From the NCBI GenBank assembly GCA_037189525.1, contig JBBCJC010000002.1, positions 1,088,001 through 1,152,000 of the forward strand: a stretch of 64,000 nt of DNA, written 5' to 3'. Positions 1-64,000 of this stretch are shown piece after piece; position 1 is the first letter of the stretch, and every line of letters begins with the position of its first letter. This stretch comes from Gemmatimonadales bacterium. GTDB taxonomy: Bacteria; Gemmatimonadota; Gemmatimonadetes; Gemmatimonadales; GWC2-71-9. The notes beneath the pieces are model-generated. The model ran no database searches. It was not told where the DNA came from and saw only the letters and a program-made list of their open reading frames with translations. The position numbers and the translations under genes were made by a program.

Positions 1-325
1 GCTGGCCGCGGCGCTCCATCCGACCCCTGCCGTCTGTGGTCAACCTCCGGAGGCCGCTGCAGCGGCCATCGCGGAACTGGAAAGCTTCGATCGCGGCTAT
101 TTTGGGGGCGCAGTCGGCTGGTGTGACGCGACCGGCGATGGACGCTGGCTCGTCACCATCCGTTGTGCTGAAATCCGCGATACGACCGCTCGACTCTATG
201 CCGGGGCGGGCATCGTTGCGGGTTCTGATCCCGATGCCGAAACCGCCGAGACGTCGGCCAAGTTCGCAGCGCTGCTGCGGGCGCTTGGCGTCGACGAAGA
301 GGGGCGGGCCCTGGTTTTGGAGTAG
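1..325 (+). CDS. entC: Isochorismate synthase, C-terminal fragment (truncated by window start)
   Basis: Frame 2 translated by hand: [15 protein letters not shown]...[14 protein letters not shown]...IRCAE...[13 protein letters not shown]...ET.AKF, ending at TAG 323-325. These are chorismate-binding (MST) family motifs, and the ORF abuts entE. Absent from the ORF track because its start lies outside the window. Confidence 0.9.
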
Positions 326-1966
326 ATGATGATTCCGGTACAGCAGGTCTGGCCCGAGGAATTTGCAACGCGGTATCGGGCCGCCGGTTACTGGCGGGGC
401 GAAACCTTCGGTGGCATGCTGCGCGAACGGTCCCTTCGTCATCCCGACCGGATCGCCATCGTGGGCGGCGAAGCGCGTTGGACCTATCAGGAACTCGACC
501 AGCGTGCCGATGCCGTTGCGGCCGGAGTGCGGGCGTTAGGCCTTGTGGCCGGTGATCGGGTCGTGGTGCAGCTGCCCAACATTCCGGAGTTCTTCAGCGT
601 CGTCTTCGGCCTGTTCCGGGCCGGCGTCCTCCCGGTTTTTGCCCTTCCTGCGCACCGCAGCGCCGAGATTGCCCACTTTGTCGCCGCAGCGGAAGCCTCG
701 GCCTATATCATCGCAGACCGGAGCGACGGGTTCGACTATCGGACTCTGGCGGCGCAGGTGCGGAGCCAGTCGCCGGCGTTGCGCCATATAATCGTTGTGG
801 GTGAGCCGGGCGAGTTTCTCTCGCTCGACGAGGTGACCTCGCTCGCTGCGGATGTCGGTCCTGGCCCGCAGCCGTCCGATGTGGCTTTCATGCAGCTGTC
901 CGGCGGCAGCACCGGCCTGGCCAAGCTGATTCCGCGAACCCACGACGACTATATCTACAGCTTCCGCGCCAGCGCCGAGATCTGCGAACTAGGCGCCGAG
1001 AGTGCGTACCTGGCGGTGTTGCCGGCGGCGCACAACTTTACCATGAGCTCACCCGGGAGTTTCGGCACGCTCTACGCCGGCGGCCGTGTCGTCTTGAGCC
1101 GGGGTTCGAGTCCGGATGCGGTGTTCCCCCTGATCGAGGCGGAGCGGGTGACCATCACGGCCCTGGTGCCGCCGCTGGCCTTGGTCTGGGCCGATGCCGC
1201 GCGCGCGGCCAGACACGATCTGTCGAGTCTCAAGGTGTTGCAGGTCGGTGGTGCCAAGCTGACGATGGAAGGCGCCCGCCGGATTCGAAGCGCCTTGCCG
1301 GTGCGTTTGCAGCAGGTCTTCGGGATGGCCGAAGGGCTGGTCAATTACACCCGGTACGACGATGACGAAGAGACCATCGTCGGGACGCAGGGCCGGCCGA
1401 TCAGTCCGGACGACGAGATCCGCATCGTCGATGACCACGATCAGCCGGTGCCGCTCGGCGCGCCGGGTCACCTGCTGGCGCGGGGTCCCTATACGATTCG
1501 GGCCTATCACAATGCGCCGGAGGTCAACGCCCGCGCCTTTACCGACGACGGGTTCTATCGGACCGGCGATATCGTCTCGCAGACCCCCACCGGGTATCTG
1601 GTGGTCCATGGCCGAGCCAGCGATCACATCAATCGCGGCGGCGAGAAGGTGTCGGCGGAGGAAGTCGAAGATCATCTGCTGGCGCACCCGCAGGTGCACG
1701 ACGCCGCGATCGTGTCCGTGCCTGATCCCTATCTCGGTGAGCGCGCCTGCGCGTTCGTGATTCCGCGCGGCGAAGCGCCCAAAGGCGCTGTCCTCAAGGC
1801 CTGGATCCGTTCCCGTGGCCTGGCGGCCTACAAGGTGCCGGATCAGATCGTCTTCGTCGCCGAGTTTCCGGCAACCGGGGTTGGCAAGGTGAGCCGGCGG
1901 GAATTGCGGGCGGCGATTCGCGAATATCTGGCGGCCGAACCGCAGGGCAGCGAGAAGGGCGGCTGA
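326..1966 (+). CDS. entE: 2,3-dihydroxybenzoate-AMP ligase
   Basis: 546 aa; [45 protein letters not shown] and FYRTGD are DhbE/EntE signatures. Confidence 0.95.
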
Positions 1967-1970
1967 TCGC

Positions 1971-2642
1971 ATGGGCCTTCCTACCATTGCCGAGTATCCG
2001 CTGCCAGGCGCGGGTGAGTTCCCCGCGGCACGGGTCGCGTGGGCGCTCCGGCCGGATCGCGCGGCGCTCCTGATCCACGATCTGCAAGGCTATTTCGTGC
2101 GCGCCTTTCCGGCGGGTGTGTCTCCCATTGCGCCGATGCTGGCCAACCTGCTTGCGGTGCGGGATCGCTGCGACGCGCTCGGCGTGCCGGTGTTCTACAG
2201 TGCGCAGCCGGGGCGGCAGGATCCGAGAGACCGCGGCCTGCAATCGGACTTCTGGGGCCCGGGGATGTCGTCTGATCCGGCCGATCAGGGCATTGCCGAC
2301 GCGGTCGCGCCGCTCGAGCATCATCATCTGCTCACCAAGTGGCGCTACAGCGCGTTCCAGCGGACCAATCTGGAGACGATGCTGCGCGCGCGCAGGCGCG
2401 ATCAACTGATCGTGACCGGCGTGTATGCGCACATCGGTTGCCTGCTCACGGCGGCCGATGCTTTCATGCGGGACGTGCAGCCGTTCTTCGTCGTCGACGC
2501 GGTCGCCGATTTTTCCCGCGAGCGCCACGACATGGCGGTTCGATACGCGGCGGAGCGTTGCGCGGTACCGTTGACCACGGCCGATCTGCTCGAGGGCTGG
2601 TCCGATGCGGCGGACGCGGCAGGGACGGGGCCGGTATGGTGA
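1971..2642 (+). CDS. entB: Isochorismatase (isochorismate lyase domain only)
   Basis: ALLIHDLQGYF, DFWGPGM, KWRYSAF, GVYAHIGC and DAVADFS; lacks the fused C-terminal aryl carrier domain. Confidence 0.93.
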   Translation: MGLPTIAEYPLPGAGEFPAARVAWALRPDRAALLIHDLQGYFVRAFPAGVSPIAPMLANLLAVRDRCDALGVPVFYSAQPGRQDPRDRGLQSDFWGPGMSSDPADQGIADAVAPLEHHHLLTKWRYSAFQRTNLETMLRARRRDQLIVTGVYAHIGCLLTAADAFMRDVQPFFVVDAVADFSRERHDMAVRYAAERCAVPLTTADLLEGWSDAADAAGTGPVW

Positions 2643-2893
2643 CGGGTGAGCGGCCGGGCGGGGAACTGACCCTGGAACGGCTTCGGAGCGATGTCGCCGC
2701 GGTGCTGTTCGAGTCGCCGGACGAGATCGGAGACGAGGACAACCTGGTCGACCACGGTCTCGACTCGATTCGGATCATGGCGCTGATCCAGCAATGGAAC
2801 GACGCCGGGGCGCAGGTCGATTTTGCCACGCTGGCCGAGCGTCCGGAGCTGGCGCATTGGTGGGCCGTGATCTCCGGGTCTGTGCGCGGATAG
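2636..2893 (+). CDS. Stand-alone aryl carrier protein (EntB C-terminal-like)
   Basis: 85 aa from ATG 2636 (or GTG 2639, overlapping the entB stop); DNLVDHGLDSIRIMAL phosphopantetheine site and FATLAERPELAHWW ending. Confidence 0.9.
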   Translation: MVTGERPGGELTLERLRSDVAAVLFESPDEIGDEDNLVDHGLDSIRIMALIQQWNDAGAQVDFATLAERPELAHWWAVISGSVRG

Positions 2894-2894
2894 C

Positions 2895-5800
2895 GTGCCA
2901 ATGTCTCCCGCCAACGGGATGCCGGACCTCGGTCCGGTGCCTCTCACCGAAGCGCAGTCCGGTCTCTGGTATGCGCAGCGACTGGACGCCGAGAATCCCG
3001 TTTTTAATACGGCGCAGGCGGTCGAACTGATCGGCCCGCTCGACCTGGCGGCGTTTCAGCTGGCCGTCGACGGCGCGCTGGGTGAGGCCGATGCCCTGGC
3101 GGTTCGGATCGTCGAGGCGCCCGATGGCCCGGAGCAGACGGTCGACGAAAGCGCCCGTGCCGCGCTCTGTATCGTCGATCTGGCGGATGAGCCCGATCCT
3201 CCCGGGGCCGCCCGGGAGTGGATCCAGCGCGATCTGGAGCGGCCGGTCGATCTCGCGGTCGACGCCCCCGTGGCCGAGGTCCTCTTCGTGCTCGGCGCCG
3301 AGCGGCACCTCTGGTATCAGCGGATCCATCATCTCGTCATCGACGGGTACGGCACGGCGCTGCTCACCAGGCGCATCGCCGACCGTTATCGCGCCCATCT
3401 GACCGGGCACGAGGCGGGGCCGGCCCTCCGTCCCTTTGCCGATCTGCTCGAGGCCGATCGCATCTATCGGACATCCGACAAGCGTGAGGTCGACCGCCGG
3501 TTCTGGTTGTCGGAGCTGGCCGATCTGCCCGCTGTTCGTGGTTTGGCGGAGGGACCGGCGGTCACGGCGAGATACTACCGTCGCCATGTGCGGGATTGCC
3601 CGGACGGGTCTGCCGCTGCGGTACGATCCCTGGCGGAGGCCGCGCGGGTGCCTTGGCCGGATGTACTGGTCGCGCTGATTGGTGCGTACGTGCTGCGCCA
3701 CACCGACGAGCCCGAAACCACCGTCGGCGTTGCCACGATGAACCGGCTCGGCACGCCGGCCGCCGCGATTCCGGCGATGGTCATGAACATCCTTCCGCTT
3801 CGGGTAACAGTCGACGAGGAGCAGAGCGTCGCGGGATTTGCCGCGGGTGTTTCGGCGCGGCTCCGTCGCGCCCGGGTCCACGGGCGCTATCGGAGCGAGC
3901 AGTTGCGCCGGGATTTGGGGCTGTTGGGCGGCGGGCGGCGTCTGTATGGTCCGCTGATCAACATCCTGCCGTTCGATGAGACCCCGGAGTTTCCGGGAGT
4001 CGAGGCCTCGCTCGAGGTGTTGGCGACCGGGCCGGTCGATGATCTCACCATCAGCGTTCGCGCGGATGCCAACGCCGATGGACTGCGGCTCGAACTGGAC
4101 GGCAATCCGATCCTGTACACTGCCGCTGACCTGGCCGCCCACGCCGATCGCCTCGAAGCGTTCCTGGTCGCTGCGCTCAACGCAACGACGCTGGCCGAGG
4201 TGCCTACGCTGACGGCCGACGAGCGGAAACGCTGGGTCGAGGACATCAACGCGACCGCGCATCCCGTGCCGGATGTGACGCTCGCGGCGTTGATCGAACA
4301 AACCATGAAGGCTGTGCCCGAGGCGGTTGCGGTCGAGGGCGACGGCCAGGTGCTCGACTACCGTGCTCTCGACCAGCAGAGCAGTGCGGTTGCCGGACGT
4401 CTGATGGCGCTGGGCGTGCGCCGTGGCGATATCGTAGCGGTGGCAATACCGCGGTCTGTCGACCTGGTGGTGACGCTCGTGGCCATCGTCCGGATGGGTG
4501 CGGCGTATCTTCCGCTCGATCCGGACCATCCGCCCGATCGCCTGCTCCGCATCATCGGACTGGCCCGCCCGGCTGCGCTCGCCGTATCGTCGGTGCTACC
4601 GGTCGATTGGCCCGAGAGCCTGCCCGTGCTGCGGGTGGACCAGGTCGAATCGGCGGGAGAACGTTGGATCGGAGAAGCGCCTGCGCCGGACGATGCGGCG
4701 TACGTGATCTTCACCTCGGGCTCGACCGGAGAGCCCAAGGGCGTCGTGGTGGAGCATCGCGCCATCGTGAACCGGCTCGAGTGGATGCGCACTCACTACG
4801 GCGTGACCGGGAGCGACCGGTTCCTGCAGAAGACGCCCGCCACGTTCGATGTGTCGGTCTGGGAGTTTTTCCTGCCGCTGCTCGCCGGGGCAACCCTGGT
4901 GGTGGCGCCGCCGGATGCGCACAAGGACCCCGCCTGGCTGGCCCGCCTGGTCCGCATGGCCGATATCAGCACGATACACTTCGTTCCCTCGATGCTCGCC
5001 GAGTTTCTGGCGGAGCCGTCGGCGCTGGGTGTACCGCTCCAGAGAGTTTTCGTCAGCGGGGAGGCCTTGTCGGAGGCGCTCCGCGATCGTTGCCATGCGG
5101 TGCTGGAGGCGGAGCTGCACAACCTCTACGGACCGACCGAAGCCGCGGTCGACGTGAGCTGGTGGAATGCCTCGCGGGGCGACCGCTCCTCGCCCGTCCC
5201 GATCGGGTTTCCGGTCTGGAATACTCGGCTCTATGTCCTCGACCGCCGGTTGCGTCCGGTGCCGCCGGGGGTGCGAGGAGAGCTCTACCTCGGCGGGGTG
5301 CAGCTCGCGCGCGGGTATCTCGGGCGTCCGGACCTGACCGCCGAGCGTTTCGTCACCGATCCATATGGGGCGCCGGGTGATCGGCTCTATCGGACCGGCG
5401 ATGTCGCCACGCTGCGACCCGATGGTGCCATCCTCTATCTGGGCCGAGCCGACTTCCAGATCAAGATCCGGGGCCAGCGCGTCGAACTCGGCGAGATCGA
5501 GGCCGCGTTACTGGCCGAACCCGGCGTGACGCAAGCGGTGGTCATCGTGCGCGAGGATGCGCCGGGCGATCAGCGCCTGATCGGGTATCTGATCGGTGGC
5601 GGCTCGCCGATCGACGTGGTCGCCGTACGGGAGCGTCTGCAGCGGACCCTTCCGGAGCACATGGTCCCCTCGATTCTGATCGAGTTGATCCGCTGGCCGC
5701 TGACTGCGAGCGGCAAGCTCGATCGGCGCGCCCTGCCCGTGCCGGAGCGCCGCACTCTGGCGCCGCCGGAGCGTCCGCTGCGCACCGACACGGAGCAACG

Positions 5801-6857
5801 CCTGGCCGAATTGTTTACCCAGGTGCTCGCCGCCGGCGTCGAATCGGCCGCAGCCGATTTCTTCGATCTCGGCGGGCACTCATTGACCGGTGCGCGGCTG
5901 ATGCGACTGGTTCGCGAGACCTGGCCCTGCGAGATCGGCCTCGGAACCCTCTTTGCGGACCCGACGGTCGCAGGCCTTGCTGCGCAGATCGATCTGGCCG
6001 TGGCGGGCCAGACCGGCGGCGAAGGTCTGGAGCGGATCCTCTCGCTGGCCCGCTCTGCCCCCCCGGACCGGCCGCCCGTCTTCTGCATCCATCCGGCAGG
6101 TGGAATTGCCTGGTGCTACGGAGGCCTGGCCCGGGCGCTTGGTGCCGAGCGGCAGGTCTATGGGGTCCAGGCCGGCGTCCTCGATCCGGCCGCGGGTTTG
6201 CCTGATCGTCTCGACGAGATGGCGGCCGACTATGTCGACCGGATTCGGGCGCTCTCCGCCGGTGGTCCCTTCCATCTGGTCGGATGGTCGGTCGGCGGCA
6301 TCGTGGCGCAGGCCATGGCGGTGCGGCTGCAGGCGCTTGGTGAGCAGGTCGGCGTGCTGGCATTGCTCGATGCGTACCCGGCCGACCGCTGGCACGGGAT
6401 GGCGGAACCGGATGCGGCGGCGCCGCTTCGGGCGCTGCTCCTGATTGCGGGCTACGATCCGGCCGACCATCCGGACCTCGAAATGACCCGGGAGAGCGTG
6501 ATCCGCTTTCTCCGGGCCGGGGGCAGCCCGCTGGGCGGCCTGAGTGCCCGCGGTCTGAGCGGTGTCGTCCGGGCGGTGGAGAACAACAATCGCCTGGTTC
6601 GCAGCCATTGGCACCGCCGCTTCAACGGAACGGCGCTGCACTTTTTCGCGACCCTGGAGCATGGTCCGGGAGGCGCATCGCCGGCGGAGTGGGAGCCCTA
6701 TGTGAGCACCCTGGAGCGATACGACCTGCCGGTGCGCCACGCCCATATGGTCGGACCGGAGGCGGTCGGCAGGATCGTGCCGGTGCTCCGGCGAGCACTC
6801 GAACGGGCCGAATCGCTGGTTTGTGCGGAGCAGGGGAGGAGTATCGCAGATGCGTGA
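2895..6857 (+). CDS. entF: Single-module NRPS C-A-T-TE, EntF-like, probably serine-activating
   Basis: C domain HHLVIDG; A domain FTSGSTGEPKG, YGPTE, YRTGD, SGKLDR; T domain FFDLGGHSL; TE GWSVGG. The specificity residues read by hand give about DVWHFSLVDK, the serine code. Confidence 0.9.
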   Translation: MPMSPANGMPDLGPVPLTEAQSGLWYAQRLDAENPVFNTAQAVELIGPLDLAAFQLAVDGALGEADALAVRIVEAPDGPEQTVDESARAALCIVDLADEPDPPGAAREWIQRDLERPVDLAVDAPVAEVLFVLGAERHLWYQRIHHLVIDGYGTALLTRRIADRYRAHLTGHEAGPALRPFADLLEADRIYRTSDKREVDRRFWLSELADLPAVRGLAEGPAVTARYYRRHVRDCPDGSAAAVRSLAEAARVPWPDVLVALIGAYVLRHTDEPETTVGVATMNRLGTPAAAIPAMVMNILPLRVTVDEEQSVAGFAAGVSARLRRARVHGRYRSEQLRRDLGLLGGGRRLYGPLINILPFDETPEFPGVEASLEVLATGPVDDLTISVRADANADGLRLELDGNPILYTAADLAAHADRLEAFLVAALNATTLAEVPTLTADERKRWVEDINATAHPVPDVTLAALIEQTMKAVPEAVAVEGDGQVLDYRALDQQSSAVAGRLMALGVRRGDIVAVAIPRSVDLVVTLVAIVRMGAAYLPLDPDHPPDRLLRIIGLARPAALAVSSVLPVDWPESLPVLRVDQVESAGERWIGEAPAPDDAAYVIFTSGSTGEPKGVVVEHRAIVNRLEWMRTHYGVTGSDRFLQKTPATFDVSVWEFFLPLLAGATLVVAPPDAHKDPAWLARLVRMADISTIHFVPSMLAEFLAEPSALGVPLQRVFVSGEALSEALRDRCHAVLEAELHNLYGPTEAAVDVSWWNASRGDRSSPVPIGFPVWNTRLYVLDRRLRPVPPGVRGELYLGGVQLARGYLGRPDLTAERFVTDPYGAPGDRLYRTGDVATLRPDGAILYLGRADFQIKIRGQRVELGEIEAALLAEPGVTQAVVIVREDAPGDQRLIGYLIGGGSPIDVVAVRERLQRTLPEHMVPSILIELIRWPLTASGKLDRRALPVPERRTLAPPERPLRTDTEQRLAELFTQVLAAGVESAAADFFDLGGHSLTGARLMRLVRETWPCEIGLGTLFADPTVAGLAAQIDLAVAGQTGGEGLERILSLARSAPPDRPPVFCIHPAGGIAWCYGGLARALGAERQVYGVQAGVLDPAAGLPDRLDEMAADYVDRIRALSAGGPFHLVGWSVGGIVAQAMAVRLQALGEQVGVLALLDAYPADRWHGMAEPDAAAPLRALLLIAGYDPADHPDLEMTRESVIRFLRAGGSPLGGLSARGLSGVVRAVENNNRLVRSHWHRRFNGTALHFFATLEHGPGGASPAEWEPYVSTLERYDLPVRHAHMVGPEAVGRIVPVLRRALERAESLVCAEQGRSIADA

Positions 6858-7632
6858 ATCCGGGATTGCCGGAAAGATTGCCCTCGTCACGGGCGCTGCG
6901 GGCGGCGTGGGCCTGGCCGTAGTGGCCGGTCTGGTCGACGAGGGAGCGCGCGTGGTGGCAATCGATCGCGACCCGGAAGCGCTTGCTGCGCTATCCGCGC
7001 GCTGGCCCGATGCGGCGTCGGTCCGAAGCGTCCAGCTCGACATTACCGATGCGGCGGCGGTTGACGCCCTGGTGGCGGAAATCGAATCCGATTGGGGACC
7101 GATCGACATCGGGATCAACGTGGCGGGCGTGCTGCACATCGCGCCGGTGGTCGACACGGATGAGACCGAGTGGGATCGGGTGTTCGACGTCAATGCGCGC
7201 GCCGTCTTCGTGGTCTCGCGCGCGCTTGCCCGCGTCATGAAGCCGAGAGCACGCGGGTGTCTCGTGACGGTCAGCTCCAACGCGGCCGGAATTCCGCGCC
7301 AGGGGATGGCGGCCTACGCCGCGTCGAAGGCAGCCGCCACCATGTTTACCCGGTGTCTGGGTCTCGAGCTCGCGTCGTACGGGATCCGCTGCAACATCGT
7401 CGCGCCTGGATCGACCCGGACGCAGATGCAGGATGCGATGTGGGCCCGCGGGACCACGTTGCAGTCGGTGCTCGACGGATCGCTCGAGAGCTATCGAACC
7501 GGGATTCCCCTCCGCAAGATCGCCGAGCCGCGCGATGTGGCGGATGCGGTGTTGTTCCTCGTCTCGGACCGCGCCGGGCATATCACCATGGCCGATCTCT
7601 ACGTCGACGGTGGCGCGACGTTGCGTGCATAA
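6850..7632 (+). CDS. entA: 2,3-dihydro-2,3-dihydroxybenzoate dehydrogenase
   Basis: SDR TGAAGGVG, VSSNAAGIPR, YAASK, CLGLELA, GIPLRKIA, YVDGGATL; GGGGAGGA SD before ATG 6850. Confidence 0.92.
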   Translation: MRESGIAGKIALVTGAAGGVGLAVVAGLVDEGARVVAIDRDPEALAALSARWPDAASVRSVQLDITDAAAVDALVAEIESDWGPIDIGINVAGVLHIAPVVDTDETEWDRVFDVNARAVFVVSRALARVMKPRARGCLVTVSSNAAGIPRQGMAAYAASKAAATMFTRCLGLELASYGIRCNIVAPGSTRTQMQDAMWARGTTLQSVLDGSLESYRTGIPLRKIAEPRDVADAVLFLVSDRAGHITMADLYVDGGATLRA

Positions 7633-7683
7633 AGTAAGGTGGTTCTCGTGAACACGGTGGGTTCCTGGAAGGATGGAGTCGGG

Positions 7684-8733
7684 GTGAAGGCGGAAGCATC
7701 GGGCCGGACACGGGAGGTCGAGGCGCTCGTCAGTCCGGATGAGCTGCTTGCCTCGCTGCCCCGGTCACCCGAGACGGCCGCGTTCGTCGAGACCTCGCGC
7801 GACACGATCCGAGAGATCATCCATGGCCGCGATCGGCGGCTCCTGGTCGTCGTCGGCCCCTGCTCGATCCATGATGTCGATGCCGCGTTGGAGTACGGCC
7901 GCTGGCTGGCCGATCTGCGGGCGCGCTGGCAGCACGAACTCATGCTCGTAATGCGGGTCTATGTCGAAAAACCCCGGACCCGGGTGGGGTGGAAGGGACT
8001 CATCAACGATCCCGATCTCACCGGAACCGGTCGGATCAATCTCGGCCTTCGGGCGGCTCGGCAGCTGTTCGTGGAACTCAACCGTCTCCGGCTGCCCGTC
8101 GCGACGGAGTTCCTCGACATGATCTCCCCGCAGTACCTGGGCGACCTGGTGGCGTGGACGGCTGTGGGCGCGCGTACGACCGAGAGCCAGCTGCACCGGC
8201 AGATGGTGTCCGGTCTACCGATCCCGACGGGGTTCAAGAACACCACCGACGGCAACGTCGAAGCGGCCGTCAACGCCATTCTCTCCGCGGCAACCGAACA
8301 TCACTTCGTTTCGCTCACGGGCGCCGGAACCGCCGCGCTCGTTACCACAGCGGGGAACCCTGACTGCCATGTCGTGCTCCGCGGCGGCCGGGTGCCGAAC
8401 TATGATGCGGCCGCGGTCGATGCCGCGTGCCATACGCTCGTGCGGCACGGGCTCGGACCCCGGATCATGGTGGATTGCAGTCACGGCAACGCCGCCGGCG
8501 ATGCGCAGCGCCAGCTCGTGGTGGCAGCCGATGTTGCCCGCCAGGTTGCATCCGGGTCGAGTCGTGTGCTCGGCGTCATGCTGGAGAGCAATCTCGTGGC
8601 AGGTGCGCAGCGGTTGGTGCCCGGTGAGGCGCTGCGGTTCGGCCAGAGTATCACCGACCCCTGCCTTGGGCTCAACGATACCGCGCTTGCGTTGGAGGGC
8701 CTGGCTCGGGCGGTTCGCCAGGCCCGGGGGTGA
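7684..8733 (+). CDS. DAHP synthase, class I-alpha (AroF/G/H family)
   Basis: GPCSIHD, RVYVEKPRT.VGWKGLINDP, GARTTESQLHR, DCSHGN, GQSITDPC; GGAG precedes GTG 7684 (the ORF is open from 7639). Confidence 0.93.
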   Translation: MKAEASGRTREVEALVSPDELLASLPRSPETAAFVETSRDTIREIIHGRDRRLLVVVGPCSIHDVDAALEYGRWLADLRARWQHELMLVMRVYVEKPRTRVGWKGLINDPDLTGTGRINLGLRAARQLFVELNRLRLPVATEFLDMISPQYLGDLVAWTAVGARTTESQLHRQMVSGLPIPTGFKNTTDGNVEAAVNAILSAATEHHFVSLTGAGTAALVTTAGNPDCHVVLRGGRVPNYDAAAVDAACHTLVRHGLGPRIMVDCSHGNAAGDAQRQLVVAADVARQVASGSSRVLGVMLESNLVAGAQRLVPGEALRFGQSITDPCLGLNDTALALEGLARAVRQARG

Positions 8734-8745
8734 TCGGGCGGAGCG

Positions 8746-10011
8746 TCAGGCGAACCGGTCTTCGGGATAGATCGCGGCCGAGGTGAGCAGGCCGGCCACC
8801 AGCGATACCGCGGTCAGGACCATACTGAAGGCGGTATCGATTCCCGCGACGACCTGGCTATCGAGCAGCGCGGAAATGCTCCGGAAGCCGACGCTGCCGG
8901 GCACCAGGGTCAGGAGCCCCGGCACCAGCGTAATGGCTGCCGGCCGCCGGGTGATTCGATAGAAGAGATTGCTGCCCAACCCGACCGCCAGCGCCCCCAC
9001 GAAAACGCCCATCTCCGGTCCGAGCACCGATCCGCCCAGCCGGGTGGAGACGAATGCGATCACCGCCGACAGCAGGATCCAGCCGATGTCTCGCCGGTCG
9101 GCGCGCAGCAGCAGCGAGAACGCAATCGCAATCACACCCAGCGCCAGCCAGTTGACGATCACCGGCATCGGCGCCGGCACCACCGCCGCCACCGGACCGA
9201 CCAGCAACACGGCAACCTTGTGGCCGAGCGCCACACCGAATCCGATCCCGATGAAGGTCATGAACGCGCCCGCCATGCGGGTGGTGCCGGCGGTGAGGTG
9301 CGAGGTGGCCAACTCGGTAATGGCCGTGGTCAGCGTGAGGCCCGGGATCAGGACGATCAACCCGGCCAGTGTCGCGAGCCAGACCGAATAGCCCCCGATC
9401 AGCGCACCAAGCAGCGTCATGATCGTCGAGCAGAGGAAAGCCGCCAGGAACTCGTAGACCCGCGCCACATGGGGCAGCCGGGCCGCCGTCGTGGCTAGTG
9501 CGCCGATCCCGAGCCCGCCCAGGGCGGCCATGCCCATTTCCGGCCACGCGCCGCCCAGGAATCGCGCGGCGGCGGCAGAAGCGAGTCCGTGGCCGACGAT
9601 GATGAAAAGTGGATTCGGATCGGGAACGACCGAGAGCGCCATCAGGCGCTTCATGCCCTCGGCCACCTGCACCTCACCCGACAGTACTCCGCGCGCGACC
9701 TCGGTGACCCGGGCCAACTGGCCGAGATTCTGAGGGCGCGGCCCCGTCCGCATCATATAGGTCGATTGCGTGATGCCCGACCCGAAGGACGCAAAGATCG
9801 AGGTGGGTGTCACGAAGTACTGTCCGGTCAGGCCGAGCCGATCGCTCATCGCGGTAAGGGCATCTTCCAGCCGGTGGGTCGAATACCCGGCGGCCTGCAG
9901 CGCCAGCGCCAGGTCCATGATGAACGGGATTCGGGCATCGGCGTTGATCCGATACTCCCCGGTACTGAGACGGTGTTCGCCTGTTCTGACACGGAATTCG
10001 CCGGTGGCCAT
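8746..10011 (-). CDS. Threonine/serine exporter (ThrE family)
   Basis: Soluble N-terminus (GYSTHRLE, PTSIF), then about 10 TM segments with IPGLTL..AI.EL..SHL.AG and LVPG motifs. Confidence 0.85.
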   Translation of the reverse strand: MATGEFRVRTGEHRLSTGEYRINADARIPFIMDLALALQAAGYSTHRLEDALTAMSDRLGLTGQYFVTPTSIFASFGSGITQSTYMMRTGPRPQNLGQLARVTEVARGVLSGEVQVAEGMKRLMALSVVPDPNPLFIIVGHGLASAAAARFLGGAWPEMGMAALGGLGIGALATTAARLPHVARVYEFLAAFLCSTIMTLLGALIGGYSVWLATLAGLIVLIPGLTLTTAITELATSHLTAGTTRMAGAFMTFIGIGFGVALGHKVAVLLVGPVAAVVPAPMPVIVNWLALGVIAIAFSLLLRADRRDIGWILLSAVIAFVSTRLGGSVLGPEMGVFVGALAVGLGSNLFYRITRRPAAITLVPGLLTLVPGSVGFRSISALLDSQVVAGIDTAFSMVLTAVSLVAGLLTSAAIYPEDRFA

Positions 10012-10036
10012 GGCCGGAAAATAATCACGGTCATTG

Positions 10037-10065
10037 TTGATTTTCCGGTATCATTGGGGTATCGT
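10037..10065 (+). promoter_or_regulatory. Putative sigma70 promoter giving a leaderless transcript
   Basis: TTGATT (10037-42), 17 bp spacer, TATCGT (10060-65); ATG at 10073 lies at the expected start site with no SD. Confidence 0.55.
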
Positions 10066-10072
10066 CTTTTTG

Positions 10073-10435
10073 ATGCGGTCCTGTCTCAACCCCCTCGCGC
10101 GGCTGCGCCGGTCCCTCGGTCCGGTTGCCGTAACCCTGCTCCTCTTCTTCGGAGTGGCGCAGGCGGTTGCGGCGTGGCATGTCGCGCGCGGGACAGACCA
10201 GGATCGTGTCTCGGTTGCGGCCGCCGACGTGTCGACGCCTTCGGGCGGGGGGCATGTCGACGACGGCTGTGCGCTCTGCTCGACGCCGGTGCAGCCAACC
10301 TTTGCGGCCGTTCTGATCTCGATCGTCGTCGAGATGGCGCCGCGCCGGATGGCTCCGCTCGAACCCACTCTCCTTCCCGCATCTCCCATCGTACTCGGCG
10401 CCAGCGGACCTCGCGCGCCACCAGCCGTTTCCTGA
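10073..10435 (+). CDS. DUF2946-like / CruR-like leader peptide (signal anchor, CxxC, C-terminal RAPP)
   Basis: 120 aa: hydrophobic N-terminus, HVDDGCALC, ends GPRAPPAVS; directly upstream of a TonB-dependent receptor. Confidence 0.78.
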   Translation: MRSCLNPLARLRRSLGPVAVTLLLFFGVAQAVAAWHVARGTDQDRVSVAAADVSTPSGGGHVDDGCALCSTPVQPTFAAVLISIVVEMAPRRMAPLEPTLLPASPIVLGASGPRAPPAVS

Positions 10436-10569
10436 TTTCACGCTTGCGATAGTCTCGACTGCTCCAGTCGAGGCACTGATGTGTCGCCGGTGGGACACGT
10501 CGTTGGATCGTTCGAGACGTCTGTGAACCGCGCGTGGTCGCGGCTGCCGGCGTCCAGAGGAAGTCGGAT

Positions 10570-12852
10570 ATGGTTGTTCGTTGGTTCGTCCTTATCGGTC
10601 TGCTGCTTGCCGGCAACCGTGAGCTGGCCGCGCAGTCGCCCAATACCGGCACGCTGCGCGGTACCGTCGTCGCGGCCGATGGCGGACCCCTCCAGGCGTC
10701 GCTGATCCGGGTGCTCGACCGGCATCTGACCGAAACGACGCACGCCGACGGCTCGTTCCTGTTGCCGGCGGTTCCGATTGGTCCGCAGCGGGTGGCCATC
10801 ACGGCCATCGGGTATCAGGCGTTCTTCACCACCGTCACCATCACCCCCGGCGATACCGTCCGGCTCGATGTCACCCTCACGCCGGCGGTCCTGCGGCTCG
10901 AGGAGATCGTGACCACCGGCACCATCAGTGCCCGGGCGCGGAGCGAGGTGGTGAGTCCGACCTCGGTCGTGGCTGGCGCGGCGCTCGATCGCCAGCTGGA
11001 TGCGACGGTTGCGGCCTCGCTCAGGCACGAACCCGGCGTGGCGGCAGGCGGTCTGGGGCCGGCCACCTCCCAGCCGGTGATTCGCGGGCTGAGCGGCGAT
11101 CGGGTCGTGATGCTGCAGGACGGAATTCGGCCGGGTGACCTCGCCTCGACCTCGGCCGACCATGCGGTGACCGTGGATCCGTTGACGGCCCAGCGGATCG
11201 AGGTGGTCCGCGGCCCGATGTCGCTGCTCTACGGATCGAGCGCGCTCGGCGGGGTGGTCAACGTCATTCGGGAAGACGTGCCCGCTTCTCGGCCCGATGC
11301 CCTTCACGGCGCCGTCTCCGCCCAGGCCAGTTCGGTCAATCGGGGCGCCACGCTGGGCGGGTATGCCGTGTCGGGCCTCGGTCCGCTGGTGGTGCGCGGC
11401 GAGGGCACCATCCGCCGCGCCGGCGACACCCGGACCCCGAAAGGCCGCCTCACCAACACGGACGTGGCCACCCTCGACCTGTCCGGCGGCGCCTCGTACG
11501 TTGCGCCTAACGGTTATGCCGGGTTGTCGTACCGCTACTTCGACAACGACTACGGTATTCCGGGCGGGTTCGTCGGCGGGCACGCCGAGGGTGTCGACGT
11601 GGCGATGCAGCGGCACACGGTCCGCTCGACGTTCGATCTGCATCCGACCAGCGATACCTGGGAGAGCATTCGGGCCAACATCGGCGGCACCTTCTATCGC
11701 CATACCGAGTATGAATCCAGCGGGGCGGTGGGAACTCGCTTCCGCCAATCGTTCCTGAACGGCACGGTCACCGCCCGGCATCGCGGCGTGCTTGGCGCGA
11801 GCAGCGGCGCCATCGGGGTGGGTGGGCACTACCGTTCGATCCGGACCGGTGGCACGCTGCGCACCCCGGCGACGGCGGACTACTCGCTGTCGGCGTTTGC
11901 CGTGCAGGAGTACGGCGAGGGCCCGCTCCGGCTCCAGGCAGGATTGCGTTTCGACTTTGCGCACTACGATCCGCGGGAGCGTTCCGTCTTTCAGATCGAA
12001 GGCGAGCAGGTCGAGGCCGTGTCGCGATCGTTCGGCGCCTTTTCCGGATCGGTCGGCGCCATATACGATCTTGGCGACGGGCTGGCCATCGGCGGAAGCG
12101 TGGCCCGCGCGTATCGCACGCCCGATTTCAACGAGTTGTACTCCAACGGTCCGCACCTGGCGGCCAACTCCTACGACGTCGGCGACCCGCGTCTGGTCGA
12201 GGAAACGGGGCTGGGCCTCGACGGCTTCGTGCGACTGGATCGGGCGTCGGTGCGGGTCGAGGTCGCCGCGTTCCGCAACCAGCTCGATAACTACATCTTC
12301 CCGTCGAGCCGCGGCCGGGCCGTCATCGGGCGACAGGGCGGCCGTCCGCTCTTCCAGTTTACCAATGAGGCCGCGGTCTTCCAGGGCTTCGAAGGATCCT
12401 TCAGTGTCGGCCTGTCCCGCCGGCTGGTGTTCGATGCGACGGTCTCGTATGTCGCGGCGAAATTCACCTCCGATCGCGCCCCGATTCCGATCATCAGTCT
12501 CGATCCGCCCGACACCTCGTTCGTGGCCGCATCGGACCATCCTCCGCTCATCCCGCCACTCTTCGGCAACGCCGAGTTGCGCTACGAGCGGCCGCAGTAC
12601 TTCGCGGGCGCCGGGATGCGGTGGACGGCGCGCCAGTCGCGGCTCGGCGATTTCGAAACCGAAACGGCCGGGTCCGTGGTCGGCGAACTGCACGCGGGCG
12701 TCCGGCTCCTGATCGGCGGCCAGTTCCACACGCTGACGCTCCGGGTCGACAACCTGACCAATGCGGAGTACTACGATCACCTGTCCCGCATCAAGGACAT
12801 CGAGCCCCAGCCGGGGCGCAATGTCAGTTTGCTCTATCGCTTCACGTTCTGA
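10570..12852 (+). CDS. TonB-dependent receptor, ZnuD-like metal uptake type, with N-terminal carboxypeptidase-regulatory-like domain
   Basis: Signal peptide; plug motifs PVIRGL, DLASTSADHAVTVDP, RIEVVRGPMSLLYGSSALGGVVNV; ELYSNGPHLA; C-terminal aromatic (YRFTF); SD AGAGGA. Confidence 0.92.
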   Translation: MVVRWFVLIGLLLAGNRELAAQSPNTGTLRGTVVAADGGPLQASLIRVLDRHLTETTHADGSFLLPAVPIGPQRVAITAIGYQAFFTTVTITPGDTVRLDVTLTPAVLRLEEIVTTGTISARARSEVVSPTSVVAGAALDRQLDATVAASLRHEPGVAAGGLGPATSQPVIRGLSGDRVVMLQDGIRPGDLASTSADHAVTVDPLTAQRIEVVRGPMSLLYGSSALGGVVNVIREDVPASRPDALHGAVSAQASSVNRGATLGGYAVSGLGPLVVRGEGTIRRAGDTRTPKGRLTNTDVATLDLSGGASYVAPNGYAGLSYRYFDNDYGIPGGFVGGHAEGVDVAMQRHTVRSTFDLHPTSDTWESIRANIGGTFYRHTEYESSGAVGTRFRQSFLNGTVTARHRGVLGASSGAIGVGGHYRSIRTGGTLRTPATADYSLSAFAVQEYGEGPLRLQAGLRFDFAHYDPRERSVFQIEGEQVEAVSRSFGAFSGSVGAIYDLGDGLAIGGSVARAYRTPDFNELYSNGPHLAANSYDVGDPRLVEETGLGLDGFVRLDRASVRVEVAAFRNQLDNYIFPSSRGRAVIGRQGGRPLFQFTNEAAVFQGFEGSFSVGLSRRLVFDATVSYVAAKFTSDRAPIPIISLDPPDTSFVAASDHPPLIPPLFGNAELRYERPQYFAGAGMRWTARQSRLGDFETETAGSVVGELHAGVRLLIGGQFHTLTLRVDNLTNAEYYDHLSRIKDIEPQPGRNVSLLYRFTF

Positions 12853-12914
12853 TGGAGAGTACCTACTGATCCGGCCCGACCGGGGCGGATCATCGATCCT
12901 GAAGGAGGCTTGTC

Positions 12915-13355
12915 ATGGCAATTGCAGCGTTGGTTCGTCGCGGTCTCGCCGCGAGTGCGTTGGTGGGGATGGCGTTCGTCGCCGGCTGCGGAGACGAAGA
13001 TGATGATCACGATCACGAGCCCGAAGTGGAGACCATGCGGGTCGTCATCGGCGGCACCACGGTGAATTTCTCGGGGGCCACCTGCTCACCGTCGGTCTCC
13101 TCGGTCACCATCCCGACAGCCGGGGCGGCCGTCACCGCGTCCTTCCTGGATGATGATGGCGTCGTGCTGGATCTTCACGATGACGAATTCCAGCTCAACG
13201 TGGAGCCGACGGGCCGGTTCACCCGGTCCGGCGCGTTCAGCGGGAACCTGAGCGGTGGCGCGGCCGGTGCTGCCAACATCAGCTTTGCGCTGTATCATCT
13301 CGAGGAACAGCATACCGATTTCGGGCCTTGCACCGTCTCGGTCGTCGTCCAATAA
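12915..13355 (+). CDS. His/acid-rich lipoprotein, probable metal-binding partner of the receptor
   Basis: Lipobox FVAGC followed by DEDDDHDHEPE; C-terminal YHLEEQHTDF; strong SD AAGGAGG. Confidence 0.8.
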   Translation: MAIAALVRRGLAASALVGMAFVAGCGDEDDDHDHEPEVETMRVVIGGTTVNFSGATCSPSVSSVTIPTAGAAVTASFLDDDGVVLDLHDDEFQLNVEPTGRFTRSGAFSGNLSGGAAGAANISFALYHLEEQHTDFGPCTVSVVVQ

Positions 13356-13374
13356 CACGAATCGAGTCGATCGG

Positions 13375-13417
13375 AACCGGCGGGGGCTTTTCTCGAGCCC
13401 CCGCCGGTTTCACATTT
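13375..13417 (+). terminator. Intrinsic terminator-like hairpin
   Basis: 14-bp perfect stem AACCGGCGGGGGCT/AGCCCCCGCCGGTT followed by TCACATTT. Confidence 0.7.
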
Positions 13418-13422
13418 GGGGG

Positions 13423-14130
13423 ATGACAGCTCCCGTTGCTCTCGTTACCGGCGCCACCGAAGGGATCGGACGCGCCATCGCCGAGGCACTCTGCCAAGGC
13501 GGATACTCGGTGGCCATTACGGCCCGCACCGAATCCCGGCTCCGCGAAGCCCTCGCCGAACTGACCGCGGACGGCCACCGGGCCACCGGCTTTGCCGCGG
13601 ACGTCTCCGACCCGGCGGCGGTTGCCCGTCTGGTGGAACACACCGAACGTGAACTCGGCCCGGTCGACGTTCTGGTCAACAATGCCGGCATCGGCATCCT
13701 CGGTCCGATCGACGATTTTTCGCTCGAAGAATGGGACCGGACCTTTGCCGTCAACGTGCGGAGCCTGTTCCTGCTGACCAAGGCGGTGCTGCCCGGTATG
13801 CGCGCCAAGCAACAAGGCGACATCGTCAATATCGCGAGTCTGGCCGGGAAGAACGGCCTCGCCCACGGCGTCGCGTACAGCGCTTCCAAGCATGCGGTGG
13901 TGGGCTTTGGCCGGTCGCTGATGGCGGAAGTGCGGAAGGACGGCATTCGGGTGGTGACGGTCTGCCCGGGCAGCGTCGATACCGCGCTGCTTCGCGATCA
14001 GAACACCCTCAAGCCCAACTTCGATCGGATTCTGCGTCCCGCGGATGTGGCGGCGGCGGTGGTCGACGCGCTGCAGCTGCCGCGCCGCGCCTTGATCAAC
14101 GAAATCGAGATTCGCCCGGCCAACCCCTGA
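13423..14130 (+). CDS. SDR-family oxidoreductase
   Basis: TGATEGIG, NNAG, YSASK, CPGSVDT. Confidence 0.9.
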   Translation: MTAPVALVTGATEGIGRAIAEALCQGGYSVAITARTESRLREALAELTADGHRATGFAADVSDPAAVARLVEHTERELGPVDVLVNNAGIGILGPIDDFSLEEWDRTFAVNVRSLFLLTKAVLPGMRAKQQGDIVNIASLAGKNGLAHGVAYSASKHAVVGFGRSLMAEVRKDGIRVVTVCPGSVDTALLRDQNTLKPNFDRILRPADVAAAVVDALQLPRRALINEIEIRPANP

Positions 14131-14139
14131 CCGGGCGGT

Positions 14140-15627
14140 TCAACTCCGCCGGGTCAGGGTCGAGTAGCGCGCGGGGGTGCCTCGGCGGATCAGTTCGAGA
14201 TGCGGGGCGGCCACGGCGGCAAACTGCTGCGCGACGGCTGCGGCTTCGCGTGAGGTGGTAAAGCGATCGGCTTCGAGCACCAGCGCACCGATGACGCGTC
14301 CGGCCACCCGCAGCGAAACCGCCAGCCCTTCCCGATCCGTTCCCTGAATCAGGGTCCAGGGCCGTTCATCCTCCAGCACGCTTCGCGCGCCCGATTCGGC
14401 AATCACCCGCACCGGCAGGTCGGGCAGCGGACGGATCACGTCGGGGGTGAGTTCGACGTATTCGGTTTCCGAGGTCCGCAGTTCGAAACGCAGCGCGTCG
14501 TGCGAAACCAGTTCGGCCACTTCGGTCGCGAACTTGTGCAGCGCTTCGCCGAGGTGGGCCGTGGCCGCCAGGGCTTCCGCGGCGCGCAGCACCGGGAGCG
14601 AGGGGGCCTGGAGCACCTCGAGCTGGCCGCGGAGGCCCTGGGCCTCCGACTCGAGCCGGAATGCGGTAACTCGCGGGGCCACGATCCGCGCCACCTGGAG
14701 GGCCAGCGCTTCGTCGCGGTCGCGGTAGAGCGACTGGGCTGCATGGCCCAGGACGAGCATGCCGATGGCTTCGCCGCCTAGCGAGAGCCGGGCGCCCAGG
14801 ACCGAGCCGATCCGGCTGTGGCCGCCGCTGCCGCCCGGCAGAGAGAGGCCCGGCGCTTCGCCGGCCAGGTTGGCAATCGAGCCGGTCTGGTTCGGTCCTA
14901 GGCATTCGCTGAGCAGGGCCACGATATCCTGCCAGGTACTCGCGGCCGAGCCCCAGCGGCGGCGCCCTCCGGCTCCGGACAGCGGTACCGCGGTCTTGGC
15001 GCCGTTGGCAAAGGCCAGGATCTCGAGCCGATCGTGCGGCAGGTGCGGATGTAGCAGCCCGGAGAGGCGGCGGACCAGTTCCGGTCCGGTCGGCGCATTG
15101 CCGGCCAGGCTCAGCAGGGCTGATACCAGGTCGTCCTCGATCGGGGCCGCCGGTTCCGCCGGGGCAACCATGGTCGCGCTGAGCGCAGCAAGCGAAGCGG
15201 CCAGGCGTTGGGCCAGCTGGCGCAGCAAGCGGGCCGCGGGCGCGCCGTAGCTGCCGGCGTCGAAGGTGCCGACCAGGATCAGGCCGACGTCGCGCCCGTC
15301 GGAATGGACAGGCACCGCCGCCGCGCTCGCGTATTTGGCGCGCCGGAGGGTGTCCTCCAGTTCGAACAACTGGTCCTGAGTCAGGTGCGGGTCGGGTAGC
15401 GGCACGGCCAGCCGGTCCTGGGCCAGGGCGTCGGGGCCGAGCAGGATGGCGCCCCCGCGTTCGGGGAAAACCCAGAGCCCGAAGATCTGATGGGGAATGT
15501 CGGCGGCCACCAGGTTTGACAGGGCCATATGCCACGACGCCACCGCAACCGGGTCGGGGGTGCCGGCGGTCAGGTCGAGCACCGGTACCAGAAGCGTCCC
15601 CAGCGGGGGCGTCGGATCGTTCGTCAT
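14140..15627 (-). CDS. Multi-GAF-domain protein without a recognisable output domain
   Basis: Three repeats of GAF-like endings (VPVHSDGRDVGLILV, ARLSLGGEAIGMLVL, VSLRVAGRVIGALVL), each followed by a helix. Confidence 0.65.
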   Translation of the reverse strand: MTNDPTPPLGTLLVPVLDLTAGTPDPVAVASWHMALSNLVAADIPHQIFGLWVFPERGGAILLGPDALAQDRLAVPLPDPHLTQDQLFELEDTLRRAKYASAAAVPVHSDGRDVGLILVGTFDAGSYGAPAARLLRQLAQRLAASLAALSATMVAPAEPAAPIEDDLVSALLSLAGNAPTGPELVRRLSGLLHPHLPHDRLEILAFANGAKTAVPLSGAGGRRRWGSAASTWQDIVALLSECLGPNQTGSIANLAGEAPGLSLPGGSGGHSRIGSVLGARLSLGGEAIGMLVLGHAAQSLYRDRDEALALQVARIVAPRVTAFRLESEAQGLRGQLEVLQAPSLPVLRAAEALAATAHLGEALHKFATEVAELVSHDALRFELRTSETEYVELTPDVIRPLPDLPVRVIAESGARSVLEDERPWTLIQGTDREGLAVSLRVAGRVIGALVLEADRFTTSREAAAVAQQFAAVAAPHLELIRRGTPARYSTLTRRS

Positions 15628-15786
15628 GGCCGATTGCGGGTTCTGCAGGACCCATGCCTCATGGCCTGGATTGTAACATATTGCTGTAAAATAGGTTAGG
15701 GTGATCGGTCGCGGTGGGCTCCGGGGGCGGGTGCAACATCCTGCCGTGGCTTGCCTGGGACAGGCCGGCATGATTTTCTTTGCTGG

Positions 15787-15999
15787 ATGACGTTACTGAC
15801 GCTGCATATCGATGGGATGTCCTGCGGTCACTGCCTCAACGCGGTCAATCGCAGCCTGGGGGGCCTGGCGGGTGTGGTCATCAAGTCGGTGGGGATTGGC
15901 CGGGCGGAGGTGGAGTTCGATCCGGCGGTGACCAGCGAAGCGGCAATCATCGCTGCCGTGAAGGACGCGGGCTACCCGGCCACCCCGGTCGCGTCCTAG
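15787..15999 (+). CDS. copZ: Heavy-metal-associated (CopZ-like) chaperone
   Basis: 70 aa; IDGMSCGHC and DAGY motifs. Confidence 0.88.
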   Translation: MTLLTLHIDGMSCGHCLNAVNRSLGGLAGVVIKSVGIGRAEVEFDPAVTSEAAIIAAVKDAGYPATPVAS

Positions 16000-16009
16000 T
16001 CTGCCGGAC

Positions 16010-16040
16010 CGGGAGAAGCTCCGCCGAGGAGCCTCTCCCG
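16010..16040. terminator. Hairpin between convergent genes
   Basis: CGGGAGA-A-GCTCC / GGAGC-C-TCTCCCG stem; no T tract. Confidence 0.4.
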
Positions 16041-16064
16041 CTGTCCAGTCCGAAGGTTAAAGCG

Positions 16065-16487
16065 TCAGGGAGCAGTCCGGCCGCGCTCCATCCGGGCGTC
16101 GAGGCTGTGCGGCCCGGCCCCCCGCGCCGAGAAGAAGAGCCAGAGGAAGCAGTAGACCAGCGCCAGCTCCCCGCCGTTGGCCCACCACCAGAAGCTGTTG
16201 TTGCCGAATGCCCAGTGGGCCGTCAGGTACGCTGCGGCCATCAAGCCGGACGCCAGGAAGGCCGCGGGCCGGGTGAAGAGCCCGATGGCAATCAGGACGC
16301 CCCCGACCAGCTCGATCACCCCGGCCAGGCCGAAGCGGCTCATCAACTCGGCGGTGCCGCCGTTGGGACCGAAACCGCCGAACCAGCCCAGCAGTTTCTG
16401 GGCGCCATGCGAAGCAAACGCCAGCCCGCCGACCACCCGGAGTGCGGTGAGGCTCGCCGTCGTGAATGCTGAGGGTGATGTCGTCAT
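16065..16487 (-). CDS. DoxX family membrane protein
   Basis: LRV..GL.F.SHG.QKL, ELVGG.L..IGLFTR.AA, GAG.HSLD. Confidence 0.9.
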   Translation of the reverse strand: MTTSPSAFTTASLTALRVVGGLAFASHGAQKLLGWFGGFGPNGGTAELMSRFGLAGVIELVGGVLIAIGLFTRPAAFLASGLMAAAYLTAHWAFGNNSFWWWANGGELALVYCFLWLFFSARGAGPHSLDARMERGRTAP

Positions 16488-16501
16488 TTCGATCTCCTGG
16501 T

Positions 16502-17005
16502 CTAGTCGTCGAGAACCACTTCGGCCGGCTCGTCGAACCGTGAGGTGAGTTCCGGGTGGGCGTTGAGGATCCGGGCGCAGCTGTTCCAGCGGATCACGGC
16601 GTCGTCGTTACCGGGCGGACGGACCGCCTCGGCCTTCTCGTACCAATCCATGGCTTCGCGATACCAGTCGGTGGCCAGGCTGGCTGCCGTCAAGCTCGGG
16701 CTCATCCGCTGGGCGTGCCCGCGGCGCTCGCAGATGATCCCGGCATAGTAGGCGCGCTCATAGTCGTCGGTCAATTGCGACAGGACCTCACGCGCGCGGC
16801 CCAGGCCGCCGGCAATGCCCTGGGCAATCAGATCGGTCCGGGCCAGCAAGAGCATGACCAGCGCCTTCTGGTTGGCCGGTTCGATGGCCAGGACATCGAG
16901 GCAGATACTCTCCGCGGCGTCGGGCTCGTTCAACAGACGATAGCGCTCCGCTTTGGCCAGGGCGGAGGCCACTCCACCGGCCGTCATCGGTTTGAGCTCG
17001 AGCAT
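16502..17005 (-). CDS. Helical TPR-like hypothetical protein at the end of the sdh operon
   Basis: 167 aa from MLELKP with SD GAAGGAGG; AERYRLLNEP..AESICLDVL, YYAGIICERR, IRWNSCAR. Confidence 0.75.
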   Translation of the reverse strand: MLELKPMTAGGVASALAKAERYRLLNEPDAAESICLDVLAIEPANQKALVMLLLARTDLIAQGIAGGLGRAREVLSQLTDDYERAYYAGIICERRGHAQRMSPSLTAASLATDWYREAMDWYEKAEAVRPPGNDDAVIRWNSCARILNAHPELTSRFDEPAEVVLDD

Positions 17006-17016
17006 CGGAACCTCCT

Positions 17017-17772
17017 TCAGCTGGACGTGTCCTTCCCCCGAAACATCCCGATCAGTTTGGCAATCGGGTCGAATGCCTCGTCGATGACCCGCTCCTTGAG
17101 CGGAATGATCGCATTGTCGGTAATCCGGATTTCTTCCGGGCAGACCTTGGTACAGCATTTGGTAATGTTGCAGTACCCGATGCCGTGCAAGGTGCGCAGC
17201 GCTTCGAGACGGTCGCCGGTGTCGATGGGATTCATCTCGAGTCCTGCGACGTAGAGCAGGAAGCGCGGACCGATGAACTCATCGTGCATCTGGTGGTCGC
17301 GCAGCACGTGGCAGACGTCCTGGCAGAGGAAGCACTCGATGCACTTGCGGAACTCCTGGGGCCGGTCGACATCCTCCTGCCACATCCGCCAGGTGCCATC
17401 CGGCGCATCCGGGGCGCGCGGCGCCAGCTTGGGGATTTTCTTCTTGACCGCGTAGTTCCAGCTCACGTCGGTCACCAGGTCCCGCAGGTGCGGGAAGGCA
17501 CGGATCGGCTCGACCGTGACCGGTTCGCTCAGGTCCAGCTGGTCGAGGCGCGTCATACACATCAACTTGGGCTGGCCGTTGATCTCGGCCGAGCAGGACC
17601 CGCATTTGCCGGCCTTGCAGTTCCAGCGGCAGGCCAGGTCGGTCGCCTGGTCTGCCTGGATCTGGTGGACCGCATCGAGCACCACCATCCCGCCCGACAC
17701 CTCGGTGGTGTAATCCACCAGTTTGCCGGTGCCGGATTCGCCGCGCCAGATCGAGAATGTCGCCGTTGCCAT
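17017..17772 (-). CDS. sdhB: Succinate dehydrogenase Fe-S subunit (Sdh1 type)
   Basis: WNCKAGKCGSC, CIECFLCQDVC, CNITKCCTKVCP. Confidence 0.93.
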   Translation of the reverse strand: MATATFSIWRGESGTGKLVDYTTEVSGGMVVLDAVHQIQADQATDLACRWNCKAGKCGSCSAEINGQPKLMCMTRLDQLDLSEPVTVEPIRAFPHLRDLVTDVSWNYAVKKKIPKLAPRAPDAPDGTWRMWQEDVDRPQEFRKCIECFLCQDVCHVLRDHQMHDEFIGPRFLLYVAGLEMNPIDTGDRLEALRTLHGIGYCNITKCCTKVCPEEIRITDNAIIPLKERVIDEAFDPIAKLIGMFRGKDTSS

Positions 17773-17800
17773 GCGGTGGCTTCCTCTCTCGCCGTCCAGG

Positions 17801-19609
17801 CTACTTGTAGGTCTCGACCAGTTCCGCCAGCTCGGCAGTTTTCGATGTCACCGGGCGGCGCTCCAGCGCCATCCGGCCGTCCGCTGCCTGCGTAATGACA
17901 TGATTGAGCGTGCCGAACTCGGCCTGTTTTTCGGGATAGTCGTCCCGGAAGTGTCCCCCGCGGCTTTCTTTCCGGGCCAAGGCGGACAGGATGATCGCCT
18001 CCGAGACCGTCATCAGGTTCTTGAGGTCGATCGCGGTGTGCCATCCGGGGTTGTAGGCCCGCCCGCCGGGTACACCGACCGCTGCCGCCCGCTCTTTGAG
18101 CCGTGCCAGTTCCTCCCGCGCGCGGAGCATCTCCTCTTCGCGGCGGACGATCCCGACCAGCGACTGCATCATGACTTGAAGATCCTGCTGCACCTTGTAG
18201 GGACTCTCGCCGGTGGTGCGATCGAACGGCGCCAACGCCTCGCGGACCTGTTCCTCGACCTCGCCGGCATCCGGAGCAACCGAAGGCTGTTCCCGCGCAT
18301 AGCGCGCCGCGAACTCTCCGGCCCGCTTGCCGAACACCACCAGGTCGGACAGCGAATTGCCGCCCAGCCGGTTGGCGCCGTGGAGTCCGGCGGCGGCTTC
18401 GCCGGCGGCAAAGAGACCCGGCACCGTCGTCATCTGGCTGTCACCGTCGACCAGGATGCCGCCCATGATGTAGTGGGTCGTCGGGCCGATTTCCATCGGC
18501 TCCTTGGTGATGTCGATGCCGGCCAGCTGCTTGAACTGATGGTACATGCTGGGCAGCTTCTTCCGGATGTGCTCGGCCGCGTTCGGGATCCGCTCCTTGA
18601 TCCACTGGATGTCGAGGAAGACGCCGCCGTGCGGACTGCCGCGTCCTTCGCGCACCTCGCGGACGATACAGCGGGCCACGTGGTCCCGGGTCAGCAGTTC
18701 GGGCGGCCGGCGGGCATTCTTGTCGCCCATGACGTACCGCCAGCCTTCCTCCGGCGTGTCGGCGGTCTGGGCGCGGTAGTTCTCCGGGATGTCGTCGAAC
18801 ATGAACCGCTTGCCCTGGTTGTTGAGCAGGATCCCGCCTTCGCCGCGTACCCCTTCGGTCACCAGAATGCCCTTGACCGAGGGCGGCCAGATCATCCCGG
18901 TCGGGTGGAACTGAATGAACTCCATGTCGAGCAGGGCCGCCCCCGCCTGGTACGCGAGCGCTTGGCCGTCGCCGCTGTATTCCCAGCTGTTGCTGGTGAT
19001 CTGATAGGCGCGCCCGACCCCCCCGGTGGCGAGCACGATGGCAGGGGCCCGATAGAGGCGGAACTCGCCCTGCTGGCGGTCGTAGCCCAGCGCGCCCGCG
19101 ATCCGCCCCTGCTGGCGGAACAGGCTGACGATGGTGACCTCCATGTGCACGTCGATGCCCTGATGGATGCCGTGATCCTGCAAGGTGCGGATCATCTCGA
19201 GGCCGGTCCGGTCGCCCACATGGGCCAGACGCGGATACCGGTGGCCTCCGAAATTGCGCTGCAGGATCCGACCGTCCTTGGTCCGATCGAACAGCGCGCC
19301 CCACGCCTCCAGCTCACGGACCCGCGCAGGCGCTTCTCTCGCGTGCAGTTCCGCCATCCGCCAGTTGTTGACGTACTGACCGCCGCGCAGCGTATCGGTG
19401 AAGTGGACCTGCCAGTCGTCGCGGTCATCGACGTTGCCCATGGCCGCGGCCATGCCTCCTTCGGCCATGACCGTGTGCGCTTTGCCGAGCAGCGATTTGC
19501 AGATCAGGCCAACCGAGACCCCGGCGGCCGCGGCTTCGATAGCTGCGCGGAGCCCGGCGCCTCCGGCTCCGATGACCAGCACATCATGATCGAAGGTCTG
19601 ATAGGACAT
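17801..19609 (-). CDS. sdhA: Succinate dehydrogenase/fumarate reductase flavoprotein (Sdh1 type)
   Basis: GAGGAG, KAHTVMAEGG, QFHPT, TEGVRGEGG, HYIMGG, HGANRLGGNSL, ESRGGH. Confidence 0.95.
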   Translation of the reverse strand: MSYQTFDHDVLVIGAGGAGLRAAIEAAAAGVSVGLICKSLLGKAHTVMAEGGMAAAMGNVDDRDDWQVHFTDTLRGGQYVNNWRMAELHAREAPARVRELEAWGALFDRTKDGRILQRNFGGHRYPRLAHVGDRTGLEMIRTLQDHGIHQGIDVHMEVTIVSLFRQQGRIAGALGYDRQQGEFRLYRAPAIVLATGGVGRAYQITSNSWEYSGDGQALAYQAGAALLDMEFIQFHPTGMIWPPSVKGILVTEGVRGEGGILLNNQGKRFMFDDIPENYRAQTADTPEEGWRYVMGDKNARRPPELLTRDHVARCIVREVREGRGSPHGGVFLDIQWIKERIPNAAEHIRKKLPSMYHQFKQLAGIDITKEPMEIGPTTHYIMGGILVDGDSQMTTVPGLFAAGEAAAGLHGANRLGGNSLSDLVVFGKRAGEFAARYAREQPSVAPDAGEVEEQVREALAPFDRTTGESPYKVQQDLQVMMQSLVGIVRREEEMLRAREELARLKERAAAVGVPGGRAYNPGWHTAIDLKNLMTVSEAIILSALARKESRGGHFRDDYPEKQAEFGTLNHVITQAADGRMALERRPVTSKTAELAELVETYK

Positions 19610-20410
19610 TCAGAGAATCCGGTAGTCGGTCCAGATGCCCATCGAGCAGAGCCGGATGTAGAGGTCCGAGAACGCCACGGTGATCAGGCTGATCCAGGCC
19701 CAGCGGTGGTGCGCCCGGTTGAAACAGGACACACAGGCGTACGGCGTTTGGAACACGGGCCGCTTCGAGAACTGGCGCCGGAAACCGCCGACCACGTGCC
19801 GGAGCGAGTGGCATCCCAGGGTGTATCCGCCCAGACAGATCACGTTGGCCACGAGGATCAGGCTCCCGACCCCGATTCCGAAATTCGTGCCGCCCGATCC
19901 ATCGGCAAACCAGAACCCTTTCCAGGCGTCGTAGCTCAAGAGCACCAGGAAGATCAGCGCGATGATCATGAAGTAGCGATGCACGTTCTGGAGGATCAGC
20001 GGGAGCCTGCGCTCGCCCCAGTACGTTTTCCGGGGTTCACCGACCGTGCAGGACGGCGGGTCGGCCCAGAAGGCTTTGTAGTAGGAGCCGCGGTAGTAGT
20101 AGCAGGTAAGACGGAACAGGCCGGGGAAGGGAAGAATGATCAGCGCGGGAGAAAACGGCAGCCATGCCGGCCACCACCCGGGCTTGGGCCCGAACCACGA
20201 ATGCGGCGAGTCGCCGAACACCTCCGGTGCGTAGAAGGGCGACAGATACGGACCGAAGGTGTAGTGCGCGTTCTGAAATGCGGCCCACGTCGCGTAGACG
20301 ATGAAGGCCGACAGAACCACGAGTACGATGAGCGGCTCGACCCACCAGCGGTCGCGTCGCATGGTCTCCCCGAACCGGCGTCTCGGCAGGGGAATGGCAG
20401 CCAATCCCAT
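19610..20410 (-). CDS. Sdh1-type membrane anchor (mycobacterial Rv0249c-like)
   Basis: YLSPFY, FRLTCYYYR.SYY.AFW.DPP.C, PL.LQN.HRYF, YTLGCHSLRH; abuts sdhA. Confidence 0.85.
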   Translation of the reverse strand: MGLAAIPLPRRRFGETMRRDRWWVEPLIVLVVLSAFIVYATWAAFQNAHYTFGPYLSPFYAPEVFGDSPHSWFGPKPGWWPAWLPFSPALIILPFPGLFRLTCYYYRGSYYKAFWADPPSCTVGEPRKTYWGERRLPLILQNVHRYFMIIALIFLVLLSYDAWKGFWFADGSGGTNFGIGVGSLILVANVICLGGYTLGCHSLRHVVGGFRRQFSKRPVFQTPYACVSCFNRAHHRWAWISLITVAFSDLYIRLCSMGIWTDYRIL

Positions 20411-20619
20411 TGCGATTCAGTTCCCGGACAGATGGTGCGACCAGACGAACAGCGGTACTTCGATATGTTCCCGGAGGATACCTCCGACCGGCGCGCGAGG
20501 CTAGAGGAGGGGGCGACACTCGGGGGCTGGTCCGGGAAACGGCCGATGCGTTACCATTGCGTCGCCGCTGACCGATTCCGCGCGTCGGCCCATCGTTTCC
20601 GTCGGGGTGTGCTGCCGCC

Positions 20620-21456
20620 ATGTCGATCTCGGTGTTTGTCGTCGTTCTCGTCGCCGCCGTACTCAATGCGACGTGGAACGCGGTCGTCAAAGGCGGCAGC
20701 GACAAACAGCTGACCACGGCGCTCGTGACCGTCGCCGGGGCGCTGATCGCGGCGGTCATCCTGCCGTTCCTGCCCATCCCCGCGCGGGCGAGTTGGCCGT
20801 TCCTGGGCGCGTCGCTGTTCTTCCAGGTCGCCTTCTTCGTGCTGGTGGCGCGGACGTACCAGGTGGCCGATATGAGCCTGGCGTACCCGTTGATGCGCGG
20901 TATGGCGCCGCTCGTGGTCACCTTCGTGACGGTCGTCGCATTGGGCGAGTCGCTTTCGATCGCGGCCGGAGTCGGGATTGCCCTGCTCTGTGCTGGCGTG
21001 CTCGGGATGACGGGCGGGATTCCGCGCGGCAGTAGCGCGCGAGGCGTGTCGCTTGCTCTGCTCAACGCGGTCGTGATCGCCGGCTACACTATGATAGACG
21101 GAGCCGGGGTGCGGCGGTCGGGGTCGCCTGCTGCGTATACGCTGTGGCTCTGTTTGCTGACGGGAGTTCCGTTCGCGGTCTGGGTGCTGCGGGCTCGCCG
21201 GGCAGCCTTCACCGCGTATGCCACCCGCCATTGGTTCGTTGGATTGGTCGGTGGGGTCGGGACGCTTGCCTCGTATGGACTGGCTCTCTGGGCAATGACG
21301 CGCGCGCCGATTGCGCTCGTGGCCGCGTTGCGCGAGACCTCGATCCTGGCGGCCATGATGATCTCGGTCTGGCTGCTCGGGGAGCGGGTCGGACCGGTTC
21401 GCGTCCTGGCCGCGTGCCTGATCGTTGTCGGGGCGATGGTGCTGCGGTTCGCCTAA
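20620..21456 (+). CDS. EamA/DMT family transporter
   Basis: About 10 TM; AYPLMRG.APL, YTMIDG.GVR, VAALRETS. Confidence 0.9.
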   Translation: MSISVFVVVLVAAVLNATWNAVVKGGSDKQLTTALVTVAGALIAAVILPFLPIPARASWPFLGASLFFQVAFFVLVARTYQVADMSLAYPLMRGMAPLVVTFVTVVALGESLSIAAGVGIALLCAGVLGMTGGIPRGSSARGVSLALLNAVVIAGYTMIDGAGVRRSGSPAAYTLWLCLLTGVPFAVWVLRARRAAFTAYATRHWFVGLVGGVGTLASYGLALWAMTRAPIALVAALRETSILAAMMISVWLLGERVGPVRVLAACLIVVGAMVLRFA

Positions 21457-21672
21457 CACAGGTGTGCCGTTCCAGTCGAACGAGCGTGTCATCCGTTCAA
21501 TACATGGCAGTCGATAGAGGCCTTAGCCTGTCGATGCGGCCTGAGTCCGGTGGGAATAGGATGAGGGGCTTTCGAGATCCTCGTCATGCCGGTTGAGTAT
21601 GGAGACCTAGGGCCGGGGAGGGGTTGTTTCCGCCCTCAGGGATGGCCGCTGAGGGATCTATATTTGTATCGC

Positions 21673-21963
21673 ATGGCAGATTCTCACACTGGCGGGGAGG
21701 CGCCCTCCCAAACCTGGGCCGGATTGACCCTGGGCCTGGTCGGTCGAGCCTTGATCAATCCGAGGCTCGCCCTCGACCTGCTTCGGATGGCCTGGTCCTT
21801 CCGCCGTCGCTTCTGGTGGCGTACCGCGCCATTCCTGCCGGTGCCCGACCCGGCGTACCTGCGCTGGCGGATGTATACCGCCTACGGCAGCGAGGACGCC
21901 GTCCCGCCGGTCAATGACATCGTCCGGTTCGCTCGCTGGCGCCGGGAGACGATGCGGCTGTGA
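21673..21963 (+). CDS. Small hypothetical protein, translationally coupled to ndh
   Basis: 96 aa, Trp/Arg-rich (WW..APFLPVPDPAYLRWRMYTAYG); its stop overlaps the ndh GTG (GTGA). Confidence 0.7.
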   Translation: MADSHTGGEAPSQTWAGLTLGLVGRALINPRLALDLLRMAWSFRRRFWWRTAPFLPVPDPAYLRWRMYTAYGSEDAVPPVNDIVRFARWRRETMRL

Positions 21964-23243
21964 GTCGCCCGCGTGTGGTGATCCTGGGGGGCGGGTTCGC
22001 GGGTCTCTATCTCGCCAAGGAGCTGGCGGGCCGCCCCGTCGACGTGACCCTGGTCGATCGCACCAATCACCATCTGTTCCAGCCGATGCTGTACCAGATC
22101 GCGACGGCGGCGCTGTCGCCCGGCGACATCGCATCACCGATCCGGTCGATCCTCCGCCGCGCCGGGAACATCGAGGTTCAGCTCGGCGAGGCCGCTGCAA
22201 TCGATCGTGCGGCCCGGTCGGTCACCCTCACCGACGGCAGTGTCATTCCGTTCGATTACCTGGCCGTTGCCACCGGCGCCCGCCACTCGTACTTCGGGCG
22301 ACCGGACTGGGAGGCGCTGGCTCCGGGCATCAAGGACCTGGACGATGCGCTCGAAGTGCGCCGCCGGATTCTCCTGGCATTCGAGCGCGCCGAGCGGGAG
22401 ACCGATCCGGTTGCTCGGCAGAAGCACCTGACCTTCGTGGTCATCGGCGGCGGGCCGACCGGTGTCGAGTTGGCCGGCACGTTGGCGGAGATCCGCCGCT
22501 TTGCGCTGCGTCGGGACTTCCGGCGGATCGATCCGCGCGACGCCACCGTCATGCTGCTGGAGGGCGGTTCTCGGCTGCTGCCGTCCTATCCGGAGGAATT
22601 GAGTCAGAAGGCCAAGGAAACGCTCCGGGAAATGGGCGTCGACGTGCGCACCGAGACGTTCGTCACCGCGATCGAGCCGGGTTTCGTCACCGCCGCCGAC
22701 TGGCGCATTCCCGCCGCGACGATCCTCTGGGCCGCGGGTAATCAGGCGAGCCCCATCCTCCGGGATCTGGATGTCCCGCTTGACCGGCAAGGGCGGGTCA
22801 TCGTCGAACCGGATTGCAGCATCCCCGGCGACTCGAAGATCTTCGTTCTGGGAGACGCCGCCGCCCACCTGCACGGCAAGGAGCCGGTTCCGGCGGTCTG
22901 CCCGGCGGCGATCCAGATGGGCCAGTATGCGGGGCGAACCGTTCGTGCGGACCTGGCGAACAAGCCGAGAACGCCGTTTCGGTACTGGGACAAAGGGCAG
23001 CTCGCCGTGATCGGACGCGGCCGAGCCGTGGCGGACATCGGACGATTCGAAACCGATGGGTTCGTGGCGTGGCTGCTCTGGATCTTCGTCCACATCTTCT
23101 TTCTGATCGGCTTCCGGAATCGGGTCGTGGTGCTCTTCGAGTGGGCCTGGTCGTTCATCACCTTCCAGCGGGGCGCCCGCCTGATTACCGGGGTCTGGGA
23201 ACCCGGCACCCTCCTGGAACGTCCGAAGGGAGAGAACCCGTGA
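21960..23243 (+). CDS. ndh: Type II NADH dehydrogenase
   Basis: GGGFAG, HLFQPMLYQ.AT, GGGPTGVELAG, WAAG, AIQMG, F.YWDKG.LA.IGR. Confidence 0.93.
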   Translation: MSRPRVVILGGGFAGLYLAKELAGRPVDVTLVDRTNHHLFQPMLYQIATAALSPGDIASPIRSILRRAGNIEVQLGEAAAIDRAARSVTLTDGSVIPFDYLAVATGARHSYFGRPDWEALAPGIKDLDDALEVRRRILLAFERAERETDPVARQKHLTFVVIGGGPTGVELAGTLAEIRRFALRRDFRRIDPRDATVMLLEGGSRLLPSYPEELSQKAKETLREMGVDVRTETFVTAIEPGFVTAADWRIPAATILWAAGNQASPILRDLDVPLDRQGRVIVEPDCSIPGDSKIFVLGDAAAHLHGKEPVPAVCPAAIQMGQYAGRTVRADLANKPRTPFRYWDKGQLAVIGRGRAVADIGRFETDGFVAWLLWIFVHIFFLIGFRNRVVVLFEWAWSFITFQRGARLITGVWEPGTLLERPKGENP

Positions 23244-24166
23244 GCCTGCGCAGCGGTCTTGCGCAGGAAGCAGAGCGGCTCGGCTTCGTAGCTTGCGGGG
23301 TGACCACGCTCGACCCCAATGCACACGGTCATGTGCTCGATGCCTGGCTTGCTAAGGGGTACGGCGGGACGATGCGGTACCTCAATCGGCAGGCCAAGAA
23401 GCGGAAGCAGCCGGCGGACATCGTGCCCGGTGCGGTACGCGCCGTCCTCGTGCTCGAGAACTATTACCTCGAGGATCCGCCCGCCGAGGGTAAGCAGGTG
23501 CGGATTGCCCGCTATGCGCGGGGGCGCGACTACCATCAGCATTTCCGGGCGCGGATCGATCAGCTTGGTGCGTGGCTCACGGCGCAGGGCGCGTCGATTG
23601 CGCATTCGTACGCCGACAGCGGCCCCGTGCCGGAGCGTGAGCTGGCGGTGCGCGCCGGGCTCGGCTGGATCGGCAAGAACGCGATGCTGGTCAGGCCGGG
23701 GGTCGGGTCGTTCTTTTTCATCGGCTCGTTGCTCACCGACCTCCCGATCGAGCCGGACCCGCCGTTTGCAACCGATCACTGCGGCAGCTGTACCCGATGT
23801 CTCGACGCCTGTCCAACCGAGGCACTGGTCGAACCGGGCGTGCTCGACGCCACCAGGTGTATTGCGTACCTCACCATCGAATACAAGGCCGAGATCCCCG
23901 AACCGCTGGTCGACCGGCTGGCGGGGTGGGCGTTCGGTTGTGATATCTGTAACGAGGTCTGCCCCTGGAACGTCCGGTTTGCCACGCCGACCGATGATGC
24001 GGCCTATCGGGATCGCGGCGCCATCGCGACCGATGACCCCGCGTTCTTCGAGCAGATGGACGAAGACACCTTCGCCGCCCGGTTCGGCGATACCCCGCTC
24101 GAGCGCCCCGGTCTGGACCGGATGCGCCGCAACTTCACCAACGCCTTTCGTTCGTTATCCTCATGA
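23240..24166 (+). CDS. queG: Epoxyqueuosine reductase
   Basis: ARYARGRDYH, D.GPV.ER.LA.RAGLGWIGKN, CGSCTRCLDACPT, FGCDICNEVCPWN; GTG overlaps the ndh stop. Confidence 0.93.
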   Translation: MSLRSGLAQEAERLGFVACGVTTLDPNAHGHVLDAWLAKGYGGTMRYLNRQAKKRKQPADIVPGAVRAVLVLENYYLEDPPAEGKQVRIARYARGRDYHQHFRARIDQLGAWLTAQGASIAHSYADSGPVPERELAVRAGLGWIGKNAMLVRPGVGSFFFIGSLLTDLPIEPDPPFATDHCGSCTRCLDACPTEALVEPGVLDATRCIAYLTIEYKAEIPEPLVDRLAGWAFGCDICNEVCPWNVRFATPTDDAAYRDRGAIATDDPAFFEQMDEDTFAARFGDTPLERPGLDRMRRNFTNAFRSLSS

Positions 24167-24540
24167 TTCAACGCATGCATTCGATCGCGGTGTTCGTCAA
24201 CGACCTGGAACCCGCGATGGTTTTTTATCGGGATGTGCTCAAGCTGCCGGTACACAAGGCGGGATCGTTTGGTGCGGAGTTCCTCGAGTTGCCGCCGCAC
24301 TTGAGCGTGCATCCGGCCAATCACCCGGACGCGAAAAAACTGGTGGGCCGCCATACCGGGATTACTCTGGAGGTGGAAGGCCTGCTGCACTTCTGCGGCG
24401 ACCTGCATGCCAAGGGGGTCAAGTTCCTGACGGAGCCGACGCAGATGGCCTGGGGTATCATGGCGATGGTCAGTGACCCGGAAGGGAATGTCTTCGCGCT
24501 CTGGGAGAACAAGTTGCCGGAGGATCAGGAGCCCGGCTGA
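24163..24540 (+). CDS. VOC/glyoxalase family protein
   Basis: V.DL..A..FY.DVL.L, GVKF..EP....WG, DPEGN. Confidence 0.88.
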   Translation: MIQRMHSIAVFVNDLEPAMVFYRDVLKLPVHKAGSFGAEFLELPPHLSVHPANHPDAKKLVGRHTGITLEVEGLLHFCGDLHAKGVKFLTEPTQMAWGIMAMVSDPEGNVFALWENKLPEDQEPG

Positions 24541-24566
24541 CCCGCTAGCTGCACATCAGGAGAGGC

Positions 24567-24596
24567 GGGGGCGCGGCGGAAACCGTGCCCCCTTTT
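24567..24596 (+). terminator. Intrinsic terminator
   Basis: GGGGGCGCGG-CGGAAA-CCGTGCCCCC followed by TTTT. Confidence 0.7.
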
Positions 24597-24600
24597 CGTG

Positions 24601-25713
24601 TCAGGGAACCAGCGGGCGCGCCTGGATCGGAACGCCGAGTGCGGCGTGCACCAGCTGGCGCATCAGCTCGCCGCTCCGGGCCGTGCCGGAGTTCGCGATC
24701 ACGGTCACCGACAGCTGCTCGCTCGGGATCCAGGTGTTGGCCGTGATGAACCCTGGAATGCCGCCGCCGTGCGAGATCGCCTGCCGTCCCGCCATCGAGT
24801 CGACTCCCAGCCCGAATCCGTAGCCCCGGTTCTCGCCACGCGCGGCGGGGCCTTCGGGCGTCGTCATCAGCCGGTATGATTCCGCCGACACGACCTTCCC
24901 GTTGTGCAGCGCCTGGTTCCAACGCACCAGATCACCGGCCGTCGAGCACATCGCGCCTGCTGCGTGGGGCTGTGACATCGCCAGGAAGGGCGAGTTGACC
25001 CAGCCGCCCTCTTTCTTCTGCTCGTAGCCGTGGCCGCGGTTCGGAATGATCGACTCGGTCAGGCAGTTCCGCGTATCCGAAAGACCGAGCGGCTTGGCGA
25101 ACCGTTCCTGGAGATCCTCACCCCAGGGCCGACCGGTCACTTTCTCGATCAGCATTCCCAGGATGACATAGCCGCTGTTGTTGTAGGCGTACTTGGTTCC
25201 GATCGGAAAATCGAGCGGCTTCCCGGCACTCAGGGCAACGATGGTGTCGGTCGACATCTCCTCGCCCCAGCGGGAACGCCATGCCGGCCCGAGGCTGGTA
25301 TAGCTCGGGATACCGGACGTGTGGTTGAGGAGCTGCCGAACCGTGACCGGCTCCCAGGGGTCCGGCAACGAGGGCAGGTATTTCCCGATCGGGTCGTCCA
25401 GTTTGACCTTGCCCTGTTCCACCAGCTGCATCACCGCCGCCGCGGTGAACTGCTTGGTCACCGATCCGATCCGGTAAACCGACTTGGCCGTGGCGGGTGT
25501 CTGATTCTCGAGGTCGGCCATGCCGTAGCCGCTCAGGAGCAGGGTGTCTTTGCCGCGAACGACCGAGACCACCACGCTCGGCGCGCCACCCGACGTGACG
25601 AAGGCGCGTGACAGGGAATCAGCCAGCCGGTGCACGGTGGCCGGCGCCGGAAGAGACTGGGCGCTGGCGCTGGCCGCGATGCCGAGGGTCAGACAGAGGG
25701 TAAGGCGTACCAT
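24601..25713 (-). CDS. Secreted serine hydrolase, beta-lactamase class C/S12 fold
   Basis: Signal peptide; GSVTK, LLNHTSG, YNN, HGG motifs. Confidence 0.92.
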   Translation of the reverse strand: MVRLTLCLTLGIAASASAQSLPAPATVHRLADSLSRAFVTSGGAPSVVVSVVRGKDTLLLSGYGMADLENQTPATAKSVYRIGSVTKQFTAAAVMQLVEQGKVKLDDPIGKYLPSLPDPWEPVTVRQLLNHTSGIPSYTSLGPAWRSRWGEEMSTDTIVALSAGKPLDFPIGTKYAYNNSGYVILGMLIEKVTGRPWGEDLQERFAKPLGLSDTRNCLTESIIPNRGHGYEQKKEGGWVNSPFLAMSQPHAAGAMCSTAGDLVRWNQALHNGKVVSAESYRLMTTPEGPAARGENRGYGFGLGVDSMAGRQAISHGGGIPGFITANTWIPSEQLSVTVIANSGTARSGELMRQLVHAALGVPIQARPLVP

Positions 25714-25749
25714 CAACGGATTCTCCGGGAACGAGGGGGCTGCGACGGT

Positions 25750-26247
25750 CTAACGGAGTTCACCGCTGCCCGGTTTCATCGACTCATGGACCGCTACAAT
25801 CTTCCAGCGCCCGTCCTCGTGCACCAGTACCTCGCTTCGCGCGACCACTTCCCGCCAGACTCGGCCCGACGTATCCGCCTTTTCACAGTCGAGCACCGCG
25901 GTCACCACGGCGGCGGTTCGGCTCAGGACGTCCACGCGGAACGGATCGGGCCAGTGGCACTCCACTCTGGTGTAGGTCGCATAACGGGGCGGCGCCCCGC
26001 GGAGGATCGCGGGCCAGTCACCGATCTCGCCGTTGCCGACGTATGCCGTGTTGGCGCCGTAGTACGCCAGCACGGAATCGACGTCCCGTGTGCGCATGGC
26101 GACGATCATCGCCTCCGACACGGCGCGCACGGTGTCCTCGATCGCAGCGCGCGCCGTGGCATCGAGCGGCGGCCGCGCCGGAGTCGACCCGGCGCTGCAG
26201 CCGGCAAGCCCGAGGGCAATGCCGAACTGTTGGAGAAGTTTCTTCAT
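25750..26247 (-). CDS. NTF2-like (DUF4440/SnoaL-like) lipoprotein
   Basis: Lipobox LAGC; ends DGRWKIVAVHES. Confidence 0.8.
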   Translation of the reverse strand: MKKLLQQFGIALGLAGCSAGSTPARPPLDATARAAIEDTVRAVSEAMIVAMRTRDVDSVLAYYGANTAYVGNGEIGDWPAILRGAPPRYATYTRVECHWPDPFRVDVLSRTAAVVTAVLDCEKADTSGRVWREVVARSEVLVHEDGRWKIVAVHESMKPGSGELR

Positions 26248-26345
26248 GCGGACGAGGATACCGTCTGCGTCCGGGCAGGGGAAGGGTAGTGCTCGGCGGG
26301 GAGAGTGGGCGGAACCGCGAACACGATTCCGCCCGGTGCTGCAGC

Positions 26346-27680
26346 CTAACGCAGGGCGAGATTGGGATTGTTGCGGCGTTCGATGTCGGGCAGCGGGAAA
26401 CAGGTCATCGTGCCGTAGCTCCCGCCCTGGCGGAAAGGCGTTCCCGCCGCGGGCCGGAACGGCTGGTTGAGCCGGATCAGATCGCCCAGCCGATGTGATT
26501 CCAGGAAGAGCTCGCGGCGCCGTTCCTCCAGCAGGGCGGATCGGACGGCCTCGACGGTCTGTCCACCGGAGTAGTTCGGCAGATCGGCCGCGTCGCGCAG
26601 TTCGTCGATGATGGCAATCGCCCCGGTCGGGTCGTTTGCCGCCAGTCGCGCTTCCCCGATAATGATGCGGGCTTCGGCCCATCGCGCGATCGGCATCGGA
26701 CTCGATGGCGCGGCATACTTGTTCGGCGTGACGAGCTGATTCCCGTTCAATGTCGTCTGGCCGGTATGGGTCAGGGCAACGCGCGGGTCGGGAGTACCGT
26801 CGATCGAGAGATGCCAGTAGAAGGAGTCGACAGCTGCGCGGCTTTCGATGCGGATCCACTGGTGGAGCTGGTTGGTCGATCGCCAGTTGGCGCCGGCAAA
26901 CCGGGCCTGGCGGACAAACCCGGCTGGAATCGCCGCGGCGTCAGCGGCCGCGTCATTGTGACGGCCGAGATTGAGGCGGGTTCGGGCGCGCCCCAGTCGG
27001 GCAAAGTTGGCGAGGTTCGGATCGTTCGCGGCGGTGGCCTCCGCAATCGCGGCGGTGAACTTGGCCTCGGCCGCTGCCCACGCCGCGGGGCGCGACAGTT
27101 CCGGTCCCGTATCGATCGCCAGCGAACACATGGCCTCGCCCAGCAGGAGGATGCTGTACGCTTCGTACGCAGACGTCTCGGCCAGCAAGGCTGCGCGACG
27201 AGGCACTTCGGTGTCGCTCCATCCGGTCAGCAACTCATGGGCACGATAGTTACCGAAGCGGGCAGTGGACAGCGACGCGTAGACGCCGATCTCGCCCCCC
27301 GCGCCGGTCGAACACGGCGCCGTACCGTATGTTCCGCCCACTTCCGTAAAGGTCCGGCGTTCGTAGTCGAAGCTGTTGTTGTCGCCCCAGGCAACTTCGT
27401 CGGCGACCAGTCCGCCGGCAAGAGTGTAGTTCGAGAAGGCACAGTCGAAATCGTTGACGGCGCTGCGGACCAGGAGTTCGGCGTTGGCCGGCGTCTCCAG
27501 ATCCGATGCGAGAACCTGGTCGACACTGGTTACTTCGAGCAATCCGTCGAAGATCGAGCAGGCCGACAAGGTGGCGGTCAGCAGACAGAGCGCGGCTCCC
27601 CGGCGGGATGCGGCGCGGAAGCGTCGTGATGGCATGAGATCTCCGGTCGGCATCGTAGGTGCGTCGTATCGTGTGGTCAT
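26346..27680 (-). CDS. RagB/SusD family lipoprotein
   Basis: Lipobox LSAC; ERRRELFLESHRLGDL.R; FPLP..E...NPNL. Start uncertain: 27680 overlaps the susC stop; 27653 or 27635 are also possible. Confidence 0.88.
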   Translation of the reverse strand: MTTRYDAPTMPTGDLMPSRRFRAASRRGAALCLLTATLSACSIFDGLLEVTSVDQVLASDLETPANAELLVRSAVNDFDCAFSNYTLAGGLVADEVAWGDNNSFDYERRTFTEVGGTYGTAPCSTGAGGEIGVYASLSTARFGNYRAHELLTGWSDTEVPRRAALLAETSAYEAYSILLLGEAMCSLAIDTGPELSRPAAWAAAEAKFTAAIAEATAANDPNLANFARLGRARTRLNLGRHNDAAADAAAIPAGFVRQARFAGANWRSTNQLHQWIRIESRAAVDSFYWHLSIDGTPDPRVALTHTGQTTLNGNQLVTPNKYAAPSSPMPIARWAEARIIIGEARLAANDPTGAIAIIDELRDAADLPNYSGGQTVEAVRSALLEERRRELFLESHRLGDLIRLNQPFRPAAGTPFRQGGSYGTMTCFPLPDIERRNNPNLALR

Positions 27681-30637
27681 CAGAACGAGAGCCGAACCGC
27701 GCCGACGATCCGCGTGAGCGGCGGTGTATTGGCGTAGCTGGTGGCGCTGAAGACGTCCATCACGGCGATGTTGGTCTCGGGGTCGATCCCGGTAAAGTCG
27801 GTCCAGGTTCCCAGGTTGTACGCCGACAGCGTGACCGAACCACGCGCGGCGCCCAGCCGGCGAACCCATCGCTCCGGCAGGGAGTAGTTGGCCGAGACTT
27901 CGCGCAGCTTGGTGTAGCTGGCATCGGACAGGGCATAGTTGAGCGAGCTCCGCATCTGCGCGCCCGCAACTTCGGTCGTCTTGAACGCGCCCGGTTCGTG
28001 GAGCTGACGGCAGGTGCTGCTCTCGGCGCAGCGACCCGACATGTCGCCGTCGATCATCCAGCGGCCGCGGCTGATTTCGACCATGGCCGAGAGCCGAAGG
28101 CGGTTGAAGAGGGTCAGGGTCGGCGTAAGCGAGCCGGTCGTGGTGGGAAGACTGCGCTGGTGGAAGACGGCAGGTGCGGAGCTACAGGCAACCCCGCCGC
28201 CGCTGCCGTTGTCGCACAGAATGTTGACGGCATCTCCGTTTGCGTTGATGTCGGCCGAGATAACCTTGGGACCGAACCACGACGCGACGGGATAGCCGAC
28301 CTGATGCCGCAGGTTGCCGAGGGCGATGAAGCCGTTCGGGTTGCCGACCTCGAGCACCTCGTCGCTGTTGTGCGCTACGCTGGCCATGAGTTCCAGCGCA
28401 GCGGGGCGCGTTTCGATCAACTGGGTACGGACCTGCAGTTCGAATCCGCGATTCTGGATCTTGCCGAGGTTGGCCAGGCGGGTGCCGGGGAATCCGGCCG
28501 AGGGCGCCAGCTCCTGCGCAACGATCGCGTCACGGGTCGTCTTGTGGTACCAGGTGAAGTCGATCCCGACGCGTTCGTCCAGCAGTCCGGCTTCGAAACC
28601 GGCCTCGAGTTCGACGCCGCGTTCGGGCCGGAGATCGGGGTTGCCGAGCGCTGAGGGGGTAACCGTCGGGTTGCCGTCGCCGCCGGTGGTGGGCAGATAA
28701 CGCCGCAGCGCCGCAAAGGCGGCCGGCTGCTGGCCCGATTGTCCGTAGCTTGCGCGAAGCCTCAGCATGTTGATCAGGTTGGCGGGACCGAACGGTTCGT
28801 CGCTCACCACCCAGGCCAGGCCGACCTTGGGATAGACCGCGGCGTCGAAGTCCGACCCGAAGGCGCTGTTGTCATCGGCCCGCAGCCCGGCGGTCAGGAA
28901 CAGGCGTCGCTGCCAGGCCAGCTGCTGCTGGATGAAAGTGCCGACCGTCGTGTTGTTGATGACGCCGTCTTCGCTGACGGAGGTTCGAGCTGTCGACGAG
29001 AGCGCTTCGAGCCCGCTGGTCGGGAACGCATCGCCACGGGCCGTTTTCCGGCTCTCGACTCGCCGATACAGCTGCAGACCTACCGAGGTCTGTGACTCGA
29101 TCGATCCCAGCTGGACGGTGGCGGTACTGGCAAAGTCCACCGTCGCGGTGCGGGCGCTGCGATCCTGGATCGTCTTGCTGCCTGCGCCCAGCCCGCCACC
29201 GAACACGGCCAGCAACCGGTCGCCCATGCGGGGGATCAGATTGATGTTGTTCTCGTCGATCCGATCGATGCCCAGATTGAGGCGCTGGCTGAGCCAGCTG
29301 GCCGGCCGGTGTTCGAACTGCAGCCCACCGGTGACGCGGTCGAGTCCCTGGGAAAAGAAGAACGCCTCCTGCCAGTCGCGCGGCGCGCCGAAGATCCAGC
29401 CTCCGCCCGGCGTATCCGCCTCTGCCGGCTGCGCATGGATCAGCGACCAGACCGGACCGCCGAAGCCGCCGTCCGCGGGAAAGTTCGTCAATCCGGTCAG
29501 GTAGCCCACGTTCGCCGTGACGCGCAGCGAGGGCATCGGTGTGGCGGACAGATTGAGACGGCCACCCGTTCTCCGCATGTCGTTGGTCGGATCGATCCCT
29601 TCCTGGCGCTCGAAGTTGCCGCTCAGGAAATACTGCAGCGCGTCGGTACCTCCGCTGACGTTGAGCCCGTAGGTCTGGTTGTGGCCGGTGCGGAACGGCG
29701 ACCGCCCCGCGGCTTCCTCCCGTTCGACGAAGTTGAACGAGAACGGTTGCCCCGCCGCGTTGCGTCCCCAGCCTGGCCCGATCCGTTCGGCTGGGTTGGC
29801 AAACCAGCTGGCTCCTTGCGTCGTCACCGCGTCCCAGACGGCGCGCGGCCCTCGGCGGCCGCGCTTGGTGATGATCTGGATCACGCCGTTGGCGGCCTCG
29901 GTACCGTACAGCGTAGCTGCCGATGGACCCTTGACGATCTCCATGCTCTCGATGTCTTCGGGATTGAAGTCGTTGAGCCGGGACACGATGGCCACGGATC
30001 GCCCGACCGGGCCGCTCCCGGTAGTGTTGTCGACCCGAACGCCGTCGACGTAGAGCAGCGGCTGGTCGGTCAGGGACAGGCTCGCGACCCCGCGAACTTT
30101 GACACGCGGTCCGCCGCCCACCACGCCGCCGGGCTGAATCGCGACGACGCCAGCTGCGCGACCCTGCAGCAGGTCGGTGACCGAACGGGTCGGCGCGATC
30201 TCGGCAACACCGGAGACGTCCACCGTCGAAACCGAGTTGGACAGCGCCCGCCGTTCGGTGGCGCCCGGCGTGCCGGTGACGATCACTTCTTCGAGGTTGA
30301 TGGCCGTGGCCGCCATCGCAATGCGAATGCTCTGGTCGCCGGCGCGAATTCGCTGCACGATCGGCCGGTATCCGATCCGGCGCGCCGAGAGTTCGATCTC
30401 CGTGCCTGACAGGTTATCGAATCGAAAACGTCCCGCCCGATCGGTGACCGTCGAAACGCCGCCGGCGGACACGACCACATCCGACAACGGTTGGAGCGAC
30501 TGACCGTCGACCACGACGCCCGCTGTCGGCGCCGGTTGCGGCGTGGCGGCATCCAGGGGGGCCGCGCCGGCAAGGCACAGCCATCCCAGGATGGTGATGG
30601 ACAGGCGAAGACGCCCCTGACCCAGTGGCGCTGACAT
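27680..30637 (-). CDS. SusC/RagA family TonB-linked outer membrane protein
   Basis: PLLYVDGVR, NPEDIESMEIVKGPSAATLYGTEAANGVIQIITKRG, LRADDNSAFG, KLREVS, DPE, terminal F; SD GGAGGG. Confidence 0.94.
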   Translation of the reverse strand: MSAPLGQGRLRLSITILGWLCLAGAAPLDAATPQPAPTAGVVVDGQSLQPLSDVVVSAGGVSTVTDRAGRFRFDNLSGTEIELSARRIGYRPIVQRIRAGDQSIRIAMAATAINLEEVIVTGTPGATERRALSNSVSTVDVSGVAEIAPTRSVTDLLQGRAAGVVAIQPGGVVGGGPRVKVRGVASLSLTDQPLLYVDGVRVDNTTGSGPVGRSVAIVSRLNDFNPEDIESMEIVKGPSAATLYGTEAANGVIQIITKRGRRGPRAVWDAVTTQGASWFANPAERIGPGWGRNAAGQPFSFNFVEREEAAGRSPFRTGHNQTYGLNVSGGTDALQYFLSGNFERQEGIDPTNDMRRTGGRLNLSATPMPSLRVTANVGYLTGLTNFPADGGFGGPVWSLIHAQPAEADTPGGGWIFGAPRDWQEAFFFSQGLDRVTGGLQFEHRPASWLSQRLNLGIDRIDENNINLIPRMGDRLLAVFGGGLGAGSKTIQDRSARTATVDFASTATVQLGSIESQTSVGLQLYRRVESRKTARGDAFPTSGLEALSSTARTSVSEDGVINNTTVGTFIQQQLAWQRRLFLTAGLRADDNSAFGSDFDAAVYPKVGLAWVVSDEPFGPANLINMLRLRASYGQSGQQPAAFAALRRYLPTTGGDGNPTVTPSALGNPDLRPERGVELEAGFEAGLLDERVGIDFTWYHKTTRDAIVAQELAPSAGFPGTRLANLGKIQNRGFELQVRTQLIETRPAALELMASVAHNSDEVLEVGNPNGFIALGNLRHQVGYPVASWFGPKVISADINANGDAVNILCDNGSGGGVACSSAPAVFHQRSLPTTTGSLTPTLTLFNRLRLSAMVEISRGRWMIDGDMSGRCAESSTCRQLHEPGAFKTTEVAGAQMRSSLNYALSDASYTKLREVSANYSLPERWVRRLGAARGSVTLSAYNLGTWTDFTGIDPETNIAVMDVFSATSYANTPPLTRIVGAVRLSF

Positions 30638-30744
30638 CGATGTTCCCTCCGGTGCGAGCAGGTGGTACGAACGGGAGATCTGCGCCGCGGACGCGGTCCG
30701 CAGGTCCGAGAAGGAATTCAATATCCGTCTCGCTCGCGCCTACC

Positions 30745-30775
30745 GTCTTGCACGCTTACACGGGGGGTTGGTACG
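30745..30775 (-). promoter_or_regulatory. Candidate AraC-family operator upstream of susC
   Basis: + strand GTCTTGCA-N10-GGGGGTTGGTACG; matches the motif at 35323-35353 with identical spacing. Confidence 0.5.
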
Positions 30776-30850
30776 GGAACCGGGTTGGGTGGATGCGACC
30801 GAGCCCCCGGAGCCAACCTGGCGTTCGAGGGCTCGGAAAAGGCGCGGCGC

Positions 30851-32185
30851 TCAGTCGTCGAAGCTGTAGCGGACCGTGGGAAACTCGGCGGCCAGCTCCC
30901 CCACGGCCGCGGCGACCACACTGCTCGAACTCTCGTGGCGGACGACCCGGCTGATCAGGCGCGCGATCCGGATCATCTCGGGTTCCTTCATCCCCTGGCG
31001 AGTCACCTCCTGCACCGAAATCCGGGTGCCGAGTTCGGCCTCGCCGTCGATCCCGTCGGGTAAGTTGGTCACCGGGAGGAGGATGTTGGCTGCCTCGCAG
31101 GCCAGGGCGATCGATCGTGCCCCGTACGCGCGCAGGTCAACCAGCACCTGATGAGTTCGGGTGAACCCGCGCGCCCCGCCCAGCACGTCGAACCCTTCCT
31201 CGGACAGTGCGACCGCGAGAGCCTGGGCGTTGGCGACGATCTGCCGAGCATAGGCCGGCCCGTGTTCGAGCATTTCGGCAAAGGCGTATGCGGTAGCCGC
31301 GTAGTGGCTCTGGTCGTGGGTCTGCACGAAGGGCGGAAAGGTGAGCGCCAGCATGCGCCGGGCGACTTCAGCGTCGTTGGTGACGCTCAACCCGCCGATC
31401 GGTCCGCCCATGATCTTGTGCGTTCCGGTCGCCATGATGTCGGCGCCTTCGGCCAGCGGGTCCTGGAACTGGCCGGCCGATATCAACAAGCTCACGTGCG
31501 CCGCGTCATAGAGGATCCGGGCGCCGACTTCGTCCGCGATCTGTCGCAGCTCGGCCAGCGGATACGGAAAGAGGATTTTGGTGCCGCCGATCACGAAGAA
31601 CTTGGGCCGAACCCGCCGGGCAATCGGCGCCAGGGCCTCCACGTCGATCCCGAAATGATCGGCGGCCGGAATCGGTTCCACCCGTAAGCCGCGCAGCTTG
31701 GGGATCGCCATCGCGTTGTAATTCCAGTTGGCGCCGCCCCGCATACTCTGGGTCATGATGGTGTCGCCGGGCTCGGTCAGCGCAAAGAGCGCCACGGCAT
31801 TCGCCATCGTGGTGCTGGTGGTGCGCCACTCGACATACTCGGCCCGGAAGAGCCGGCGGCAGATCGAAATCAGGATCGCTTCGATCTCATCGATGTGGGC
31901 GTCGTGGCCGCGAGGCCACTCCTTGGCGCCGGGGAAACCCTCGGTTGCGCGAGTTGCCAGGTAACTCGATCGCAGCGAGCGGGCGCCCAGGCTGGTGGTG
32001 TTCTCCGCGGGCATCAGGTTGAGGCAGCGGCTTCGCCAGACGTCGTGACTGCCAACCAGGCCCGCCACCCGGTCGGCCAGGCCGCGAGGGGAGAGCTGGC
32101 GAATCTCGGCTTCGATGCGGCGAATGAAGTCGAGACTCTCCGCCGGCATGACACGGTCATCGATTGAATGCGAAGCGAGACTCAT
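30851..32185 (-). CDS. Divergent SHMT-fold PLP enzyme (hydroxymethyltransferase/aldolase/transaldolase-like)
   Basis: LNLMPAEN, EGFPG, YDAAH, GTHKIMGGP.GG, NAQALA, T.THQVLVD, TRQGMKE; ATG overlaps the permease stop. Confidence 0.88.
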   Translation of the reverse strand: MSLASHSIDDRVMPAESLDFIRRIEAEIRQLSPRGLADRVAGLVGSHDVWRSRCLNLMPAENTTSLGARSLRSSYLATRATEGFPGAKEWPRGHDAHIDEIEAILISICRRLFRAEYVEWRTTSTTMANAVALFALTEPGDTIMTQSMRGGANWNYNAMAIPKLRGLRVEPIPAADHFGIDVEALAPIARRVRPKFFVIGGTKILFPYPLAELRQIADEVGARILYDAAHVSLLISAGQFQDPLAEGADIMATGTHKIMGGPIGGLSVTNDAEVARRMLALTFPPFVQTHDQSHYAATAYAFAEMLEHGPAYARQIVANAQALAVALSEEGFDVLGGARGFTRTHQVLVDLRAYGARSIALACEAANILLPVTNLPDGIDGEAELGTRISVQEVTRQGMKEPEMIRIARLISRVVRHESSSSVVAAAVGELAAEFPTVRYSFDD

Positions 32186-33564
32186 GACGGCGCGTCCTTC
32201 CGTCGGGCGGCGGCACGACGGGTCCAATAGAGGTAGAACGGCACACCCGACAGCGTCAGCACGATGCCGACGGTGGATTCGAGCGGACGCTGAATCAGCG
32301 TATTGGTCAGATACCAGATACTGAACGCTGCAAAGATGAGCGGCGTGACGGGATATCCCCACAATCGATACGGCCGGAGGAGATCGGGCTCGCGCCGCCG
32401 CAGCATCACGACGGACCACACGGCCAGTGCGCAGAAGAGGAAATCGACGAAGGCGTAGTACGTCAGGATCGTCTCGAAGCTGCCCGACAGCGCAAACAGC
32501 GAGGCCAGGACTCCCTGGACCAGGATGGCGTTGGCCGGCGTCCGATGGCGCGGATGGATTCTTTCGAGGGCCGCAAAGAAAAGCCCGTCCTTGGACATGG
32601 CGTAGTAGGTTCGCGTGCACGACAGCAGGACGGCATTGGCAGTCCCGAAGGTCGAGATCATCACCGCCAGTGCAGTCAGCCCCCCGCCGACCGGACCCAG
32701 CAGCCGCTCCATGGCCAGGGCAGCCGGCCGCGTCGTCGTTTGCAGATCCTCGAACGGCAGCACCCGGAGCAGCGCCAGGTTGAGCGCGAGGTAGACGACG
32801 AGCACGATGGCAATGCCGGCAAGGATCGAGAGCGGCAGGTTGCGCTCGGGACGTTTCACCTCGCCAGCCACGTAGGCGGAGTAGGTCCATCCGTTATAGG
32901 CAAAGAGCGCCGGGATGAGCGCGGTGCCGAACGCGGCCAGCAGGCCCGCCCCGGCAGGCGGAGCCGAGATCGCCGCCGCGGTCGGGGGCGTACCCGGCGC
33001 GTCGAGCAGCAGGCAAACGGCAATCACCCCGGCCAGCGCAATGAGCTTGAGACCGGTCGCCACGTTCTGCACCGCGCCGGCCAGCCGAACACTGAGATAG
33101 TTGATCAGGGTCAGGAAGAGGATCAGGCCGATGGCCACCGCGCGTTTCTCGCCCGGTCCGTACGGAATGACCCGCTCGAAGTAGTAGCCCGCGTACTCCG
33201 CAAAGGCGGTTGCCACGGCCGCGATGGCGCCCGTGAAGGACGCGAAGAACATGGCCCAGCCGAACAGGAACGCCAGCAGCGGCGAGCGATATCCCCGCCG
33301 GAGGAAGACGTACTGGCCACCCGTTTCCGGCACCGCCGACGAAAGCTCGGCAAAGCAGAGTGCGCCGCAGGCCGCAATCAGTCCGGCAATGACCCATACC
33401 GCTAGCGCACCTGCCGGGGTGCCGATTTCGCGCGCGACGATGGCCGGGGAAATGAAGATCCCCGAGCCGATGATACCGCCGATGACGATGCTGGTGGCGC
33501 CGAGCGGACCCAAGGCGCGGGCCAGCCCGTTCCCGTCGCGCGGCGTATCGGTGGTCTCGGCCAC
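32182..33564 (-). CDS. APC-family amino acid permease (LAT/SteT-like)
   Basis: GGIIGSGIF, CFAEL...P..GG.Y, FAYNGW, GEVKRP.RNLP, RPYRLWGYP; GTG start just after the upstream stop. Confidence 0.92.
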   Translation of the reverse strand: MAETTDTPRDGNGLARALGPLGATSIVIGGIIGSGIFISPAIVAREIGTPAGALAVWVIAGLIAACGALCFAELSSAVPETGGQYVFLRRGYRSPLLAFLFGWAMFFASFTGAIAAVATAFAEYAGYYFERVIPYGPGEKRAVAIGLILFLTLINYLSVRLAGAVQNVATGLKLIALAGVIAVCLLLDAPGTPPTAAAISAPPAGAGLLAAFGTALIPALFAYNGWTYSAYVAGEVKRPERNLPLSILAGIAIVLVVYLALNLALLRVLPFEDLQTTTRPAALAMERLLGPVGGGLTALAVMISTFGTANAVLLSCTRTYYAMSKDGLFFAALERIHPRHRTPANAILVQGVLASLFALSGSFETILTYYAFVDFLFCALAVWSVVMLRRREPDLLRPYRLWGYPVTPLIFAAFSIWYLTNTLIQRPLESTVGIVLTLSGVPFYLYWTRRAAARRKDAPS

Positions 33565-33565
33565 G

Positions 33566-35260
33566 TCAGCGGCCCCGCGCCGCGGCAATGGCGAGCACGG
33601 CGTCCAGGGCCGGATCGCGACCGGCAAAATAGTCAGCCGCCCGCACCGACACCGGAAGCTCCGGAACGATGGCCTGGCGGCTGTCGGGCCAGAAGGAGAA
33701 CTGGTGGTACCAGTTGGAGATCGTTACCTGAATTCCGCTGTACGGCAGCGCGAAGAAGTTGGGGCCTTCTCCGACGAAGTTGGGACTGGAACCGGTCGGC
33801 TCGCCCACGAAGATGGCGTCTGTGAGGCGATCGACGTTGGTCGAAAAATTCTGCGCCGCCGAGAAGGTGTGCCGGCTGGTGAGGTAGAAGATCCGGCGCT
33901 CGGGGTCGGCGTCCTGGAACGCCGCGATCAGGCGGAGCAACGGCGGAAACAGGAAGCTGTTGCCCCCGGTATTGTGGCGGACATCGACGATCAGATGCCG
34001 TACCGCCGGGTCCGCTATGGCCGCCCGAAGCCTGGGCACGAAGCGGCTGAGCGGATCGTCTGCTACCTCCGCGACCTGATTGAACTGGAAGTAGACCGCC
34101 TGGGCTTCGGGCAACGGCGTGAGCCAATAGGGCGTCCTGACGTTGCGCAGATACAGAGGCGTTACCGCACTCGCCCCGGGTGGCGGACTCAGTTTGGCCG
34201 GCGCCTGAGTGCGGAGCGGACCACCGGCCAGCCGGACCTCGCGGGTTCGTCCGGTTGCATCCCGTACCGTCAACGTCACGGAATCGGGCGAATCCGACGC
34301 GCCGAGAGCGTGAAGGTAGTCGACGATGGTCAACGTCCACGCCCCGACCCACTTGAGGCCCATATCGTTGTCGCGATTGACCAGCGCCGGCAGGTCGGCA
34401 ACGACCGCATCGGCGGAACGAGCCCCGAATCGGAGCACTTGGCTTCCGATCAGGCCGGTTGCCGCGTCGGTTGCGCCGACCACGTAGACACCGTCGTCGA
34501 AGAGATAGAGATCGAGAGGAAGCTGTCGCGTCGTTGCGGGCGGCGCAACGCGGGTGTGACCATCTTCCAGGGCGACAACCAGTCGCTGCAACTCGACCGC
34601 GAACTGCCGTTCCGTCAGCAAAGGAATGCGCGTCTCGAGCGCCGAAGCCAGGGAGTCGAAGCGAGGGGAAAACGCCTGCCGTTTGAAACTCGCGTGGAGT
34701 CGCTGGGCCTCGCGGACGAGGAAGCGGACATCGTACCGATACCCCTCGTCGCGCGTAAAGGGCCGATCGGGCAGCATGCCGGCCAACTCGCGGAACTCGG
34801 GGTCACTGCGGTAGCTGCGGAAGATGGTGTCCGTCGCCAGATTGGTGCGGGGCGTATACCGCCAGGCGAGAGCCCGCCGGATCCACTCGAAGGCCCCCGC
34901 CCGGTCGCCCCGGAGCGCGGCAGCCTTGGCCAGTTCGTGCGCAAATCGTTCCCGGAAGAAGAAGGTGCCGTGCTCGATGGCCCGCTCCGCGCCGGCGGTA
35001 AAGTCCTGGCGGCCGCTCGCGTAGAACGAGGCGAAGGTGTACTTGTACCACATCTCCCCGTCGCTCGGGTAGTCGGCCGCCAGGCGGTGGTAGAGCCGGG
35101 CCGCCGTGGCATGATCCGCTAGCCGGCTCGCGGCATTGGCGCTGTCCAGCAGAATGAACCGGTCGACCGGCGGAAGCTGCTGAGCGCCGAGCAGGGCCGG
35201 AATCAGCGATGCGAGGATGAAACCACCGATGCGCCATCGGGGGAAGGACGGTCTCGGCAT
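33566..35260 (-). CDS. Secreted protein with N-terminal TPR-like helices and an S41-peptidase-like domain
   Basis: Signal peptide; L.DGHT, LIVDVRHNTGGN, TFSAA, VGEPTG, P.LPV.....DY.AGRDP.L. Confidence 0.78.
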   Translation of the reverse strand: MPRPSFPRWRIGGFILASLIPALLGAQQLPPVDRFILLDSANAASRLADHATAARLYHRLAADYPSDGEMWYKYTFASFYASGRQDFTAGAERAIEHGTFFFRERFAHELAKAAALRGDRAGAFEWIRRALAWRYTPRTNLATDTIFRSYRSDPEFRELAGMLPDRPFTRDEGYRYDVRFLVREAQRLHASFKRQAFSPRFDSLASALETRIPLLTERQFAVELQRLVVALEDGHTRVAPPATTRQLPLDLYLFDDGVYVVGATDAATGLIGSQVLRFGARSADAVVADLPALVNRDNDMGLKWVGAWTLTIVDYLHALGASDSPDSVTLTVRDATGRTREVRLAGGPLRTQAPAKLSPPPGASAVTPLYLRNVRTPYWLTPLPEAQAVYFQFNQVAEVADDPLSRFVPRLRAAIADPAVRHLIVDVRHNTGGNSFLFPPLLRLIAAFQDADPERRIFYLTSRHTFSAAQNFSTNVDRLTDAIFVGEPTGSSPNFVGEGPNFFALPYSGIQVTISNWYHQFSFWPDSRQAIVPELPVSVRAADYFAGRDPALDAVLAIAAARGR

Positions 35261-35322
35261 GAGCCCTCGAACTGTTGCGGGAACGATCGGCGGCGCTAAC
35301 GCTACATCCCGGCGCGACCGGT

Positions 35323-35353
35323 GTCTTGTATCCCGTAGAGGCGGGTTGGAACG
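35323..35353 (-). promoter_or_regulatory. Candidate AraC-family operator upstream of the S41-permease-PLP enzyme operon
   Basis: + strand GTCTTGTA-N10-GCGGGTTGGAACG; a minus-strand TAGCGT -10-like hexamer lies 18 bp downstream of CAAGAC. Confidence 0.5.
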
Positions 35354-35363
35354 AACGGCGTCC

Positions 35364-36179
35364 TCAGCCGGAGCGCGGCGTCCACGGCGTGCGGCGGTAC
35401 CGCGCCGGCGTAATGCCGGTGTGCCGCTTGAAGATTCGGGTAAAGTGGCTCTGGTCGGCAAACCCCGCGGTCACGGCCACCTCTGCGAGCGAACGGTCGG
35501 ACCCCGCCATCAGCTGGCGAGCATAGTTGATTCGCAAGCTGCGGATATATTCGCCCACCGAACATCCGAACTGTTGCCGAAACACGGTGGTCAGGTGGGC
35601 GGGATGGATGCCGACTTCACCGGCCAGACGGCGCAAGCCCAGCGGCATGGTAAAGGAGTCGTGCAGGATGTCCCGCGCCGTTTCGACCCAGGCCGGTCGA
35701 CCTGATAGCTGGGCAAGTCGGTTGGCCCGCGAGGCATGGACCATCAGTTCCAGCGCGATACCTTCGAGCACCAGGCCCGTCAGGTCATCCGGTTGCTCGA
35801 GCTCCCGGCAAATCCGAAGGCCCAGGTCGAGCAGGGTGCTGTTGACGAAGTGCATCGGCGCCGAGAGCGCGCGCTCGATCGCCCGGTCGCCCTCCAGACG
35901 CAGCGCCGGCACGCCCACCGCCAGATACCGGGCTCCCGTGCCTCCGACCCGGCACTCGTGCGACTCGCCCGCCGGTTTGAAGGTGACGTCGAATCGGCGA
36001 CAGGTCAGATGTTGCCGGCCCACCGTTTCCGTCAGCGACCCGTCCAGCATGAAACAGAACTCGGCCATGTCATGGACGTGCCAGGGCCGCTCGGCGTGCG
36101 GCGCGTAGCCCGCCTCGGTGAGCACGAAGCCGGAGGCCTGTACTTCGTGATAGCCGGTTTTTCCTGGGATGGCGTCCAT
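35364..36179 (-). CDS. AraC family transcriptional regulator with cupin sensor
   Basis: PWHVHD cupin; LA.EVGIHP.HL...FR...G; GFADQSHFTRIFKRHTGITP..YR. Confidence 0.94.
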   Translation of the reverse strand: MDAIPGKTGYHEVQASGFVLTEAGYAPHAERPWHVHDMAEFCFMLDGSLTETVGRQHLTCRRFDVTFKPAGESHECRVGGTGARYLAVGVPALRLEGDRAIERALSAPMHFVNSTLLDLGLRICRELEQPDDLTGLVLEGIALELMVHASRANRLAQLSGRPAWVETARDILHDSFTMPLGLRRLAGEVGIHPAHLTTVFRQQFGCSVGEYIRSLRINYARQLMAGSDRSLAEVAVTAGFADQSHFTRIFKRHTGITPARYRRTPWTPRSG

Positions 36180-36206
36180 GAGTGCTCGAGCGTCGAACGG
36201 GTAGCG

Positions 36207-37604
36207 TCAAGGATACGAAGCCGTCAGGGAATCTACCATCTGACGCAGTTCGTTCCGGGCAAGCCAGCGCCCGCGGATGGCGACACCCGCGATGCGTCCG
36301 ACATTGCCGATGTCCTCCAGCGGGCTGGCATCGAGCAGCACCAGATCTGCCCGGCTACCCACGCTGATCGTGCCCCGGTGCGCGGCGTCGCCGATGAACT
36401 CAGCCGGGTTGCGAGTGGCCGTGACCAAAGCCTCGTAGGGCGACAAACCAGCCGCAACGAAGTGCCGGAGCTCCCGGTGCAACGAAGGGCCCGCGACCAC
36501 GGCCGGTACGCCGACGTCCGTCCCCGCCAGGAGCCGCACGCCTGCGTCCTGGAATCCCTTCACCAGCGCTTTGGCAAAGTCGCCGGCTTCCCAGAATGCC
36601 GCCGCATCCGTCGGGCGGAAGGCGCGATGGTACGGATTGCTGGCCGCGTCCCACGACGCGCGCATGGCCGGCGGTACCAGCTGCATCTCGTCGCCTGCCA
36701 TCAACGCGGGGAGGCTGTCCAACTGGCGCGGAATGTTGAGGAAGACTTCGAGCGTCGGTGTCACCCAGATCCCCGAGCGGGCCACCCGGCGGGCCAGGGC
36801 GGGAATCTCGGGAAGCAACGCGCTCGTGTTGTGACGATTCTTGGTGGCGTGATGGTTGAAGTGGCCGTACATCACTTCTTCCATATGCACGATGTTCGCC
36901 TGTCCCGAGGTCAGCGTCGTCTCGAGACAGGTGGAACAGTAACAGACGATCCTGGTAGGTTCGCAGCGATCGAGGCCGTCGGGGCCGAGACCGCGGACGA
37001 CATGGCCGACCACCGGGATCCCGATCCGTCGGGCCGCGGAGATGATGCCCCAGTAAGCGGCTCGATTGAGCTGGTTGTACACCTTGATGTATTGATAGCC
37101 CGCAGCCGCATCGTCGGTTGCGATCCGCTCGCCGTCGGCAAAGGTCAGCGTCGAGTCGTTCCAGATCGGGCCGGTGGTGACCATTGTCGGGCCGGTCACG
37201 GCTCCCGTGGCGAACTGTTCACGGAGGCGGAGATGTTCCGGAGAACCGCGCATGTTGAAGACGGTGGTGACACCGTGAGCGACATAGAGCAGGCCCAGCG
37301 CCCGGTTGACGGAGTCACTTCGCCCGAAGTGGACATGCATGTCCGCCAGCCCCGGAATCAGGAACTTGCCGCGGCCGTCGATTTGTCGCGCGTCCCGCGG
37401 AATCGCAACATCGGATGCGGGGCCGGCCGCCACGATCATCCCGTTGGCCAGGACCACTGTCTGATTGGGACGGGGAGTGCTGTCGTGCATCGTGATCGTG
37501 GTGACGTTGACGATGGCGACAGGAGCTGGAACGGAATGCGGGGAAGGGTTCTGGGCGCCGAATACGATTGCCGTCAGCAGACAGTAGCAGCCCAGATCAC
37601 CCAT
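36207..37604 (-). CDS. Secreted metal-dependent amidohydrolase
   Basis: IDGRGKFLIPGLADMHVH, GVTTV, IKVY, GHV, VHMEE, LAGTD, G.RADLVLLD..PL.DI. Confidence 0.9.
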   Translation of the reverse strand: MGDLGCYCLLTAIVFGAQNPSPHSVPAPVAIVNVTTITMHDSTPRPNQTVVLANGMIVAAGPASDVAIPRDARQIDGRGKFLIPGLADMHVHFGRSDSVNRALGLLYVAHGVTTVFNMRGSPEHLRLREQFATGAVTGPTMVTTGPIWNDSTLTFADGERIATDDAAAGYQYIKVYNQLNRAAYWGIISAARRIGIPVVGHVVRGLGPDGLDRCEPTRIVCYCSTCLETTLTSGQANIVHMEEVMYGHFNHHATKNRHNTSALLPEIPALARRVARSGIWVTPTLEVFLNIPRQLDSLPALMAGDEMQLVPPAMRASWDAASNPYHRAFRPTDAAAFWEAGDFAKALVKGFQDAGVRLLAGTDVGVPAVVAGPSLHRELRHFVAAGLSPYEALVTATRNPAEFIGDAAHRGTISVGSRADLVLLDASPLEDIGNVGRIAGVAIRGRWLARNELRQMVDSLTASYP

Positions 37605-37713
37605 GACGCCATCCCGAAAAAGCACGCGAGCCCCGCGGATACGGGGCCCTATGATCGAGCATGGAAGATCGGGGGGTGATCGCCGGATGTCTTGAACGAT
37701 CGGCGGGTCGGGC

Positions 37714-38139
37714 CTATCGGCGGAGGGTGAAGCGACCGCTCGCGGCTTTGGGGCCGCCGACCCAGCGCCATTCACCTTCGATGGCGCCGGCTTTCCAACT
37801 GCCGGTCAACTCCGCCTGGCCGGTTTCGCCGTTCGGATTGAGGACGATGCGCACCGCGTCGCCGCGGGTGGCCTGGAGCGTGGCCGGAGCGGCATCAGGC
37901 CCCAGCCCGACCGTCGAGAACGGGATCCGGTAGCTGCCCCGAACCGGCTGGCCCGGACGAGCCGCCACGGCTACGATCGTTCCCGTCACCGTCTTGGTCC
38001 CGCCGGAACCGTCGTCGACGGTAAAGGACGCGGTCCACCGACCGGCCAGTCCGGAGTCCTGGGCAACCGCGCCGATGGCCAGGCCGGTCGAAATGACCAG
38101 CGTTGCCAGCGCAGCAATCAACCAGCGCCGTCGATTCAT
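37714..38139 (-). CDS. Secreted beta-rich hypothetical protein
   Basis: Signal peptide, LAGRW...G.F.L.R pattern; ATGA overlap with dacB. Confidence 0.7.
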   Translation of the reverse strand: MNRRRWLIAALATLVISTGLAIGAVAQDSGLAGRWTASFTVDDGSGGTKTVTGTIVAVAARPGQPVRGSYRIPFSTVGLGPDAAPATLQATRGDAVRIVLNPNGETGQAELTGSWKAGAIEGEWRWVGGPKAASGRFTLRR

Positions 38140-39650
38140 CGATCGCCCCTCGGCTCCCCGCCAAATACGTCCGCCGCCGCCGAGTCGGAGGGGATCACGA
38201 CACCCTCGGCGCCCAGCTGGCGGAATAGAGTCCACTGCGCTTGCCGGGCAGCGGATACGCTGGCCCCGTTGTACATCAGCGAAATCACCAGCACGCCGTC
38301 CGGCCGGCCCAGATACCCGACCAGCGACGCCACGTTCCCTAGCGTGCCGGTCTTGGCGCGAACCACGCCACTCTGGGGCAGGTCGTTACCCAGCCGGCGG
38401 AGCGTGCCCGATCCGTTGGCCGGCAGCAGCATCGGAAAATTCCGCCCCGCCGGAGACTGGGGGAACCGGGCCAGGTACGAAACGAACGTCATCGGCGAGA
38501 CCCGATTGAGATCGGACAGACCGCTGCCGTCCACGATTCGGACACCGGTGTAGTCGCCCGTGATCTGCTGTACATGTGCGGTAAGACGATCGGCCGGCGC
38601 CGGATCACCACGCGCCGCCCAATGGAGGAGCAATTCCGCCCCGAGGTTGAGACTGCGCCGATTGACTTCGCTCGCCACCGAATCGAAGACGGGTGACTGA
38701 ACCTCGGCCATGACCGTGGTGCCCGGGAGTGCAGAGCCGATTGCATCGCTCGGCGTCCATTCGATGCCGGCCTGTTCGAGCGCATGGGTCCACATCGCCT
38801 CGAGCAGCACGCGGGTGTCGGTTGCTGCGCGGGCCAGGCTCCGGGCGCTGGCTCGGGCGCCCAGCGTACCCGCGATCTGATAGCGTCCACCGGGCAGAGT
38901 TTCGATCCGAAGCTGCGACCGCCGCCCTGCCACCGTTTTGGCCGTGACGGTAAACAGCCGGGCGGCACCCGCCGGCGCCGTCGATGCCACCTTCACCGGC
39001 TGCCCCACGCGTCCGGGGGTCACCGTCGCAATGACCAGATTGTCGTGAACGGTCAGGTTCCCCACCGGCGGGGCGAAAACACGTCCCTGGTGCCGCGCCG
39101 ACCAGGTTGCCGGAAAAATCGCTTCGGCCTCACCGCTGGCGCTGACGACTTTGAGTTGGCCCAGCAGCCGGCGGATCCCGCGATCGGCCAGCTGAACGGC
39201 CAGGTCGGTCAGGCTGGTGACCGCCGCGCCCTGGTGCTCGAGGCTCGGGTCGCCGTTCAGTTCCAGCGCCCAGGTGCCCTGCCAGATGCCGGTACCCGGA
39301 TCGACCCGTCCGTCACCGACCACGCGGGTTGAATTTCGGGCGTCGCTGCCGAGGATGCTTCGGGCAAAACCGGTGGTGAGAACTTTGACGGTCGAAGCGG
39401 GAATCATCGGCCGGGTCGGCTGGATACCCCAGACGAGACGGCCCTGCTGGTCGCCGACGGCCACGCCCCAAGTGCCGGGCGCGCGTCGATTGGCTTCAGT
39501 GAACCAAGATTCGAGCTGGGAGCTGAGCGTGACGGGTGATGCTGCCGGATCGGCAGCCGAGGCACGAGCGACCCGAGTCTGAGCGGCAAGGCTGCCGCTC
39601 ACGGCCAGGAGGCCACTGACTCCGATCCATCCCCATCTCGTTCCCGCCAT
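38136..39650 (-). CDS. dacB: D-Ala-D-Ala carboxypeptidase/endopeptidase (PBP4, S13)
   Basis: PASTVK, GDPSL, SLN, DGSGLS..NR, AKTGTL. Confidence 0.92.
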   Translation of the reverse strand: MAGTRWGWIGVSGLLAVSGSLAAQTRVARASAADPAASPVTLSSQLESWFTEANRRAPGTWGVAVGDQQGRLVWGIQPTRPMIPASTVKVLTTGFARSILGSDARNSTRVVGDGRVDPGTGIWQGTWALELNGDPSLEHQGAAVTSLTDLAVQLADRGIRRLLGQLKVVSASGEAEAIFPATWSARHQGRVFAPPVGNLTVHDNLVIATVTPGRVGQPVKVASTAPAGAARLFTVTAKTVAGRRSQLRIETLPGGRYQIAGTLGARASARSLARAATDTRVLLEAMWTHALEQAGIEWTPSDAIGSALPGTTVMAEVQSPVFDSVASEVNRRSLNLGAELLLHWAARGDPAPADRLTAHVQQITGDYTGVRIVDGSGLSDLNRVSPMTFVSYLARFPQSPAGRNFPMLLPANGSGTLRRLGNDLPQSGVVRAKTGTLGNVASLVGYLGRPDGVLVISLMYNGASVSAARQAQWTLFRQLGAEGVVIPSDSAAADVFGGEPRGDR

Positions 39651-39699
39651 TACCCCGCCCTTCCCGCGGGGTGATATGGCCGCGGACCAGGAACCGTCA

Positions 39700-40863
39700 C
39701 TATCGCAACATCGCCTTGGCGATGGTCTGCAACTGCATATTGCTCGTCCCCTCATAAATCGTGCCAATTTTGGCATCGCGGTAGAACTTTTCCGCCGGGT
39801 ATTCTTTGGAGTAGCCATATCCTCCAAAGAGTTCGAGCGCTTGTCCGGCGATGCGATTCGCGACCTGGGACGAGAACAACTTGGCCATGGCGGCCTCTTC
39901 AGTAAACGGCAGCGACTGATCTTTGAGACGCGCCGCATTATAGACCAGCAGCCGCGCAGCCTCCAGTTCGACTTTCATCTGGGCAATCTGGAACTGGACG
40001 CCCTGAAAATCCGCGATCGCCTTGCCGAACTGTTTCCGCTCTTGAATGTATTGCACACAGGCGTCGAGCGCTCCCTGCGCAATACCGATCATCTGCGCCC
40101 CGATTCCGATTCGGCCCTCGTTGAGCGTTTCGATTGCCACCTTGTACCCGACGCCGACCGGGCCGAGCACGTTGGCCGAGGGGACTTTGCAGCCTTCGAG
40201 GATCAGTTCCGTCGTGCTGGACGCCCGAATCCCCAGCTTGTTCTCCTTCTTGCCGACCGAGAAGCCGGGGAAATCACGCTCGACGAGGAAGGCGGTGATG
40301 CCCTTGTAGCCCTTCGAAAAATCGGTGTTGGCAAAGACGATGAAAATGCCGGCCTCGGCGCCGTTGGTGATCCAGAACTTCCGGCCGGTCAGTTCCCAGT
40401 CGTCGCCGACTTTGTCCGCTTTACACTGTAGGGCAAACGCATCGCTGCCGCTGGCCGGCTCGGACAGGGCGTACGCGCCGAGCAGGTCCGTCAGTGTCCG
40501 AGGGAAAAGGCGGGCTTTCTGCTCGTCGGTGGCCCAGCGAAGGATCGCGTTGTTGAAGAGCGTGTTGTGGACGTCGACGTAGATGGCGGCCGATGCGTCG
40601 ACCCGGGCCAGCTCTTCGATTGCCAGCGTCGCCATGAAGATCGAGCCGCCGGCCCCGCCGTACTCTTCCGGCACCTCGACGCCCATCAGGCCCAGTTCGA
40701 AGAACTTGGCGAGCAGGTCGGGGCGGAATTTGCCCGCCTCATCCATTTCCATGACGTGGGGCTTGATCTCCGTCTCGGCAAAATCGCGGATCGTATCCCG
40801 GAACAACTGCTCTTCTTCCGAGAGGACGGACAGCGCGGGGGTGGGGGCGGCAATGCTGGACAT
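39700..40863 (-). CDS. Acyl-CoA dehydrogenase (short/branched chain)
   Basis: ALSEPASGSDA, G.KFWITN, KLGIRASST, GRIGIGAQ, RKQFG, IYEGTSN.Q. Confidence 0.95.
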   Translation of the reverse strand: MSSIAAPTPALSVLSEEEQLFRDTIRDFAETEIKPHVMEMDEAGKFRPDLLAKFFELGLMGVEVPEEYGGAGGSIFMATLAIEELARVDASAAIYVDVHNTLFNNAILRWATDEQKARLFPRTLTDLLGAYALSEPASGSDAFALQCKADKVGDDWELTGRKFWITNGAEAGIFIVFANTDFSKGYKGITAFLVERDFPGFSVGKKENKLGIRASSTTELILEGCKVPSANVLGPVGVGYKVAIETLNEGRIGIGAQMIGIAQGALDACVQYIQERKQFGKAIADFQGVQFQIAQMKVELEAARLLVYNAARLKDQSLPFTEEAAMAKLFSSQVANRIAGQALELFGGYGYSKEYPAEKFYRDAKIGTIYEGTSNMQLQTIAKAMLR

Positions 40864-41017
40864 AGAGGGACTCCACAAGTGATCGTCGGGTAACCTCCTA
40901 ACATAGTGCGACCGGCGGCTCGTGGTGAAGCCGTCCCGGCCCCTGCTTTCGCCGTCCGCGAACTGTGCAACTCCGAGCCACGCGGGCATCTCCCGGACCC
41001 CACATTATGGAGACCCC

Positions 41018-42880
41018 ATGCGAGGCCCCACGTCGTTGGCGCTGTTGGCAGGACTGTTCCTGAGTGCGACCCCTGAGATCAGGGAACAACCGGTTGGTAC
41101 CATCGAGGGCATTGTCCGGGACCCCAATGCCGCTCCGATTGCGGGGGCCGTCGTGGTGGTCGAGGGCACCGGGGCCCGGGCCACCTCCGATCGGGCGGGG
41201 CGCTACCTCCTGTCCGGCGTGCCCGCGGGACCGGTCGATTTGACCGTCCGGGCCGTCGGATATGTCCTCGAACGGAGACGGGTTGACCTCGGGAGTGGAC
41301 AGCGCCGAACCGTCGATTTCGTCCTGGCACCGGTTCCGGTCCAGCTCAACGAGACCGTGGTGACCCAGGCGCATCCCGCGTCGCCGCGCGCCGAGAAAAT
41401 GATGGCCCGGTCGGCGGCGGGGGTTTTCTACGCCCCGCGCGACTTCAATATCGAGGAGTACCGGCATTTTCGCGACAACGACTGGACCTCGCCCAGCCGG
41501 CAGCCGCTGTCCACCTTCGCGGTGGACGTCGATGCCGGCAGCTACGGAAATGTCCGCCGCTTCCTCAAGGAAGGACGCCTTCCGCCCAAGGATGCGGTCC
41601 GCGTCGAAGAAATGATCAACTACTTCCGCTATGACTATGCGGCCCCGCGGAGCGGTCAGCCGATTGCCGTAACGACCGAACTGGCCCGGTCGCCCTGGAA
41701 TCCGAGCCATCGTCTGGCGCTGATCGGGTTGCAGACGGAACCGCTGGCCCTCGAAAATCTGCCACCGAGCAATCTCGTTTTCCTAATTGACGTGAGCGGG
41801 TCGATGTCGAGCCCGGACAAGCTGCCGCTGGTCAAGGCCGCGTTCCGGCTCCTCGTAAACGAACTCCGGGACGACGATCGCGTGGCCATCGTGGTCTACG
41901 CTGGCGCCGCCGGTGTAGTGCTGCCCTCGACCAGCGGACGGGAAAAGACCCGGATCCTCGATGCCCTGGAGCAACTCCAGGCCGGCGGGTCGACGGCCGG
42001 CGGAGCGGGGATCAAGCTCGCCTACCAGGTGGCGCGTGAACACTTTGCCCGCGAGGGGAACAACCGCGTCATCCTCGCGAGCGACGGCGATTTCAACGTG
42101 GGCGCGTCGAGCGAGGGTGAACTGGTCCGGTTGATCGAGGCCGAACGTCGCGGAGGCGTCTTCCTCACCGTGCTCGGCTTTGGCACCGGCAATCTGAAGG
42201 ACGCCAAGATGGAGCAGCTGGCCAACAAGGGGAACGGCCACTATGCCTACGTCGACGATCTGCTCGAGGCCAAGAAAGTCTTCGTGCAGGAACTCGGCGC
42301 CACGCTCCACACCGTGGCCAAGGACGTGAAAATCCAGGTCGAATTCAATCCGGCGCGGGTCAAGTCGTATCGGTTGGTGGGCTACGAAAATCGCCTGCTC
42401 GCCGACCGGGACTTCAACGACGACACCAAGGATGCCGGCGAGATGGGGGCGGGACATGCGGTGACCGCTCTCTACGAAATCGTGCCCGCCGACGGCGACG
42501 ATCGGAGCGGTTCCGTCGATCCGCTCAGGTATCAGCGGCCTCGCGCAGGTAGCGGTTCCGATGACTGGTTTACCGTCAAGGTTCGCTACCAGCGGCCGGA
42601 GGGATCTCCCAGCCGCTTGATCGAACATGCCGTCCGGCAGGAAAGCGCTCGTCCGTCGGCCGACTTCCGCTTTGCCGGCGCCGTCGCCGGGTTCGGGATG
42701 TTGCTGCGGGATTCGGAGCACAAGGGCAACGCCTCGTACGATGCCGTGATTGCCGCGGCGCGTGGAGCCAAAGGCGCGGACACCGAAGGCTATCGGGCCG
42801 AGTTCATCCGGCTGGTCGAAATGGCGGCACGAGTGGGCGGCCCGGGACGGGAACTCTCGGAAGGGCGCCGGGAGCGTTAG
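41018..42880 (+). CDS. Secreted vWA-domain protein (YfbK-like) with N-terminal carboxypeptidase-regulatory-like domain
   Basis: PLSTF.VDVD..SY, MIDAS DVSGS, DGDFNVG, AKDVKIQVEFNP, YRLVGYENR. Confidence 0.9.
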   Translation: MRGPTSLALLAGLFLSATPEIREQPVGTIEGIVRDPNAAPIAGAVVVVEGTGARATSDRAGRYLLSGVPAGPVDLTVRAVGYVLERRRVDLGSGQRRTVDFVLAPVPVQLNETVVTQAHPASPRAEKMMARSAAGVFYAPRDFNIEEYRHFRDNDWTSPSRQPLSTFAVDVDAGSYGNVRRFLKEGRLPPKDAVRVEEMINYFRYDYAAPRSGQPIAVTTELARSPWNPSHRLALIGLQTEPLALENLPPSNLVFLIDVSGSMSSPDKLPLVKAAFRLLVNELRDDDRVAIVVYAGAAGVVLPSTSGREKTRILDALEQLQAGGSTAGGAGIKLAYQVAREHFAREGNNRVILASDGDFNVGASSEGELVRLIEAERRGGVFLTVLGFGTGNLKDAKMEQLANKGNGHYAYVDDLLEAKKVFVQELGATLHTVAKDVKIQVEFNPARVKSYRLVGYENRLLADRDFNDDTKDAGEMGAGHAVTALYEIVPADGDDRSGSVDPLRYQRPRAGSGSDDWFTVKVRYQRPEGSPSRLIEHAVRQESARPSADFRFAGAVAGFGMLLRDSEHKGNASYDAVIAAARGAKGADTEGYRAEFIRLVEMAARVGGPGRELSEGRRER

Positions 42881-42962
42881 TTGTGCCATTGCGACAGGGG
42901 CGGGCCGTCTGTCTATTGGTGAAGGGGCAGGCGGCCCCGCTCCTCTTGCTGGAAGGTGCTCG

Positions 42963-43385
42963 ATGCGTACTCTGATTCCTGTGCTGGTGCTGGTGGCGTC
43001 TGCTTGCTCGGCAGGGGCGCCGCCGGAGTCGACGCCCACCCCGCGGCCGGACGCGCCTGTGACCCCGCCGCCTCCGACCGACACCAATCGGGCCGCTCCG
43101 CCCCCGCCGGAGACGTCGCCCGATGCGGCCAAGCCCTGGCGCGGTACCGTCACCTATCGCTGTTCCGGTGATCGGCTGATCGAAACCAACTACGCCGACG
43201 ACGGCACCGTCGAGGTGCGCTGGAACGGCCGATGGTACACTCTTCGTCCGCAGCAGGCGGCATCCGGCGCGCTCTATGCCAACAGCTCGCTCCGGTGGCA
43301 CACCAAGGGTGAGTCGGCCAACCTGGAAGAGCGAGGCCGGATGGTGGCGTCGGATTGCTCGGTGCGTTCGCGCGGTTCGGACTGA
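42963..43385 (+). CDS. MliC-family (lysozyme inhibitor-like) lipoprotein
   Basis: Lipobox ASAC, Pro-rich linker, YRC...AASGALY....WHTKG..A.L........C. Confidence 0.85.
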   Translation: MRTLIPVLVLVASACSAGAPPESTPTPRPDAPVTPPPPTDTNRAAPPPPETSPDAAKPWRGTVTYRCSGDRLIETNYADDGTVEVRWNGRWYTLRPQQAASGALYANSSLRWHTKGESANLEERGRMVASDCSVRSRGSD

Positions 43386-43565
43386 CCGGCGCGCCGTAAT
43401 CGTTTCGGCGCTAATCTGCTATCTCCTTCCCGAGTAATCGGTTACCGGCCCGCGTCAGGGCCCGGATCCGCCGTAAGTGTCCCGTAAGCTCTCAGGTCGA
43501 GATTGGATGCGTCGCCGGGCCGAATGGCCCGGCGCGAATCTCGAATGCGGAAGGCTGGGCTTCAT

Positions 43566-44597
43566 ATGGCAGGGCAGGGATGGCGGATCGGGATATTGGT
43601 GCGCGCCGCGGTGCTGGCGGCCGTCGTGTCGGGATGCGGCGGCGATCCGGTAGAGCCGGAGGAGATGGTGGTCGTCGCAGTCTTTTCCGCAGGGGCGGGG
43701 AGCGGGACGGTGACGATCACGCCGTCCACGACCACGTGCACCATCGTCGATGGTGCCGCGGGGGACACCTGCGGAGCGGCGGTCGCGGTCGGCGCCAATG
43801 TCGTCCTCAAGGCGGTGCCGGCAGCCGGGCACAGCTTTGCCGGGTGGGGTGACGATTGCGTCGCGGCGACGACCGATACCTGCTCGCTCCGTGCCGACCT
43901 GCCCCTCTCGGTTAGCGTCACCTTCACGCCAGTTGCGCAGCTGCCGGTGGAGGAGGTCAGGCTGGATCGGACCTCGCTTCGGTTGGGCCTCGGTCAGTCC
44001 GCGAGCCTGGCGGCCCGGGTCTTCGGGCCTGGGGGCGTCGAGCTGGTGGGCCGGCCCGTCACCTGGTCGACCGATGCGCCGAATGTCGTCAACATCCTCG
44101 ACGGCAACATCGCACCCGGCCTGCCGGGGACGGCCATCGTTACCGCAGCGAGCGGCGGCAAGACTGCGACCATGACGGTCGAGGTTCCGGCGCGGGTGAT
44201 GCACGATCTCGCCGAGGTCAACGGAATGGCGCTGCCGGGGGTGATCGAGCTGGAGCAGGTGCTTGGTGAGAACGGCGATCTCTTCGACGTCCGCGTGACC
44301 GCGATTCGCGGGCAGCTCGACGTCGACACGACCACTAACTGGTACCGGCAGCAGATCCGGGTGCAAATCGACGTGCGGCTCGTCACGACCCCCGAGCGCG
44401 AGTTCGAGTTCGACAGCTGGTCGAACTGGTTCGATCACGGCCGAATCGTGTCACAGGGCGCCGACCGCGGGCGTTTTATCTCGGAGTATCTGGAAGGCCG
44501 CGTGGCCGACTACGAACGGACGGCCACCGGGTTCGTGGTCGAGCAGACCGTCGAGCCGAGTGCTATCCCTGCACACTTCCGGTTCGCCCGTCGCTGA
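43566..44597 (+). CDS. Lipoprotein with divergent InlB-B-repeat-like and Big_2 Ig-like domains
   Basis: Lipobox VSGC; L.A.P.AG..FAGW...C.....C; VTWST..P.V..I..G......G.A.VTA. Confidence 0.78.
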   Translation: MAGQGWRIGILVRAAVLAAVVSGCGGDPVEPEEMVVVAVFSAGAGSGTVTITPSTTTCTIVDGAAGDTCGAAVAVGANVVLKAVPAAGHSFAGWGDDCVAATTDTCSLRADLPLSVSVTFTPVAQLPVEEVRLDRTSLRLGLGQSASLAARVFGPGGVELVGRPVTWSTDAPNVVNILDGNIAPGLPGTAIVTAASGGKTATMTVEVPARVMHDLAEVNGMALPGVIELEQVLGENGDLFDVRVTAIRGQLDVDTTTNWYRQQIRVQIDVRLVTTPEREFEFDSWSNWFDHGRIVSQGADRGRFISEYLEGRVADYERTATGFVVEQTVEPSAIPAHFRFARR

Positions 44598-44770
44598 ACA
44601 GGTCGAGCACGCCGCCGGAAGCCGGGGAATCAGGCACCTATCCAGAGGGGTGCGATCGGCAACTTGTTCCTAACCCGTGTTGACACTCCATGGCCTTTGT
44701 CGCAGCTTATCAGAAGCCCCGTGAGGTCGGGAGAACGGTCTCGATGGTCAGTGGTCTGTTGCAGCCCGGC

Positions 44771-45328
44771 ATGACGGTTTCGCGTTCAATCCTGACTCGT
44801 ATCGTCACTGGTGCCGCCATCGCTGTCGTCTGCTGTGCCACCGCTGCCGAGGCGCAACGAGAGCGTGGTGTCGAAGCGGTCGGTGGCCTGAGCCTCGGTG
44901 GAGCACATCAGCGGACGGGTTTTGTGGGGACGCTTCGATACCACCGTCACTCCCCTAATGGCTTGACGGTGGTTCCGCAGATCACGGTAATTCACATGGC
45001 CAGCCGAGTGCCCGACCGATCCACATTCGGTATCGCGGAAGTGTTCGGCGCCCAGGAGGTCACACAGAAACGGCTTCGGCCCGTCATCGGAGGAGGGGCC
45101 GGGATTGTGGTCTGCTGTGGCGGATTAGTCCGGCCAACCCTCCACGCCATGGAAGGGTTCGAGTTCGACCTCGATCGGCGATGGATGCTGCAGTTCGAAA
45201 TCCGGCAGCGTACCCTCCCGCAGCAAACGCCTTCCTTCGAGATGGCCGTTGGAGCGACGGCGCGCCTGTCGTCGCCCCGCGGTCCGGCCGCGTCCGATAG
45301 GCCCACGAGCCGCGCCCGCCTACCGTGA
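44771..45328 (+). CDS. Hypothetical secreted/outer-membrane beta protein
   Basis: Signal peptide ending AEA-Q and alternating beta-strand pattern; start uncertain, 3' end overlaps yitJ by 9 nt. Confidence 0.5.
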   Translation: MTVSRSILTRIVTGAAIAVVCCATAAEAQRERGVEAVGGLSLGGAHQRTGFVGTLRYHRHSPNGLTVVPQITVIHMASRVPDRSTFGIAEVFGAQEVTQKRLRPVIGGGAGIVVCCGGLVRPTLHAMEGFEFDLDRRWMLQFEIRQRTLPQQTPSFEMAVGATARLSSPRGPAASDRPTSRARLP

Positions 45329-47161
45329 TGCGGAGCCGCTGAGCACGTCGAGCACCACCGGGACTCGGCCAAGCGGGGCCGACACCTGGGCGCCCTGGAC
45401 GCGGTCCCGCACCGCGGCAAGCATTTCACGACCGATTGCCACCCCTTCCGCCAGGGCCGCCTCCTTGCCACGTTCACTGGCGGTGCGCATCCGATCCAGA
45501 ATATGCGCAGGCACCGTCACCCCGGGAACTTCGTTGGCCAGAAACTCGGCGTTGCGCAGCGAGACCAGTGGCCAGATCCCGGCAATGATCGGCAGTCGGA
45601 ACGATTCGACCTGCTTGAGGAAGCGGTCGAGCTGATCCAGGTCGAAGACCGGCTGTGTAATGGCAAACTCGGCGCCGGCTTCGACCTTCCATGCCAGCCG
45701 CCGGAGTTCACGATCGGGATCGACGGCCGCCGGATTGACACCCACCCCGATCACGAAGCGGGTCGGCTGGCCGAGCGGATTTTTGCCGGGGTCGAGACCG
45801 CGGTTCAGCTGGCTCACCAGGTTGGCCAGGCCGATGCTGTCGATGTCGAACACCGCCGTCGCGTCCGGATACGGCCCCATCTTGGGCGGGTCGCCGGTGA
45901 CCAGCAGCAGGTTGCGGAGACCCGCGGCCGCGGCGCCCAGCAGGTCGCTCAGCATGCCCAGCAGGTTGCGGTCGCGACAGGCGTAGTGGACCACCGATTC
46001 GATGCCCACCTGCTGCTCGATCATCAGCCCGGACAAGAGGGCGCCCATCCGGCTCTGCGCCCGGGGGCCGTCGGGCACGTTGACCGCGTCGACCCCTGCC
46101 TGCTTGAGCGCCCGGCACTGATCCAGCATCGGGGTCGGGTCGGTCCCCCTCGGCGGGACGATTTCGACCGTCGTGATGAACTCGCCCCGCGCCAGCTTGG
46201 CACCATAGCGCGACCGCTCGGCCAACGGGGTCGGTTCCACTCCCCCGGCCACCGGCTCTGCCGGTCCGGTAACGACGACCTGATGCGGCGCCACCGACTT
46301 GACGAAGTTCTTGATGGTCTTGATGTGATCCGGCGTCGTTCCGCAGCAACCGCCGACGAACCGGGCCCCCGCTTCCACCATCCGACGGGCGTACTCGGCC
46401 ATGTACTCCGGGCTCGCCATGTAGATCTTGCGGTCGCCCACCTCGCGGGGAAGTCCGGCATTCGGCTGGGCCGAAATCGGGACTCGTACCACCGGGGCCA
46501 GCCGCTCGACCACTTCGAGGATGGTCTGCGGACCGACCGAACAGTTGACGCCGATCACGTCGGCGCCCGCCGCTTCGAGGGCAGGGCCGAACGCCTCGGG
46601 TTCGCTGCCGTAGGCGGTGCGGCCGTCCTGCCCGACGGTCATCTGGACCACGATCGGCAGGTCGCTCACCCGGCGGATTCCGGCCAGGGCGGCGCGGGCC
46701 TCTTCCAGGTCGCTGAAGGTTTCGAGGATGAAGCCGTCGACAACACCGGCGACGAGGCCGGCCGCTTGCCTTGCAAATGCCGCTTCTGCTTCCGCGGCCG
46801 ATGTCTCACCCAGCGGCTCGAGCCGGACGCCGAGTGGTCCGATGGCCCCGACGACCGCGGCGCGGCCGTCGGCGGCCTCGCGCGCCACCACGGCGGCGGC
46901 CGTGTTCAGCTTTTCGGTGTCATCGGCCAGGCCGTAATGCGCCAGCTTGAACGGGTTGGCCCCGAACGTATTGGTCTCGATCAGCTCGGCGCCGTTCCGG
47001 ATGTACTCGCGATGGATATCGCGGACCAGGTCCGGCTGGCGAACCGCCAGTTCGTCGAAGCAGACGTTGAGGAAGACGCCGCGGCCGTACAGCATCGTCC
47101 CCATTGCCCCATCGAAGACATGGACGGCGCCATCGGCAATCAGGTCTTTGAGTGTCGGCAT
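45320..47161 (-). CDS. yitJ: Bifunctional homocysteine S-methyltransferase / methylenetetrahydrofolate reductase
   Basis: [24 protein letters not shown], then MTHFR VEIVPP, CRDRN, TGDPP, ITQPVFD. Confidence 0.94.
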   Translation of the reverse strand: MPTLKDLIADGAVHVFDGAMGTMLYGRGVFLNVCFDELAVRQPDLVRDIHREYIRNGAELIETNTFGANPFKLAHYGLADDTEKLNTAAAVVAREAADGRAAVVGAIGPLGVRLEPLGETSAAEAEAAFARQAAGLVAGVVDGFILETFSDLEEARAALAGIRRVSDLPIVVQMTVGQDGRTAYGSEPEAFGPALEAAGADVIGVNCSVGPQTILEVVERLAPVVRVPISAQPNAGLPREVGDRKIYMASPEYMAEYARRMVEAGARFVGGCCGTTPDHIKTIKNFVKSVAPHQVVVTGPAEPVAGGVEPTPLAERSRYGAKLARGEFITTVEIVPPRGTDPTPMLDQCRALKQAGVDAVNVPDGPRAQSRMGALLSGLMIEQQVGIESVVHYACRDRNLLGMLSDLLGAAAAGLRNLLLVTGDPPKMGPYPDATAVFDIDSIGLANLVSQLNRGLDPGKNPLGQPTRFVIGVGVNPAAVDPDRELRRLAWKVEAGAEFAITQPVFDLDQLDRFLKQVESFRLPIIAGIWPLVSLRNAEFLANEVPGVTVPAHILDRMRTASERGKEAALAEGVAIGREMLAAVRDRVQGAQVSAPLGRVPVVLDVLSGSASR

Positions 47162-47172
47162 CGGTCCCTCCG

Positions 47173-47206
47173 AAAACGCGAAACCCGAGGCTAAAACGGC
47201 CCCGGG
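47173..47206 (-). terminator. Riboswitch-controlled terminator-like hairpin upstream of yitJ
   Basis: Minus strand CCCGGGGC-CGTTTTA-GCCTCGGG followed by TTTCGCGTTTT. Confidence 0.6.
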
Positions 47207-47211
47207 CGGCG

Positions 47212-47257
47212 TTTTAGCGTTTGTTTAACGTGGCCGCAATCAGCGCAAATCACCACG
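47212..47257 (-). ncRNA. SAM-II (SAM-alpha) riboswitch aptamer
   Basis: Minus strand CGTGGTGATTTGCGCTGATTGCGGCCACGTTAAACAAACGCTAAAA: P1 CGTGG/CCACG, GATTT, TTGC and GCTAAA core; upstream of a methionine gene. Confidence 0.88.
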
Positions 47258-47332
47258 AGTCTCCCCGGCAAGCTAATGCGGTCGTGAAAACCACGCTATC
47301 GGGCGCGGGGCAGCGGGGATGTCGGTTGGATC

Positions 47333-47381
47333 TTGACGGCCCGCATTCTCGTTCGTATTGTGTAACTGAATGGTTACGCAA
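47333..47381 (+). promoter_or_regulatory. Sigma70 promoter with overlapping ArsR operator
   Basis: TTGACG-17bp-TATTGT; inverted repeat TTGTGTAAC-N6-GTTACGCAA (47358-47381) spans the ATG at 47370. Confidence 0.72.
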
Positions 47382-47717
47382 CGATCGACCCGTGTCTTCG
47401 ATGCGATCGCGGATCCCACCCGTCGCGCGATCCTCGATGCCCTGCGACGTGGTCCGTTGGCTGCCGGAGAGATTGCCGATCTCTTTCCCGTGAGCCGGCC
47501 TGCCGTCTCGCGCCACATTCGAATACTCCGGCAGGCAGGGCTCCTGACCGAACGGCGGGCGGCGCAATCGCGGATCTACTCTCTCGACCCAGAGCCGCTC
47601 CGGAGCGTCGAGCAATGGCTGGCCCACTATCGGGTCTTCTGGGCGGCCCGGTTGATGGATCTCAAGCGGCACGTCGAAGCCGAATCCGCCCGTACTTCTA
47701 AGAAGGATGGCCGCTGA
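47370..47717 (+). CDS. ArsR/SmtB family regulator
   Basis: F.AIADPTRR.IL..L, SRPAVS.H.R.L..AGL; lacks Cys metal ligands. Confidence 0.92.
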   Translation: MVTQRSTRVFDAIADPTRRAILDALRRGPLAAGEIADLFPVSRPAVSRHIRILRQAGLLTERRAAQSRIYSLDPEPLRSVEQWLAHYRVFWAARLMDLKRHVEAESARTSKKDGR

Positions 47718-48613
47718 TGACCTGGGTCCACGAATTTTCGACGCGCCTGGTGACGTCGCCCGAGCGCACCTTCCGAGCGCTCGTCGACGAAGCCGAACTC
47801 CGGGCCTGGTTCGCCGAGTATGCTGACATCGAGCCAAGGGTGGGGGGCAGCTATCGGTTCTGGGGGCGATACACCCTGGGCCTGCCCGGTGCGGAGGACG
47901 CGGACCAGCGTATCGTACGATTCGAGCCCGATCGCGCGCTGGCTTTCAGTTGGAACCTCCTGGGCGTGCCCACCGAGGTTTCGGTGGCCTTGGCGGTAGC
48001 GCCGACCGACGCGAGCGCAGCCGGCGCTCCCGGGCCCATGACATCGGTTACGCTCCACCACCAAGGTGCGCGTGCACTCGCCCAACCTCGCGAGAAGGAG
48101 TTGATCGACGACTTCTGGAGGCTGTCGTTCGGAAATCTCGGCGCCTATCTGATGGGTGCGGAGCTGCTGCGGCCTGACTTTGGCGACCCCTCGCCCGAGA
48201 TTCGCTCCAGCATCCTGATCGATGCGCCTCCGTCCGCCGTGTTTCGTGCCCTGATCGAGCCTGAAGCCCTGAACCGGTGGATTGCAGCGGCAGCCGTGGT
48301 GGAGCCTCGGGTCGGTGGGCGCTTCGAGTTCGGGTGGAAGTACCAGGTTGGCGGCCGCGATGTCACGGGCGGGCCGACCCGGATTCTGGAGTTGATTCCG
48401 GATCGTCGTCTGGTGGTAGACTGGCCGGATTGGCGGGGCGACGAAACGGTCCGGACGCAGCGAGTCAGCTTTGACCTGGAACCGGTAGGTACGCAAACGC
48501 GGGTGGCCCTGGTGCATTCGGGTTTCGAGCGGGCGGCCGATATCAGCGACTACCCATTCGGATGGGGAGACTTTCTCAATCGGCTCGTTCCGGTGGCCGT
48601 GGGTTTGCGGTGA
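47717..48613 (+). CDS. Tandem SRPBCC (AHSA1-like) domain protein
   Basis: Two repeats of F.AL.....L..W.......EPRVGG; coupled to the ArsR stop (TGATG). Confidence 0.88.
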   Translation: MTWVHEFSTRLVTSPERTFRALVDEAELRAWFAEYADIEPRVGGSYRFWGRYTLGLPGAEDADQRIVRFEPDRALAFSWNLLGVPTEVSVALAVAPTDASAAGAPGPMTSVTLHHQGARALAQPREKELIDDFWRLSFGNLGAYLMGAELLRPDFGDPSPEIRSSILIDAPPSAVFRALIEPEALNRWIAAAAVVEPRVGGRFEFGWKYQVGGRDVTGGPTRILELIPDRRLVVDWPDWRGDETVRTQRVSFDLEPVGTQTRVALVHSGFERAADISDYPFGWGDFLNRLVPVAVGLR

Positions 48614-48651
48614 CGGCGCAGCCGCGTGAATCGGAAAGGAGCCTTCGAACT

Positions 48652-49527
48652 GTGAAGAAGTCGTCGCTAGCTACGCACCTTGCCGGATCGTTCGGGATTA
48701 CTGCGCTCCTCGTGCTGGGCATGATCTACCCGTTTCTTCCCGGTCGCTACGATGGGCTGGCCGTCGTGCTCTCGACCATGATTCAGGGATTCGGGGTCTT
48801 CGGGCTCCTGCTGGTGCCGGGTGGCGCCATCTGGCTGGTGCACGAGCTGCGAGAGAGAAGGCGGAGCTCACCTTCCGCCGGAACGGCGTACCGATACGGG
48901 ATAGCCTCCGTCATCGTCGGCTCGGTCGTTGCCGTGCTCGTCTCGCTGGTCGCTTTCATGAGCAGCGGCGTCGTCCTGGGGCTGTGTTCGCTGGTCCTAT
49001 GGCTGTATGCCCTGGCCAGGCTGCTTCCTCGGCTCAACGGGTTGAAAACGGTGCTGCCAAGCGTCGTCAACCCGGTGCCGATCTATCTCGCCGTGATCCC
49101 CGTGATGCTCGTGTCCCTCCAGGTGCTGCTGGCGTCTCCCGTCACGACGCTCAGCAGGAACCGCACGATCGCGGGGAGCGCGGAGATACTCGAGGCGATC
49201 GAGCGGCATCGGACCGAGCGGAAGCGCTATCCGAGCTCGTTGCTGGCTGCGTGGAAGGACTATGATCCGCCGGTGGTCGGGGTCGAACGCTTCCACTACC
49301 TGCCGCAGGGCGATGCGTACACCCTGTTCTTCGAGCAGCCCCGTTTCCTTTTCGACAATATCGGCACCAGGGAGTTCGTCGCGTACAACCGGCTCGATGA
49401 GCACCTCATGCCCAGCCACGCCTCGTGGATCTTGTCGTGGCCACCGGAGCAGCTGGCAGAGAACCAGGGATGGTATGCGGTCCATGACACGCCGAGCGCG
49501 CACTGGAAATACTTCTGGTTCGACTGA
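48652..49527 (+). CDS. Hypothetical membrane protein (about 5 TM plus C-terminal soluble domain)
   Basis: GAAAGGAG SD before GTG 48652; hydrophobic segments; ends HWKYFWFD. Confidence 0.72.
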   Translation: MKKSSLATHLAGSFGITALLVLGMIYPFLPGRYDGLAVVLSTMIQGFGVFGLLLVPGGAIWLVHELRERRRSSPSAGTAYRYGIASVIVGSVVAVLVSLVAFMSSGVVLGLCSLVLWLYALARLLPRLNGLKTVLPSVVNPVPIYLAVIPVMLVSLQVLLASPVTTLSRNRTIAGSAEILEAIERHRTERKRYPSSLLAAWKDYDPPVVGVERFHYLPQGDAYTLFFEQPRFLFDNIGTREFVAYNRLDEHLMPSHASWILSWPPEQLAENQGWYAVHDTPSAHWKYFWFD

Positions 49528-49575
49528 CGAGACGAAGGACATCCCAGGGTTTCGTCGGCGCGGGTCTCGGCCTCG

Positions 49576-53298
<3,723 letters not shown>

Positions 53299-53316
53299 GC
53301 AGTCCCCCTAACGAGA

Positions 53317-53343
53317 TGCCCGGGGCTGAAAACGCCCCGGGCA
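53317..53343 (-). terminator. Riboswitch expression-platform hairpin upstream of metH
   Basis: Minus strand TGCCCGGGGC-GTTTTCA-GCCCCGGGCA, perfect 10 bp; weak T tract (TCTCGTT). Confidence 0.5.
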
Positions 53344-53347
53344 AGCG

Positions 53348-53393
53348 TTTTAGCGTTTGTTTAACGTGGCCGCAATCAGCGCAAATCGCCACG
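53348..53393 (-). ncRNA. SAM-II (SAM-alpha) riboswitch aptamer
   Basis: Minus strand CGTGGCGATTTGCGCTGATTGCGGCCACGTTAAACAAACGCTAAAA; 45/46 identical to the yitJ copy. Confidence 0.88.
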
Positions 53394-53511
53394 GAAAGCA
53401 TCGGTTGTCTGCCTGAATAATCTAAGCAAGCGCCATGCCCGATGCCAATCCGTGAGGGCGCGGCCGGGCTTCCCGTGTATTTTCCGCCACCCAATGCATG
53501 AGCAATGATCG

Positions 53512-55590
53512 ATGTCCCGCGCCCCCATCCGCCGTCCCCCGCCCACGCCAACCGTCGATCAGGTCGACACCCTGCACGGTGTCGAGGTGCCCGATCCCTA
53601 TCGATGGCTCGAGGACGCCGATTCGCCGGAAACCGCCGCGTGGGTTGCCGCCCAGAATCAGGTGACCTTCGAGTATCTCCGGGCGCTTCCCCTGCGAGAA
53701 CACCTCGAAAAGCGGCTGACGGCGCTGTACGACTATGAGCGCTATTCCATCCCGTATCATCGGGGCGGTCGATACTTCTATACCCGAAACACCGGCCTCC
53801 AGAATCAGGCGGTGTTGTACGTGCAGGATTCCCTTGCTGCGGATGGACGGGAGCTGCTCGATCCCAACCGCCTCTCGGCCGATGGCACGGTGGCGTTGTC
53901 ACTGGTCGAGCCAAGCCCGGATGGCCGATTGCTCCTGTACGGCACGTCGGCCAGCGGCTCCGATTGGCAGGAGTTTCGAATTCGTCAGGTCGATGACGGC
54001 ATTGACCGTATCGATCACTTACGATGGATCAAGTTTTCGCGAGGTAGTTGGACACGGGATGGGCAAGGGTTCTTCTACTCGCGATACCCCGAGCCTGATC
54101 CCAACGACGCGTCGAGCGCGCAGAATCGGGATATGAAGGTGTATTACCACCGGCTCGGCTCCGAGCAGCGGGAGGATCAGCTGGTCTACGAACGGCCGGA
54201 TCAGCCCGACTGGGGTTTTGCTGCGGAGGTAACGCACGACGGTCGCTACCTGGTACTCACCGTCTGGCTCGGTACGGATTCGCGGACCCGAGTCTATTAC
54301 CAGGATCTGAGCGATCCGCTGGCCCCGACCATCACGGGTCCCATGGTCAAGTTGCTCGATCAATTCGATGCGGCATACGGTTTTATCGGGAACGTCGGGC
54401 CGATCTTCTATTTCCGAACGGATCGCGGTGCCGCGCGCGGTCGAGTCATTGCCGTCGACACTCGAGCGCCCGCTCCCGAGGCCTGGCGTGAGGTCGTTCC
54501 GGAGGCGGAGCAGCCGCTCGACGGCGTCTCTCTCGTTGGCGGCCGATTGGTGACGTCGTACCTGGTGGATGCCAAGTCGCGGCTCGCCGTCGTCGACCTG
54601 GAGGGTAGCGCGGTGTCCGAGATCCACTTGCCGGGCATCGGGACGGCCGGCGGGATTTCAGGCGAGCCGGACCGGCACGAGATGTTCTTTGCCTTTACGT
54701 CGTTTCTGGTGCCGACGTCGGTGTACCGCTACGATCTGCAGTCAGGAGCGCTTGCTCCCTTCCGGTCTCCGCGGCTCACCTTCGATCCGGCCGCATTCGT
54801 GACGGAACAGGTCTTTGTCAACAGCCGCGACGGTACGCAGGTACCGGTCTTCGTGACCCATCGTAAAGGACTGATCCGGGACGGGTCGCATCCGACGCTG
54901 CTGTATGCTTACGGTGGGTTCAACGCGAATCTCACTCCGTTTTTCGACCCCGCGACGATTGCCTGGCTCGAGCAAGGCGGGATCTACGCCCAGGCCAATC
55001 TGCGCGGCGGCGGTGAATACGGCGAAGATTGGCATCGCGCGGGGATGTTCGAGAAAAAGCAGAACGTCTTCGACGACTTCATTGCCGCCGCCGAGTATCT
55101 GATTCGAGAGGGTTACACGAGCGCGCGGCATCTGGCGATCGAAGGCGCTTCGAATGGCGGATTGCTGGTCGGCGCGGTGCTGGTGCAGCGCCCCGACCTC
55201 TTTGCGGTGGCGCTGCCCGACGTCGGCGTGATGGACATGCTGCGCTACCATCACTTTACCATCGGCTGGGCATGGGCCACCGAGTACGGCTCGGCCGATG
55301 ATGCAGCGCACTTTCCAGTGCTGCGCGCCTATTCGCCGTTGCACAACCTGAAGCCGGGCACCGACTATCCCGCCACGCTGGTCACCACCGCCGACCACGA
55401 CGACCGCGTGGTGCCGGGGCACTCCTTCAAGTTTGCCGCTGCGCTGCAAGCGGCGACGACGTGGGATCGGCCGGCCTATATCCGGGTCGAAACCAAAGCT
55501 GGCCATGGGGCGGGGAAGCCGGTCGCCAAGCAGGTCGAGGCGAGGGCGGACGTGCTGGCCTTTGCGTTGGCCAATACCAGCGGAAGCTGA
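53512..55590 (+). CDS. Prolyl oligopeptidase (S9A)
   Basis: DPYRWLED, YGGF, NLRGGGEYG, GASNGGL, DHDDRV, AGHG. Confidence 0.95.
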   Translation: MSRAPIRRPPPTPTVDQVDTLHGVEVPDPYRWLEDADSPETAAWVAAQNQVTFEYLRALPLREHLEKRLTALYDYERYSIPYHRGGRYFYTRNTGLQNQAVLYVQDSLAADGRELLDPNRLSADGTVALSLVEPSPDGRLLLYGTSASGSDWQEFRIRQVDDGIDRIDHLRWIKFSRGSWTRDGQGFFYSRYPEPDPNDASSAQNRDMKVYYHRLGSEQREDQLVYERPDQPDWGFAAEVTHDGRYLVLTVWLGTDSRTRVYYQDLSDPLAPTITGPMVKLLDQFDAAYGFIGNVGPIFYFRTDRGAARGRVIAVDTRAPAPEAWREVVPEAEQPLDGVSLVGGRLVTSYLVDAKSRLAVVDLEGSAVSEIHLPGIGTAGGISGEPDRHEMFFAFTSFLVPTSVYRYDLQSGALAPFRSPRLTFDPAAFVTEQVFVNSRDGTQVPVFVTHRKGLIRDGSHPTLLYAYGGFNANLTPFFDPATIAWLEQGGIYAQANLRGGGEYGEDWHRAGMFEKKQNVFDDFIAAAEYLIREGYTSARHLAIEGASNGGLLVGAVLVQRPDLFAVALPDVGVMDMLRYHHFTIGWAWATEYGSADDAAHFPVLRAYSPLHNLKPGTDYPATLVTTADHDDRVVPGHSFKFAAALQAATTWDRPAYIRVETKAGHGAGKPVAKQVEARADVLAFALANTSGS

Positions 55591-55593
55591 CGC

Positions 55594-55884
55594 TCAGTCG
55601 TTCAGGTTGAGGGCGCGTCGCGTGGCCTCCACGGTAACGCCCTCGATGGTCACGGCTTTGCGTCGCCCCGAGGCGCCGGCTGTGATGGTCACGGCGCGGC
55701 GCGGGACGGCCAGCTGGGCCGCGAGGAACGCGACGATTTCCTCGTTGGCGGCGCCATCGACCGGTGGTGAAGCGATCCTGAGCTTGAGCGCATCGCCGTG
55801 GAGGCCGGCCACCTCGGTACGCGAAGCCCGCGGCTGCACGTGCAGGTCGATCCGGACGCCCCGCGGGGTCGGGTGGACCGGCAC
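55594..55884 (-). CDS. yggU: DUF167/YggU family protein
   Basis: VQPRASR, LK.RI.SPPVDG.AN, G.SGRRK; GTG overlaps the yggT stop. Confidence 0.88.
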   Translation of the reverse strand: MPVHPTPRGVRIDLHVQPRASRTEVAGLHGDALKLRIASPPVDGAANEEIVAFLAAQLAVPRRAVTITAGASGRRKAVTIEGVTVEATRRALNLND

Positions 55885-56477
55885 TACCCGCCCAGCAACT
55901 GGAAGAGGAGCGCGCGCAACAGTAACAGCGCCAGGTAGGCAACGATCGGGCTGGCGTCGATGATGCCGATCGGCGGCAGGCGCCGGCGAATCGGCCCGAG
56001 GATCCATTCGGTCAGCCGGTAAAACGGCCGCATCCACCGATGGGTCGAGCCGAGTCCGAACCAGGCGCCGATGAACCGGACGAACAGCGCGGCGATGACC
56101 AGCGTGATGGCCCAGTCGACCCCGACCCGGATGAGCATCAGCGGCGAGGCATCCCGGAGGGCCAGCAGCGAGTAGACCAGCTGGATCACGCCCCGAACCA
56201 CCCAGATCAGCGCCAGGCCGAGTATCACGGCAATGCCGACCAACCAGAGCGAGGCGTCCTGCGGATTGCCGCCGCGCCGGACCAGTTGCCGCTCGAGCGG
56301 GCGCAGCGCCGGATCGGAGAGGCTCCGCACCGTTTTGGACCACGCGCCGAGCGGGGCAATCCGGCGGGAACGAACGGCCCAATGCGTCGCCGCGACAACG
56401 GCGGCCAGGCCCACCGCGCTCAGCGCGACGGCTCGAACGGCGAGGTCGATCAGCCCGGCAACCGACGCAAGCGCCAT
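55884..56477 (-). CDS. yggT: YggT family membrane protein
   Basis: LTEWILGPIRR.LPP.G.ID.SP motif; adjacent to yggU. Confidence 0.85.
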   Translation of the reverse strand: MALASVAGLIDLAVRAVALSAVGLAAVVAATHWAVRSRRIAPLGAWSKTVRSLSDPALRPLERQLVRRGGNPQDASLWLVGIAVILGLALIWVVRGVIQLVYSLLALRDASPLMLIRVGVDWAITLVIAALFVRFIGAWFGLGSTHRWMRPFYRLTEWILGPIRRRLPPIGIIDASPIVAYLALLLLRALLFQLLGG

Positions 56478-56481
56478 CGGG

Positions 56482-56751
56482 TCACCCTCCGCAGCTGACC
56501 GAGCGGGGCACGACTCGGCCGCAGGCGATGATGTCATCCATTCCGCGCGCCATCGGTCCGCATGCGGCCGTCTGCGCCGTTTCGGCGGCGGCTTCCTTGG
56601 TCGGCCCCGACGCCTTGGCGCAACGGCTCCCGCCCCGGAAGTCGACGCAGACTTCGCAGGTGATCTGCTGGGGCTTGAAGCTCGTATACGCGAGGATGCC
56701 GATGAAGACCGCGACGATGATGGCAAAGACGGCCGAACGACTGAGGCGCAT
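56482..56751 (-). CDS. Small membrane-anchored six-Cys protein
   Basis: N-terminal TM, then CEVC...C...C...C...C; 4 nt upstream of yggT. Confidence 0.7.
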   Translation of the reverse strand: MRLSRSAVFAIIVAVFIGILAYTSFKPQQITCEVCVDFRGGSRCAKASGPTKEAAAETAQTAACGPMARGMDDIIACGRVVPRSVSCGG

Positions 56752-56816
56752 GGAACCCAACTCCGCTCCGGGTGATGTTGCTTGGCAGTAGCCGGCGAAA
56801 TTAAGCTTGTCGGACG

Positions 56817-57182
56817 ATGCAGGGACTCGTCAGCCGACTGATTTTCGTAATGGCCCTCCTGGGGATGCTGTCGTCAACCGCCCCCCGGCCGGAGCCGCAC
56901 TGCGCCCCCCAGCCAGCGGCCGGGACCTCGCAGCACGATCATCACGGCCACTCGGCCAAAGATACCGACGGCGCCCGGGAATGTCCTCATTGCCCGCCGG
57001 TCGAATGCGGGCGGCATCTGCAGTGCAGCGTGTCCGCGGATCCTGCTTCGGGCGAGTTGGCGCCGCTCCCCGTGCCGGACGGAAACCTCGAAGCGCAGCG
57101 TCTGGCCGCCCAGGTGGCCCGCTCCCTTTCTCTGAAACCACCCACACCTCCACCCAACGCCTCCCGTCACACGAACGTCTAG
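56817..57182 (+). CDS. Putative metal-sensing leader peptide (signal peptide, His/Cys cluster, C-terminal PPTPPP)
   Basis: 121 aa: hydrophobic N-terminus, HC, QHDHHGH, ECPHCPPVECGRHLQC, KPPTPPP seven residues from the stop. Confidence 0.72.
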   Translation: MQGLVSRLIFVMALLGMLSSTAPRPEPHCAPQPAAGTSQHDHHGHSAKDTDGARECPHCPPVECGRHLQCSVSADPASGELAPLPVPDGNLEAQRLAAQVARSLSLKPPTPPPNASRHTNV

Positions 57183-57214
57183 TCGTTTCATCGTTCCATT
57201 GACGAGGAGTAGTC

Positions 57215-58009
57215 ATGATTGGGCAGGAATGGACTCGGCCGCTGGCCGTGGTCTTGGCGTTGGCAATCGGGGTCGCACCCCTTGCTGCGCAAATCGATTA
57301 TCGTAACCTGGACGTCGGTCGCCCGGTTCGGGTCACCGATGCCTATCCCGTCGAGCGTTTTGCGTTCGAGCTCTCGCTTCCCTATGCCGCCGGCCGTGGT
57401 GATGGTGCGGTGCGGCACACCGTGTCGCCCCATCTCGAGTATGGCATCCATCGGAACCTGATGGTCGGGGTCGGTGTCGAGGTCGACCTCCATCGCACCG
57501 GAGGCAGCGCGGGCCTGGCAGCCGCGGAGATCGGCGCCTTGTGGAACGTTCGGAGGGAAACTCCGTCGTTGCCGGCCATTGCCTTCAGTCTCGAGGCTGC
57601 GCAGCCCTTGCGAGACGGGCGATTTGGTCGCGATGTCGAAGTCACTCTGACCGGGCTGGCGACCCGGTCGATCGGCCGGTCACGCCTCCACCTGAACGGG
57701 GTGGTGGGCCTGCTCGTTCCGGAGGCTTCGCACCTGGGCACACCGTGGTGGGCCGGGGTGGCCTGGGATCGGACCCTGTTTCGCAGCAGCACGCTGGTCG
57801 TCGCGGAGGTCGTGGTCAATCGTGATGCCGGCGCGCTTCCGGTTACCTGGAGCGCCGGGGCCGGGGTTCGCCGCCAGTTGACCCCGACGGTTGTGGGCGC
57901 CATCGGTGTGGCCCAGGCGCTCGACGATTTTGATGCGGGAACCTCGCTCACGGTCTCCCTGAGTCATGCCTTTGGCGTTCGCAGCCTGATGCGACGAGGT
58001 GTCCGATGA
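57215..58009 (+). CDS. Putative outer-membrane beta-barrel protein
   Basis: Signal peptide LAA-Q, RP.R.TDAYPVE, alternating amphipathic strands, SLSHAF near the end; SD GAGGAG. Confidence 0.7.
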   Translation: MIGQEWTRPLAVVLALAIGVAPLAAQIDYRNLDVGRPVRVTDAYPVERFAFELSLPYAAGRGDGAVRHTVSPHLEYGIHRNLMVGVGVEVDLHRTGGSAGLAAAEIGALWNVRRETPSLPAIAFSLEAAQPLRDGRFGRDVEVTLTGLATRSIGRSRLHLNGVVGLLVPEASHLGTPWWAGVAWDRTLFRSSTLVVAEVVVNRDAGALPVTWSAGAGVRRQLTPTVVGAIGVAQALDDFDAGTSLTVSLSHAFGVRSLMRRGVR

Positions 58010-59016
58010 AAACCATCATGACGATGCTGCTCATGGCCTTGGCGCCGGGTCTACTGACGGCACAGGGCGGGCGTAACGAAGAGTTCTACTATCCGGGCGC
58101 CTTCAACTGGCAGTTCCTGCGCAACTATCCCGAGGCGGCCCGCCTCTTCAACGCGTTCGACTACGGGCACGCGATTCTGTATGAGCGGTTGCTGGCCGAC
58201 CCGGCGGGGTCCGTCGAGCAACTCGAAGACCGGGAGTTCCGCTATCTGGTCGGCGATCTGTTGCGGCGTCCGCCCCGCTTCTCGGTTGCGGAGGAAGCGA
58301 TCATGCCCCGCTACAGCCGGATGGCATGGCGTGCCAAGCTGATGTTCGAACGGGCCCACGTCCTGCACCGGCAGATCTACGATGTCTACGCCGACGAGCG
58401 CTTGCCGAGCGATCAGCAGACGACTCTGGTCGAAACACTGATCAATCGCTACCTCGCCGACCGGGACTATGCGTTTACCGATCGACCCAAGGCCATGGCG
58501 CTGATGGACGAGCAGTATTTCAGCAAGGTGTTCCGGGTCGGGTATCCCAAGTTCAACGGCTTGATCTGGGCCTATCACTGGCTCCAGGTCGGTCTCTACG
58601 AACCGTTGATCGCCGAGCAGGACGCGGCGGCCAAGCAGGCCGGAGTGAAGGAAACCGTGGCGCGGTTCTGGGCGATGGTGGATGGAGCGCCCGGTACCTT
58701 GCCCAGCGTCATGCCGATGGGATCAGCGGTTGCTCCGCACTTCAGCGAGCGCCACCCGCGAGCCGCGATCATCTTCGACAATCTGCACATGATGCACGAC
58801 ATCATTTCGGATGTCCTCGCGTCGCCCAAGGTTGCTGCTGCGGACAAGGCGAGGGTCATCGAGGAAGCGCTGGATGAATTCCAGAATCCGACCAGCAATG
58901 TGATCGACCTGGAGCACTGGCGGATGATGGCAGATCACATGGGTGGGGTCGACAAGATGGGAGGGGTTGCTGGGCGACCGGCTGCTGCCCCGCGACCCAG
59001 CCACCAGCATCACTGA
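58006..59016 (+). CDS. Secreted His/Met-rich helical protein with internal duplication
   Basis: Signal peptide; FDYGH, AHVLH, YHWLQ and LHMMHD helices; tail MMADHMGGVDKM...SHQHH; ATGA coupling to the upstream gene. Confidence 0.82.
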   Translation: MKTIMTMLLMALAPGLLTAQGGRNEEFYYPGAFNWQFLRNYPEAARLFNAFDYGHAILYERLLADPAGSVEQLEDREFRYLVGDLLRRPPRFSVAEEAIMPRYSRMAWRAKLMFERAHVLHRQIYDVYADERLPSDQQTTLVETLINRYLADRDYAFTDRPKAMALMDEQYFSKVFRVGYPKFNGLIWAYHWLQVGLYEPLIAEQDAAAKQAGVKETVARFWAMVDGAPGTLPSVMPMGSAVAPHFSERHPRAAIIFDNLHMMHDIISDVLASPKVAAADKARVIEEALDEFQNPTSNVIDLEHWRMMADHMGGVDKMGGVAGRPAAAPRPSHQHH

Positions 59017-59025
59017 TCCAGGCGC

Positions 59026-59070
59026 AAAAAACCGGCGGCTCCGGATCGTTCGGAGCCGCCGGTGTCTTTT
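59026..59070. terminator. Bidirectional intrinsic terminator
   Basis: AAAAA, then ACCGGCGGCTCCG/CGGAGCCGCCGGT 13-bp stem, then GTCTTTT; lies between convergent genes. Confidence 0.8.
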
Positions 59071-59081
59071 ACTGGAAGAGG

Positions 59082-59456
59082 TCAGTTGCCGGCGATGCCG
59101 GGGGTCGCCTCGGGCGCAATGCCATCGGTGATCGGAACGATGCCCGCCCGCCAGCCGCTGGCGAAGACGACCGTCAGGCGGTAACCCAGCGTGTCGACTT
59201 CGACGCTGCGGACCCCGGGCAGGGTGCGCGCATATTCGGCGGCTTTCGTCGTCTGGACCGCCCGCGCCTCGTGCGACTGACCCCCATCCCACTGGGCCAG
59301 CGCCCGGCCGATTGCCACGGCCCGCGCCTGTTCGGTGCCGTACCTGGCAAACTGCTCGGCCGGGATCAGGCCGGCCTGATCCGAGACTTTGGAGTCGAGA
59401 TCGTAGAGGCGGCAGCCTCCGGTCAGGGCCAGGATGGCCAGCAGGGTTCCACGCAT
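59082..59456 (-). CDS. Hypothetical lipoprotein
   Basis: MRGTLLAILALTGGC lipobox-like; 124 aa. Confidence 0.68.
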   Translation of the reverse strand: MRGTLLAILALTGGCRLYDLDSKVSDQAGLIPAEQFARYGTEQARAVAIGRALAQWDGGQSHEARAVQTTKAAEYARTLPGVRSVEVDTLGYRLTVVFASGWRAGIVPITDGIAPEATPGIAGN

Positions 59457-59581
59457 TGCTTCAGAGCCTTGCAAAGGGATCGAATTGACGTCGGGGATAT
59501 ATAGTGGAGGATGGGAGAAGAGGCTAGATTCCGGCGTACTCCGAGTGGGTCCATTTCGCCTCCAATTCCGAGCCATCGGCC

Positions 59582-61204
59582 ATGTCCAATACTATCCCGA
59601 CCCCGATCAACGAACCCGTGCTGTCCTATGCGCCGGGTACGCCGGAACGCGCTGCCATCAAGGCTGCCCTCAAGGAAATTGGCGGCCAGGTCGCCGACAT
59701 CCCGCTGATCATCGGCGGCAAGGAGATTCGCACCGGGACCACGGTGCCGATCGTGTCGCCGCACCGGCACGCGCACGTCCTTGGTAACGTCCACCAGGCC
59801 GGCCCCAAGGAAATTGCCCAGGCGGTGCAGGCCTCCGAGCGAGCCTATCGCGATTGGTCGACCTGGTCGCTCGAAGATCGCGCTGCCGTCTTCATCCGCG
59901 CTGCCGACCTGCTGGCCGGTCCCTGGCGCCAGGTGCTCAACGCCTCGACCATGCTCGGCCAGAGCAAGACGATTTTTCAGGCCGAGATCGATGCGGCTTG
60001 CGAACTGATCGATTTCTGGCGCTTCAATGTCGCCTTTGCGGCGGACATCAATGCCCAGCAGCCGCTCTCGGTGCCCGGGATGTGGAACCGGATGGAATAT
60101 CGGCCGCTCGAGGGATTCATCTACGCCATTTCGCCCTTCAACTTCACCGCGATCGGCGGCAATCTCGCCGGAGCCCCCGCATTGCTCGGCAATACAGTGG
60201 TCTGGAAGCCGGCGGCGACCGCCGCGTTGAGCGGGTACTACATCATGAAGTTGCTGGAGGCAGCCGGCCTGCCGCCCGGCGTGATCAACTTCGTGCCCGG
60301 TAACGCTGCCACGGTATCCGATCGCGTCCTGTCGGATCGCCGGTTGGCGGGTATCCACTTCACCGGCTCCACCGCCGTGTTCCAGTCGCTCTGGCGCACC
60401 GTGGGCGAGCGGATCGGTGAGTACGCCACCTATCCGCGCCTGGTGGGCGAAACCGGCGGGAAGGACTTCGTGCTGGCTCATCCGAGCGCCGACCCCGCCG
60501 CGCTCGCCGTGGGACTGGTGCGCGGCGCCTTCGAGTACCAGGGACAGAAGTGCAGCGCCGCCTCGCGTGCCTACATTCCGCAGAGTCTGTGGCCGGAAGT
60601 CCGCGACCGCGCCGTCGCGATGATCGCGGAACTCAAGATGGGCGACGTTGCCGACTTCCGGAATTTTCTGGGAGCGGTGATCGATGCCCGCTCCTTCGGT
60701 AAGCTCAAGGGCTACCTCGAACAGGCCAAGAAAGATCGCGGTGTCACCGTGCTGGCCGGTGGCGGCGCCGACGACAAGAAGGGCTACTTCGTCGAGCCGA
60801 CCCTGCTTCAGGTCAAGGACGCCCGCTATCGTACCATGTGCGAAGAGCTGTTCGGACCGGTTCTGACCGCCTACGTCTACAAAGACGAGGAGTGGAAGGA
60901 CACCTTGAAGCTGGTGGATTCGACCAGTCCCTACGCGTTGACCGGTGCCGTCTTTGCGAGAGACCGTTCGGCCATTGCCGATGCGCACAAGGCGTTGCGC
61001 CATGCCGCCGGCAATTTCTATATCAACGACAAGCCCACCGGCGCGGTGGTCGGGCAGCAGCCCTTCGGCGGCGCCCGGGCCAGCGGCACCAACGACAAGG
61101 CTGGTTCGTTCCTGAATCTGATCCGGTGGCTTTCGCCGCGGACCATCAAGGAAACGATGGTGCCGCCGACCGACTATCGCTATCCGTTCATGGCGGGCCA
61201 GTAA
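59582..61204 (+). CDS. pruA: L-glutamate gamma-semialdehyde (P5C) dehydrogenase
   Basis: NEP..SYAPG, AEIDAACELIDF, SPFNFTAI, FTGST, GETGGK, YQGQKCSA, NDKPTGAVVGQQPFGG. Confidence 0.96.
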   Translation: MSNTIPTPINEPVLSYAPGTPERAAIKAALKEIGGQVADIPLIIGGKEIRTGTTVPIVSPHRHAHVLGNVHQAGPKEIAQAVQASERAYRDWSTWSLEDRAAVFIRAADLLAGPWRQVLNASTMLGQSKTIFQAEIDAACELIDFWRFNVAFAADINAQQPLSVPGMWNRMEYRPLEGFIYAISPFNFTAIGGNLAGAPALLGNTVVWKPAATAALSGYYIMKLLEAAGLPPGVINFVPGNAATVSDRVLSDRRLAGIHFTGSTAVFQSLWRTVGERIGEYATYPRLVGETGGKDFVLAHPSADPAALAVGLVRGAFEYQGQKCSAASRAYIPQSLWPEVRDRAVAMIAELKMGDVADFRNFLGAVIDARSFGKLKGYLEQAKKDRGVTVLAGGGADDKKGYFVEPTLLQVKDARYRTMCEELFGPVLTAYVYKDEEWKDTLKLVDSTSPYALTGAVFARDRSAIADAHKALRHAAGNFYINDKPTGAVVGQQPFGGARASGTNDKAGSFLNLIRWLSPRTIKETMVPPTDYRYPFMAGQ

Positions 61205-61221
61205 CGCGCCTGCCGTCGACG

Positions 61222-62022
61222 ATGTTTCGCGCCCCGTTCCTGCTCTCCGTCGTGGTCGCCACGGCGGCGGCTGCGCTCTCTGCGCAGGAACGGGGCGCGA
61301 TGCATTATCAGGCCGAGCCGCTGAGCTGCGCGGCGTTCAAGGAGAGCGTCCGGACCGTGTTGCGCGGCGAATCCGGTACCGCGTCCGTGCGCAACGGGGC
61401 CGGGCGCGAGGGCGTCCTGCTCGTTACGGCTCGCGATTCGATCGGTGCGCTGGCCCTCGACGCCTGGTATGACTCGCTGATTGTCTGGCGGGAAACCGAA
61501 GCGGGGCGAGAGACGCCTGATCTGGACGGCTTCCTGGGCGGTCGGTACCGCGGTCTGCTGGCATCCGATGGCCGCTATGAAACCATCCGGATGCCGTTCG
61601 TGCCGAACGAGGTCGCCGACATTGCGGACCTGGCGCCCGTGCTCGAAGACTTCTTTCCCCGGTTGCCCGACCGGGAACTCGCCGTCGGAGCCCAATGGAC
61701 CGACTCGGGGTTCACCATTCGCCGCGATCGCGACCATCGGGCCGGCGGCGAAGCCCGGCATCGGTACGCCTGGACCACCACCAGCCGGTATGGCGATCGC
61801 TATCCCGCCGCGGACTCGCTCGAGGTGACCATCGATCAGGTGGTGCGCGAGGAAGGGCAGTTGCTCTGGTCGCCACGGTTCGGACCGCTGACCTGGTCGC
61901 GAACCATTGCCATCACCGCGCGGATTCCCGCAACGGGAGGCGTCAAACGCTCGCTGCGCTCGACGATCGAGCAGCGCATCGAAGTGGTCCGGCTGTTCGA
62001 TCCGCCCCCGTCCTGTCGCTGA
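61222..62022 (+). CDS. Secreted hypothetical protein
   Basis: Signal peptide ending LSA-Q; FFPRLP...L.VG.QWTD; fills the gap between pruA and the nitrilase. Confidence 0.72.
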   Translation: MFRAPFLLSVVVATAAAALSAQERGAMHYQAEPLSCAAFKESVRTVLRGESGTASVRNGAGREGVLLVTARDSIGALALDAWYDSLIVWRETEAGRETPDLDGFLGGRYRGLLASDGRYETIRMPFVPNEVADIADLAPVLEDFFPRLPDRELAVGAQWTDSGFTIRRDRDHRAGGEARHRYAWTTTSRYGDRYPAADSLEVTIDQVVREEGQLLWSPRFGPLTWSRTIAITARIPATGGVKRSLRSTIEQRIEVVRLFDPPPSCR

Positions 62023-62042
62023 TCTCGAACCAAGGTTTCATC

Positions 62043-62978
62043 ATGTCCATCGTGCGTGCCGCTGTCGTGCAGGAAGCGCCTCAGGCGTTCGAACTGGGAG
62101 CCACACTCGACCGGTTCCAGGCGCGCGTGGCCGAAGCAGCCCGTCAGGGAGCGCAACTGGTCGTCTTTCCCGAGGCGTTCATCGGAGGGTACCCCAAGGG
62201 CGTCGATTTCGGTGCGCGGGTCGGGATGCGCTCGGACGAGGGCCGCGAACTGTTCAGCCGCTATTGGGACGCCGCCATCGACGTGCCCGGACCCGTCACC
62301 GAGATCCTGGCGAGTGCGGCAGGTGAGCATGGGTTGGTGCTGGTCGTTGGCGTGATCGAGCGCGACGGAGGCACCCTCTATTGCACCGCCCTCTACTTCT
62401 CGGCGGAAGGCGTCATGCTCGGCCGGCATCGGAAGCTGATGCCGACGGCCATGGAGCGGATCATCTGGGGCTTCGGCGACGGCTCCACCCTCGAAGTCTT
62501 CGATACCACCCTCGGTAAGCTGGGCGCCGTGATCTGCTGGGAGAACTACATGCCCCAACTGCGGACCGCCATGTATGCCCAGGGTATCCAGTTGTACTGC
62601 GCACCAACCGTTGACGATCGCGAGATCTGGGCCGCCAGCATGCGTCACATTGCGCGCGAAGGACGCTGCTTCGTGCTCTCGGCCTGCCAGCACGCCCGCC
62701 GGAGCGACTATCCGGCCGACTACGCCCCGATCCAGGGCGACGATCCCGACGCGCGGTTGATTCGCGGGGGGAGTCTGATCGTCGATCCGATGGGGACGGT
62801 GCTGGCCGGTCCGGTCTACGACGAATCGACCGTACTGGTGGCAGACCTCGACCTGAGCCAGATCGCTAAGGGGAAGTACGACTTCGATCCGGTCGGTCAT
62901 TATGCCCGCCCCGATATCTTTTCGCTGACGGTCGAGACGCGTCCGCAGACTCCGGTTCGATTTTCGTCGGGCGGCTGA
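62043..62978 (+). CDS. Nitrilase (carbon-nitrogen hydrolase, branch 1)
   Basis: FPEAFIGGYP, HRKLMPT..ER..WG.GDG, ICWENYMP, FDPVGHYARPD. Confidence 0.93.
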   Translation: MSIVRAAVVQEAPQAFELGATLDRFQARVAEAARQGAQLVVFPEAFIGGYPKGVDFGARVGMRSDEGRELFSRYWDAAIDVPGPVTEILASAAGEHGLVLVVGVIERDGGTLYCTALYFSAEGVMLGRHRKLMPTAMERIIWGFGDGSTLEVFDTTLGKLGAVICWENYMPQLRTAMYAQGIQLYCAPTVDDREIWAASMRHIAREGRCFVLSACQHARRSDYPADYAPIQGDDPDARLIRGGSLIVDPMGTVLAGPVYDESTVLVADLDLSQIAKGKYDFDPVGHYARPDIFSLTVETRPQTPVRFSSGG

Positions 62979-62991
62979 CCTGTCGAAAGCC

Positions 62992-63031
62992 CGGGCGGCC
63001 TTGTGTCCTTTGGAAGGCCGCCCGTATGTTT
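62992..63031 (+). terminator. Intrinsic terminator
   Basis: CGGGCGGCCTT/AAGGCCGCCCG stem followed by TATGTTT. Confidence 0.6.
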
Positions 63032-63059
63032 CCGTAACCTCAGCCGGGGAGTCCACCAG

Positions 63060-64000
63060 ATGTCGGATGGGTTCCGAAGCTCTGACGAGTACGACGAACA
63101 AGCCCACCAGCTGTACAATCAAGGCCGCTACGACGAAGCGCTTGCGATCCTGAAGGACGGGCTCGCCGTGTATCCGTCTGCCGTCGAACTGTATGTCGGC
63201 GCCGGATATGCCTATCTGGCCCGGGAGGAGTACGCCTGGTCGCGCGGCGCCTTTGCCCAGGCATTGACGCTGGAACCCGACCACGAGGACGCGCTGGCCG
63301 GCTTCGGCGAGGTGCAGCTTCGCATCGGCGATGGCGTCGCTGCCCGTCAGGCATTCGACCGGGTCCTGGAACTGGGCTTTGCCGAAGACCACGATCTGAT
63401 GCTGCAGATCGGCCGCGCCCTCTTCCGCGACGGCGAACTGGTGCAGGCCCATCGGTTCTTCGAGCTCGCGGCCAGCGCCGATACCGACTGCGAAGAGGCG
63501 GCGGCCTGCATGGGCTACGTCTCACACCGGCTGGGCCGGGAAGGCGCCGCGATTTTCTGGCTGCGCCGAGCCCTGGCCATCGATCCGACCTTTGCCGAGC
63601 CCAGAATTTACCTCGCCAACCTGCTCTACGATCGGGGCGAAACGGCGGCTGCGCTGATCCATTTCGAGCGCACCGACCCGGAGGAGCATTTCGACGAGCT
63701 CGGCCTGTTCCGGGTCATCGAATTGAAGCGGACCTTTTTCCGGCTGGCTGAGGACGATACCAGCCTGGAGCCATGGTTTCAGCGCGTCTCCGATCTCCTC
63801 GGAGAGCCCGACCCCGTCGACGAACTGCTCGCGGAAATCGAAGCGATCCAGAGCGACGGCACCTTGCGTGATCCCACCCAGCTCGAGCTCTTCGGGACCA
63901 TGCTGGTCGAGTTGCAGCAGATGCAGCGCCGCCCGGGCCAGCGCAGCGATCATCACCAGATCATCACCCTCGCCGGACACGCCCTCCGCGGGACGTGGGA
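63060..64000 (+). CDS. Tetratricopeptide repeat protein (truncated by window end)
   Basis: Translated by hand: MSDGFRSSDEYDEQAHQLYNQGRYDEAL.ILKDGL.VYP...GYAYLAREEY.W...AF..AL.LEPDH.DAL.G; frame appears open to the end; GGGGAG SD. Confidence 0.85.
   Translation, partial: MSDGFRSSDEYDEQAHQLYNQGRYDEALAILKDGLAVYPSAVELYVGAGYAYLAREEYAWSRGAFAQALTLEPDHEDALAGFGEVQLRIGDGVAARQAFDRVLELGFAEDHDLMLQIGRALFRDGELVQAHRFFELAASADTDCEEAAACMGYVSHRLGREGAAIFWLRRALAIDPTFAEPRIYLANLLYDRGETAAALIHFERTDPEEHFDELGLFRVIELKRTFFRLAEDDTSLEPWFQRVSDLLGEPDPVDELLAEIEAIQSDGTLRDPTQLELFGTMLVELQQMQRRPGQRSDHHQIITLAGHALRGTW

Follow-up and report, generated by a model that had tools for sequence, protein, structure and literature searches.

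A predicted RAPP arrest leader and candidate long-range masking of a ZnuD-like receptor's ribosome-binding site in Gemmatimonadota

The leader and the genes it heads

In a 64,000-nucleotide stretch of a Gemmatimonadales contig (the window; all features described here lie on its + strand), a short open reading frame with the arrest motif RAPP near its end precedes the gene for a TonB-dependent receptor, which raises the question of whether a ribosome stalled on this frame could switch the receptor, through which RNA output and in response to which metal. ORF analysis and a family alignment bore out the 120-aa leader that the first-pass annotation had placed at 10073-10435, with CALC at 10268-10279 (aa 66-69) and RAPP at 10412-10423 (aa 114-117), followed by AVS and the stop codon. 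The leader runs from a basic N-terminus through a hydrophobic segment (~aa 16-35), His61, CALC and a 44-aa linker to RAPP, and a structure model whose quality (pTM 0.37) did not suffice for a fold search predicts a helix at residues 7-40 and a mostly unstructured remainder. C66, R114, P116 and P117 are invariant in the family alignment and H61 is almost invariant. CxxC, named in the first-pass annotation, is present in 34 of 47 non-redundant relatives and its second Cys is absent in 13, so it is not the invariant sensor, whereas 46 keep a His in the 8 residues ahead of the first Cys. On motif conservation, the predicted metal-binding patch is H61-x4-C66-A-L-C69 (10253-10279). An upstream H-hydrophobic-E motif, found in 27/47 relatives, is absent from the leader at 10073-10435. 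CxxC and RAPP are 44 residues apart here and 43-47 apart in 45/47 relatives (family range 42-48), and RAPP is followed by 1-6 residues in 47/47, the search filter having partly determined this range.

The leader is not an isolated case. Of the 100 distinct homologous receptor loci that include upstream sequence, 71 have a relative of the leader in front; such relatives are present in 91 of the 151 Gemmatimonadota genomes sampled and number 1784 representative proteins at E≤0.001. In the genome itself, 44 stop-to-stop frames end in R[AGS]PP and 49 in A[AGS]PP; the spaced His..CxxC arrangement is found in 2/44 of the former against 0/49 of the latter and 0/97 controls, and both frames precede metal-type transport genes. 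The second of these leaders, which precedes a cytoplasmic ABC ATPase and two DUF3526 permeases, has no BLAST similarity to the leader at 10073-10435, scores 10.7 bits on the family profile, and forms a leader-end/RBS duplex that is not above chance.

A predicted sigma70-type promoter (TTGATT 10037-10042, 17 nt, TATCGT 10060-10065) precedes the leader, its -10 element ending 7 nt upstream of the leader ATG, and the loci L001, L005 and L048 have the same layout. TANNNT occurs 6-7 nt before the ATG 23 times among candidate ATGs of 77 leaders, compared to ~1 per position elsewhere, and genome-wide its spacing to ATG peaks at 6 nt (58 vs ~11). Judged from these sequence patterns, the leader transcript is probably leaderless and starts at the leader ATG. 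An upstream start at TTG 10034 was rejected in favour of ATG 10073 on promoter spacing and orthologues, and a terminator-like site overlapping the promoter (10046-10064) was taken as chance (1 found, 2.2 expected). The first-pass annotation had named a separate receptor promoter in the spacer as grounds against its own reading; none was found there by a consensus scan, which also did not list the promoter at 10037-10065. The 77 leader upstream regions contain no shared AT-rich gapped palindrome (best 3, shuffles 1-2); a TGAT-N8-ATCA repeat occurs in three close orthologues and was not seen more widely. The genome carries three Fur-family genes. Rfam covariance models run over 9900-13500 gave no riboswitch or cis-regulatory match, and miRNA matches on the 3' hairpin were chance.

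The receptor (10570-12852, 760 aa) had been described as ZnuD-like, and profile search and alignment agree: ZnuD is its best match among solved structures and NCBIfam models, and D197, H198, E380 and H529 align in sequence to the ZnuD zinc ligands D99, H100, E340 and H499. Its score against the ZnuD model NF038289 is 174.9 bits, below the cut-off of 950, and OprC scores far below ZnuD. The receptor has an N-terminal carboxypeptidase-regulatory-like domain and the plug motif STSADHA, and contains no Cys and 5 Met. The His-rich loop-3 cluster of ZnuD is missing, GGFVGGHAEG aligning to HSHEYDDCHAD; some receptor relatives carry His/Glu-rich insertions at this site. The D-H-E-H tetrad is present in 65/65 full-length leader-headed receptors, a leader was found in ~1 kb upstream of 0/11 A-H-E-D paralogues, and 18/86 full-length D-H-E-H receptors have no leader in the flank examined. 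The alternative receptor start GTG 10534 was rejected for ATG 10570 on the basis of the SD and the signal peptide. A third gene (12915-13355) encodes a 146-aa predicted lipoprotein (VAGC then DEDDDHDHE) with no convincing Pfam or NCBIfam match; its Atlas neighbours are Gemmatimonadota clusters without a name, and tblastn placed homologues at a further 9 distinct receptor loci or fragments. A 14-bp hairpin with a weak U tail (13375-13409) after this gene is, from its sequence, the probable operon terminator. The promoter, the third gene and a C-rich stretch in the leader (see below) were all absent from the first-pass annotation.

Pairing between leader end and ribosome-binding site

In the proposed switch, the end of the leader would mask the receptor's RBS. 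The anti-RBS strand (10420-10439) consists of the last codons, the stop and a few bases, and is predicted to lie under a stalled ribosome; its target (10558-10575) comprises the SD AGGAAG (10558-10563) and the ATG (10570-10572). In tests that used hand-picked and related loci, start codons set by heuristic and predicted folding throughout, duplexes in 47 non-redundant loci averaged -12.8 kcal/mol for cognate and -10.3 kcal/mol for non-cognate pairs (permutation p=5e-5), and three control windows gave p=0.29-0.82. The covariation signal was confined to RAPP+6..+27 and start -30..-3 and peaked at RAPP+9 to +27, the position expected of a ribosome that has stalled at RAPP. Furthermore, with the ribosome footprint masked, the RBS became easier to open by 3.1 kcal/mol on average in 43 loci, compared to 0.0 in 129 chimeric controls. 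In fifty held-out loci z was -9.7 and -7.8, compared to -0.5 to -1.4 in controls; all 4 downstream-gene classes showed a significant signal when taken separately, and 115 ordinary gene pairs from the same genome gave z +0.4. The signal persisted when recurrent TCC-stop loci were removed (z -7.8) and at spacers ≥120 nt (z -3.6). Within TCC-stop loci, TCC pairs inside the SD zone in 14/17, which is the register of the first-pass annotation. Ranked individually, 32/97 loci fell in the best 10%, and the duplex of the closest orthologue, L001 (-18.5 kcal/mol), was matched by no foreign leader.

At the present locus the picture is weaker. The helix drawn in the first-pass annotation, 10420-10433/10558-10574, exists as complementarity (duplex -15.0 kcal/mol) but is not the preferred structure: in 7/7 unmasked folding windows spanning both strands its pairs had a probability ≤0.04, forcing it cost 2.4-10.6 kcal/mol (8 folding windows), and on both counts this exact 13-pair helix was rejected as the dominant fold here. 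A shifted register, 10423-10439/10560-10575, is the minimum-energy fold of 10418-10578 and costs 0.1-6.5 kcal/mol to force; in longer folding windows other folds beat both anti-RBS registers. The duplex of this locus alone is not above chance, since 15% of RBSs and 39% of leader ends taken from other loci pair equally well, and leader-end/RBS pairs were absent in folding windows starting ≥12 nt before RAPP, isolated end points excepted. Footprint masking made the RBS easier to open in 9/12 folding windows and harder in 3, the fold of 10400-10590 had z -1.7, and the locus ranks among the weakest of the family for this helix. Both hairpins that had been described in the 134-nt spacer were present in predicted folds: all 10 pairs of hairpin 1 (10452-10474, 10 bp) are kept in 3/3 orthologues (100% of cells) with 2 two-sided changes, and 96% of cells are paired in hairpin 2 (10478-10501, 8 bp), with 1 two-sided change (3 sequences). 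A metagenome scan for close orthologues yielded 2 weak matches, which were left out of the comparisons. Altogether, long-range anti-SD pairing is supported by co-variation across the family, whereas in this genome the helix of the first-pass annotation is weak, with two registers possible at this locus. The orthologues L054, L053, L042 and L001 have long perfect helices and are better test beds.

Proposed switch, its output and its signal

We propose that the leaderless transcript would begin at the leader ATG and, with CruR as the model, that the ribosome would arrest at RAPP; that the leader is stall-controlled we regard as highly likely. Given the usual size of a ribosome footprint, the stalled ribosome would cover ~10405-10435. 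Once it is gone, the spacer hairpins would join the two strands and a multibranch stem would close over the SD and AUG, and we judge it fairly likely that such masking of the RBS is genuinely among the outputs here. The 44-residue linker would hold the His/Cys patch of the nascent chain just beyond the exit tunnel, and metal bound to this patch would end the stall; that metal releases rather than prolongs it appears likely, and zinc is somewhat favoured as the main signal. These gradings are not independent of each other. The reading as a whole, in which the stalled ribosome likely unmasks the receptor RBS and turns on receptor synthesis, probably under zinc scarcity, stands in our judgement at about even. 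mRNA left untranslated would probably also be cut short by Rho loading on a stretch within the leader.

This stretch (10353-10402) is C-rich and G-poor, and by composition a candidate Rho loading site: C minus G is 19 in 50 nt, a value reached by 0.03% of genome windows, and in the 20 codons before RAPP G occupies 1/17 four-fold third positions, compared to 44% in the receptor. It thus offers a candidate second output of the CruR type, and we consider it unlikely, if worth weighing, that this output dominates here, with a stalled and a queued ribosome shielding the Rho site, metal freeing the stall, Rho stopping transcription in the spacer, and the anti-SD helix secondary or decayed. The locus tops 47 loci both in the C>G window and in third-position G depletion, its helix is weak, the position of the C-rich stretch resembles that of the CruR rut region as described in the cited passages of PMC9426467, and the genome carries a rho gene; family-wide, third-position G is 35% vs 43-46% (p ~7e-4). 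However, the depletion is milder in orthologues (2/14 and 4/14 G), whose helices are robust, the family signal for the helix is far stronger, and in long folding windows 10353-10402 is itself predicted to pair with the SD. Such an output is compatible with the anti-RBS switch.

As to the signal, the first-pass annotation had suggested that the sensed metal might not be copper, and gene context favours a non-copper metal. No member of the PCuAC, Sco, CopC, YcnI or copper-oxidase families was found among the 66/75 first downstream genes scanned; one TonB class (16 loci) stands outside the typing by substrate. AztC/AztB-like ABC genes were found in 6/6 operons tested, with Azt/Znu matches far below cut-off and manganese-family models matching too, and CusA/CzcA-family RND genes in 6/6 operons tested, the single one compared being nearest ZneA. 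No connection of DUF3526 with zinc was found in the literature searched; a tentative link of the DUF3526 genes to Caulobacter znuGHI draws on a shared layout and on Caulobacter alone among 14 controls giving a DUF3526 match. By sequence similarity, the targets of the family, ZnuD-like receptors, Azt/Znu-like ABC uptake and ZneA/CzcA-like efflux, look zinc-related. The efflux operons have the same stall-equals-on RNA layout (9 loci, z -2.7), and neither motif nor spacing visibly sets efflux leaders apart from uptake leaders; since both kinds of operon stand under the same switch, one ligand logic cannot fit both.

It is improbable that the same stall and anti-RBS switch answers to Cu, Ni, Co or Mn, or that metal prolongs the stall as in CutF. 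Such a signal would agree with the presence of the leader on efflux operons and with copper sensing by both characterised relatives. Asp/His/Glu sites, moreover, bind other divalent ions too and are not exclusive to zinc. His-rich CutF-like clusters precede nickel/cobalt genes, as stated in part of PMC9973294. Against this stand the ZnuD tetrad in all 65 leader-headed receptors, the low OprC score, the lack of copper hallmark families among the downstream genes scanned, and a second Cys that is dispensable in 13/47 relatives. A SecM-like leader, which would read export or periplasmic disulfide status and be released by translocon pulling, is a poor prospect. It would account for uptake and efflux operons having one and the same layout, the hydrophobic N-terminal segment is conserved, and nearly all first downstream genes encode exported envelope proteins, but the conserved His/Cys patch keeps a fixed 42-48-residue distance, typable targets are metal-handling genes, one leader of the genome precedes a cytoplasmic ABC ATPase, and boosting secretion under export stress fits sec genes, not metal transporters. 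Finally, it is very improbable that there is no regulation and that ORF or pairing arose by chance in GC-rich DNA, as the similar genomic counts of R[AGS]PP and A[AGS]PP frames and the modest z of the local fold might suggest; for the ORF this is largely refuted by the two His..CxxC frames before metal-type transport genes and the spread of the family, and the covariation tests (p=5e-5; held-out z -9.7) speak against it.

Relation to known arrest leaders

Metal-sensing arrest leaders characterised to date, CruR and CutF, sense copper only, and a literature search that left subscription journals mostly uncovered found nothing relevant to a zinc arrest peptide beyond CutF. The family's target set would point to zinc. 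We tentatively entertain, while regarding it as doubtful, a Gemmatimonadota zinc regulon built on leaderless His/Cys-RAPP nascent-peptide sensors rather than operator boxes, acting with opposite polarity on import and export operons; zinc would be read at the exit tunnel, and one long-range helix between the leader stop region and the next RBS would switch ZnuD-like receptors, Azt/Znu-like ABC importers and ZneA/CzcA-like exporters in ~60% of sampled genomes. If true, the family would provide the first arrest peptide to respond to zinc and, in protein form, a substitute for the zinc riboswitch, which the cited passages of PMC9426467 call undescribed. One leader type on importers and exporters furthermore lets one ask what decides between a metal-released and a metal-prolonged stall.

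The leader very likely belongs to the TonB-class RAPP/RGPP upstream ORFs, small and signal-bearing, catalogued across Gram-negative phyla in PMC12992588, whose main text is without the terms stem-loop, Shine, secondary structure, zinc and Gemmatimonad and leaves mechanism and metal unassigned. CruR (Bp2923, DUF2946) leads cruR-bfrG(crtA)-bp2921 in Bordetella pertussis (PMC9426467, cited passages) and arrests at RAPP when Pro3 occupies the P site and Pro4 the A site (PMC12992588, main text). Common to both leaders are an operon-leading position ahead of the gene for a TonB-dependent importer, a hydrophobic N-terminus, three residues after RAPP, a C>G bubble before RAPP and, as proposed here, a stall that means on; CxxC-RAPP spacing is 44 here and 45 in CruR, and the spacer 134 and 162 nt. 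A CxxC and RAPP leader thus does occur in a distant phylum, as the first-pass annotation claimed, but its equation with CruR logic is inexact, since CruR acts via Rho-dependent termination and SD masking is the output of CutF and SecM. The cited passages of PMC9426467 describe no anti-SD helix for CruR, whereas here the family helix co-varies. Furthermore, CruR is a copper sensor heading copper-homeostasis genes, whereas here the receptor is nearest ZnuD, targets look zinc-related and the second Cys is often lost. DUF2946 membership was not borne out: the PF11162 profile gave the leader 14 bits (E 0.089), below the gathering cut-off of 23.7. At E≤0.5 it matched 30/47 relatives (best 1.8e-6), and an Atlas neighbour cluster at 0.96 has 16% DUF2946 members; on these scores the leader is classed as DUF2946-like, not as a DUF2946 member.

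With CutF of Rhodobacter capsulatus cutFOG (PMC9973294; bioRxiv 10.1101/2025.02.05.636593; cited passages) the leader would have in common a putatively exported Cys/His peptide and a stall that frees the next gene's SD from a stem; here covariation speaks for such a stem at family level, while at this locus it depends on the folding window. CutF, however, has CxxxC, a proline run and an intergenic stem-loop, whereas here CxxC is found and the anti-RBS strand is formed by the leader's last codons; and in CutF it is copper that brings about the stall and a copper oxidase that is controlled, whereas here the target is a TonB receptor, neither CxxxC nor a downstream multicopper oxidase being present. 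The cited part of PMC9973294 expects a stall to unfold stems across short spacers only and considers this unlikely over longer ones, in contrast to the SD-masking helix predicted here, which spans typically ~80-190 nt. The four high-affinity zinc ligands of ZnuD from Neisseria meningitidis (PDB 4RDR; PMC4557270) align with the receptor. Unlike ZnuD, the latter has an extra N-terminal domain and is without the His-rich loop-3 cluster. ZnuD is reportedly under Zur control, whereas the 77 upstream regions here share no operator palindrome. In SecM and MifM, as described in part of their literature, a stalled ribosome holds an SD-masking stem open, as proposed here, but these leaders sense translocon pulling, control sec or yidC genes and are without a His/Cys metal patch. 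The leader is a further variant among the CruR/CutF (DUF2946-like) arrest leaders.

A CxxC and RAPP leader family ahead of TonB-dependent receptors

The leader–receptor feature described in the first-pass annotation is real, and the interpretation placed on it was supported in part. A check of the sequence found the leader, its CALC and RAPP motifs, the spacer hairpins, the Shine-Dalgarno (SD) sequence and the receptor ATG where they had been placed. The leader ORF (10073-10435) encodes 120 aa, with CALC at residues 66-69 and RAPP at 114-117, and is followed by a 134-nt spacer with two hairpins, the receptor SD (10558-10563) and a 760-aa TonB-dependent receptor starting at ATG 10570. Downstream lie a gene for a predicted 146-aa lipoprotein (12915-13355), with what we take to be a lipobox, and, 3' of it, a 14-bp hairpin (13375-13409). 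The lipoprotein belongs to no named family and has a His/acid patch; look-alike lipoproteins follow many homologous receptors and may be metal-capturing partners. A divergent gene for a ThrE-family exporter (8746-10011, minus strand) lies upstream of the leader. Beyond it, three genes share one direction (2895-8733) and encode an NRPS-like protein (1320 aa), a short-chain dehydrogenase and a DAHP-synthase-like protein; judged by eye, they may form a siderophore-type cluster.

Homologous receptor loci were collected from a 301-genome phylum search, a 401-genome family search and three named records, all from Gemmatimonadota, which hold the receptor relatives found in named records; 60 regions hand-picked for diversity among the 150 matches listed in the phylum search were added. 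A filter flagged an upstream R[AGS]PP ORF in 71 of 104 loci with a match, or 68/100 after removal of two duplicates, one wrongly flagged ORF and two loci lacking upstream DNA; with three added by profile search and ORF listing, the leader heads 71/100 receptor loci. In the alignment of 47 non-redundant leaders the first Cys, the Arg and both Pro were invariant and His61 was nearly so, with a His ahead of the first Cys in 46/47 and a complete CxxC in 34/47. The Cys motif and RAPP were spaced by 42-48, compared with 45 in CruR, the Bordetella copper leader (PMC9426467). The leader matched DUF2946, the family of CruR, but at 14 bits fell below the cut-off of 23.7; 30/47 relatives matched at E≤0.5. 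The receptor's best NCBIfam match was ZnuD (E 3e-51), far below the model cut-off. Both proteins are therefore filed as DUF2946-like and ZnuD-like, respectively. The 151 phylum genomes searched with the family profile are related to one another; 91 of them have a leader. The profile also matched 1784 representative proteins. Only 2 of the 44 R[AGS]PP-ending frames in the source genome carried a spaced His..CxxC, compared with 0/49 and 0/97 control-motif frames of the same genome; thus, a chance origin of the leader ORF is excluded.

Predicted pairing between the leader end and the ribosome-binding site

Receptor starts were set by a rule blind to the leader, using an anti-SD motif; one locus was dropped for want of a credible start. 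Across 47 non-redundant loci, the leader stop region paired better with its own ribosome-binding site (RBS) than with foreign ones (-12.8 vs -10.3 kcal/mol, p=5e-5), and three control windows were flat. The signal mapped to RAPP+6..+27 on the leader side and to start -30..-3 on the RBS side. The usual footprint of a ribosome is about 15 nt. RAPP arrest occurs with Pro3 in the P site (PMC12992588), and by analogy RAPP+6..+27 would be the stretch under a ribosome so stalled. Masking this footprint lowered the cost of opening the RBS by a mean of 3.1 kcal/mol in 43 loci (four with spacers over 200 nt were left out) vs 0.0 in 129 chimeras. The pairing recurred in a held-out set, in which 75 new loci obtained with the leader profile were reduced to 50 sharing <50% identity with each other and with the first set (z -9.7; controls -0.5 to -1.4). 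It was present inside each of four downstream-gene classes, and persisted without the recurrent TCC-stop loci and in spacers ≥120 nt alone; ordinary gene pairs of the source genome gave z +0.4 (n=115). Individually, only 32/97 loci were outstanding, and kin among the loci are not independent.

The proposed long-range anti-SD held up in its complementarity at the locus and in the family-wide pairing, but its exact helix was not favoured here. The pairing of 10420-10433 with 10558-10574 formed as a duplex, yet in predicted folds its probability was ≤0.04 in all windows holding both strands, and enforcing it cost 2.4-10.6 kcal/mol. A shifted register (10423-10439 with 10560-10575) was the minimum-energy fold when the window began at the RAPP prolines; in longer windows competing folds won, among them ones in which the SD pairs with C-rich 10365-10390. 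With the predicted footprint of the ribosome masked, opening the RBS became cheaper in 9/12 windows and costlier in 3/12, and the duplex was ordinary on its own, being equalled by 15% of foreign RBSs. Two orthologues (receptor identity 91-93%) formed a leader-end/RBS stem in most windows, and the duplex of the closest, L001, was better than with every foreign leader. Among three sequences only, both spacer hairpins showed compensatory changes, and the shifted register was kept in 80% of cells but lacked two-sided changes. Seventeen loci end in TCC-stop, and in 14 of them the TCC paired in the SD zone, as in the originally proposed register; thus, comparison favours that core pairing and energy favours the shifted one.

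Predicted transcription start and a possible Rho-type second output

The leader is preceded by TTGATT-17-TATCGT-7-ATG without an SD, a layout that recurs in orthologues. Both the family leaders and the genome show an excess of TANNNT 6-7 nt ahead of ATG, and its genome-wide peak at 6 nt (58 vs about 11 per position in a crude gene set) suggests a sizeable leaderless gene class. We infer from sequence that the leader mRNA would be leaderless. The thrE-like gene shares a 61-nt AT-rich promoter region with the leader, has TATTTT 6 nt before its first ATG, and may be leaderless as well. A scan found no promoter in the leader–receptor spacer; the same scan missed the leader promoter too.

A C-rich, G-poor stretch at 10353-10402 has an excess of C over G reached by 0.03% of the genome's windows, and G at 1/17 free third positions. 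No other locus of the 47 shows this as strongly; the family trend in third-position G is mild (35% vs 43-46%). A rho gene is present. Since CruR acts through a comparable Rho site (PMC9426467), Rho may by analogy share or dominate control at this locus. Of two Rho-like genes in the source genome, G000 (G000:C2:93727-94839 and 1310810-1312045), one is over the family cut-off and the other, at 451/509 bits, has the longer open frame.

Metal, target genes and known systems

Among solved structures the receptor matched ZnuD best (PDB 4RDR, E 4e-36; OprC about 1e-8). Its D197, H198, E380 and H529 align with the ZnuD ligands D99, H100, E340 and H499 (PMC4557270), and this D-H-E-H tetrad was found in 65/65 full-length leader-headed receptors. 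Tetrad receptors showed no leader in 18/86 cases. A paralogous group has A-H-E-D instead (loci L079, L081, L084-L086, L088 and L092-L096), and a leader within about 1 kb was found for 0/11 of these. Downstream of the 75 new leaders, the first gene encodes a TonB receptor in 38 cases, an unnamed protein of ~420 aa in 23 (one truncated), an outer-membrane efflux protein in 11 and another protein in 3. In the unnamed class, AztC/AztB-like ABC genes came next in 6/6 tested operons, as weak, sub-cut-off matches that manganese models share; loci L205, L206, L208, L215, L217 and L220 have this arrangement. One relative of the ~420-aa protein weakly matched Porin_O_P; the protein is possibly an undescribed outer-membrane metal channel. 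All six efflux operons tested (6/6) held a CusA/CzcA-family pump, and the one compared was nearer ZneA than CusA. Outer-membrane factor/CzcB-like/CzcA-like operons at L209-L214 also begin with this type of leader, and they often adjoin a leader-headed TonB receptor. No copper hallmark family was found among the 66/75 first downstream genes scanned. ZnuD is under Zur control. No shared operator palindrome was found upstream of the leaders; a tandem pair of Fur-family genes lies at L112:1008-1875 (G000:C2 about 1232500-1233400). Our best guess is that zinc is the sensed metal.

Leaders of one type, with one predicted helix in which a stalled ribosome would mean on, precede import and export operons alike, with no difference seen between the two in motif or spacing. 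The alternatives are a polarity that varies from leader to leader, as with CruR and CutF, the Rhodobacter copper arrest leader, and a signal other than metal level alone.

A second, divergent leader in the genome (His/CAVC and RSPP; L114:697-6876, G000:C2 about 1208500-1214700, outside the window) has an AT-rich promoter region with TTGACA; the genes behind it encode an ABC ATPase, two DUF3526 ABC-2 permeases and a DUF5916 protein. The predicted pairing of this leader's stop region with the ATPase RBS is not above chance. In layout the operon resembles Zur-repressed znuGHI of Caulobacter (PMC4176598).

A published catalogue already includes RAPP leaders ahead of TonB receptors from various Gram-negative phyla (PMC12992588), and non-copper specificity is proposed for His-rich CutF-like clusters (PMC9973294); neither a zinc-linked arrest leader nor a co-varying long-range leader-end/RBS helix was found in the texts searched. 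The leader resembles CruR in its peptide anatomy and operon position, and would resemble CutF or SecM in its RNA output.

Follow-up and report, generated by a model that had tools for sequence, protein, structure and literature searches.

A CutF-type translational ON switch appears to stand at the head of a copper-excess envelope module in a Gemmatimonadales bacterium, a reading to which a probability of roughly 60% is given. The module lies within the window, that is, the whole stretch of 64,000 nucleotides that was analysed, and consists of a small leader gene, a gene for an outer-membrane β-barrel and a gene for an exported histidine protein (hereafter the His protein). In the proposed mechanism, a leaderless transcript would begin at the leader ATG, the leader would, judging from its signal, be exported co-translationally, and a metal, most likely copper, would bind the Cys/His cluster and, by analogy with CutF, lengthen a pause of the ribosome on the last prolines. 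The paused ribosome would then cover an anti-Shine-Dalgarno (anti-SD) arm in the following 2–5 codons, as the computed geometry and covariation suggest, and would free the barrel gene's Shine-Dalgarno (SD) sequence; the barrel would be translated and the His protein would follow through ATGA coupling. The interpretation given in an earlier note on this DNA, made from the sequence alone, is largely supported computationally, and it is the stalling, the metal identity and the cargo function that we infer.

Organization of the Operon

The three genes lie on the forward strand and were all re-found where the earlier note had placed them. They are the leader ORF of 121 aa (56817..57182), the barrel gene (57215..58009, 264 aa, with a signal peptide) and the gene of the all-helical His protein (58006..59016, 336 aa). 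The barrel SD, AGGAG at 57205–57209, stands 5 nt from the ATG at 57215, and the two cargo genes overlap via ATGA. A hairpin of 15 bp that has T-runs on each strand (59031..59063) is a probable bidirectional terminator, as its position and stem length suggest; the count of terminator-type hairpins alone is not significant (2 matches against a shuffle mean of 1.8). The barrel gene is found immediately 5' of the His-protein gene in 78/80 homologous loci, the two are fused with the barrel N-terminal in 6/78 loci, and the operon is a Gemmatimonadota module, the His protein being carried by 35/151 genomes of this common soil and water phylum.

The view that the target genes resemble nothing characterized held up, in that the leader, barrel and His protein of the window gave no Pfam or NCBIfam match at E 0.1. 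PDB sequence searches with the alignments of the two cargo proteins reached E 0.016 and 0.31 at best, an ESM Atlas search returned only unnamed Gemmatimonadota clusters with a low recognition score, and a literature search on Gemmatimonas, copper and outer-membrane hypothetical proteins, whose scope took in few subscription papers, gave nothing related.

The Leader Protein and Its Relatives

The leader has a basic-hydrophobic N-terminus, HC at residues 28–29, HDHHGH at 40–45, C56-P-H-C59 followed by C64 and C70 (the cluster at 56982..57026) and PPTPPP at 108–113 (codons 57138..57155), so a putative export signal and the His/Cys cluster and proline tail ascribed to it were confirmed in the sequence. 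The Cys cluster, a candidate metal or disulfide sensor, is kept in the leader alignment, and the tail, the candidate stall site, is of a conserved PP[TS/I]PPP type. Of the differences between the window leader and that of locus L001, 43 fall at codon position 3, against 19 at the first position and 12 at the second, the pattern that a coding gene would show.

At the head of 39/80 homologous loci stands an intact leader that has a putative signal, the Cys cluster and the PPxPPP tail, which bears out the expectation that the upstream ORF would be conserved, and leader homologues occur in 11/22 further non-duplicate loci. As to the Sec signal peptide among the CutF-like filters of Ozturk 2023 (there judged by SignalP), a hydropathy heuristic shows a basic and hydrophobic N-terminus in 33/33 leaders with an assigned start; the window leader and the same 33/33 pass those filters that concern length (fewer than 150 aa), the prolines (a PP among the final 15 residues) and the next gene (same strand, within 1000 nt). 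The window leader has the CXXC motif, as C56-P-H-C59; among homologues the motif was part of the search rule and its count there is circular. Scanning the genomes for leaders by the rule alone produced 40 matches, most of them spurious frames, and was rejected.

The distance from the last Cys to the last Pro is 42–44 residues in 38/40 leaders, although the spacer sequence itself is free to vary; it is 43 residues in the window. With the ribosome at PPTPPP, the Cys/His cluster would be 43–57 residues from the peptidyl-transferase centre and might just extend as far as the periplasmic face of SecYEG; in PhoA work, some 50 extended residues separate that centre from the periplasm (10.1101/2020.07.06.189464).

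The leader is close in design to CutF of the Rhodobacter capsulatus cutFOG operon (PMC9973294; bioRxiv 10.1101/2025.02.05.636593), with which it shares a small, probably exported upstream ORF, a Cys motif, a C-terminal PPP, a stem-loop (here a predicted one) that hides the next SD, a short intergenic region, EF-P (the gene is present) and a copper-related context. However, CutF has CxxxC whereas the window leader has HC...CxHC-x4-C-x5-C (Cys spacing x2, x4, x5), the anti-SD of the window sits in the final leader codons, the cargo is a barrel and a His protein instead of a Tat multicopper oxidase, and the Gemmatimonadota leader stands on an apparently leaderless mRNA and can be exchanged for a two-component system. 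The stalling of CutF is induced by Cu and sensitive to EF-P, and its action is cis-only. In Bordetella pertussis, CruR (Bp2923), of Pfam DUF2946/PF11162 (PMC9426467), for which arrest has been shown (PMC12992588), is likewise a first operon gene with CxxC, an export signal, a tight Cys-to-Pro spacing and an outer-membrane protein downstream; its spacer has 45 intervening residues, and the spacing matters (PMC9426467). Its tail, however, is RAPP, which is absent from the window leader, the region behind it is 162 nt long against 32 nt in the window, and it works through Rho termination, unlike the translational anti-SD proposed here, with probably opposite polarity; the 32-nt intergenic region argues against Rho-dependent termination. 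Of the earlier assignment to DUF2946-type leaders, the CutF-like design thus stood but the Pfam family did not: at the PF11162 cut-off of 23.7 bits 0/40 leaders matched, three falling below it (best 14.7 bits, E 0.052) and the window giving no match. "Gemmatimonad" does not occur in the main text of PMC9973294, of PMC9426467 or of PMC12992588; File S1 of PMC9973294 and the supplements of the bioRxiv preprint could list members of the leader family.

The Anti-SD Hairpin

As the earlier note had proposed, the anti-SD arm CTCCCGTCA (57161..57169), within the final leader codons, pairs with TGACG-A-GGAG (57200..57209), which includes the barrel SD, and the inner helix GAACG (57173–57177)/CGTTC (57192–57196) encloses the leader stop (57180–57182) in its loop; both are present in the minimum free energy and centroid structures. 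Single-sequence stability was rejected as evidence for the hairpin, its −28.5 kcal/mol corresponding to z −0.46, with 62/200 shuffles equally good; that the hairpin is beyond chance is argued from the comparative evidence across leader loci and not from its stability in the window.

Covariation of the anti-SD, which the earlier note had named as a check, was found, and at a fixed position. The SD partner lies 6–14 nt past the last Pro codon in 28/40 leader loci, and the complementarity peak is limited to +3 to +12. The cognate arm duplexes of the 40 leader loci average −14.8 against −10.9 ± 0.45 for permuted arms (0/100,000 permutations), and after thinning to 27 leaders of <45% identity the values are −15.0 and −11.2 (again 0/100,000), kin not being independent in these permutations or in the swap and occlusion tests below. 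The window duplex of −14.2 kcal/mol compares with a mean of −6.7 for synonymous recodings, only 2/300 of which pair as strongly, and synonymous recodings pair worse than the native codons in 35/40 leaders. Swapping arms with the nearest relative weakened pairing in only 22/36 cases and strengthened it in 14. SD occlusion is higher at leader loci than at two-component loci with a 90-nt window (10.4 vs. 7.6, p 0.003) and a 120-nt window (10.6 vs. 7.3, p 0.008), but not significantly so with a 70-nt window (p 0.12). One locus, L069, in which no SD start was picked, was left out of the anti-SD set.

When a stalled ribosome is modelled across the family, opening the SD zone costs a median of 10.3–11.6 kcal/mol with the P-site at least three codons short of the last Pro and 6.1 kcal/mol with the P-site on it. 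The idea that a ribosome paused on the PPP frees the SD therefore agrees with the model at the late PPP position but not at the first PP. In the window the pairing was as described, but the stall cuts the opening cost modestly, from 8.5 to 6.4 kcal/mol, with SD pairing going from 0.80 to 0.75, and most of the drop falls 4–5 codons ahead of the last Pro. By these models, the leader family has a stem-loop predicted to shield the next SD and to give way when a ribosome sits on the proline motif, the case being weak for the window alone.

The leader might also be simply a small periplasmic metal-binding protein, with the hairpin only coupling barrel translation to leader termination and no regulated stall. 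With the leader stop 2–8 codons past the last Pro, a ribosome terminating there would cover the anti-SD too, and the leader has been lost in several lineages; an invariant PPxPPP and a fixed 42–44-residue spacer of free sequence, however, are needless for coupling, and this explanation is considered very unlikely. In loci L039 and L054 only the leader tail and the hairpin remain, an arrangement compatible with a stall switch and with plain coupling.

Probable Promoter and Alternative Regulators

TANNNT occurs 5–10 nt before an in-frame ATG or GTG in 34/37 leader ORFs (about 2.8 candidate starts being tried per leader), compared with 0/40 barrel starts and 1.5% of random ATG/GTG. In the window, the −10-like hexamer TAAGCT (56802..56807) is 9 nt 5' of the leader ATG, and from its position a transcript start at that ATG, giving a leaderless mRNA, is probable.

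The module can do without the leader. In 21/80 loci a divergent heavy-metal-type two-component system takes its place, and none of the 80 has both this system and an intact leader; the leader is deleted with nothing in its stead in four loci and deleted or decayed in others, loci cut by contig ends being left out of the regulator counts. TIGR01387 is the best match for 12/13 tested divergent regulators (222–253 bits, all below the cut-off of 279) and TIGR01386 for 7/7 kinases (229–254 bits, all below the cut-off of 293). In a quick tree, well-supported branches force at least 7–8 label changes between leader and two-component system. Moreover, a CsoR-like G-tract box lies over the leader promoter in 5/33 loci, and a box of the same type precedes copZ-csoR in one box-bearing genome; no such box occurs in the window, and its genome, G000, yielded no CsoR. 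The presence of csoR was rejected as support for the box because 5/5 box-less genomes also have csoR.

The Probable Signal and Its Direction

Copper is the most likely signal, as the gene context indicates. Genes for copper proteins (P1B ATPase, CusA/B, CopCD, multicopper oxidase, NosZ and cupredoxin) are found near 33/80 loci; the next gene encodes a P1B ATPase in 13/80 loci, CopCD in four and cytochrome b or DUF2231 in 16. A distant His-protein homologue is fused to cupredoxin and lies beside OEP and CusB-like genes, with no barrel gene adjoining.

The same stall and anti-SD switch could respond to Zn, Ni or Co, or to periplasmic thiol-disulfide status, since the His-rich loop and 4–5 Cys suit Zn or Ni equally, TIGR01387 and TIGR01386 span Czc, Sil and Cop regulators with matches below cut-off, and the CutF model invokes disulfides (10.1101/2025.02.05.636593); in addition, no copper gene is nearby in any of the 21 loci at the window's chromosomal site. 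At other sites, however, the neighbours are of copper type (TIGR01511 above cut-off, CopCD, multicopper oxidase, NosZ and cupredoxin), the CsoR-type box is common to leader promoters and copZ-csoR, and the C-terminal extensions are Met/His-rich (16% His + Met vs. 3.7% in adjacent housekeeping genes), so that another signal is judged unlikely.

As to direction, the earlier note had left uptake, storage and resistance side by side; the context favours copper excess and induction over uptake. A polarity like that of CruR, with stalling by default, relief by metal and the operon ON in copper starvation for import by the barrel and His protein, would suit a small outer-membrane channel with a periplasmic binder; CopCD and NosZ neighbours may serve uptake or cuproenzyme assembly, and the anti-SD geometry is indifferent to the condition that causes the stall. 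Heavy-metal-type two-component systems and CsoR regulation, however, are turned on by metal excess, and it is regulators of these types that replace or overlay the leader. Furthermore, the co-transcribed P1B ATPase of 13 loci is of the efflux type, the tail is PPP as in CutF and not RAPP, and the intergenic regions are 32–87 nt long compared with 162 nt for cruR, all of which makes the starvation polarity distinctly unlikely.

The Cargo Proteins

The AF2 model of the barrel (pLDDT 88.7) is closest by VIA-align to FapF (PDB 5O65, Z 23.2, rmsd 2.6, 214 aligned, model 4–229), followed by Pput2725 (4RL8, Z 20.8, rmsd 2.9, 211 aligned, model 10–229), and shares with them the COG4313/PF13557-like fold including an N-terminal segment, at 11–12% identity. 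The window barrel has no PF13557 match at E 0.1, while homologues P0004 and P0011 score above cut-off and PF13557 occurs in 32–34% of the two nearest Atlas clusters; a literature search of largely open-access papers found nothing linking PF13557 with copper. In this model the conserved segment at the N-terminus probably occupies the lumen, and the barrel may be a small gated outer-membrane channel. Unlike FapF and Pput2725, it has no amyloid or aromatic-degradation context, its partner, sometimes fused, being the His protein. PcoB/CopB (7PGE) is likewise a small outer-membrane barrel of copper-resistance operons, but the match is weaker (Z 12.5, rmsd 4.2, 182 aligned), there is no CopB Pfam or NCBIfam match, and the invariant residues comprise one His, no Met and no Cys (L026, with an internal stop, was left out of the alignment).

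That the best structural match is a secretion channel and that fusions occur with the barrel N-terminal would fit a FapF-like or inverse-autotransporter-like device exporting or anchoring a surface-acting His protein. Yet unfused His proteins carry their own signal peptide, Pput2725 is nearly as close as FapF, the N-terminal segment would occupy the lumen, and the distant homologue has no adjoining barrel gene; such a role is held to be highly improbable.

The His protein was modelled with pLDDT 93.2 and pTM 0.90. Its halves align with an HHalign probability of 99.2, an internal duplication, and it has four pseudo-equivalent helices [D/H]xx[H/Q]xxhY[D/E] with HxxH (i, i+3) spacing. Called His-rich in the earlier note, it has six conserved His (H55, H118, H121, H191, H261 and H264, with Asp, Glu and Met) but is only 3.9% His in bulk; all six are kept in 46/87 diverse homologues, and two or fewer in 33/87. 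Type-3 dicopper proteins (hemocyanin and tyrosinase), hemerythrin-like proteins and CopM/DUF305 are helical and pseudo-two-fold with 3 + 3 His; the His protein differs in its HxxH spacing and has no sequence match to those Pfam families. Across 75 homologues, Pfam yielded no more than weak and scattered matches (OpuAC in 9/75). Foldseek gave no match at E 0.001, which proves neither a new fold nor a difference from those helical His families, and the best of 48,161 chains in VIA-align (Z 4.9, rmsd 5.2, 124 aligned) is likewise no proof of a new fold. From 291 sequences (Meff 146), mean-field DCA picked out a few symmetric helix pairs, but the covariation was too weak to place the His residues.

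The His protein is probably a periplasmic His/Met metal binder that would bind, store or redox-process copper beneath the barrel. More tentatively, and less likely than not, it may found an undescribed periplasmic six-His dimetal (probably dicopper) family, serving in redox catalysis or storage directly beneath a FapF-like channel dedicated to it, and would pass electrons to cupredoxin, cytochrome c/b or DUF2231 partners, which are fused to it in homologues P0097, P0145, P0003 and P0132 or, for cytochrome b and DUF2231, encoded by the next gene; with the barrel it would then form a bacterial copper-handling system of a new kind, its control repeatedly swapped between a stalling leader and a two-component system.

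Implications

Nascent-chain metal sensing of the CutF/CruR type would be extended by this locus to the Gemmatimonadota, through a distinct family of leaders. Genomes differ in whether a stalling leader or a two-component system controls these two cargo genes, which amounts to a natural experiment, and this interchange predicts the polarity of the leader without experiment. How periplasmic binding is transmitted to the ribosome is listed as open in the CutF preprint (10.1101/2025.02.05.636593), and exact mutations with which to address it follow from the spacer, fixed at 43 residues, and from where the anti-SD lies. The switch design is already known from copper systems and the cargo genes are the novel part; the larger prize is the cargo, in which a His/Met protein modelled with confidence and without a family is a candidate new copper enzyme or store.

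Operon and Its Distribution

All the elements named in the earlier note were recovered in a sequence check: the leader ORF at 56817-57182 (+), the barrel gene at 57215-58009 (+) and the His protein gene at 58006-59016 (+), which shares an ATGA overlap with the barrel gene; a 15-bp hairpin at 59031-59063 closes the operon 3' of the His protein gene. The neighbours diverge from the three ORFs or converge on the opposite strand towards them, so leader, barrel and His protein constitute a unit. The target genes had been described as unrecognised, and indeed the barrel, the His protein and also the leader have no Pfam or NCBIfam match at E 0.1. The divergent 92-aa ORF (56482-56760, -) is membrane-anchored with four Cys, belongs to no Pfam or NCBIfam family and is kept at the window's chromosomal site in 19 loci, 5' of yggT-DUF167-metH. 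A lipoprotein-like ORF without family (59082-59453, -) converges on the probable operon terminator, at homologous sites too, and in several relatives cutA1 lies between it and the operon.

In GTDB genomes there are 473 confirmed His protein relatives, the best 80 of which, all titled Gemmatimonadota, are the basis of the 80-locus counts. The barrel gene is immediately 5' of the His protein gene in 78 of these 80, the remaining two stopping at a contig edge, and in 6/78 the two are fused with the barrel N-terminal. The His gene occurs in 35 of 151 sampled Gemmatimonadota genomes, a tally that counts the unpublished genome G055, which enters no other result. Distant homologues are at about 30% identity; a low-GC contig carries one that is a cupredoxin fusion, with cytochrome c, ECF sigma, OEP and CusB-like genes nearby and no adjoining barrel gene.

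Leader Loss and Regulator Swapping

The upstream ORF that the earlier note expected at homologous loci was found as an intact leader at 39 of the best 80 loci. A divergent OmpR-type response regulator, mostly with its kinase, is found at 21, a leader remnant or truncated leader at 4, and neither leader nor regulator at 16, nine of which we read as cut by contig ends; leader and two-component system never occur together (0/80). A second set of 30 loci included the window itself and seven duplicates, and the 22 others comprised 11 leaders, one two-component system, two truncated leaders and eight loci with neither. Four of these eight (L098, L100, L104 and L110) occupy the window's chromosomal site and have cleanly lost the leader; some 100 nt separate the barrel start there from the divergent gene, and the His gene is damaged in two. 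Decayed leaders precede the barrel at loci L039, L054 and L058, with the Cys part lost or frameshifted and the proline tail, stop and hairpin region retained.

A quick ML tree was built from concatenated barrel and His sequences, 74 in all, drawn from the 80 loci and the window. On it the leader label changes 12 times and the two-component label 10 times, at least 8 and at least 7 changes, respectively, being forced by well-supported branches. A CAAG..TAA..TTGA box is common to the two-component promoters (12/21 vs 0/36 leader loci), the pattern being derived from the very loci in which it was counted. The fuller box, TCAAG-N-TAAT-N-TTGA-N-TAA, is a direct repeat between regulator and barrel (e.g., L022, L060, L074 and L077) and is present in L028 without an adjacent regulator.

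Leader as a Constrained Gene

Its homologues mark the leader as a genuine gene under constraint. They share a signal-like N-terminus, HC, a His loop, CxHC-x4/5-C-x5-C and a PP[T/S/I]PPP tail, and the linker sequence is free to vary. From last Cys to last Pro, 38 of 40 leaders measure 42-44 residues (an additional Cys and a frameshift account for the exceptions), and 8 of the 11 in the second set measure 41-44. A TANNNT hexamer lies 5-10 nt 5' of the start in 34/37 leaders; none of 40 barrel starts has it, and random starts have it at a rate of 1.5%. Its position suggests a leaderless mRNA for the leader.

CruR of Bordetella is known to have a fixed Cys-to-Pro spacing that matters for its function (PMC9426467). 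About 50 extended residues span the peptidyl-transferase centre to the periplasm (10.1101/2020.07.06.189464), and a folded domain exerts pull at about 70 residues (10.1101/2021.02.06.430026). By these distances, the CxxC, 54-57 residues out at the stall, would be just periplasmic, and the last Cys would still be by the channel exit.

Proposed Hairpin over the Barrel Shine-Dalgarno

The proposed hairpin hiding the barrel Shine-Dalgarno (SD) is the MFE structure in the window but gains no stability over shuffled sequences (z -0.46), so a comparative test of the anti-SD, the pairing arm in the last leader codons, was needed. Of 40 leader loci in which an SD precedes the start (L069 was dropped), 28 have the main SD partner at +6 to +14 nt relative to the last Pro codon, and the complementarity profile has its sole peak at +3 to +12. 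Cognate arms pair at -14.8 vs -10.9 kcal/mol for permuted ones (0/100,000 permutations), an advantage that holds after thinning to 27 divergent leaders. Synonymous recodings pair worse than native codons in 35/40 leaders, and in the window only 2 of 300 are equally strong; counting against covariation, a nearest-relative arm swap weakens pairing in only 22/36. Across leader loci the anti-SD thus keeps its position and shows covariation, for which the earlier note had proposed a check. SD occlusion differs significantly between leader and two-component loci over 90 or 120 nt, though not over 70 nt, relatives being non-independent in this as in the anti-SD comparisons.

The 3' edge of the ribosome footprint is about 13 nt from the P-site, and this value was used in masked folding as the P-site traverses the final three proline-run codons. 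In this model the median opening cost of the SD zone across the family falls from 10.3-11.6 to 6.1 kcal/mol; the window shows a modest gain, a few codons earlier. Plain coupling of barrel translation to leader termination is a live rival to a regulated stall, for a terminating ribosome would mask the same anti-SD arm as a stalled one.

Comparison with Known Leaders

The leader had been likened to DUF2946-type leaders. Its design is CutF-like, with a candidate exported Cys sensor, PPP, an SD-hiding stem and a short spacer, but 0/40 leaders match DUF2946 at the Pfam cut-off and there is no RAPP. EF-P is present, and the window leader passes the CutF-like protein rule filters (Ozturk 2023) that were applied. 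By analogy, the leader would work like CutF.

A second leader-like ORF in the window (10025-10435, +) has a signal-like N-terminus, CALC, a GPRAPP tail and 48 residues from last Cys to last Pro. About 100 nt 3' lies a TonB-dependent receptor whose best match, below cut-off, is the ZnuD model, and the two look like a classical CruR-type pair. In genome G000, a His-rich leader with one Cys, an FFRPPRQ end and a weak DUF2946 match (E 0.05; contig C5:598561-599029, +) precedes a 464-aa exported protein, with a P1B ATPase (C5:605579) nearby, and is a candidate Zn/Co/Cd switch. Furthermore, a CHCIGAC...PPSHAPP leader-like ORF (C5, minus strand, reverse offsets 1091976-1092531) lies 5' of a 788-aa exported protein and a CAVC...PARSPP one (C2:1208483-1208813, +) 5' of an ABC-ATPase-like gene; G000 may hold five such leaders. 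Cys/Pro leaders also stand immediately 5' of OEP-CusB(-CusA) operons at L021:4238-4630 (-) and L028:8726-9061 (+), and L021 has two back to back.

Metal and Polarity

Immediately 3' of the His protein gene comes one for a P1B ATPase in 13/80 loci, DUF2231 in 11/80, cytochrome b in 5/80 and CopCD in 4/80. Copper-type genes are near 33/80 loci (33/59 away from the window's chromosomal site, 0/21 at it), with neighbour families taken from one representative per cluster of at least two ORFs and 179 singleton ORFs left out. One tested P1B ATPase is above the TIGR01511 cut-off and three RND pumps are above that of TIGR00914; 13 of 23 ATPase ORFs carry a CPH motif, which we take to be CopB-type. The divergent regulators and kinases match heavy-metal models best, with scores below cut-off. 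CsoR-type and heavy-metal two-component regulators are switched on in metal excess. Because these alternative regulators respond to excess, the leader most likely switches the operon on in metal excess. A G-tract pseudopalindrome that resembles CsoR operators (PMC3902906) lies over the leader promoter in 5/33 loci and also 5' of copZ-csoR in one genome; the window leader promoter has no G-tract box, and CsoR was not found in G000 (98% complete). CutF is also switched on by metal excess (PMC9973294; bioRxiv 2025.02.05.636593), whereas CruR, whose arrest is demonstrated (PMC12992588), has an unlike polarity (PMC9426467).

Barrel and His Protein

The barrel model (pLDDT 88.7) matches FapF (Z 23.2) and Pput2725 (Z 20.8) better than PcoB (Z 12.5). 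Most of the invariant residues in the barrel are charged; they include a single His but neither Met nor Cys, and a copper-selective pore is therefore not an obvious reading. The His protein model is all-helical (pLDDT 93.2), and a Foldseek search at E 0.001 assigned it no fold. The protein has an internal duplication (HHalign 99.2%), several conserved Met and a shared pattern on four helices: D52/H55/E60, H118/H121/D126, H191/Q194/E199 and H261/H264/D269. Of 87 diverse homologues, 46 retain all six His, including 14 at <36% identity; two or fewer are left in 33/87, a subgroup that is probably non-binding. Homologues P0040, P0041, P0044, P0046, P0065, P0077 and relatives have lost the His and kept the fold motifs, and this subgroup has Met-rich tails and weak STI1/DP matches. 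His and Met together account for 16% of 26 long C-terminal tails among the homologues, some of which are fused to cupredoxin, cytochrome c, DUF2231, SnoaL-like or PQQ-propeller domains. We infer that the His protein holds a putative periplasmic dimetal site, the metal probably being copper. That it is a new six-His copper enzyme or store beneath its own channel is a tentative idea, to which we give odds of roughly three in ten.

A literature search found no description of the barrel/His protein cargo or of leader-regulator swapping. The switch type is known from CutF; the cargo genes are the novel element.
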